A stretch of 20,695 bases of DNA from Promethearchaeota archaeon. GTDB lineage: Archaea > Asgardarchaeota > Lokiarchaeia > Sigyniarchaeales > SOKP01. Below the pieces are notes generated by a model. That model saw nothing but the letters and a program-made list of their open reading frames with translations, was not told where the DNA came from and ran no database searches. Where the stretch lies: positions 1 to 20,695 of the forward strand of contig JBHLNS010000051.1 in the NCBI GenBank assembly GCA_048941285.1, written 5' to 3'. Numbering within the stretch: the stretch's first letter is position 1; the number at the start of each line of letters is the position of its first letter. This document shows, one piece after another, positions 1-20,695 of this stretch. Position numbers and translations under genes: made by a program.

Positions 1-2
1 TC

Positions 3-1979
3 GATTATTCTTCATTAAATGATCTCTGGTATAATCCAAAAATAGAGATGTTAATAATTACTCCTGATAATCAAAGTTTTATCGATGCAGTCACCCCTTT
101 GATGAAATGGAAAAATGATAAAGGTGTAAAAACTATTATTTTGAGTAATTTCAGTTTATATAGAGGTATTGATAATGCTGAAAAAATTCGAAATATGATT
201 AAATGGTATTATAATAGAGAAAATATAAGGTGGGTTCTTTTAGCTGGAGATATTGATAATGCTCAAGGGGAATTAATTCCAATTAGGAAAGTATATAATC
301 CTGATGTATCAAGGTGGGGGGAGGGAAGAACTGAAACAGTTGGTGGGGAGTCATATAAGCCAACAGATTACTATTATGCAGATCTTAACGGTACTTGGAA
401 CAGTGACGGTGATGGGAATTGGGGCGAGAGTCCAGTTAATCCAGATAATCCAGATGATCCGGATAATGCATATGGAGTAGATGAAATTTCTTGGGATCCA
501 GAAGTTTATGTAGGGAGATTTCCTGCAAATACCCCTCAGGAACTTGAAATTATGGTAAATAAAACACTGAAATATGAGAAAGAACCGTTGATTGGAAATT
601 GGATGAATAGTATGTTATTAGCAGGAGGAATATCTGATTATCCGAGTGGTTCTGATCCTAATGGAGAATACGAAAGTCGCTTAACAAGTTTTATAATAGA
701 AAATTATGCTAAATATGAACTAAACTATACCCATTTAGTAGAAGAAGCAGGCAATCTTACGCAAGTAAACCTTAGAAATAATTTTAATAATGGATATTCT
801 ACAGTTTTAATGGCAGGCCATGGTATTCCAACAGCTTATTACAGAAATCCCTCTGCAGTTGGTTATCGCTCATCAGATGCTAGTATTAGTATGAATGATC
901 ACATGCCTTCTTTAGTGTATTTGGATGCTTGTTCAACGTCGAGTTATGATTATAGTGATGGTAGTATTGGTGAAGTCTTAATAAAAAAAGATAATGGTGG
1001 CGCAATTGGAGCAATTGGAGGATTAAGAGTTACATGGTATTTTGAAGATGACTATGAACTTGAAATGTTGAATCGCGGAAATGCAAAATTGTTCTGGAAA
1101 GAATTTTTTATTAACAAAAAGTTCCAACAAGGAAGGGCTCTCTATGATTCAAAAGTTGCATATATGAATAGTGATTATTATACCAAGAGTTTTGGCTCAA
1201 CAGCATTAGATTTTGAACGAAAACAACTTTTAACTTACTGTCTATTAGGTGATCCTGAGCTTGATATCTATACTAATAAACCAAAGATTGCATTAAATCC
1301 ATTTACCGAAGATGTATATGAAGGGCAATTAGTGTCTACCACAATTAGAGATATAAATGGCAAAGTTGTACCTTATGCTAGAGTCCATATCACATCTTTC
1401 GATGGAAAATATCATACTGCATATGCAGATGTCAATGGTTTAGTAAAATTTCGTGTTCCACTTCAAGCAAATGAGCTATATAATGTGACAATTACAGGAC
1501 ACAATTTAAAACCTTCTTATTTCAATTTTACAGCACTCCCAGATAATGATAAACCGCAGCTATTAGGAGTAGATTATCAACCTAAAAATCCTAAAACTTC
1601 CGTTATAACTACATTCAACATTGAAGCTTATGATAATAAATCAGGTTTGGAAAGTGTATACGTATATTTATCAAAAAATAATTTTACTGACTATACATAT
1701 TATCGATCCTCAAATAAAATTACGGAAAATAAAGATTTATTATCAATTAAAACTGAAAAGCTGACTCCGGGTAAATATTTTTATTTAATTTTCGTAAGAG
1801 ACTATGCCAATAATACGAGTGTTTTCCAAAATTTATCCTTTACTTTAATAATACCAATTCCATTAATGCATTATCTATCAATGATTTCTTTTACTACCAT
1901 TATTGGAGTTATAGGAATATTCGGTTATATTACATATAATAGGTTAAAAAAAAGCGAACGGTTAATTAGAGAGATATGA
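3..1979 (+). CDS. Peptidase C25 (gingipain-family) cysteine protease with C-terminal Ig-like domains and a membrane anchor; 5' truncated by the window edge
   Basis: The frame is open from position 3 (DYSSLNDLWYNPKIEM...), so the true start lies upstream. C25 motifs: WVLLAGD, PTDYYYADL, VYVGRFPA, catalytic His in MAGHG, catalytic Cys in LDACST, and YCLLGDPEL. C-terminal hydrophobic helix (MISFTTIIGVIGIFGYITY) followed by a basic tail. Confidence 0.88.
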   Translation, partial: DYSSLNDLWYNPKIEMLIITPDNQSFIDAVTPLMKWKNDKGVKTIILSNFSLYRGIDNAEKIRNMIKWYYNRENIRWVLLAGDIDNAQGELIPIRKVYNPDVSRWGEGRTETVGGESYKPTDYYYADLNGTWNSDGDGNWGESPVNPDNPDDPDNAYGVDEISWDPEVYVGRFPANTPQELEIMVNKTLKYEKEPLIGNWMNSMLLAGGISDYPSGSDPNGEYESRLTSFIIENYAKYELNYTHLVEEAGNLTQVNLRNNFNNGYSTVLMAGHGIPTAYYRNPSAVGYRSSDASISMNDHMPSLVYLDACSTSSYDYSDGSIGEVLIKKDNGGAIGAIGGLRVTWYFEDDYELEMLNRGNAKLFWKEFFINKKFQQGRALYDSKVAYMNSDYYTKSFGSTALDFERKQLLTYCLLGDPELDIYTNKPKIALNPFTEDVYEGQLVSTTIRDINGKVVPYARVHITSFDGKYHTAYADVNGLVKFRVPLQANELYNVTITGHNLKPSYFNFTALPDNDKPQLLGVDYQPKNPKTSVITTFNIEAYDNKSGLESVYVYLSKNNFTDYTYYRSSNKITENKDLLSIKTEKLTPGKYFYLIFVRDYANNTSVFQNLSFTLIIPIPLMHYLSMISFTTIIGVIGIFGYITYNRLKKSERLIREI

Positions 1980-2003
1980 GGTTTAAAAGTTATATTTTTT
2001 TAT

Positions 2004-2555
2004 TCATTTACGCTTATTTTTATCCTTCTTTAAGTCTAATAAATATAATATAGAACTAATGGTTCCAAATACGCCTTGGATAATTAATGCTAATGATATT
2101 AAAAAAACCGCAATAAAATCATTAAGAATAAATAAAAAAATAAGAATAGATGTTCCAGCAAGAGTAAATTTTAAAAATGAAGATAATTCACTAAATATAA
2201 TTTTCCATGTTTTAGACTTATCTAGTTTCTGTTTAATTTCTTTTTGGTATGCTTCCTCACCGGCTTGTTTTACATACCAACTTCCCTCAATATTATTGGC
2301 AAATAAAAAAAGACTCCACCAGAATATAAAGAAACTTAAATAAAAATCCAATGTACCAAGGATAATTATTGGAATTTGTAAAATTAGCATGCCTTTCCAA
2401 CCTACTCGTCTAGCTATTCTATTAGTCTCTAATTTTAATTCTTTAGTAACATATCTTGTACTTAATATATCAAGGGTTCTACCTATTAAGGTAATAAAAC
2501 CATTCAATAGAAATTGGTACCATTGAGTATCTTGGAAAATTATTTGAAATAACAT
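2004..2555 (-). CDS. Hypothetical integral membrane protein (about 4-5 TM helices)
   Basis: 183-aa ATG ORF with several long hydrophobic stretches. The D-x3-T...E-x-N pattern (LDILSTRYVTKELKLETN) is weakly reminiscent of DUF5658-like proteins. Confidence 0.75.
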   Translation of the reverse strand: MLFQIIFQDTQWYQFLLNGFITLIGRTLDILSTRYVTKELKLETNRIARRVGWKGMLILQIPIIILGTLDFYLSFFIFWWSLFLFANNIEGSWYVKQAGEEAYQKEIKQKLDKSKTWKIIFSELSSFLKFTLAGTSILIFLFILNDFIAVFLISLALIIQGVFGTISSILYLLDLKKDKNKRK

Positions 2556-2730
2556 AAAAACATATATCCTACTTGATTAAACCTTTTAAATTTAATGTTC
2601 TTTATGGAAAAGTTTAATTATTAGCTTTAATTTTTCCTATTTACTTGTAACCATATATAAGTAAGTATTTTCTTATAAAATAACTGGCCTTATAAAATGG
2701 TTCAAAATATAGCTTATAACCACATAAATT

Positions 2731-2747
2731 AGTAGCGACTCGCTACT
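2731..2747 (+). other. Hairpin in the 5' leader of the pre-5S transcript
   Basis: AGTAGCG-ACT-CGCTACT forms a 7-bp perfect stem between the outer stem and the splice-like motif. Confidence 0.7.
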
Positions 2748-2881
2748 GCGCTGGAACCATCCGAACCCGGAAGTTAAACTTGTTTCGCGTTGTAGATAGT
2801 ACTTTAGTTGCGATCTATGGGAAACTACAAACTGTAAGTTTGCTTACGGTCATGGCATACAAGGATAATACCCGGACACGC
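2748..2881 (+). other. Bulge-helix-bulge/loop (BHB/BHL) splicing-endonuclease-type motif formed by the two ends of the permuted 5S gene
   Basis: GCG(2748-50) pairs with CGC(2879-81). The central 4-bp helix is CUGG(2751-54)/CCGG(2872-75). The 3-nt bulge ACA(2876-78) and the opposite AAC(2755-57) both lie 3' of the central helix, as in a canonical BHB. The inner side is an internal loop, so the motif is relaxed. Confidence 0.75.
2757..2877 (+). rRNA. rrf: 5S rRNA gene, circularly permuted (canonical 3' part 2757-2841, then canonical 5' part 2842-2877)
   Basis: Signature CCATCCGAACCCGGAAGTTAA, with loop E AGTAC/GGGAA. All helices pair once reordered. Helix I: CTTACGGT(2843-50)/ACTGTAAG(2831-38). 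Helix II: GC..ACAAG(2855-63)/CTTGT..GC(2779-88). Helix III: CCGG(2872-75)/CCGG(2767-70). Helix V: TTGTAG(2790-95)/CTACAA(2825-30). Helix IV is capped by GCGA. Total length 121 nt. Confidence 0.9.
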
Positions 2882-2990
2882 TTTTTTATGTGGTTATACT
2901 CGATCTACCTTTTTGGAATTATCTAAAATTAAGTTTTTAAGCAATAAATTATATTTTTAATTAATACGGAATAAATCTAACTCTGAAATC

Positions 2991-3533
2991 TTGCCAAAAA
3001 AGTATATTGTTATAATAAAAACAATTGGAAGAAAATGGTTTCTTTTTCTTGTGGCGATTATCTTAATTGTGGCGATTTATAATACAATAGCCGCTATTTG
3101 GATGTCCGGTATAACATTAGTACTATTTCTATTATCCTATATTCCAAGATTATTGTTTAAAAGAAAACTTAATAGATTTTTGAGAAAATACTATAAAATT
3201 GAAGACGAGTTAATTGCAAGAAAATTTAAGAAGCCTTTACAAAAAATACAGGATGACATGTTTGAAGTTTCACAAAAACAAGAAAAAAAAGAATCATTAA
3301 TTGTGTTTTTAAATAAGCAATATATTTTTTATCATGAAAAAACGATCGCGAAATTCAAGGAAGTCTATAACAAAGGGTTTAGTGAAAAAGAAATTCTTGA
3401 TAATTTAAAAGATTTTAAGGTTACAACAAGAGCAGAAATTAAGGCAATTAAAGACACATTGGTAAAGCTTAATCGACTTAGTGAAAGAGAAATTTCCGTA
3501 AAAGAACATAAAGACAAACAGAGATTTTTATAA
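2991..3533 (+). CDS. Hypothetical protein, two N-terminal TM helices plus a basic helical domain
   Basis: 180-aa ORF with a TTG start. Hydrophobic hairpin at about residues 16-55 and a Lys/Glu-rich remainder; no recognised motif. Confidence 0.75.
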   Translation: MPKKYIVIIKTIGRKWFLFLVAIILIVAIYNTIAAIWMSGITLVLFLLSYIPRLLFKRKLNRFLRKYYKIEDELIARKFKKPLQKIQDDMFEVSQKQEKKESLIVFLNKQYIFYHEKTIAKFKEVYNKGFSEKEILDNLKDFKVTTRAEIKAIKDTLVKLNRLSEREISVKEHKDKQRFL

Positions 3534-3554
3534 TTTTTTTGCTAAATTATATAA

Positions 3555-4025
3555 TTAGCGCTTTCTTTTTCTTTTCATTAACTCCAAAAGTTCAATGATT
3601 ATTCCAAAGAATTCTGTTGTATCCATATAAGCAAAAATATGTCGAAGTACTCTACCTGTTTGAATCGGTTTTATACCCATATTATCAAAATCTTTTATTG
3701 ATTGTTCAATATCCTCAACATATATCCCTATATGCTGCAGTCCTTCTTTTCCTTGAGCCAGAAATTCATTATAAATACATTCACCATCTATCAATTGTAT
3801 AAGCTCTATCTGTGTATTCCCAATTCGACTAATTCCAATATCAAGTATTACTTCAGATTCTTTACCATTATATATATAAGAATGACTTTTTGGACCGGAA
3901 AAGATAAAGTTAGGAAGATTAAAAACAGATTTCATTAATCCAGCTTGCTTTTTAATATCATTATATACAAACCCCAATTGATCAATCTTTAGAGCTCCCA
4001 AATCAATTTTGAAATTATTTTCCAT
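3555..4025 (-). CDS. VOC/glyoxalase superfamily protein (methylmalonyl-CoA epimerase-like)
   Basis: Motifs IDQLGFV, QIELIQ, GKEGLQHIGIYVEDI, FAYMDT and IIELLE. Confidence 0.88.
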   Translation of the reverse strand: MENNFKIDLGALKIDQLGFVYNDIKKQAGLMKSVFNLPNFIFSGPKSHSYIYNGKESEVILDIGISRIGNTQIELIQLIDGECIYNEFLAQGKEGLQHIGIYVEDIEQSIKDFDNMGIKPIQTGRVLRHIFAYMDTTEFFGIIIELLELMKRKRKR

Positions 4026-4144
4026 TATAAATCCGTTTAAAAATATATTTATTTTTAATATTGATTTCTAAATATATTTATAGATTTACTAATAGATTGA
4101 ATAGGAGATATAAGAATAAAAAGAAATAAAAAAATTAGATTTAC

Positions 4145-4438
4145 TTAATCAATTTCACCAAAATTTAAATCAAAACTGTAATATTTTCTTATTGGTCGTT
4201 TCACATTCCAAACACATTTTAACCCTTTTTCAAATTGAACAAGGTCACCTTTTTTAAATTCGATTTTCTCTCCAGTATCTGAATCGGTTACCTCTACCTC
4301 TCCATCCAAAATATAACAAGTTTCGGTATCACCATAAGACCAATCAAATTCACTAACTTCTTTACTCCATGTTCCCCATGATTTTATTTTTAATTTGTTT
4401 AATTGTTCCTCAGTTGGAACTTTCTTTTTCATTCTCAA
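4145..4438 (-). CDS. Cupin domain protein (DUF861/Cupin_3-like)
   Basis: Motifs SWGTWSKEVSEFDWSY, ETCYILDGEVEV, FKKGDLVQF and CVWNV...IRKYY. AGGTGA RBS lies 6 nt before the TTG start; an alternative ATG is at 4432. Confidence 0.9.
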   Translation of the reverse strand: MRMKKKVPTEEQLNKLKIKSWGTWSKEVSEFDWSYGDTETCYILDGEVEVTDSDTGEKIEFKKGDLVQFEKGLKCVWNVKRPIRKYYSFDLNFGEID

Positions 4439-4769
4439 TTTTAATCACCTTATATGTATATCAATTAATATTTCTAAAAAAAGACTTGTACTTATTATTA
4501 TACCGAAATTAATAAAATTTATTTTTAAATTCTTTTTTATTGATTTAAATTCGAAAATACAATAAAACAACAAAAACAAAAAATTATTATTCAATTCAAT
4601 TAATTTCAAAATATCGTTTTAAAAAAGAATATTAATAGGTTTTTTGATTATTATTATAACATAAAAATTTAGTAATCTTAATATTAAACTCCAGAAAAGT
4701 AATTTTTAAGACTAATCGCCGAAAAATCAAGAAGAGAATAATCTTATTCAAGTATAAATGTGAAGAATC

Positions 4770-5291
4770 GTGCCAGCTAAGTATATATTAAAAATTCTCA
4801 CAGCAGGAGATGGAGGGGTAGGTAAAACCACACTCTTACGTAGATTCGTTGAAGGAACCTTTAGTGCTGAAACAAAGATGACTATTGGCGTGGAATTCCA
4901 TTTAAAAGAACTTGATCTAGATGGAAAGCATTGCACTCTCCAGCTCTGGGATTTTGGTGGCCAAGAGAGATTTCGTTTCTTATTGGAAAGTTACGTGCTT
5001 GGAGCAAAAGGAGCATTGTTAATGTTTGACCTTACAAGGATAACAACTCTTGAAAATCTTCAGAATTGGATTGATATTGTCAGGAAAGGTGATCCTAATC
5101 TCCCAGTTCTCTTTTTAGGCACGAAATTAGATTTAGAAAATGATATAATGGTTGATGATAATTATGCAATGTCATTTCTTAATGATTTTAATCTGATTGA
5201 TTACTTAAAAATCTCTTCGAAAACGGGTGAAAATGTTAATAGGGCTTTTGATATTTTAACAAAAACTATAATAGATAAGCAATCTACTTGA
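4770..5291 (+). CDS. Rab-like small GTPase (Ras superfamily)
   Basis: G1 GDGGVGKT, G2 TIGVEF, G3 WDFGGQE, G4 variant TKLD, G5 SSK. GTG start; no C-terminal prenylation Cys. Confidence 0.93.
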   Translation: MPAKYILKILTAGDGGVGKTTLLRRFVEGTFSAETKMTIGVEFHLKELDLDGKHCTLQLWDFGGQERFRFLLESYVLGAKGALLMFDLTRITTLENLQNWIDIVRKGDPNLPVLFLGTKLDLENDIMVDDNYAMSFLNDFNLIDYLKISSKTGENVNRAFDILTKTIIDKQST

Positions 5292-5770
5292 AATTTATCC
5301 ATTATGATACAGATTTAATTCTAAAATTGAACCCCAATTTAAAAATAGTAATAATCGATTCTAATTTCATCTTACTCCCTTTTCAGTTTAAAATTGATTA
5401 TTTTAATGAAATTCGTTCGATTCTTGAAGGTTCTTTAAGATTTATAATATTTCAACAAATATTAAACGAATTAGAATCAAAAAAAAGACGAGAATCAAAT
5501 TCTATTAATTTTTCAATACTATTAGAATCAGGTTTGCTCTATGTAGAAAATAATAGAAGTAAATATGATATACAAGTTTTGGATGATGTTAAAAATAAGA
5601 ATGAAACGACTGATGCTTTTTTATTAAAGAAGTTATTAGACTTTAAAGATCAAGGCAATATAGTATTTCTAGCAACAAACGATTCAGCTTTACGTAAGAA
5701 GGCAAAAATAAACCATATTAGTACAATTTTTCTAAGACAGAAAAAATATTTGTCAATTGAAAGGACTTAA
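5288..5770 (+). CDS. PIN-domain ribonuclease, Fcf1/Utp24-like archaeal family
   Basis: Motifs VIIDSNF, ILNEL, TDAFLL, LATNDSALRKKA and IFLRQKKYL supply the conserved PIN acidic residues. The TTG start overlaps the GTPase stop (TTGA); the start could be slightly later. Confidence 0.85.
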   Translation: MKFIHYDTDLILKLNPNLKIVIIDSNFILLPFQFKIDYFNEIRSILEGSLRFIIFQQILNELESKKRRESNSINFSILLESGLLYVENNRSKYDIQVLDDVKNKNETTDAFLLKKLLDFKDQGNIVFLATNDSALRKKAKINHISTIFLRQKKYLSIERT

Positions 5771-5879
5771 AAAAATATTAATAAAACTATAATATAATGA
5801 TTGCATTTTTAAATATAATCCTAATTTTAAAATCCTAATAAAACTGCTACTTTTATTAATAAATTCCTCTTCTAAGTGT

Positions 5880-6416
5880 ATGATTATGTACAAATCTCAA
5901 AAATCGAAGTCGATCTTACTCAAGGTCATCACTTGTGGTGAAGGTGGAGTGGGTAAAACTACACTTCTTTTTAGGTACATAGAAGGGAGATTTCTCACTG
6001 AAACTTTGATGACTATTGGCGTGCAATTTCACTTGAAAGAACTTGAGATAGAAGGGAAAAAAATTTTACTTCAGGTATGGGATTTTGGAGGACAGGAACA
6101 TTTTAGACCTCTATTAAAGAGTTATGCGAGAGGTGCGAGAGGTGCTCTATTACTTTTTGATCTCACCAGACCATCAAGTTTAGATCGAATAAATCAATGG
6201 GTAAACATTTGTAGAGAAGATAATCCTGATAATCCTATCCTATTCATAGGAACAAAATTAGACTTGAAAGACCAAATCACAATTGAGGATGAGATTGCAT
6301 TACAACTTAAGAAGGAGTTTGGTTTTTTTGATTATTTAAAAGTATCATCAAAAACTGGGGAGAATGTCCATTTGGCTTTTGAGTTATTAGCAAGAGAACT
6401 TGTAAAAAAAATTTAA
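5880..6416 (+). CDS. Rab-like small GTPase, paralog of 4770-5291
   Basis: G1 GEGGVGKT, G2 TIGVQF, G3 WDFGGQE, G4 TKLD, G5 SSK. Confidence 0.93.
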   Translation: MIMYKSQKSKSILLKVITCGEGGVGKTTLLFRYIEGRFLTETLMTIGVQFHLKELEIEGKKILLQVWDFGGQEHFRPLLKSYARGARGALLLFDLTRPSSLDRINQWVNICREDNPDNPILFIGTKLDLKDQITIEDEIALQLKKEFGFFDYLKVSSKTGENVHLAFELLARELVKKI

Positions 6417-6443
6417 ATCCTTAAAATCTTAATAATTACATAC

Positions 6444-7631
6444 TCATATTCTCTTATATATAATATTCTTAATCTGTTCTTTAGTTAACTCAACCGGATT
6501 GTTTTTTAATCCTGCATTTTCTACAATTTTATCAGCATACTTTTTTTCAACACCATATCTTCCTAAAGTGTCTATTTCTAGAATTTTAGTCCATTTTTCT
6601 AGCATATTTATTAATTTAAGACAATATTCATGGATCATAATTTCTTCTACACACTGTTCTCCTATTAATAATGCCCCTATTTGAGCATACTTTTTTAATC
6701 CTAACTTTCCTTCTAGTCCTTTTTTTTCTAAAGTTTCAATATTCACCTTAGTTGCTTCAGCAAGAAGAGTACCGCAAATAACGCCATGAGGGATATTAAA
6801 ATATCCACCTATTGGAGAAGCTAGGCCATGTACAATCCCTAGACCTGCATTAGCAAGCACAATTCCGGACATTAATGAACCATACGCCATACATGCCCGC
6901 ACATTTACATTAGATGCTTCAGTAGAACATGCGCGTAGGATATTTTCACCAATGTGCTTCATTCCACTATACGCTAATGCATCTGTAATAGGATTCGCTT
7001 TTGCAGAAACATATGCTTCAAGCAGCTGTGTGAAAGCATCCATTCCACAAGCCGCTGAAATCGATCGTGGACAAGAAATCATTAGTTCAGGGTCTATAAT
7101 TGATATATTTGGGATTAAGTTATCATGACGAAGTGATTTTTTAAAACCTTCAGAGCCAAGCTCACTAATTACTGCGTTTTTTGTTGCTTCACTTCCAGTC
7201 CCAGATGTTGTAGGGATTGCAATATATGGTATTTTCTTACCATCATGAATCTTATTGCCAACGCCCTCAAGATAATTTTTAACTGAATCATCTTTTGTTA
7301 GCATAGCAGAAATCGCTTTCCCTGCGTCGGTAACGCTACCTCCACCTATACCGATAATTAGATTGAGATTTTTATCTCTATGTTCTGATACAATATTATC
7401 GATAACAGTCGGTGATGGTTCTCCACCAATAGATACAGAATAAAAATTAATTGATTTCTTTTCAAGATTAGTTCTTATTTCATTCCATTTGCCTGATTGT
7501 TTTAATGAATTACCTCCGATAACAAACAATATATTATTTCCGAATTTTGGAATGATATTATAAAGTTCAATCAGCTTACCAGTGCCAAAAATGATATACG
7601 GAATACTTGCAAAACTGAAAGGAAGAATCAT
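6444..7631 (-). CDS. Iron-containing (group III) alcohol dehydrogenase
   Basis: Motifs GGGSVTDAGK, PTTSGTGSEAT, IIDPEL, GMDAFTQLLEAY, GLGIVHGLA and PHG. Confidence 0.93.
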   Translation of the reverse strand: MILPFSFASIPYIIFGTGKLIELYNIIPKFGNNILFVIGGNSLKQSGKWNEIRTNLEKKSINFYSVSIGGEPSPTVIDNIVSEHRDKNLNLIIGIGGGSVTDAGKAISAMLTKDDSVKNYLEGVGNKIHDGKKIPYIAIPTTSGTGSEATKNAVISELGSEGFKKSLRHDNLIPNISIIDPELMISCPRSISAACGMDAFTQLLEAYVSAKANPITDALAYSGMKHIGENILRACSTEASNVNVRACMAYGSLMSGIVLANAGLGIVHGLASPIGGYFNIPHGVICGTLLAEATKVNIETLEKKGLEGKLGLKKYAQIGALLIGEQCVEEIMIHEYCLKLINMLEKWTKILEIDTLGRYGVEKKYADKIVENAGLKNNPVELTKEQIKNIIYKRI

Positions 7632-7765
7632 AAAATTTACCTTTTATTTTATACAAAATCGCAAGAAATATTATACTAAATTATGAATCTCTTTATAATA
7701 GGTAAGATTTATAATTTACTCTAGATAATTTGTTTTATAACATAAATACACCTTGGTGATGTACA

Positions 7766-8101
7766 ATCAAAAAAGTTCATGAAACAGATTTTGAATATCG
7801 TGGTGGTGAATCTGGTGTAAAATATCTTATGCGGGGCCCTTCGATAGATTGGGGTGTTATTTTGCTTAAACCTGGTGAATTGATGGGTGATAAAGCTCAT
7901 GGACATAAAATTCTTGATGAAACATTTTATTTCGTAGAAGGTGATGGTGTGATGATAATTGATGAAAAGGAATATGAAGCACCTCAAGGAAGCGTATTTT
8001 TATGTGAACCAAAAGAAATGCACAATATTAGAAATGATTCTAATACCCCAATTAAAGTTGTATTTATTAAAGGAGATTATAAACCTGAGGATAAAATCTA
8101 A
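7766..8101 (+). CDS. Cupin domain protein; true start probably upstream of the ORF-track ATG (7829), at ATC 7766
   Basis: Cupin motifs HGHKILDETFYFVEG and EPKEMHNIRN. The frame is open upstream as IKKVHETDFEYRGGESGVKYLMRGP. GGTGAT RBS at 7755-7760; in-frame TGA at 7757-59. Confidence 0.8.
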   Translation: MKKVHETDFEYRGGESGVKYLMRGPSIDWGVILLKPGELMGDKAHGHKILDETFYFVEGDGVMIIDEKEYEAPQGSVFLCEPKEMHNIRNDSNTPIKVVFIKGDYKPEDKI

Positions 8102-8136
8102 AATAAATTAATATATTAAAAAAAGAGTAATAAATT

Positions 8137-8502
8137 ATGGCTAAAAAAAAAGGAAAAAGGGGTGCTCAGGAAGAGCCAGTAGTAACTCGTGTAAAATTCC
8201 CTAGTAAAAAATTAGGAGAAATGTTTGGACGCGTAGTGGGAATCTTTGGAAATGATCGAATGGAAGTTTTCTGTGAAGATGGTAAACATAGGATTGGTAG
8301 AATACGGGGAAAAATCAAGAAAAGAGTTTGGATAAGAATTGCTGATCTAGTGATAGTGAACCCTTGGGATTGGGAGACCCAAACTGATGATAAGATGGGC
8401 AAGTGTGAGATTACCTGGAGGTACATGAAGCATGAGATTTCTTGGCTTGAAAGGAACAATAAAATTCCAGAGATTTTAAATATTAATAATATACCGCTCT
8501 AG
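8137..8502 (+). CDS. eif1a: Translation initiation factor aIF-1A (eIF1A homolog)
   Basis: GEMFGRVVGIFGNDRMEVFCEDGKHRIGRIRGKIKKRVWIRIADLVIVNPWDW, followed by ITWRY, with a basic N-terminal tail. Confidence 0.95.
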   Translation: MAKKKGKRGAQEEPVVTRVKFPSKKLGEMFGRVVGIFGNDRMEVFCEDGKHRIGRIRGKIKKRVWIRIADLVIVNPWDWETQTDDKMGKCEITWRYMKHEISWLERNNKIPEILNINNIPL

Positions 8503-8679
8503 TTATTATAACTCATCGAGCTATAGTTTATTATTATAAATAAAATTCTAATATCTATAACTATTTAAAGTCTTAATAAAAAGCAAAAATTTTTAATTTT
8601 GTATTCTTTTACTAGTATATACTTATTTTCCAAAATAATTTCTAAAAATACCCAAATTCAAATAGGAATCGTGAGAAAA

Positions 8680-9435
8680 ATGGTAAATCAAGAAAAAGAT
8701 TTAAAAAAAATTGATGATAAAAATTTAGGTTTGAAAACGGTGATTAGTAGAGAGGAATTAGAAGAAAAAGAAGATCTAACAACTCTATTTGCTGTAAGAA
8801 CAACTATAAATCAAGAGAGTAATATTTTAAAACAAATCTTTTATAGATTTAAGATTTTAGACGTAATTCCTGATATAAGAGCTATGCTTGTGTCCCCCTT
8901 ATTACCAGGATATATATTTTTCGAGGCTCCTCAGAAGAGGGATGTACAAATAGCTGTACAAGGAATACCTCATATTAAAGGAAGAATAGTACAAAACATT
9001 AAACTTACGGAACTAAAACATGTTTTATTACCACGAAGTGTTACAGAATATCTAGAAGAAGGTGATACTGTCGAAATCATAAGTGGAGTTTTTGAAGGCT
9101 CCAGAGCAATTGTCATGCGTATGCCGCACGACTCAAGTGCTAGCGAAGAGGTAGTTGTAAGGCTCTTACAAGAAGAAACTCCAATAACTATTAAAATTCA
9201 TGGTGATTATCTTAAATTGGTTGAAAAGAAGAAACCCGTAGAAGAACCGATTCCAGAAGTTACAGTTTCTGCTGAATTAATTACAGATTTAGAAAAAGCA
9301 ATAACATTTGAAGATGAATATGAAGAATTTGAAGAAGAAATTTCCGAAGGTGCTAAAACTGAAGCGTTTGAAGAATATGTCGATGATGAAGAAGAGGAGG
9401 AAGAAGATGAATGGGCAAAATTTGACGGTTTTTAA
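8680..9435 (+). CDS. spt5: Transcription elongation factor Spt5/NusG (NGN + KOW) with an acidic C-terminal extension
   Basis: NGN domain LFAVRTTINQE...LPGYIFFEA and KOW domain LEEGDTVEIISGVFEGSRAIV. ATG 8680 is preferred over the TTG at 8599 because the extra 27 codons look like AT-rich intergenic sequence. Confidence 0.85.
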   Translation: MVNQEKDLKKIDDKNLGLKTVISREELEEKEDLTTLFAVRTTINQESNILKQIFYRFKILDVIPDIRAMLVSPLLPGYIFFEAPQKRDVQIAVQGIPHIKGRIVQNIKLTELKHVLLPRSVTEYLEEGDTVEIISGVFEGSRAIVMRMPHDSSASEEVVVRLLQEETPITIKIHGDYLKLVEKKKPVEEPIPEVTVSAELITDLEKAITFEDEYEEFEEEISEGAKTEAFEEYVDDEEEEEEDEWAKFDGF

Positions 9436-9649
9436 ATTAAACCTTTATATCTCTAAATGAACTTTTAATAGAAATCTAAATATATACTTTTATTTTGAAA
9501 AATATCTTTTAAAAGAATTTAGTGGGATTTTACCGTATGTCCGTTGCTTTTGCCTAAAGAAATATATTAATAAAAGAATTTTTATAATTTGAGTCTTATT
9601 AAAGAAATTAAAGAATATATTTTACACTAAAAAATCATCTCTGAGTTAA

Positions 9650-10402
9650 ATGATAAAAAATATCTTCATAATGAAAGGGAACACTGGTGAATTAATCTTC
9701 TATAAAACTTATGAGGATATTTTTAATGTTAAGTTGACGAGTAGTTTCTTAAGTGCTATTTTCTCATTTGTAAAACAAACATTAAAAACCGAAGAATTAT
9801 CTGAAATCGAAGTTGGCCTTTTTAGATTCATTTTTGAAATTGAAAAAATAGGAAAAGATGAATTGTTATTTGCTCTTTTTAGCGACCGAACTGATAACCT
9901 TGTCGAACTAAGAAATCAACTGAGAGAAATTAAGAAACAATTTATTGATAAGTTTGATCTTACTTTACTTACTAAAAATTTCGATGGTGAAATTTCAAAG
10001 TATTTTGAGTTTGAGAGAAATATAAATGATATCATGGAAAATCATGCTCAACTAGTTTCAGATGAAATTAAGAAAGAATTATTAAATGTTTTCAATGAGT
10101 TACATACATTTTCTTCCTTTGTTGTGTCTTCAGCTCTTTTAACCCAAACGGGAAGAGTGATTGTGTCTTCACTAGAACCAAATATTCTTTCTGAAATAAT
10201 TAGATTACTAGAAGGTAGATTTATTTCTGGAAATTATAGAGTAAATGAACTTATATCTTTAGAAAAATTCGGTGTACTTTCTCTAACTGGAATTGATCAA
10301 CATTTCATTTCAGTAATACAATTTAAAAGTAATTGCCCATTCGAGACAGGATTAATCATCTCAAAAAGGTTTTCAAATAGAATACAGAAACTAATTTGTT
10401 GA
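9650..10402 (+). CDS. Longin-like N-terminal domain plus a roadblock-like C-terminal domain (Asgard eukaryotic-signature-type protein)
   Basis: The N-terminus IKNIFIM..TGELIFYKTY..LTSSFLSAIFSFVK..LSEIEVG..LLFALFSD follows the longin pattern. The C-terminal VVSSALLTQTGRVIVSSL resembles a roadblock/MglB beta hairpin. Based on pattern recognition only. Confidence 0.65.
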   Translation: MIKNIFIMKGNTGELIFYKTYEDIFNVKLTSSFLSAIFSFVKQTLKTEELSEIEVGLFRFIFEIEKIGKDELLFALFSDRTDNLVELRNQLREIKKQFIDKFDLTLLTKNFDGEISKYFEFERNINDIMENHAQLVSDEIKKELLNVFNELHTFSSFVVSSALLTQTGRVIVSSLEPNILSEIIRLLEGRFISGNYRVNELISLEKFGVLSLTGIDQHFISVIQFKSNCPFETGLIISKRFSNRIQKLIC

Positions 10403-10578
10403 ATTTTATTAAGAAATTGATCATTATTTACATTTTCGAAAAAACATTTTTGAAAAAAAATTATGATATTTAGAATATCGTAGTATTGTTTTACAAAAAT
10501 TAAAAAGTTAATTCACTTTTTCATTAGTATAATTAATTAATCTAAAAATTTAAAGATTAAAAAAGTGGGGTAAAATAA

Positions 10579-11862
10579 ATGCCAAAATTTATGGATCAAG
10601 CTATTAATGATGAAATCCTCGAGAAATTGAGTCTTAAGAATCGATATAATTTCATAAATAATAACTTAATGGCAATATTATCACCAGATCAATTTAATTT
10701 CTTAAAGAGCGTTCAAAAATTTTGCATGAGGTTCGAAAAGAAAAATGAGATTAGCCATGGCCCAGATGAGGATATATATGAGTGGATTCCCACATTTGGA
10801 GCAGAGGGATATGTTACAAGAGCACATAACTTTGAAATGATTGATGTTAACTATGATTACTATGGGGCTGTAGCAGATTTTCTGAGAACTCTGGCTATAG
10901 ATAGTTTTGATACACAATTCGGAATGGGTATTGGTGCTACAGTATTAGCCATTAACCCAGTCTTTGAACATCATGATAATGTAAAAGTAAGATTAGAAGC
11001 CCTAAAGGATATGGTGACTGGTGTTGCACCAGGGTGTATTTGTATAACTGAACCCGAAAGAGGTTCTGATGCGGTTCACCAGCTCACTACCTGCAATGAG
11101 CAAGAGGATGGTAGCTATCTTTTAAATGGTGAGAAAATTTACAATACAAACGCTCCAAAATCTAAATGGGCTGTTGTTTATGCAACTGCGGAACAAAATA
11201 ACGGTAACCTGATGGCGCAATTTTTAGTTAATACTAACTGGGATGGATGGAAATGTAATCGTATTTTTATTCCATATGTCCCAAAACTATATTTAGGGCA
11301 TGAATGGTTAGAAAATCTGAGAGTTCCTGAAGAATTCATTTTAGGCCCTGTAGGTAAGGGAAGAGAACACCTGTTTGAAGGCTTAGTTCCTGAAAGAATT
11401 GGTATCGCTTATGGTGCTATTTCCCAATGTTGGGGTGCAGTGTCTCATGCAGCAATCTATGCTAATATGAGAAAGCAATTTGATCAAGAGATCTTGAAAT
11501 TTCAAGGAGTAGGATTTTTATTAACAGATTTATGGGCAAAAACCACAAATTTAACTTTAGGCTTACTCAAGTTTTGTGAGGAGTATGATAAAAAAATGGA
11601 AAAATTCGAAGGTCATATTCCAGCAAATATTAGTAGAGCGATGGTAGCATCAGCAAGTCAATTCAAGTATCATTGTACAAATCTTTCTAAACAGATATGT
11701 TATGAGGCTGCTAACCTAATGGGAGGGGCTGGGTTGTCAGATAACACTTTAATGCAAGATTATGTAAATGTCTCCAGGATTCAAGAGATTGTGGGCGGTT
11801 CAAGACAAATACAGCAATATATAATGAGTATGGCTCTAAGACAACTTTTCAAAATGCTTTAA
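10579..11862 (+). CDS. Acyl-CoA dehydrogenase family protein (paralog 1)
   Basis: Motifs ITEPERGSDA, LNGEKIYNTNA, ERIGIA, RKQFDQEILKFQGV, MGGAG and EIVGGSRQIQ. Confidence 0.93.
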   Translation: MPKFMDQAINDEILEKLSLKNRYNFINNNLMAILSPDQFNFLKSVQKFCMRFEKKNEISHGPDEDIYEWIPTFGAEGYVTRAHNFEMIDVNYDYYGAVADFLRTLAIDSFDTQFGMGIGATVLAINPVFEHHDNVKVRLEALKDMVTGVAPGCICITEPERGSDAVHQLTTCNEQEDGSYLLNGEKIYNTNAPKSKWAVVYATAEQNNGNLMAQFLVNTNWDGWKCNRIFIPYVPKLYLGHEWLENLRVPEEFILGPVGKGREHLFEGLVPERIGIAYGAISQCWGAVSHAAIYANMRKQFDQEILKFQGVGFLLTDLWAKTTNLTLGLLKFCEEYDKKMEKFEGHIPANISRAMVASASQFKYHCTNLSKQICYEAANLMGGAGLSDNTLMQDYVNVSRIQEIVGGSRQIQQYIMSMALRQLFKML

Positions 11863-12060
11863 AATTAAACTCTTTATTTTTCTTTATTAATTATAATATC
11901 TGTTTGTTTCGATCAAAATTATTGATCCTAATTATACTAATCTATAAGGAATTCAAAGATCAATCCTTAACTTTATGGAAAAATCAAATAAATTGCCATT
12001 ATAAAGAAATTTTATGCGTAAATATAAAATTTGAAGAAAAGAAAAAATAATTTATTTATT

Positions 12061-13359
12061 TTATGAAATTGACATCTTGTACAAAGTTCTTAATGAGAGA
12101 GACATTATATATTGTTGAATCTGTCTTGATCCTCCTACAATCTCTTGAATCCTAGAGATATTTAGATAATCATGCATCATAGTATTATCACATAATCCAG
12201 CACCACCCATAACATTCGCAGCTTCATAGCAAACTTCCTTCGATAATGCGGTTGATTGGTATTTAAATTGAGAGGCACTCGCGACCATAGCTTGTGAAAT
12301 GTTTTTTGGTATATTTCCCTCAAACTTAATAAATTTCTCATCATAGGACTGACAAAATTTAAGTAAACCTATTGTCAAATTGGTTGTTTTTGCCCAGAGA
12401 TCTGCAAGTAAAAACCCAACTCCCTGAAATTTTAAAATTTCTTGATCGAACTGTTTTCTATTATTCGCATATATAACTGCATATGTTAAAGCACCCCAAC
12501 ACTCCGAAAGACTCATCATAGCAATTGCAATTCGTTCTGGAACTAAGCCTTCAAACAGGTGTTCTCTTCCCTTACCAACTGGGCCTAAAATATATTCTTT
12601 TGGAACTCTTAAATTTTTAAAATATTCCTTTCCAAGGAACAACTTAGGGACCCACGGTATATTAACTCTTTCTACTTCAAATCCATCCCAGTTAGTATTA
12701 ATTAAAAATTGCGCCATCAGGTTACCGTTATTTTGTTCTGCAGTGGCATATGCGACCACCCATTTTGATTTGGGTGCATTAGTGTTATATATTTTAGTCC
12801 CATTTAATATAAAACTACCATCCTCTTGCTCATTGCAGGTAGTGAGCTGGTGAACCGCATCTGAACCTCTCTCTGGCTCGGTAATGAGGATTGCGCCTGG
12901 AGATTTTCCGGTGACCAAATCCTTTAAGGCTTCTAATCGTTCAGGAACGTTTTCGTGATGTTCATATACAGGATTAACCGCGAGTACAGTTGCTCCACCA
13001 CCCATTCCAAATTGTGGGTCAAACATATCAATTGCTAATGTTCTCATAAAATCTGCTGCTAAACCCCAATCATCATAAACTAAATCAACTGCATCAAAGG
13101 AGTGTTGGCGTGTAATATACCCTTTTTCACCAAAATCTGGAATCCAATCATAAATATCTTCATCTGGGCCATGAATTATGTTATTTTTCTTCTCATAACG
13201 TAAACAAAAACGCTGAACTTCACGAAGAAAATTAAATTCTTTTTGTGTCAAAATTGCTGTTAGATTATTGTTCAGAAATGCATATCGATTTTTAAGATTG
13301 AATTTTTCCAGAATTTCGTCATTTATGGCCTGTGTTTTAAATCTTCTTTTTTCAGACAT
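12061..13359 (-). CDS. Acyl-CoA dehydrogenase family protein (paralog 2)
   Basis: Same ACAD motifs: TEPERGSDA, LNGTKIYNTNA, RKQF and MGGAG. Confidence 0.93.
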   Translation of the reverse strand: MSEKRRFKTQAINDEILEKFNLKNRYAFLNNNLTAILTQKEFNFLREVQRFCLRYEKKNNIIHGPDEDIYDWIPDFGEKGYITRQHSFDAVDLVYDDWGLAADFMRTLAIDMFDPQFGMGGGATVLAVNPVYEHHENVPERLEALKDLVTGKSPGAILITEPERGSDAVHQLTTCNEQEDGSFILNGTKIYNTNAPKSKWVVAYATAEQNNGNLMAQFLINTNWDGFEVERVNIPWVPKLFLGKEYFKNLRVPKEYILGPVGKGREHLFEGLVPERIAIAMMSLSECWGALTYAVIYANNRKQFDQEILKFQGVGFLLADLWAKTTNLTIGLLKFCQSYDEKFIKFEGNIPKNISQAMVASASQFKYQSTALSKEVCYEAANVMGGAGLCDNTMMHDYLNISRIQEIVGGSRQIQQYIMSLSLRTLYKMSIS

Positions 13360-13563
13360 AAACTTTTACTCTTTAACTTTTTTATTATATTTTAAACTAT
13401 TCTAATTTCTAAGTTGAATATACACTTTAAATATAACTTAATATTCCATAATAAAGTTTGTTCAAATTTTTTGAAACAAATTTAGTTCGAAGAAATTGCA
13501 TAAAAAAAAAATTAATATGAATTATTATACAGATTTAATAAAAAAAATAAGAAGTGTATAAAA

Positions 13564-14850
13564 TTGGAAAAACGTTTTGAAACTCAGGTTATTAATGATG
13601 AGATTTTAGAAAAACTAAATCTTTCTAACAGGTATAATTTTCTCAATGAAAATTTATCGCTTTTTCTAACTGAAAAACAATCTATGTTTCTTAAGGAAGT
13701 CCAAGATTTTTGCTTAAAGTTTGAAAGAGATAATCGAATAACACATGGACCAGGTGAAGATATTTATGAGTGGTATCCTACTTTCGGAGCTCAAGGCTAT
13801 ATTACTCGTCAACATGCATACGAATGTATTGATTTAAATTATAAAGAATTCGGAATGACTATGGATTTTATGAGAATATTAGCACTTGATATGTTTGATC
13901 CTCAATTTACGATGGGAAGTGGAGCAACTGTTATTTGTATCAATCCAATATATGAACATCATGAAAATATACCTGTTAGACTAGAAGCATTAAAGGAACT
14001 TGTAACTGGAAAAACAACAGGATGTTTATTAATTACTGAGCCTGAAAGAGGTTCTGACGCGGTTCACATGCTAACAACATGTGAAGAACAGGAAGATGGT
14101 AGTTTTATATTAAATGGGACTAAGATTTTTAATACTAATGCCCCCAGATCAAAATGGGCGGTTGCATATGCCACTGCAGAACAAAATAACGGTAACTTGA
14201 TGGCACAGTTTCTTATCAACACTTTATGGGAAGGTTGGAATTGTGAACGTGTAGGAATATCGTGGGTACCTAAATTATACCTTGGCAAAGAAAGATTAGA
14301 AAATTTGAGAGTTCCAAAAGAATATATATTAGGTGGAATCGGTAAAGGGAGAGAACACCTCTTTGAAGGGCTAGTTCCTGAGAGAATTTCGATTGCAGTG
14401 AGAGGTGTAAGTGAATGCTGGGGGGCATTAAGCCATGCTATTATTTATGCTAACATGAGAAAGCAATTTGATAAAGAGATTTTGTTATTTCAGGGGGTAG
14501 GATTTGCACTCACGGACTTATTAGCTAAAACCACTGCTCTTACTCATGGGATTTTAAAGTTCTGTGAGATTTACGATGCTAAAATGGAAAAGTACGGAGG
14601 AAGTTTACCCGAGAATATCTCGCGTTCCTTTGTTGCTTTAGGGAGTCAATATAAATATAATTGTGCGTTGCTTTCTAAAAAAGTTTGTTATGAAACAGCC
14701 AACCTCATGGGAGGAGCGGGTTTATGTGACAATACTTTGATGCAGGATTATCTAAATATATCACGAATTCAAGAAATCATTGGAGGGAGTAGACAGATAC
14801 AAAGTTTTATTATGTCAAGAAACTTGAGATATCAATTTAAAAATTTATAA
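13564..14850 (+). CDS. Acyl-CoA dehydrogenase family protein (paralog 3)
   Basis: Same ACAD motifs. The TTG start aligns with the N-terminus of paralog 2 (MEKRFETQVINDE vs MSEKRRFKTQAINDE). Confidence 0.93.
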   Translation: MEKRFETQVINDEILEKLNLSNRYNFLNENLSLFLTEKQSMFLKEVQDFCLKFERDNRITHGPGEDIYEWYPTFGAQGYITRQHAYECIDLNYKEFGMTMDFMRILALDMFDPQFTMGSGATVICINPIYEHHENIPVRLEALKELVTGKTTGCLLITEPERGSDAVHMLTTCEEQEDGSFILNGTKIFNTNAPRSKWAVAYATAEQNNGNLMAQFLINTLWEGWNCERVGISWVPKLYLGKERLENLRVPKEYILGGIGKGREHLFEGLVPERISIAVRGVSECWGALSHAIIYANMRKQFDKEILLFQGVGFALTDLLAKTTALTHGILKFCEIYDAKMEKYGGSLPENISRSFVALGSQYKYNCALLSKKVCYETANLMGGAGLCDNTLMQDYLNISRIQEIIGGSRQIQSFIMSRNLRYQFKNL

Positions 14851-14926
14851 TTAGATAATAAAAAATTAGGTTAAATGATAAGAATAAAACAAAATATAGG
14901 ATTTTTATATTTAATTTAAGAGAGTC

Positions 14927-15136
14927 TTAATCTTCGTCCTCGTCTCCCATCAATGATTCTATTTTTTCTTCAAGTTTTTCAATTTTTTCTTCAAGTTGTT
15001 CGATTTTTTTATTAGTTTCACATGTAGCGCATCCATCATCTTCGTCACACTGAGGGAGGGTGTCACACACTTCTTGAAGTTCATCCATTTCTTCTAATAA
15101 TTTATCGACTTGATCTTGCAATTCATCAATACTCAA
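14927..15136 (-). CDS. Small acidic coiled-coil protein with a central C-x5-C-x5-C-x2-C motif
   Basis: AGGTG RBS precedes the TTG start. Heptad-like helices flank CDTLPQCDEDDGCATC, and the ORF fills an otherwise empty gap. Confidence 0.75.
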   Translation of the reverse strand: MSIDELQDQVDKLLEEMDELQEVCDTLPQCDEDDGCATCETNKKIEQLEEKIEKLEEKIESLMGDEDED

Positions 15137-15257
15137 ATTTCACACCTTAATTTTTTAAGATAATAAGGATATGATTATTTAATTTTTTTTGGTTTAAAAA
15201 CTTAAATTAATTAGAGACTACTGTTTTAAATAATTTTCATACCTTATATAAAAAATA

Positions 15258-16253
15258 ATGCCAGAAGAAATGGATTTTAAGGATTTAATTACTAATCTCA
15301 CAGATAGAAGTACGTTAAATAGAGCGGAGTTTGTTTCAAATAATTGTATTAATATTTTAAAAACCGATAAAGATATTGGCTTAATTGAAGCAGAAATTCA
15401 AGGAAATACCATAATACCATATAAATTAATTATAGATCTCTCAAAAAAAAATTTATGTGATATTATTCAGCATGATTGTCCTGATTTTTTGGCGAGAAAA
15501 AGCCCAAATAATAAGTTTTGTAAACATATTGCAAAATTTTTTCTAATTTTAAAAGATCTGGATTCTCAGTTTGCTCTCAAGCTATTAACTGAATTTAATT
15601 CGAAAAAATATAGTTACGTTCAAGGTAATGAAATTGACTTATATGATATGAACCATTTTATCAATAAAGATCTTAAAAATCAATTAGATTTTGATTATAA
15701 GGGATTTGATTACTTTTTTGATATTTCTGAACTTGAAGAAGATGCGAGAGAATGTTTAAAAGAGATTTTAATGGAGGCTAAAAGATTGCCTGCTGCTTTG
15801 AGAGGATTTCACGGAGGTTATGAGGGAGGTTTATTTGATCATATTTTATTAGTGACAAATTATACGTTTATTTTAGGTAAATCTAAAGAATATAATGTTG
15901 ATATCAAAAAGGCAGTTTTAACTGCTATTTATCATGATTTTGGAAAAATTTCATATTATTCTTATAAACGTAAAAATATAACATCGAAAATCGCAGTGGA
16001 TCGTGAGGAATTAGATTTAATAAATGGAGATATTATAAGGAAATTTAACTATGAAGGGAGGGATTATCATGTTGAAGAGGCATTAGCAGTACTCAAGAAT
16101 AATAGTTCAGTTCTATTTTTTGATGATGAAATGTATAAAGCAATAATATTCCATCATGGCCAGTGGAGTAAATATTATCCAATAGAAATGAATGACTTAG
16201 CTTTTCTCATACATGCTGCGGACATGATAGCTAGTCAAACTCATTATATTTAA
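15258..16253 (+). CDS. SWIM-like zinc finger fused to an HD-domain phosphohydrolase (YhaM-like HD motifs)
   Basis: SWIM-like HDCPDF...FCKHI is preceded by AEIQGN..PY. The HD region has HGGYEGGLFDH, YHDFGK, H, HHG and IHAADM. Confidence 0.8.
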   Translation: MPEEMDFKDLITNLTDRSTLNRAEFVSNNCINILKTDKDIGLIEAEIQGNTIIPYKLIIDLSKKNLCDIIQHDCPDFLARKSPNNKFCKHIAKFFLILKDLDSQFALKLLTEFNSKKYSYVQGNEIDLYDMNHFINKDLKNQLDFDYKGFDYFFDISELEEDARECLKEILMEAKRLPAALRGFHGGYEGGLFDHILLVTNYTFILGKSKEYNVDIKKAVLTAIYHDFGKISYYSYKRKNITSKIAVDREELDLINGDIIRKFNYEGRDYHVEEALAVLKNNSSVLFFDDEMYKAIIFHHGQWSKYYPIEMNDLAFLIHAADMIASQTHYI

Positions 16254-16348
16254 ACTTGAGTTAGCAAGGTGGAATTAGATTTTATGAAGAAACTTATGTT
16301 ACTCTTGAATTTTTTTAATATTTCCTAGATCTTTAGTATTTCTTTTTC

Positions 16349-17014
16349 TTATTGAGATTTTTTAATATTTTTTTTATATAATTTAACCGATTTTTTAATC
16401 AATTCAAGGGTCTCTTTTGGAACATCTTTCTCGGGTATTTCAAGATCTTGTGTCATAAAATCCAAGCCGACTGTTAATTTGTAATCTTCTACAAAACTTT
16501 TATTTGTGAATGTTCTAATTAAGGAAGATTTTCCTACAGCTGCAGCACCAGTCAGTAATATTTTAAATCTAAACTGATTCGTATCTTTTACTTCTCCTAA
16601 TCTTGCTTTGAAATCTAATAATGCCGCTATCGTTAATCGATAAAATAAGTTTCGAATGTTCTTATTTTCTAATGCAGAGGTTTCTATATATTCAAATAAA
16701 TAATATTGATTGAGTTTTTGAATTATTTTTTCTCTAGGGATTGTTTCACCAATATCCTTGATAAGATCGTTTTTATTTCCAACTAAAAAGATCGGTATAT
16801 TTCCAGAACGCACTCTGATTTCATTAAAATATTGATCTATCTCATCAAAAGTATTGGGACGGGTTAAATCAAAAACTAAACCAACAGCTGCTAAACCTTT
16901 GAAGAAATCAGTTTTAAAAAAATTGAATCGTTCTTGGCCTCCAGTATCCCAAAGAGATAAAATTATGTTTAACATATTAAAATTTAATATTTTATTTGCC
17001 CTTATAATTCCCAA
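16349..17014 (-). CDS. Circularly permuted Rab-like small GTPase (G3-G4-G5-G1-G2)
   Basis: WDTGGQERF (G3) lies near the N-terminus, then GNKND (G4) and ETSAL (G5), followed by FKILLTGAAAVGKSSL (G1) and YKLTVGLDF (G2). The start is TTG 17014 or ATG 16975, with an in-frame stop just upstream. Confidence 0.85.
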   Translation of the reverse strand: MGIIRANKILNFNMLNIILSLWDTGGQERFNFFKTDFFKGLAAVGLVFDLTRPNTFDEIDQYFNEIRVRSGNIPIFLVGNKNDLIKDIGETIPREKIIQKLNQYYLFEYIETSALENKNIRNLFYRLTIAALLDFKARLGEVKDTNQFRFKILLTGAAAVGKSSLIRTFTNKSFVEDYKLTVGLDFMTQDLEIPEKDVPKETLELIKKSVKLYKKNIKKSQ

Positions 17015-17706
17015 GTGGCAATATATTCATCCAAAATTCTTTGTATATTGTTAAATCCCATAGTTCTATAGAATTCTTTAAGAGTTTTTTTATCAAGGTT
17101 CCACTGTGATCTTCGTTGATAAGTGTTAATACCGTCATTATCTAACAATAAAAAATCAACAATTTTGAATAAAGATTTCGGCAAAAATTTACCAAAAAAT
17201 ATTACTATTTTAAATAATTTATCACGAGCACAAACTTCTTCAGGCCTAATAACATATGGTTCACATAAAATAATCTTTTGAGAAATTTTTTTGGCAATAT
17301 TAATTAAATCGACATGTCTTGGATAAATATGATGCAAAATATCGCATATTACAATTACATCTTTTTTTTCTCCTTGATAATTTTGAAAATCAAAAATATT
17401 TTTCCTATGGATGATAATTTTTTTCAATCTTATATTTCTTTTTTTCAATTCTTTGGTTTTTATACGTTTCAAAAAACGATGATTTAAATCAACACCTTCA
17501 TACTCAATTGCCGGATGTAAAAAACGCATTAAATATCCAGTACCACATGGTAGATCTAAGATTCTTTTGGGTCCTTTACCGATAATAGATGCAATAGTAT
17601 GAAATTTTGTATCTTGATCATATAATCTACGAGTTACAGCGTTATAAAGCCAACCACTGCGATAGAGTAAACTTTTAAAACCAGAAAGCTTGTTTTTTCT
17701 AATCAT
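17002..17706 (-). CDS. Class I SAM-dependent methyltransferase
   Basis: Motif I ILDLPCGTG, then GVDLN, DVIVICDILHH and ILCEP. Confidence 0.88.
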   Translation of the reverse strand: MIRKNKLSGFKSLLYRSGWLYNAVTRRLYDQDTKFHTIASIIGKGPKRILDLPCGTGYLMRFLHPAIEYEGVDLNHRFLKRIKTKELKKRNIRLKKIIIHRKNIFDFQNYQGEKKDVIVICDILHHIYPRHVDLINIAKKISQKIILCEPYVIRPEEVCARDKLFKIVIFFGKFLPKSLFKIVDFLLLDNDGINTYQRRSQWNLDKKTLKEFYRTMGFNNIQRILDEYIATWEL

Positions 17707-17769
17707 CCTTAGTGGGAGTAAAATAGATTAAGATTTAAATTTATAACTAAAAAAAGAAGAGATTTAATT

Positions 17770-19812
17770 TTAAGGAGGCGAGAGCATATTCATTTTATTT
17801 TCAATATCCGCATTTAGCTCTTTGATTTTTTTATCTAAATTAATAAGTTCTTTATTAATTTCTTCGAACCTACTCTCTTGATCGTTTAATTTTTTTATGT
17901 ATCGTTCTTTTAACGAGACAGATTGGCTATCTTCTCCCAGCACTGTAATATTTTCTCTAAGTCTTACTTGTTCATCTGTCATTGAATCTCTTTCTTCATT
18001 TAGTTTATCTTCTTTAGACTTCAAATCATTTAAATTTTGAATTAAACCAGCAATTTCTTTTAATTTTGTCTCTAGTTCGGGGTCAATAAACTTCTTTCTT
18101 ACATAAAAACCAACTCTTTTTAGAAGATCTTCCTTACTATAATTCCAAAGATAATTACTTGAGTAATTTTCTTTTTGTTCTTTTAATTTAAACACTACCG
18201 CATCTTTCGCTTTTAAGGTTAATTTAAATCGCCAATAATTCGGTGTCTCCTCTGGTTTGACAGGTTTTTCTATAATCTTATAATCATAGGTTTTGGGATG
18301 ATCAAGGTATAATTCCTTTTCTTCATCTGTTTTATTGTTTATTTTATAAGTAGTCGTCATATTAGTATAATAGTATTCATAAGAATAACCGCTTCCAAAC
18401 GTAACTCTATGCACACTTAAATTCTCAGATTTTTGCTCATTGTTAATAATAACAGCTTGCTCTATTGCGTAGTTTAATAATCTTGTATCTTCTTTATTTA
18501 AGAAGGGAATAATAGCTTCACCAGCAAGATTATCATCATAAATAATTGTTACAGGCCCTCTTTCAAGTGTCAAATTAGTATTATTTGTAACTTCTAAACA
18601 TGCATTAGGATTTTTTTCTTGCTCATTTTTATTATAAAGCAAAACTTTCTTAGCTTTTATTGATTCTGTGAGAATGGGCACAAGAGCAGATTGTTTTCGT
18701 TTAATAGTCACAGGATTTGAAATATTATATTCAAAGAGTTCTCCTAAATCTTTTGTTTGAGTTTTAACTTGAGATTTTACTTTATCATAGATTTCTGTGT
18801 CTGACATAATACTTTGCATGCGCCCAAATCCACCAGCAGGAGCTGCCGGAGCCGGGATTCCAGATCTAAGAGCTTTAGCTTTTTTCATTGCTGCAGGTCT
18901 AGCTTCCATTTCTGCCATTGCATAATCCTTAAATTTTTCCATTTCTAATCCTTCTTCTATCTCCGTAGGTCTCGCACTTAAAACTTTTGGAGGTTGAATA
19001 ACAGGCCTTTGAATAAATATAGGTCTGTAGAATTCATAAACAAAAGAAACTGGCATACCCGCAACTAAGGACAATTCTATATCTTCCCAATCTTGATTAG
19101 TAGTGTTTTCAATAAGACTCCAACCAGATAATAGACATTTTTGCTCTAATGCTTGTTGTTTACTCATGATCAACCGATATGAAGTTTTCCAGATTGGACT
19201 CTCACGAATATAAGATACATAAATATTTCTTTCAGCAGTATCATCTCCACCAGATTCACAGTTTACTACAATCTTCTTTGCATCTTTTTTTTTTCCAGCG
19301 ATGACGGTATCTAAGAAAAATTTCAAATCTTTTTTAATTTCTTCATTTAATATTTCAAGAGATTTAATTTCTGAGAAGTTATATTTAGCTATCATTCCAT
19401 CTTCTTGTAATATAATTAATAATTTCTCGATGATTTTTTCATCTTTAATCAACTTCTCGAAATATTCAATCCCCATTATCTTTCCCGTAACTTTTTTAGC
19501 GCCACCAATTGTTATGCTTACACCAGCTCCTTTAATCTGAGTTATAAGAGAAGAAAAAGAATCTTGATCAGGTATATTTAACATTATAGATCTTAATAAT
19601 TGATTAGTTTCTAAAGCAGCGTCGTAAGATATAGATGAGATATATCCTTTCTCACTTGTATCTAAGACAAAAAGCGATTTTAATATATCATTCATTTCAT
19701 CTATTTTAAATTCAAGTTCAAATTTGCCCGTACCTTTTAAAATACCCTCAAGGATATAATAAGATACGCCATGTTTGAAAATTATTACTTTTTTAACTTT
19801 TAATTTCGACAT
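17770..19812 (-). CDS. DUF4139-like protein with a C-terminal coiled coil
   Basis: Motifs VIIFKHGVSY, MNDILKSL, PIWKTSYRL, IENTTNQDW..IELSLVAG.P, DLGELFEY and LERGPVT. The last ~100 aa are heptad-rich. Confidence 0.8.
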   Translation of the reverse strand: MSKLKVKKVIIFKHGVSYYILEGILKGTGKFELEFKIDEMNDILKSLFVLDTSEKGYISSISYDAALETNQLLRSIMLNIPDQDSFSSLITQIKGAGVSITIGGAKKVTGKIMGIEYFEKLIKDEKIIEKLLIILQEDGMIAKYNFSEIKSLEILNEEIKKDLKFFLDTVIAGKKKDAKKIVVNCESGGDDTAERNIYVSYIRESPIWKTSYRLIMSKQQALEQKCLLSGWSLIENTTNQDWEDIELSLVAGMPVSFVYEFYRPIFIQRPVIQPPKVLSARPTEIEEGLEMEKFKDYAMAEMEARPAAMKKAKALRSGIPAPAAPAGGFGRMQSIMSDTEIYDKVKSQVKTQTKDLGELFEYNISNPVTIKRKQSALVPILTESIKAKKVLLYNKNEQEKNPNACLEVTNNTNLTLERGPVTIIYDDNLAGEAIIPFLNKEDTRLLNYAIEQAVIINNEQKSENLSVHRVTFGSGYSYEYYYTNMTTTYKINNKTDEEKELYLDHPKTYDYKIIEKPVKPEETPNYWRFKLTLKAKDAVVFKLKEQKENYSSNYLWNYSKEDLLKRVGFYVRKKFIDPELETKLKEIAGLIQNLNDLKSKEDKLNEERDSMTDEQVRLRENITVLGEDSQSVSLKERYIKKLNDQESRFEEINKELINLDKKIKELNADIENKMNMLSPP

Positions 19813-19900
19813 AAAATTATTATGGCTTATTTATAATTTAAATTTTGATAATCCTCAAAATATCACTAAAAAAGAAGCCATAAGAAAAGATTTCTTTTAA

Positions 19901-20416
19901 TTATAAATTTCCTTTTAAAATTTTGTAGATATCTTCTTCTATTGTCGAATCATACTCTGGATTTTCTACAATAACACCCAAATATTCACCAGATTTGTTA
20001 AAGAAATAGAAAGTTGGTATTGCTTTTAAATCAAATCTTGGATCAGTTGCTTCAGGTGGAGAACGTTTTTCATGCCACTTTGTACCTCGTGTTTTGTGCA
20101 AAGCATTCGTCCTTATTCCATACAAAATTTTTAATTCAATATCCTCAGTTTTGACATCTTTAGCTATTTTTATCATATGAGGTACATTTCGAGAACAATC
20201 AGGACACCAATCGGCACCTAAAGCAATAATTCTTAATTTTTCTTCTTTAGATTTGAGTAAATTTTTAATTTTTTCTAGAATATCTGATTTTGGTTTATAG
20301 TTTTCATAAACTTTTTTAACCTTTTCCCCATAAGTTTCTAAAAATTCATTTGGGTTTAATGTTGGAGATATAATATCATCCCATTTGAGATTTTTTGTGA
20401 TTTTTTGTGTTGTCAT
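19901..20416 (-). CDS. Thioredoxin-fold protein (WCPDC)
   Basis: GADWCPDCSRNVP active site, cis-Pro motif AIPTFYF, and VENP. Confidence 0.9.
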   Translation of the reverse strand: MTTQKITKNLKWDDIISPTLNPNEFLETYGEKVKKVYENYKPKSDILEKIKNLLKSKEEKLRIIALGADWCPDCSRNVPHMIKIAKDVKTEDIELKILYGIRTNALHKTRGTKWHEKRSPPEATDPRFDLKAIPTFYFFNKSGEYLGVIVENPEYDSTIEEDIYKILKGNL

Positions 20417-20587
20417 AATTATTATTAGAATGGTTTTTTTTAAAAGATTTTTTTAATAAACTATAAAATTTTGATTATTAGGGACTAATGTGGCAAAATA
20501 ATTAAAGTATAAATACTTAACAAATTAAATTTTAACAATTAAAAAATACTGTTGTTCTTGAAATATAAAACCATTATAAACTAGAAA

Positions 20588-20695
20588 TTAATCCGTTTTC
20601 CTATTTTTAAGGATTAAGTTTGTTAAAAGGTTAAAAATTTTATGAACATTTTCTCCAGATTTGGAGCTGCATTCAATAAATCCATCAGCGCCTTT
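20588..20695 (-). CDS. C-terminal end of another small GTPase (partial; absent from the ORF track)
   Basis: The minus strand reads KGADGFIECSSKSGENVHKIFNLLTNLILKNRKTD*. This is a G5 motif plus the final helix, matching ISSKTGENV in the two intact GTPases. Confidence 0.8.
   Translation of the reverse strand, partial: KGADGFIECSSKSGENVHKIFNLLTNLILKNRKTD

What the first reader, a model, noticed from the sequence alone, without database searches (positions are those of the whole stretch)
2831..2850. Canonical 5S ends are fused with no spacer: the mature 5S may remain a covalently closed circle
Seen: ACTGTAAG-TTTG-CTTACGGT, in which helix I is an 8-bp hairpin closed by a 4-nt UUUG loop. The canonical 3' end (...AAGUUU) abuts the canonical 5' end (GCUUAC...) with no removable linker. 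Established: permuted tRNAs are re-opened at an intervening spacer, whereas the Thermoproteus SRP RNA remains circular. Inference: the ribosome may carry a circular 121-nt 5S, or a single cut at about 2841/2842 may relinearise it. The seamless joint also hints at an origin from a circular RNA copy or an exact tandem duplication.
Basis: inference. Interest (0 to 1): 0.78.

Follow-up and report, generated by a model that had tools for sequence, protein, structure and literature searches.

The report
Circular 5S rRNA from permuted gene
This archaeon's only 5S ribosomal RNA gene is written back to front, so the transcript must be cut and re-joined into a 121-base ring whose usual ends are sealed by a four-base loop, and environmental RNA shows that this ring exists.

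Summary
Window 2831-2850 is an 8-bp hairpin (ACTGTAAG/CTTACGGT) with a TTTG loop. It is helix I of a circularly permuted 5S rRNA gene, and at most 1 nt (T2841) lies between the canonical 3' end (2840) and 5' end (2842).

A bulge-helix-bulge (BHB) motif formed by leader and trailer predicts cuts at 2756|2757 and 2877|2878. Ligation then gives a 121-nt ring with a canonical loop C.

RNA contigs from 4 of 4 metatranscriptome runs cover only 2757-2877 and carry exactly that back-joint. In two runs one 151-nt contig (121 + 30) closes the ring and crosses both the joint and the helix I loop. Leader and trailer are never covered.

The permuted gene is found in 119 of 135 genomes of the family, one or two matches per genome, and in scattered other lineages of the phylum. 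The sister family, which holds complete one-contig genomes, has canonical linear 5S genes. The cap is 4 nt in 118 of 123 loci, mostly UUCG or UACG, and helix I covaries.

Contigs cannot show RNA ends or abundance. It therefore remains unproven, though likely (about 0.6), that the ring rather than a re-opened form sits in the ribosome. My literature searches found no report of a permuted archaeal 5S gene.

The parts
2690..2697 (+). TTATAAAA, likely archaeal TATA box of the 5S precursor (inferred)
   Evidence: The same box at the same distance is seen in related loci. The start site was not mapped.
2715..2728 (+). 5' arm of the outer processing stem (leader)
   Evidence: 14 nt, 100% complementary to 2885-2898. 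It forms in the MFE fold. Leader/trailer complementary runs of 8-20 nt occur in all 119 loci examined, with 88 distinct arm pairs.
2731..2747 (+). Conserved leader hairpin of unknown role (discarded with the leader)
   Evidence: 8-nt arms, 100% complementary; arm variants that keep pairing in relatives.
2748..2750 (+). BHB outer helix, leader strand (GCG), pairs with 2879-2881
   Evidence: This 4-nt helix has at least 3 of 4 pairs in 113 of 119 loci, with many covarying variants.
2751..2754 (+). BHB central 4-bp helix, leader strand (CTGG), pairs with 2872-2875
   Evidence: CCGG/CCGG, CTGG/CCAG and CTGG/TCAG variants.
2755..2757 (+). BHB bulge A (AAC); cut 2756|2757; C2757 is the first base kept
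   Evidence: RNA cover starts at 2757 in all 4 runs and the back-joint lands on 2757.
2757..2877 (+). The 121 nt that are excised and ligated into the 5S ring
   Evidence: cover, back-joint, 151-nt self-closing contigs; the circular fold gives the 5S three-helix junction.
2757..2778 (+). Loop C, 3' strand of helix III (CCGG 2766-2769) and GTTAAAC
   Evidence: alignment to RF00001 positions about 34-58.
2779..2788 (+). Helix II, 3' strand
   Evidence: helix 1: 86.8% paired, 6 of 8 pairs with changes on both sides.
2790..2830 (+). Helix V, loop E, helix IV, loop D
   Evidence: helices 2 and 3: 96.7% and 95.2% paired.
2831..2838 (+). Helix I, 3' strand (ACTGTAAG)
2839..2842 (+). TTTG cap that joins the canonical 3' end (2840) to the canonical 5' end (2842)
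   Evidence: RNA contigs run through it.
2843..2850 (+). Helix I, 5' strand (CTTACGGT)
2855..2863 (+). Helix II, 5' strand
2872..2875 (+). CCGG: 5' strand of mature helix III, and in the precursor the trailer strand of the BHB central helix
2876..2878 (+). BHB bulge B (ACA); cut 2877|2878
   Evidence: the joint runs from 2875 plus two letters (TC in the sampled strain, AC here) back to 2757.
2879..2881 (+). BHB outer helix, trailer strand (CGC)
2885..2898 (+). 3' arm of the outer processing stem (trailer); T-run 2882-2887 overlaps it

Best explanation
The locus is the genome's only 5S rRNA gene, and it is circularly permuted. The order is promoter, leader, then loop C to the 3' strand of helix I, a 4-nt cap, then the 5' strand of helix I to the 5' strand of helix III, and trailer.

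Leader and trailer pair in a 14-bp outer stem and present a relaxed bulge-helix-bulge motif: GCG/CGC, CTGG/CCGG, and the bulges AAC and ACA. The tRNA-splicing endonuclease (two paralogues encoded) cuts after the second base of each bulge, at 2756|2757 and 2877|2878. RtcB then ligates the ends.

The product is a 121-nt covalent ring. Loop C is restored to the canonical ...CCGG(A/U)C|CCAUCCGAACCCGG..., and helix I is an 8-bp hairpin capped by UUUG where other organisms have the free 5S ends.

Inferred: which enzymes act, and that the ring is not re-opened and is the form built into the large subunit.
For: 1. Gene order. Rfam's 5S model reaches only 30.3 bits (cut-off 38) on 2722-2840, with mispaired helices I and II. 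That is the only 5S hit in a 94% complete genome. The downstream 5' half pairs and covaries with the upstream 3' half.

2. RNA (4 of 4 runs). Cover is confined to 2757-2877, with a 'goes back 119' joint from 2875(+TC) to 2757. The joint has at least 31 letters on both sides in X2 and X4, and 19-26 on the shorter side in X1 and X8. The 151-nt contigs in X2 and X4 equal 121 + 30. The cap is bridged by at least 31 letters on each side in X2, X4 and X8, and in X8 a TTAG variant of the cap is also present in RNA.

3. BHB motif. It is found in 119 of 122 loci, at two different breakpoints (87 after helix III, 32 before loop C), with covarying helices.

4. Enzymes. Two endonuclease paralogues and RtcB are encoded.

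5. Distribution. Full-length matches to a model of the permuted order occur in 119 of 135 genomes and 12 of 13 genera of the family. Canonical 5S above cut-off occurs in 12 of 14 genomes of the sister family but in only 2 of 61 of this family, and both of those lie beside bacterial 23S.

6. The cap. It is 4 nt in 118 of 123 loci, has G at position 4 in 116 of 118, and is UUCG/UACG/UCCG in 76 of 118; C(UUCG)G or C(UACG)G occurs in 29. UACG, UUCG, CUCG and UUCG caps are seen in 4 distant GC-rich lineages.

7. Precedents. A 4-nt connector joining the native 5S ends works in E. coli ribosomes (PMC7283268, passages). Circular 23S in mature archaeal ribosomes and the circular Thermoproteus SRP RNA are further precedents (PMC12918454; PMC4731332).
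Against: - All RNA evidence comes from assembled contigs. They show no ends, no strand and no local depth, so a re-opened majority with a circular minority would give the same graph.
- The RNA comes from a near-identical strain (T instead of A at 2876), and all four runs are wetland samples of one year, possibly one campaign.
- Association with ribosomes is not shown.
- The MFE fold of the precursor forms mature helix III, not the BHB central helix. The inner BHB helix is missing, so the motif is only the relaxed form.
- The window's own cap, UUUG, is not of the UNCG type.
- Four genomes of one genus carry 34-35 nt exactly in this loop. That could be a removable spacer, as in permuted tRNA genes.
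- Published circular 16S intermediates of archaea are re-opened (stated in PMC12918454).
- Conservation of U1 and G4 of the cap would also fit a terminal G.U pair of a linear molecule.
Confidence: 0.62

Rival explanations
1. The ring is only a processing intermediate. One endonucleolytic cut in or beside the cap (about 2841|2842) gives a linear 5S with near-canonical ends, and that form enters the ribosome.
For: Circular 16S pre-rRNAs of archaea, and by the older view 23S too, are re-opened (PMC12918454 background). Four genomes have a 34-35-nt insert in this loop that could serve as a spacer. Contigs cannot exclude this reading. U...G of the cap could be the old terminal pair.
Against: At most 1 nt lies between the canonical ends, so there is nothing to trim. 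The cap has a fixed length of 4 nt and is mostly a UNCG-type loop even in distant GC-rich lineages. Loop-spanning RNA is assembled even at a mean depth of 7.2, while flanks are absent at depths of 85-124. The sister family's 5S genes are stand-alone genes of 116-120 nt; those printed show no leader/trailer stem, and I know of no dedicated 5S-end endonuclease (inference).
Confidence: 0.25
2. Both forms coexist at comparable levels, or the ring is opened at another site such as loop D.
For: Nothing direct. Contig data allow it. About 30-nt inserts at loop D and loop C in relatives show these tips are tolerant.
Against: Contigs are continuous around the whole ring in X2 and X4, with no missing segment.
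Confidence: 0.08
3. The two BHB cuts are made but the ends stay unligated, giving a linear permuted 5S with a nick in loop C. This would resemble the brown-algal mitochondrial 5S, which is permuted in the final RNA.
For: All nucleotides of a 5S are present either way. PMC4267664 shows that a permuted linear 5S can function.
Against: RNA contigs read straight across the joint in 4 of 4 runs. Two different breakpoints in the family give the same joined loop C.
Confidence: 0.03
4. It is an ordinary linear 5S gene at 2722-2840, as Rfam aligns it, followed by a relic 5' half; or the permuted order is an assembly artefact of a tandem array.
For: One search gives a full-length (1-120) alignment at 30.3 bits.
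Against: That alignment mispairs helices I and II and is below the cut-off. RNA cover starts at 2757, not 2722, and includes 2842-2877. The 2731-2747 stretch forms its own hairpin. The same order with unique flanks is seen in 119 genomes, including one-contig assemblies G006 and G022.
Confidence: 0.02

Closest known systems
Permuted, circular SRP RNA of Thermoproteus tenax (PMC4731332; abstract and passages read)
   Same: The gene is permuted. [quoted passage not shown]
   Different: A different RNA (5S rRNA, a ribosome component) in a different phylum. Here there are two alternative breakpoints within one family. Circularity of the mature form is shown there by Northern blot, and here only by contigs.
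Circular 23S rRNA in mature archaeal ribosomes (PMC12918454, passages) and the permuted 23S of Pyrococcus and Thermococcus (PMC7758197 and a 2026 bioRxiv preprint; listings and abstracts only)
   Same: BHB cleavage and ligation of an rRNA, with the ring (or a permuted derivative) kept in the ribosome.
   Different: Those genes are colinear and circularisation joins the natural ends. Here the gene itself is permuted, so ligation is needed to build loop C, and the natural ends are fused in the DNA. That paper states that 5S is not processed through circles.
Permuted tRNA genes of Cyanidioschyzon merolae (described in PMC4267664; details recalled)
   Same: The 3' half precedes the 5' half, with a circular RNA intermediate.
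   Different: tRNAs have an intervening spacer between the 3' and 5' ends, and RNase P and tRNase Z re-open the circle. Here 0-1 nt lies between the canonical ends.
Permuted mitochondrial 5S rRNA of brown algae (PMC4267664, passages)
   Same: Helix I is a closed hairpin instead of the paired free ends.
   Different: There the final RNA is linear, with its ends at an open three-way junction and no ligation. Here the junction is intact and the break in loop C is ligated.
Engineered E. coli cp5S (PMC7283268, passages)
   Same: The native 5S ends are joined by a 4-nt connector, the molecule is opened in loop C or D, and the ribosomes are active.
   Different: It is artificial and tethered into 23S rRNA, and it is not a free ring.
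Low-level circular 5S RNA in Sulfolobus and Halobacterium (PMC3326292, passages)
   Same: End-joined 5S circles of about 123 nt are seen in circRNA-seq.
   Different: They arise from canonical genes, are a minor species, were not confirmed by RT-PCR, and may be degradation or side products. Here the ring is obligatory.

Membership tests
5S rRNA (Rfam RF00001) | Score at or above the gathering cut-off (38 bits) on the DNA as written | tested here: not met
   30.3 bits at 2722-2840. This is expected if the halves are swapped. No tool here can score the joined RNA.
5S rRNA (Rfam RF00001) | Helices I, II, IV and V around a three-way junction, supported by covariation | tested here: met
   94.5% and 95.2% of cells paired, 17 and 22 pairs with changes on both sides, 0 of 500 shuffles as high. 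The circular fold gives the junction.
5S rRNA (Rfam RF00001) | Conserved loop C / helix III sequence | tested here: met
   The RNA joint reads ...ACCCGGTC|CCATCCGAAC... (loose ends), matching the model consensus ccGauCCCAUCCCGaAC printed.
Substrates of the archaeal tRNA-splicing endonuclease (BHB) | Two 3-nt bulges on opposite strands, separated by a 4-bp helix | tested here: met
   2755-2757 and 2876-2878 around 2751-2754/2872-2875. Found in 119 of 122 loci.
Substrates of the archaeal tRNA-splicing endonuclease (BHB) | Strict hBHBh' form: helices on both outer sides | tested here: not met
   Only the outer helix (GCG/CGC) is present. No pairing follows bulge A. It fits the relaxed form accepted by heteromeric enzymes (recalled, not tested).
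Substrates of the archaeal tRNA-splicing endonuclease (BHB) | Cleavage after the second bulge base on both strands, followed by ligation | tested here: met
   The joint 2877 to 2757 is seen in RNA of 4 of 4 runs. The position rule itself is recalled.
Substrates of the archaeal tRNA-splicing endonuclease (BHB) | Endonuclease and RtcB ligase encoded | tested here: met
   PF01974 at 104.3 and 69.1 bits; PF01139 at 567.7 bits. That they act on this RNA was not tested.
Permuted RNA genes whose product stays circular (Thermoproteus SRP RNA type) | The circular form is the abundant functional species | tested here: inconclusive
   Self-closing 151-nt contigs and no flank cover, but contigs give no ends or abundance.
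Permuted genes re-opened after circularisation (permuted tRNA type) | A removable spacer between the canonical 3' and 5' ends | tested here: not met
   At most 1 nt here. The cap is 4 nt in 118 of 123 loci. The exception is 4 genomes with 34-35 nt.
Stramenopile mitochondrial permuted 5S | Final RNA is linear with ends at an open junction and no ligation | tested here: not met
   Ligated joint in RNA.

The most novel reading that the evidence does not exclude
Ribosomes of a whole family of Lokiarchaeia-class Asgard archaea, and of scattered other Asgard lineages, carry a covalently circular 5S rRNA. The gene is permuted, so the tRNA-splicing endonuclease and RtcB are obligatory ribosome-biogenesis enzymes. 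The breakpoint has moved within the family, and many members additionally carry about 30-nt BHB-type inserts inside the 5S gene. This would be the first natural circular 5S rRNA and the first permuted 5S gene outside organelles.
Probability: 0.6. Interest if true: 0.92.

Novelty: new variant of a known kind. Interest (0 to 1): 0.86.

Why it matters
5S rRNA is treated as a universal, free, linear RNA whose gene is trivially found. Here a large uncultured branch of the archaea closest to eukaryotes writes it in permuted order. Standard annotation therefore misses it: the Rfam score is below cut-off in 59 of the 61 family genomes sampled, and the 2 above cut-off are contaminants.

It would make tRNA-splicing enzymes essential for ribosome assembly. 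It would add 5S to the short list of RNAs that function as circles (Thermoproteus SRP RNA, some archaeal 23S). It also gives a natural counterpart of the engineered 5S with joined ends.

Three open questions become testable:
- why 5S is kept as an autonomous molecule;
- whether circular rRNAs stabilise ribosomes;
- how permuted RNA genes arise (retro-copy of a ring versus duplication).

Practically, the covariance model built here finds these genes at 78-121 bits.

Tried and rejected
- **Standard scans.** Rfam at gathering threshold and ARAGORN on the whole window found nothing. Rfam on the 5' half alone (2836-2900) found nothing at E up to 10.
- **Failed or mis-set calls.** One literature search timed out. 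One paper reading had a term that was too short and was corrected. My semi-global alignment script was mis-set and its coordinates are meaningless; I used only the printed gene ends and counted from conserved motifs by eye.
- **Repeat finder.** The repeat finder does not list the helix I hairpin, because the G.U pair breaks the seed.
- **Precursor fold.** The MFE fold does not show the BHB central helix. It prefers mature helix III, so the BHB is an alternative conformer supported by covariation and by the RNA joint, not by energy.
- **Contig depths.** I tried to judge ring versus linear from X1 (33.2 across the cap contig against 32.1 + 9.96 across the joint bubble). I rejected this because a contig carries one mean depth.
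- **Insert in the cap.** I looked for a canonical BHB in the 34-35-nt inserts of L141-L143 and found none. L144 fits a relaxed one (and reading).
- **Leader resemblance.** The window's leader (GCTTATAACCACAT) resembles the true 5' end, which I considered as a duplication relic. Relatives do not share it, so I dropped the idea.
- **Canonical 5S in the family.** Canonical 5S genes in G092 and G108 looked like counter-examples, but they lie beside bacterial 23S.
- **Earlier notes of this scan.** None bear on this finding.
- **Literature searches.** 'circular 5S rRNA' returned 0 papers. '5S rRNA' + permuted + Lokiarchaeota returned 1 paper, judged irrelevant from its title and abstract. 'permuted 5S' + archaea returned only the organelle paper. 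'5S rRNA' + bulge-helix-bulge + permuted returned 10 papers, none on 5S permutation by title or abstract. Subscription journals and supplements were not searched.

Full report
**Observation.** Window 2831-2850 reads ACTGTAAG-TTTG-CTTACGGT. That is eight pairs, one of them G.U, and a 4-nt loop. The 20-mer folds as a clean hairpin at -7.2 kcal/mol. The rest of the argument shows that this is helix I of a 5S rRNA whose two halves are swapped in the DNA.

**What the locus is.**
- No Rfam family reaches its cut-off anywhere in the window, and no tRNA is found.
- With relaxed thresholds the 5S model aligns to 2722-2840 at 30.3 bits (cut-off 38). Loop C, helices III-V and the 3' strand of helix I match well, but helices I and II are marked as mispaired.
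- This is the only 5S hit in the 94% complete genome.
- The missing 5' half lies directly downstream, at 2842-2877: helix I 5' strand, loop A, helix II 5' strand, loop B and helix III 5' strand.
- In an alignment of 35 related loci taken in genomic order, a structure with helices II, V, IV and the helix I hairpin is 94.5% paired. Seventeen of 28 pairs change on both sides, 0 of 500 shuffles reach the covariation score, and slid controls fall to 30-45%.
- Helix I is 100% paired there. It is 98.8% paired, with 7 of 8 pairs covarying, in 74 further loci, although that alignment is fitted to the model.
- The gene stands alone between two ORFs (2004-2555 on the minus strand, 2991-3533 on the plus strand).

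**Are the ends really fused?** Rfam places the last model position at 2840. In 10 of 10 canonical 5S genes of the sister family, the first position lies 5 nt before CGGTCAT/CGTTCAT and the last lies 6 nt after CTG/ATG (ends printed; my alignment in that call was mis-set and is not used). Read, this gives 2842 and 2840. One base (T2841) separates the canonical ends, so there is no removable linker.

**How the halves are re-joined.**
- Leader 2715-2728 and trailer 2885-2898 are 14 nt and 100% complementary, and they pair in the MFE fold (z = -3.7).
- Inside that stem, GCG (2748-2750) pairs with CGC (2879-2881), and CTGG (2751-2754) pairs with CCGG (2872-2875). These flank two 3-nt bulges, AAC (2755-2757) and ACA (2876-2878). 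This is a bulge-helix-bulge motif that lacks the inner helix.
- Cutting after the second bulge base (a rule I recall, not tested) predicts a 121-nt product, 2757-2877. Its ligated ends rebuild the conserved loop C.
- The MFE fold prefers mature helix III to the BHB central helix, so energy alone does not support the motif. Covariation and RNA do.
- Across 122 loci the motif is found in 119. The outer helix has at least 3 of 4 pairs in 113 of those 119, with many compensating variants (AGCG/CGCT, AACG/CGTT, CCGC/GCGG, ATCT/AGAT and others). The central helix appears as CCGG/CCGG, CTGG/CCAG or CTGG/TCAG.
- The family uses two breakpoints. In 32 loci, including the window, the break is before loop C. 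In 87 it is after the 3' strand of helix III. Both give the same joined sequence, which only makes sense if the ends are ligated.
- The genome encodes two splicing-endonuclease paralogues and RtcB.

**RNA evidence.**
- Fourteen metatranscriptome runs hold 37-42% of the sampled words of 2690-2900. I laid four of them, and all are held as contigs only.
- In all four, cover is confined to 2757-2877. Leader and trailer have none, even where summed depth is 85-124.
- All four show a joint that 'goes back 119', from 2875 plus TC to 2757. This is the predicted ligation in a strain with T instead of A at 2876. By the tool's own criterion (at least 31 letters on each side) the joint is bridged in X2 (71) and X4 (33). 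In X1 and X8 the shorter side is 19-26.
- The cap (2841|2842) is bridged with at least 31 letters on each side in X2, X4 and X8. In X1 the figures are 85 and 24.
- In X2 and X4 a single contig of 151 nt runs once round and overlaps itself by 30. A 121-nt cycle gives exactly this in a 31-mer graph (my inference about k).
- X8 also carries a TTAG cap variant in RNA.
- So a BHB-processed, ligated, cap-closed 121-nt species exists and far outnumbers the primary transcript.
- Contigs cannot tell how many molecules also carry a nick at the cap. All four runs are wetland samples of one year, possibly one campaign.

**Distribution.**
- A covariance model of the permuted order (R1) gives full-length matches of 78-121 bits in 119 of 135 genomes and 12 of 13 genera of the window's family, one or two matches per genome.
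- With Rfam's model, canonical 5S above cut-off is found in 12 of 14 genomes of the sister family, including complete one-contig genomes. It is found in only 2 of 61 genomes of this family, and both of those lie beside bacterial 23S rRNA and are contaminants.
- Full-length R1 matches also occur in single genomes of two further families of the order (54.2 and 45.7 bits), in another order of the class (43.8 and 31.1 bits), and in 4 of 125 genomes of other families sampled across the phylum (41.7-68.4 bits).

**The cap itself.**
- Among 123 loci the loop is 4 nt in 118. The counts are TTCG 66, TTAG 19, TTTG 15, TACG 7, TCCG 3, CTCG 3 and five singletons.
- G is at position 4 in 116 of 118, and the loop is UNCG-type in 76 of 118. 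The closing pair flips between G-C, C-G and A-U, and 29 loci have C(UUCG)G or C(UACG)G.
- The four distant, GC-rich lineages have UACG, UUCG, CUCG and UUCG.
- That UNCG loops are exceptionally stable caps is recalled knowledge. The loci are related, so the counts are not independent. Still, keeping a 4-nt UNCG-like cap across classes is what a retained structural cap predicts, not a cleavage spacer.
- Against this, four genomes of one genus have 34-35 nt in the loop. One of them fits a relaxed BHB that would restore the window's exact hairpin, and the others are unclear.

**Verdict on mechanism.** Gene permutation, BHB cutting at the stated bonds, ligation and a closed cap are shown or strongly supported. 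That the ring is the mature, ribosome-bound form is inferred, at about 0.6. It rests on the absence of any spacer, the cap conservation, the self-closing contigs and three precedents:
- an engineered E. coli 5S whose native ends are joined by a 4-nt connector is active (PMC7283268);
- the circular SRP RNA of Thermoproteus (PMC4731332);
- circular 23S in mature archaeal ribosomes (PMC12918454).

The main rival (about 0.25) is a single re-opening cut at the cap.

**Novelty.** PMC12918454 (2026) states that 5S, unlike 16S and 23S, is not processed through circles. Danan et al. saw only minor, unvalidated circular 5S from canonical genes (PMC3326292). Permuted 5S is on record only for stramenopile mitochondria, where the final RNA is linear (PMC4267664). 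My searches found no permuted archaeal 5S gene; subscription journals and supplements were not covered. The principle, a permuted gene rescued by BHB circularisation, is known. Its use for 5S rRNA, across a whole Asgard family and with a moving breakpoint, is a new variant.

Noticed in passing
L022-L035 and most loci of other genera (e.g. L023:290-391 with flanks), against window 2748-2757 and 2872-2881: The permutation breakpoint differs within the family. 32 loci break before loop C (window type, bulge AAC). 87 break after the 3' strand of helix III (bulge AAG, cut AA|G before TTAAAC). Both give the same joined RNA. The self-complementary CCGG of helix III may let the BHB slide.
   Followed up: partly
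e.g. L024, L028, L084, L109 trailers (about 30 nt between CCCATCCGAA and CCCGGAA); window has none: Many relatives carry an insert of about 30 nt inside loop C, with its own BHB-like motif whose predicted cuts restore CCCATCCGAA|CCCGGAA. This looks like an intron inside a 5S rRNA gene. Predicted excised lengths are 118-123 nt in 72 of 119 loci, 149-153 in 40, and 172-181 in 5.
   Followed up: partly
L016, L018-L021, L031, L033-L035, L129-L131 (alignment A1 columns 43-72); corresponds to window 2814/2815: An insert of about 30 nt in the loop of helix IV (loop D) in several lineages, with at least three unrelated sequences. It could be an expansion segment or an intron; this is undecided.
   Followed up: no
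L141-L144 (four genomes of one genus), at the position of window 2839-2842: An insert of 34-35 nt sits exactly in the helix I cap. L144 fits a relaxed BHB that would restore the window's 20-nt hairpin. L141-L143 form a GC-rich hairpin without a clear BHB. It could be a helix I extension, an intron or a removable spacer.
   Followed up: partly
L051, L063, L157, L158, L172-L175: Permuted 5S genes (full-length R1 matches, 31-68 bits) occur in other families, another order and other classes of the phylum. Some are in small GC-rich genomes and at least one has a different breakpoint (loop B in L051). Whether this reflects an ancient origin or repeated origins is open.
   Followed up: partly
window 2731-2747: A leader hairpin (AGTAGCGA/TCGCTACT) is conserved with compensating changes in most of the family, just 5' of the BHB. 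Its role is unknown, and it is discarded with the leader.
   Followed up: no
L037 (G092) and L049 (G108): Bacterial 23S-5S contigs are binned into two genomes of the family. The 23S in L037 carries a group I intron.
   Followed up: yes
L041 (three copies, about 375 nt apart), L039: The sister family with canonical 5S keeps it in short tandem arrays, which are possible raw material for a duplication route to permutation.
   Followed up: no

Follow-up and report, generated by a model that had tools for sequence, protein, structure and literature searches.

A conserved Asgard archaeal gene predicted to encode a circularly permuted, Rab-like small GTPase

The window analysed here, a stretch of 20,695 nt from a lokiarchaeial genome, carries on its reverse strand an open reading frame (16349..17014; 221 aa counted from a TTG) that contains all five G motifs of a small GTPase, in the order G3-G4-G5-G1-G2 rather than the G1-G2-G3-G4-G5 order canonical for the Ras superfamily (Table 1). 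The frame is genuine and strongly conserved, and its predicted product is a GTP-binding switch protein in which the two halves have changed places. Residues are numbered throughout on a 208-aa form of the protein, with the motifs taken from the sequence and from alignments.

Table 1. The permuted GTPase gene, its motifs and its immediate upstream context in the window
Feature	Position	Strand	Remarks
Probable CDS, permuted Rab-like GTPase, 208 aa	16349..16975	(-)	ATG 16975..16973, stop 16351..16349; start by homology
13-codon upstream extension from TTG at 17014	16976..17014	(-)	Overlaps methyltransferase 3' end by 13 nt
G3 / switch II start, D10-T-G-G-Q14	16934..16948	(-)	Directly after N-terminal beta3; D10, G13, Q14 invariant (49 sequences)
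G4, N67-K-N-D70, guanine specificity	16766..16777	(-)	K68, D70 invariant; N67 at least 90% conserved (49 sequences)
G5, T99-S100-A101	16673..16681	(-)	S100 invariant; T99, A101 at least 90% conserved (49 sequences)
Linker, residues 121-133, D-F-K-A-R-L-G-E-V-K-D-T-N	16577..16615	(-)	Joins alpha5 to beta1
G1 / P-loop, G143-A-A-A-V-G-K-S150	16526..16549	(-)	G143, V147, G148, K149 invariant; aligns to Rab11 P-loop region
G2 / switch I, Y165-K-L-T168-V-G170	16466..16483	(-)	Rab-like Y-x-x-T-[IV]-G; Y165, T168 invariant (49 sequences)
beta2, residues 171-180, last strand of chain	16436..16465	(-)	Model strand, predicted beside N-terminal beta3; aligns to Rab11 beta2
Amphipathic cationic helix, residues 187-207	16355..16417	(-)	Model helix; in relatives runs on into transmembrane anchor
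Class I SAM-dependent methyltransferase-like gene	17002..17706	(-)	Pfam Methyltransf_12/25/11; upstream context only

Comparison among orthologues indicates that translation most likely begins at the ATG at 16975, which gives the 208-aa protein, and that the 13 codons upstream of it are probably untranslated. An in-frame stop lies no more than 17 codons from the S of the SLWD motif in 22 of 30 permuted loci, such that the extension is open in just eight, and the Trp of WD is residue 8 or 9 in 100 of 120 database homologues. Of 18 orthologous upstream regions that were aligned, 14 show a purine-rich, AGG-containing motif 7-12 nt ahead of the ATG position; this Shine-Dalgarno-like motif was not found upstream of the window's own ATG, where the start is therefore assigned by homology only. 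The partial conservation of the extension coincides with the overlapping C-terminus of the methyltransferase. An earlier, sequence-only reading of this DNA had taken a beta2-like segment at the N-terminus for the trace of a tandem duplication followed by trimming. Since the segment precedes the conserved start codon and most orthologues have stops that close it, it is no such trace. The same reading had excluded a missing N-terminal G1, and this stands: an in-frame stop occurs a few codons before the TTG, and the methyltransferase gene fills the upstream DNA.

The permutation is visible in profile and pairwise comparisons. The Pfam Ras profile (PF00071) matches the frame with 121.3 bits (E 3.8e-35; cut-off 21.6) in two swapped stretches, the strongest of which places ORF residues 7-128 on profile positions 38-157 of 162, and the NCBIfam model TIGR00231 (small_GTP) scores 57.1 against a cut-off of 42.5. 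When the 208-aa form is aligned with Rab11 (3bfk_A), residues 134-185 correspond to Rab residues 5-56 and residues 6-114 to Rab residues 59-165; the two swapped stretches flank Rab11 residues 57-58, and because they end and start there, the break of the permutation is placed in the turn between beta2 and beta3. The two-stretch Pfam match and the swapped Rab11 alignment agree with the original description of five intact G motifs rotated to put G3 first. The best 60 PDB matches were all Rabs, both for the sequence and for the family profile (the latter including a Thorarchaeota Rab), and each of the best 60 profile matches covered either two separate stretches or one half of the G domain, with no single stretch running across both. 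The short linker proposed to join the old C-terminal helix to the old beta1, LDFKARLGEVKDTNQ, is present and conserved in 49 sequences: L119, D121, R125 and G127 are at least 90% conserved, and the last three are so within both subclades of the family (see below). The consensus P-loop among permuted members is GAAAVGKS. On these alignments, we classify the protein as a permuted derivative of the Ras superfamily fold.

Orthologues of 60-93% identity occur as one intact copy in 49 of the 53 genomes of the genus (g1). One GTPase gene lies on a closed 2.27-Mb chromosome (L024), and a contig from a separate study spans positions 16374-17461 of the window without gaps, joints or indels. Ten residues (D10, G13, Q14, K68, D70, S100, G143, G148, K149 and T168) are invariant among 49 members, down to 31% identity. 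Two checks put forward in the sequence-only reading were carried out: homologues with the same motif order proved abundant in the Asgard genomes searched, with G3 preceding G1 in 119 of 120 database homologues, and dN/dS was 0.039-0.207 in 23 of 27 comparisons (dS was unsolvable in the other four), a sign of strong purifying selection.

These data bear directly on the alternative that the gene lacks a function of its own, being either what is left of a decayed tandem double GTPase gene, or an artefact of assembly or gene calling. Tandem GTPases do exist, a colinear alignment of the permuted query spans the junction of their domains (32-33% identity), and the window's genome itself encodes a 661-aa protein with a degenerate and an intact G domain. 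Against this, however, stand the dN/dS of about 0.04-0.2 together with the invariant catalytic residues, the single intact copy in nearly every genome of the genus, the closed chromosome and independent contig, and the near-universal precedence of G3 over G1, which together leave this explanation extremely improbable. No sign of decay was seen, and a gene under such strong purifying selection is therefore not a decayed remnant. As direct ancestors of the permuted GTPases the tandem ones were set aside provisionally, on account of the low identity across their junction and of an inter-domain linker that lacks the conserved R-L-G-E motif. Candidate further permuted GTPases in the same genome were discarded, the colinear partial matches on contigs C59 and C33 being a tandem (degenerate plus intact) GTPase and roadblock-like/GTPase fusions.

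The family is narrowly distributed. At E<=1e-35, matches were obtained in 67 of 400 genomes of the phylum, with 63 of 134 genomes in family f1, 3 of 14 in f3 and none in all other families. All 23 of the archaeal permuted proteins sampled group together in one clade (SH-aLRT 99, unrooted quick tree), which splits into two subclades, each with an SH-aLRT of 98. The permuted clade is restricted to two families within a single Asgard order and is, because of this confinement, a lineage-specific invention and no ancestor of eukaryotic machinery. Our literature searches found no description of a permuted Asgard GTPase; the main text of neither the Vargova et al. preprint nor Tran et al. 2024 contains the string 'permut', although their supplements could list such sequences. 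Vargova et al. describe filtering out 'incomplete' or 'divergent' sequences, and surveys with such filtering may have overlooked permuted GTPases. A Protein Atlas search with the GTPase returned generic small-GTPase clusters only, and several database records label the permuted GTPases 'ADP-ribosylation factor-like protein'.

The AlphaFold2 model of the monomer (pLDDT 87.2, pTM 0.85) is a closed G domain with all six strands and five helices, plus the helix at 187-207. In this model beta3 is the strand at residues 2-11, the linker is coil with a short strand at 129-131, and pLDDT is low at 162-169, as expected for an empty switch I. Foldseek and VIA-align superimpose model residues 1-125 on Rab, Rho and Ras structures (rmsd 1.1-2.0), and among the 50 VIA-align matches listed, which are representative structures, none covers residues 1-180 colinearly. 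The suggestion of the earlier reading that the protein has either uncoupled switches or a domain-swapping oligomeric state is not supported, given that the predicted monomer closes into a normal G-domain sheet; and because it does so with high confidence, a domain swap is not needed.

An obligate domain-swapped dimer or oligomer, in which beta2 of one chain would complete the sheet of another, nevertheless has some attraction. The break sits exactly in the beta2-beta3 hairpin, and free termini at the edge of a sheet are generally known as features that may promote swapping. A homodimer prediction (two 208-aa copies, alignment A2, GTP and Mg) weighs neither for nor against it, with a score of 0.00 and a mark of 0.42. 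Before cpRAS was described, Anand and colleagues, as quoted in the cpRAS paper (PMC2430557), argued that such a break should impair folding; yet cpRAS, a eukaryotic domain opened at this same place, forms part of single large polypeptides according to that paper's account (PMC2430557), and the AlphaFold2 monomer is complete, with beta2 (171-180) and beta3 (2-11) both confident. We therefore regard obligate swapping as quite unlikely. Overall, the product is likely to be a working Rab-like small GTPase, monomeric and circularly permuted.

The hydrophobic moment of the C-terminal helix of this permuted GTPase (0.58) exceeds that of any other part of the protein (mean 0.20); the helix has a net charge of +6 and block pLDDT values of 95/94/86, and P186, just before it, and E188, within it, are at least 90% conserved in 49 sequences. 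The window's 208-aa copy keeps the helix only, without a transmembrane tail. Most relatives from other genera, and a minority of those from the window's own genus, have a spacer and one C-terminal transmembrane helix: tails occur in 13 of 120 close homologues and in all four scanned orthologues of no more than 65% identity (L023, L031-L033), and among 29 locus-encoded proteins nine have one C-terminal transmembrane helix and two are long forms with one or more. In a sister subclade the chain goes on beyond the cationic helix through a long linker to an additional domain and membrane helices. In the unrooted tree P0122 and P0125 branch first in subclade A and P0121 lies at the base of the next node, and these three as well as P0111 all carry the tail. 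This pattern suggests that the family was ancestrally a tail-anchored membrane GTPase, hung from the interswitch end of its G domain, and that the window's copy may be a derived short form that lost the anchor, a polarity drawn from the unrooted quick tree and from ORF lengths. The short form itself may well be membrane-associated.

No conserved partner gene was found among the neighbours of the permuted GTPase. The 680-aa gene upstream (17770..19812) was considered as a dedicated partner and rejected, as the two are not co-distributed. It adjoins the GTPase locus in 23 of 25 close loci and in just three of eight more distant ones; it was not found in three of five distant GTPase-carrying genomes, and a fourth holds a 55-residue remnant only. 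Conversely, the 680-aa gene is present in 37 of 42 genomes of genus g12, 6 of 7 of g13 and 4 of 6 of g5, versus 1 of 42, 0 of 7 and 0 of 6, respectively, for the GTPase. In these three genera the small gene p69 comes directly after the 680-aa gene, and methyltransferase, GTPase and HD genes are absent from the space between them; the methyltransferase gene separates the 680-aa gene from that of the GTPase in 18 of the 25 loci whose DNA extends upstream. The 680-aa protein was also dismissed as a Sec23/24- or VWA-like module, having no Pfam match at E<=0.01. It yielded weak hints of DUF4139 (E 0.022, and likewise in the Atlas) and of TIGR02231 (E 0.049), a poor AlphaFold model (pLDDT 57.7, pTM 0.32) and no match in a profile search against the PDB.

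How the permuted GTPase might work can be sketched from its predicted topology. The chain would run from beta3 and switch II (G3) through G4 and G5 to alpha5, then cross the conserved 13-residue linker and enter beta1, to be followed by the P-loop (G1), alpha1, switch I (G2) and beta2, leaving the G domain where the turn of the beta2-beta3 hairpin normally lies and continuing into the cationic amphipathic helix. In the short form this helix could bind membranes peripherally, or it could pack on the G domain. From the motifs, GTP binding and hydrolysis are predicted to be Rab-like. Because beta2 is tied to the membrane-proximal helix while the N-terminus of beta3 is free, switch and anchor could be coupled, and a movement of switch I and beta2 with nucleotide state could reach the anchor. 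Such coupling would be comparable to the interswitch toggle of Arf, albeit differently wired. Ala residues occupy the two P-loop positions that correspond to Ras G12 and G13, which, judging by Ras, could slow hydrolysis. These substitutions would suit a nucleotide-binding but slow or inactive scaffold, a pseudo-switch with a structural role, for example as a membrane-anchored subunit, and the lack of a conserved GAP- or GEF-like neighbour at the loci points the same way. However, neither subclade shows any variation at the catalytic Gln (Q14) or at the Thr of switch I (T168), which is hard to account for without hydrolysis-linked switching, and we judge such a scaffold unlikely.

Among known systems, the Rabs (Rab7, Rab11 and the Thorarchaeota Rab 7ezb) are the closest matches, with 23-35% identity and an rmsd of 1.1-2.0 over roughly 100-125 residues. 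Rabs and the archaeal GTPase have in common the G2 motif Y-x-x-T-[IV]-G-x-D-F and Q-E-R-F in switch II, which we take to be Rab family (RabF) signatures; by these features the archaeal permuted proteins are best described as Rab-like, not RAS-like. Beyond the order of the motifs, G1 to G5 in canonical Rabs and permuted here, the two differ in their membrane attachment. Eukaryotic Rabs attach to membranes by a prenylated C-terminus after helix 5, whereas the archaeal GTPase lacks the C-terminal Cys prenylation motif, ending in KKNIKKSQ, and the anchor of its relatives follows beta2. With Arf it shares the G-G in G3 (W-D-x-G-G-Q) and, by analogy, possibly an amphipathic helix near the interswitch and membrane association at that end of the G domain. 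The Pfam Arf profile, however, gives only 32.4 bits as compared with 121.3 for Ras, and the Arf helix is N-terminal, whereas the archaeal protein begins at beta3 with no helix before it and carries its helix C-terminally, on beta2.

Permuted P-loop GTPases are known from the YRG group (YlqF-YawG), YjeQ (RsgA) and YqeH; YlqF, YjeQ and YqeH are TRAFAC ribosome-assembly GTPases outside the Ras superfamily. Structures of this type align colinearly with model residues 14-179 in Foldseek and VIA-align (YlqF 1puj_A, Z 11.5 over 139 residues; YqeH 3h2y_A, Z 11.9 over 143), and the corresponding NCBIfam models score far below their cut-offs on the archaeal protein (YlqF, 16.3 versus 208.2; RsgA, 15.1 versus 483). 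In these permuted GTPases the order is G4-G5-G1-G2-G3 and the break lies between strand 3 and helix 2, as given in the relevant part of PMC2430557, whereas the archaeal GTPase has G3 first. The sequence-only reading had assigned this order to the known permuted GTPases, cpRAS among them; it holds for YlqF and YjeQ but not for cpRAS, which according to its description has the order G3-G4-G5-G1-G2 with the strand 2-strand 3 connection removed (Elias and Novotny 2008, Biol Direct 3:21, PMC2430557). The archaeal order is thus not unprecedented, and the earlier claim that it differs from that of known permuted GTPases falls, because cpRAS has the same order and the same break.

The likeness between cpRAS and the archaeal GTPase extends, as far as the published description of cpRAS goes, to intact G motifs and to a strand1-helix1-strand2 unit placed right behind helix 5. 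The differences drawn from the same description are that cpRAS is a member of the RAS family in the strict sense, having 'TIE' in G2, whereas the archaeal protein is Rab-like, with K-L-T-V-G at this position; that cpRAS lies within VWA (Sec23/24 trunk) proteins of 840-970 aa, or in one protein of 3933 aa, with 40-66 residues before the domain; and that cpRAS is called eukaryote-specific (PMC2430557), whereas the permuted Rab-like GTPase is archaeal. The archaeal protein, unlike cpRAS, begins at beta3, is stand-alone and ends in an amphipathic helix or a transmembrane anchor, its relatives being stand-alone proteins of 208-316 aa or longer ones with an unrelated C-terminal membrane domain. A search of 13 permuted members gave no match to the VWA/Sec23-24 trunk or alpha-2-macroglobulin Pfam families, with P-loop GTPase/NTPase matches only.

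The identical motif order and break, and the position of Asgard archaea as the closest prokaryotic relatives of eukaryotes, would both suit a single permutation event common to cpRAS and the archaeal family, with either an Asgard forerunner or a transferred copy. Such an event is nonetheless very unlikely, since cpRAS is, on its authors' account, RAS proper with 'TIE' and housed in large eukaryote-specific proteins (PMC2430557), while the archaeal G2 reads T-V-G and the best 60 PDB matches are exclusively Rabs; moreover, a restriction to two families of one Asgard order speaks against the idea that the Asgard ancestor of eukaryotes had the family, and P0207, the sole eukaryotic permuted sequence that we met, is not a CPRas and falls outside the archaeal clade. 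The archaeal permutation thus probably arose independently of cpRAS. More tentatively, a second, independent origin of a G domain split between beta2 and beta3 may have given rise to a hitherto undescribed class of archaeal tail-anchored small GTPases in which the anchor sits on beta2 and switch I is mechanically coupled to it or to the membrane-proximal helix; if true, the geometry of this switch would have no known counterpart among canonical Ras, Rab or Arf proteins. To our knowledge, cpRAS itself has never been characterised. The small, stand-alone and conserved archaeal form would be a much easier object in which to ask whether a G domain cut between beta2 and beta3 folds and cycles, and it could also reveal how an opened interswitch affects switching. 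With it, the many Asgard small GTPases discussed around eukaryotic membrane trafficking, most of them still unexplored, would gain a membrane-anchored member.

The minus-strand ORF at 16349..17014 (221 aa counted from its TTG) carries a Ras-type G domain whose two parts have changed places, in agreement with the rotated G motifs noted in a sequence-only reading of this DNA (see table). Pfam Ras matches the ORF as two separate stretches (E 3.8e-35); the better one aligns residues 7-128 with profile positions 38-157 of 162, so that the protein starts mid-domain. A PDB sequence search aligned residues 59-165 of Plasmodium Rab11 (beta3 to alpha5) with residues 6-114 in 208-aa numbering, and Rab11 residues 5-56 (beta1, P-loop, alpha1, switch I and beta2) with residues 134-185; this swap around Rab11 residues 57-58 places the cut in the beta2-beta3 turn. 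There is no hidden upstream G1, as had been argued from the sequence: the frame stops a few codons before the TTG, and the DNA upstream is taken up by a methyltransferase gene (17002..17706). The window's genome gives 87 GTPase matches, and only this one is permuted.

G motifs of the permuted GTPase
Motif	Residues	Strand	Remarks
G3	D10-T-G-G-Q14	minus	208-aa numbering
G4	N67-K-N-D70	minus	208-aa numbering
G5	T99-S-A101	minus	208-aa numbering
G1	G143-A-A-A-V-G-K-S150	minus	208-aa numbering
G2	T168	minus	208-aa numbering; sequence K-L-T-V-G

Comparison with homologues indicates that the opening 13 codons of the mechanical ORF are very probably untranslated; these codons had been taken for an N-terminal "beta2-like" segment. 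Fifteen of 18 aligned homologues start at a methionine matching ORF M14 or one residue later, the tryptophan of a W-D motif is residue 8 or 9 in 100 of the best 120 of 1449 database homologues, and 22 of 30 permuted loci have an in-frame stop at most 17 codons before S-L-W-D. The start codon varies across the aligned orthologues (ATG, TTG or GTG), and an AGG-containing, purine-rich, Shine-Dalgarno-like motif, read by eye in alignment A4, occurs 7-12 nt before it in 14 of 18 orthologous upstream regions. This motif is degenerate in the window's copy (16976-17001), and the start at ATG 16975 is therefore assigned by homology. Where the extension is partly conserved (8/30 loci), this conservation coincides with the 3' end of the overlapping methyltransferase gene.

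The permuted GTPase is a genuine gene, neither an artefact nor a remnant. At E<=1e-3 there are 1449 homologous proteins, and the best 120 of these share 70-93% identity with the query across 81-100% of its length; G3 lies ahead of G1 in 119 of the 120, the exception, P0077, having a garbled N-terminus. Of the 53 genomes in the window's GTDB genus, 49 have an intact single copy (the other four are 58-88% complete); the gene occurs on a closed 2.27-Mb chromosome (L024), and another study's 1088-nt contig spans 16374-17461 with 23 substitutions and neither gaps nor joints. The dN/dS ratio, which the sequence-only reading had proposed to compute, was 0.039-0.207 in the 23 solvable of 27 orthologue comparisons, values that are rough because dS (0.9-3.4) is saturated. 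Across 49 aligned permuted proteins, down to 31% identity, D10, G13, Q14, K68, D70, S100, G143, G148, K149 and T168 are invariant, and L119, D121, R125 and G127 of the linker are at least 90% conserved.

An exhaustive HMMER search over 1.84 billion cluster representatives yielded 13 full-length proteins colinear with the permuted GTPase from the first residues, 12 of them of 271-755 aa and 41-61% identity, and the other, P0207, of 243 aa and 34%. Pfam Ras matches all 13 in two stretches, the better one setting the N-terminus at profile positions 41-50 of 162. An unrooted, quick-search tree combined 24 permuted proteins (reordered by script to the canonical order) with 46 canonical ones; in it, all 23 permuted proteins from archaea grouped in a single clade (SH-aLRT 99) with two subclades (98 each). 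Placed apart from this clade was P0207, a Rab7-like protein of G3-G4-G5-G1-G2 order from the transcriptome of the foraminiferan Bolivina argentea (EukProt), which may represent a separate permutation event or an assembly artefact. A scan of the phylum's genomes gave matches at E<=1e-35 in 67/400 of them (GTDB grouping), with 63/134 in family f1, 3/14 in family f3 of the same order and none in the remaining families. Copies of 75-90% identity (loci L001-L026) are carried by MAGs with the NCBI labels Thor-, Odin-, Hod-, Hermod- and Heimdallarchaeota; as the GTDB scan restricts the gene to two families of one order, these phylum labels overstate its range and look unreliable.

AlphaFold2 with the 49-sequence alignment predicted a closed G domain (mean pLDDT 87.2, pTM 0.85), with low confidence limited to the two switch regions. 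The predicted elements are beta3 (2-11), beta4 (28-36), alpha3 (40-57), beta5 (62-67), alpha4 (69-90), beta6 (95-98) and alpha5 (107-120) in the first half, followed by a short strand (129-131), beta1 (134-143), alpha1 (149-156), beta2 (171-180) and a C-terminal helix (187-207). Foldseek placed the first half of the model on Rab6, H-Ras and Rab8 (rmsd 1.1-1.9 over ~100-118 columns). Against 48,161 representative chains, VIA-align matched residues 1-125 to canonical small GTPases (Z 12-13) and residues 14-179 to the known permuted GTPases YlqF, YqeH, YjeQ/RsgA and pre-60S factors (Z 9-12), the latter as expected if G4-G5-G1-G2 is colinear with YlqF-type GTPases and G3 lies at the opposite end.

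Beta2 is followed by a conserved P-x-E and then a helix. In the window's protein no other part of the chain reaches the hydrophobic moment of this helix (0.58; mean 0.20), whose net charge is +6. Thirteen of the best 120 of 1449 homologues (268-277 aa) run on into one C-terminal hydrophobic helix; the 29 locus-encoded proteins comprise 18 short forms, 9 with one transmembrane helix at the C-terminus and 2 long forms with membrane helices. The tail is present in all four scanned orthologues of at most 65% identity and in P0122, P0125 and P0121, which branch early in the short/tailed subclade. Proteins of the second subclade, sister to that of the window's protein and made up of long forms, are extended by a linker rich in proline, a conserved domain that no Pfam family matches, and one or two membrane helices. 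From these sequences we infer that anchoring via the chain leaving beta2 is ancestral, with loss of the anchor in the 208-aa protein of the window. The long forms (428-755 aa) include P0129, P0131, P0132, P0138, P0142, L034:64-2200 and L030:6424-7730, and their C-terminal domain shows motifs such as F-P-G-C and P-L-D-A-R-K-D.

As a Rab-like switch, the protein would be expected to bind GTP and hydrolyse it. Its distinctive feature would be an open interswitch hairpin, beta3 having a free N-terminus and beta2 being tied to the membrane-proximal helix or anchor, so that the G domain would rest on the membrane by its interswitch end, the end at which Arf proteins carry an N-terminal helix. GTP-driven movement of switch I and beta2 could thereby pass to the anchor.

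Close relatives conserve the gene order thioredoxin-like, 680-aa protein, methyltransferase, permuted GTPase, HD-domain gene (opposite strand), p69 and acyl-CoA dehydrogenase paralogues, and no conserved partner can be named from this neighbourhood. The 680-aa protein was rejected as a partner: in 4/5 distant GTPase-carrying genomes it was not found or is reduced to a 55-residue remnant; it is common in genera without the GTPase, where its gene directly abuts p69, so that the methyltransferase-GTPase-HD block looks like a variable insert. This protein (17770-19812, minus) has no Pfam family, is 75-90% identical across 119 homologues listed of 1514 hits, shows only weak hints of DUF4139/MuiA (E 0.022 in Pfam and 0.049 for TIGR02231; Atlas value 0.99) and has a C-terminal coiled-coil hairpin; its AlphaFold model was poor (pLDDT 57.7). 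Within the order, families f3 and f4 have tandem paralogues of it. All relatives examined keep p69 (14927-15136, minus) beside the variable slot; it encodes a small acidic coiled-coil protein of 69 aa with four cysteines. The interval 10579-14850 holds three acyl-CoA dehydrogenase-like paralogues (427, 432 and 428 aa), of which the 432- and 428-aa ones, closest to the GTPase, are found beside the locus across the family, at 1 to 3 copies per locus. Elsewhere, a PIN-domain gene lies between two genes for canonical Ras-like GTPases (of 173 and 178 aa; 4770-6416, plus), the first overlapping it by 4 nt, and another contig of the same genome (G000:C59:205-2190, L035, minus) encodes a 661-aa protein in which a degenerate G domain, lacking P-loop and G3, precedes an intact Ras-like one, its N-terminal region presumably resembling, by eye, the CDC48 N-domain.

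The motif order itself is not new. In Elias and Novotny (PMC2430557), cpRAS is defined as G3-G4-G5-G1-G2, and not G4-G5-G1-G2-G3 as the sequence-only reading had it; helix 5 is followed by strand1-helix1-strand2, the strand 2-3 bond is absent, and an earlier argument is quoted that such a permutation should not fold. The archaeal GTPase shares this topology. As described there, however, cpRAS belongs to the RAS family proper, with TIE in G2 where the archaeal protein has K-L-T-V-G, sits within VWA proteins of 840-970 aa or one 3933-aa protein whereas the archaeal protein stands alone, and is termed eukaryote-specific. All best 60 PDB matches, for the single sequence and the family profile alike, are Rabs, one Thorarchaeota Rab included. 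Given the G2 motif, the Rab matches, the stand-alone form and the archaeal host, common descent with cpRAS appears very improbable. No paper on a permuted Asgard GTPase was found in the literature searched, and neither the Vargova et al. preprint nor Tran et al. 2024 contains "permut" in its main text. The permutation and its order stand as first observed, and the interpretation given with them is supported in part: the novelty of the order does not hold, nor, very probably, does the N-terminal beta2-like segment. The archaeal protein is well suited to experiments, and its clade is probably a new variant independent of cpRAS: conserved, stand-alone, Rab-like and anchored after beta2.
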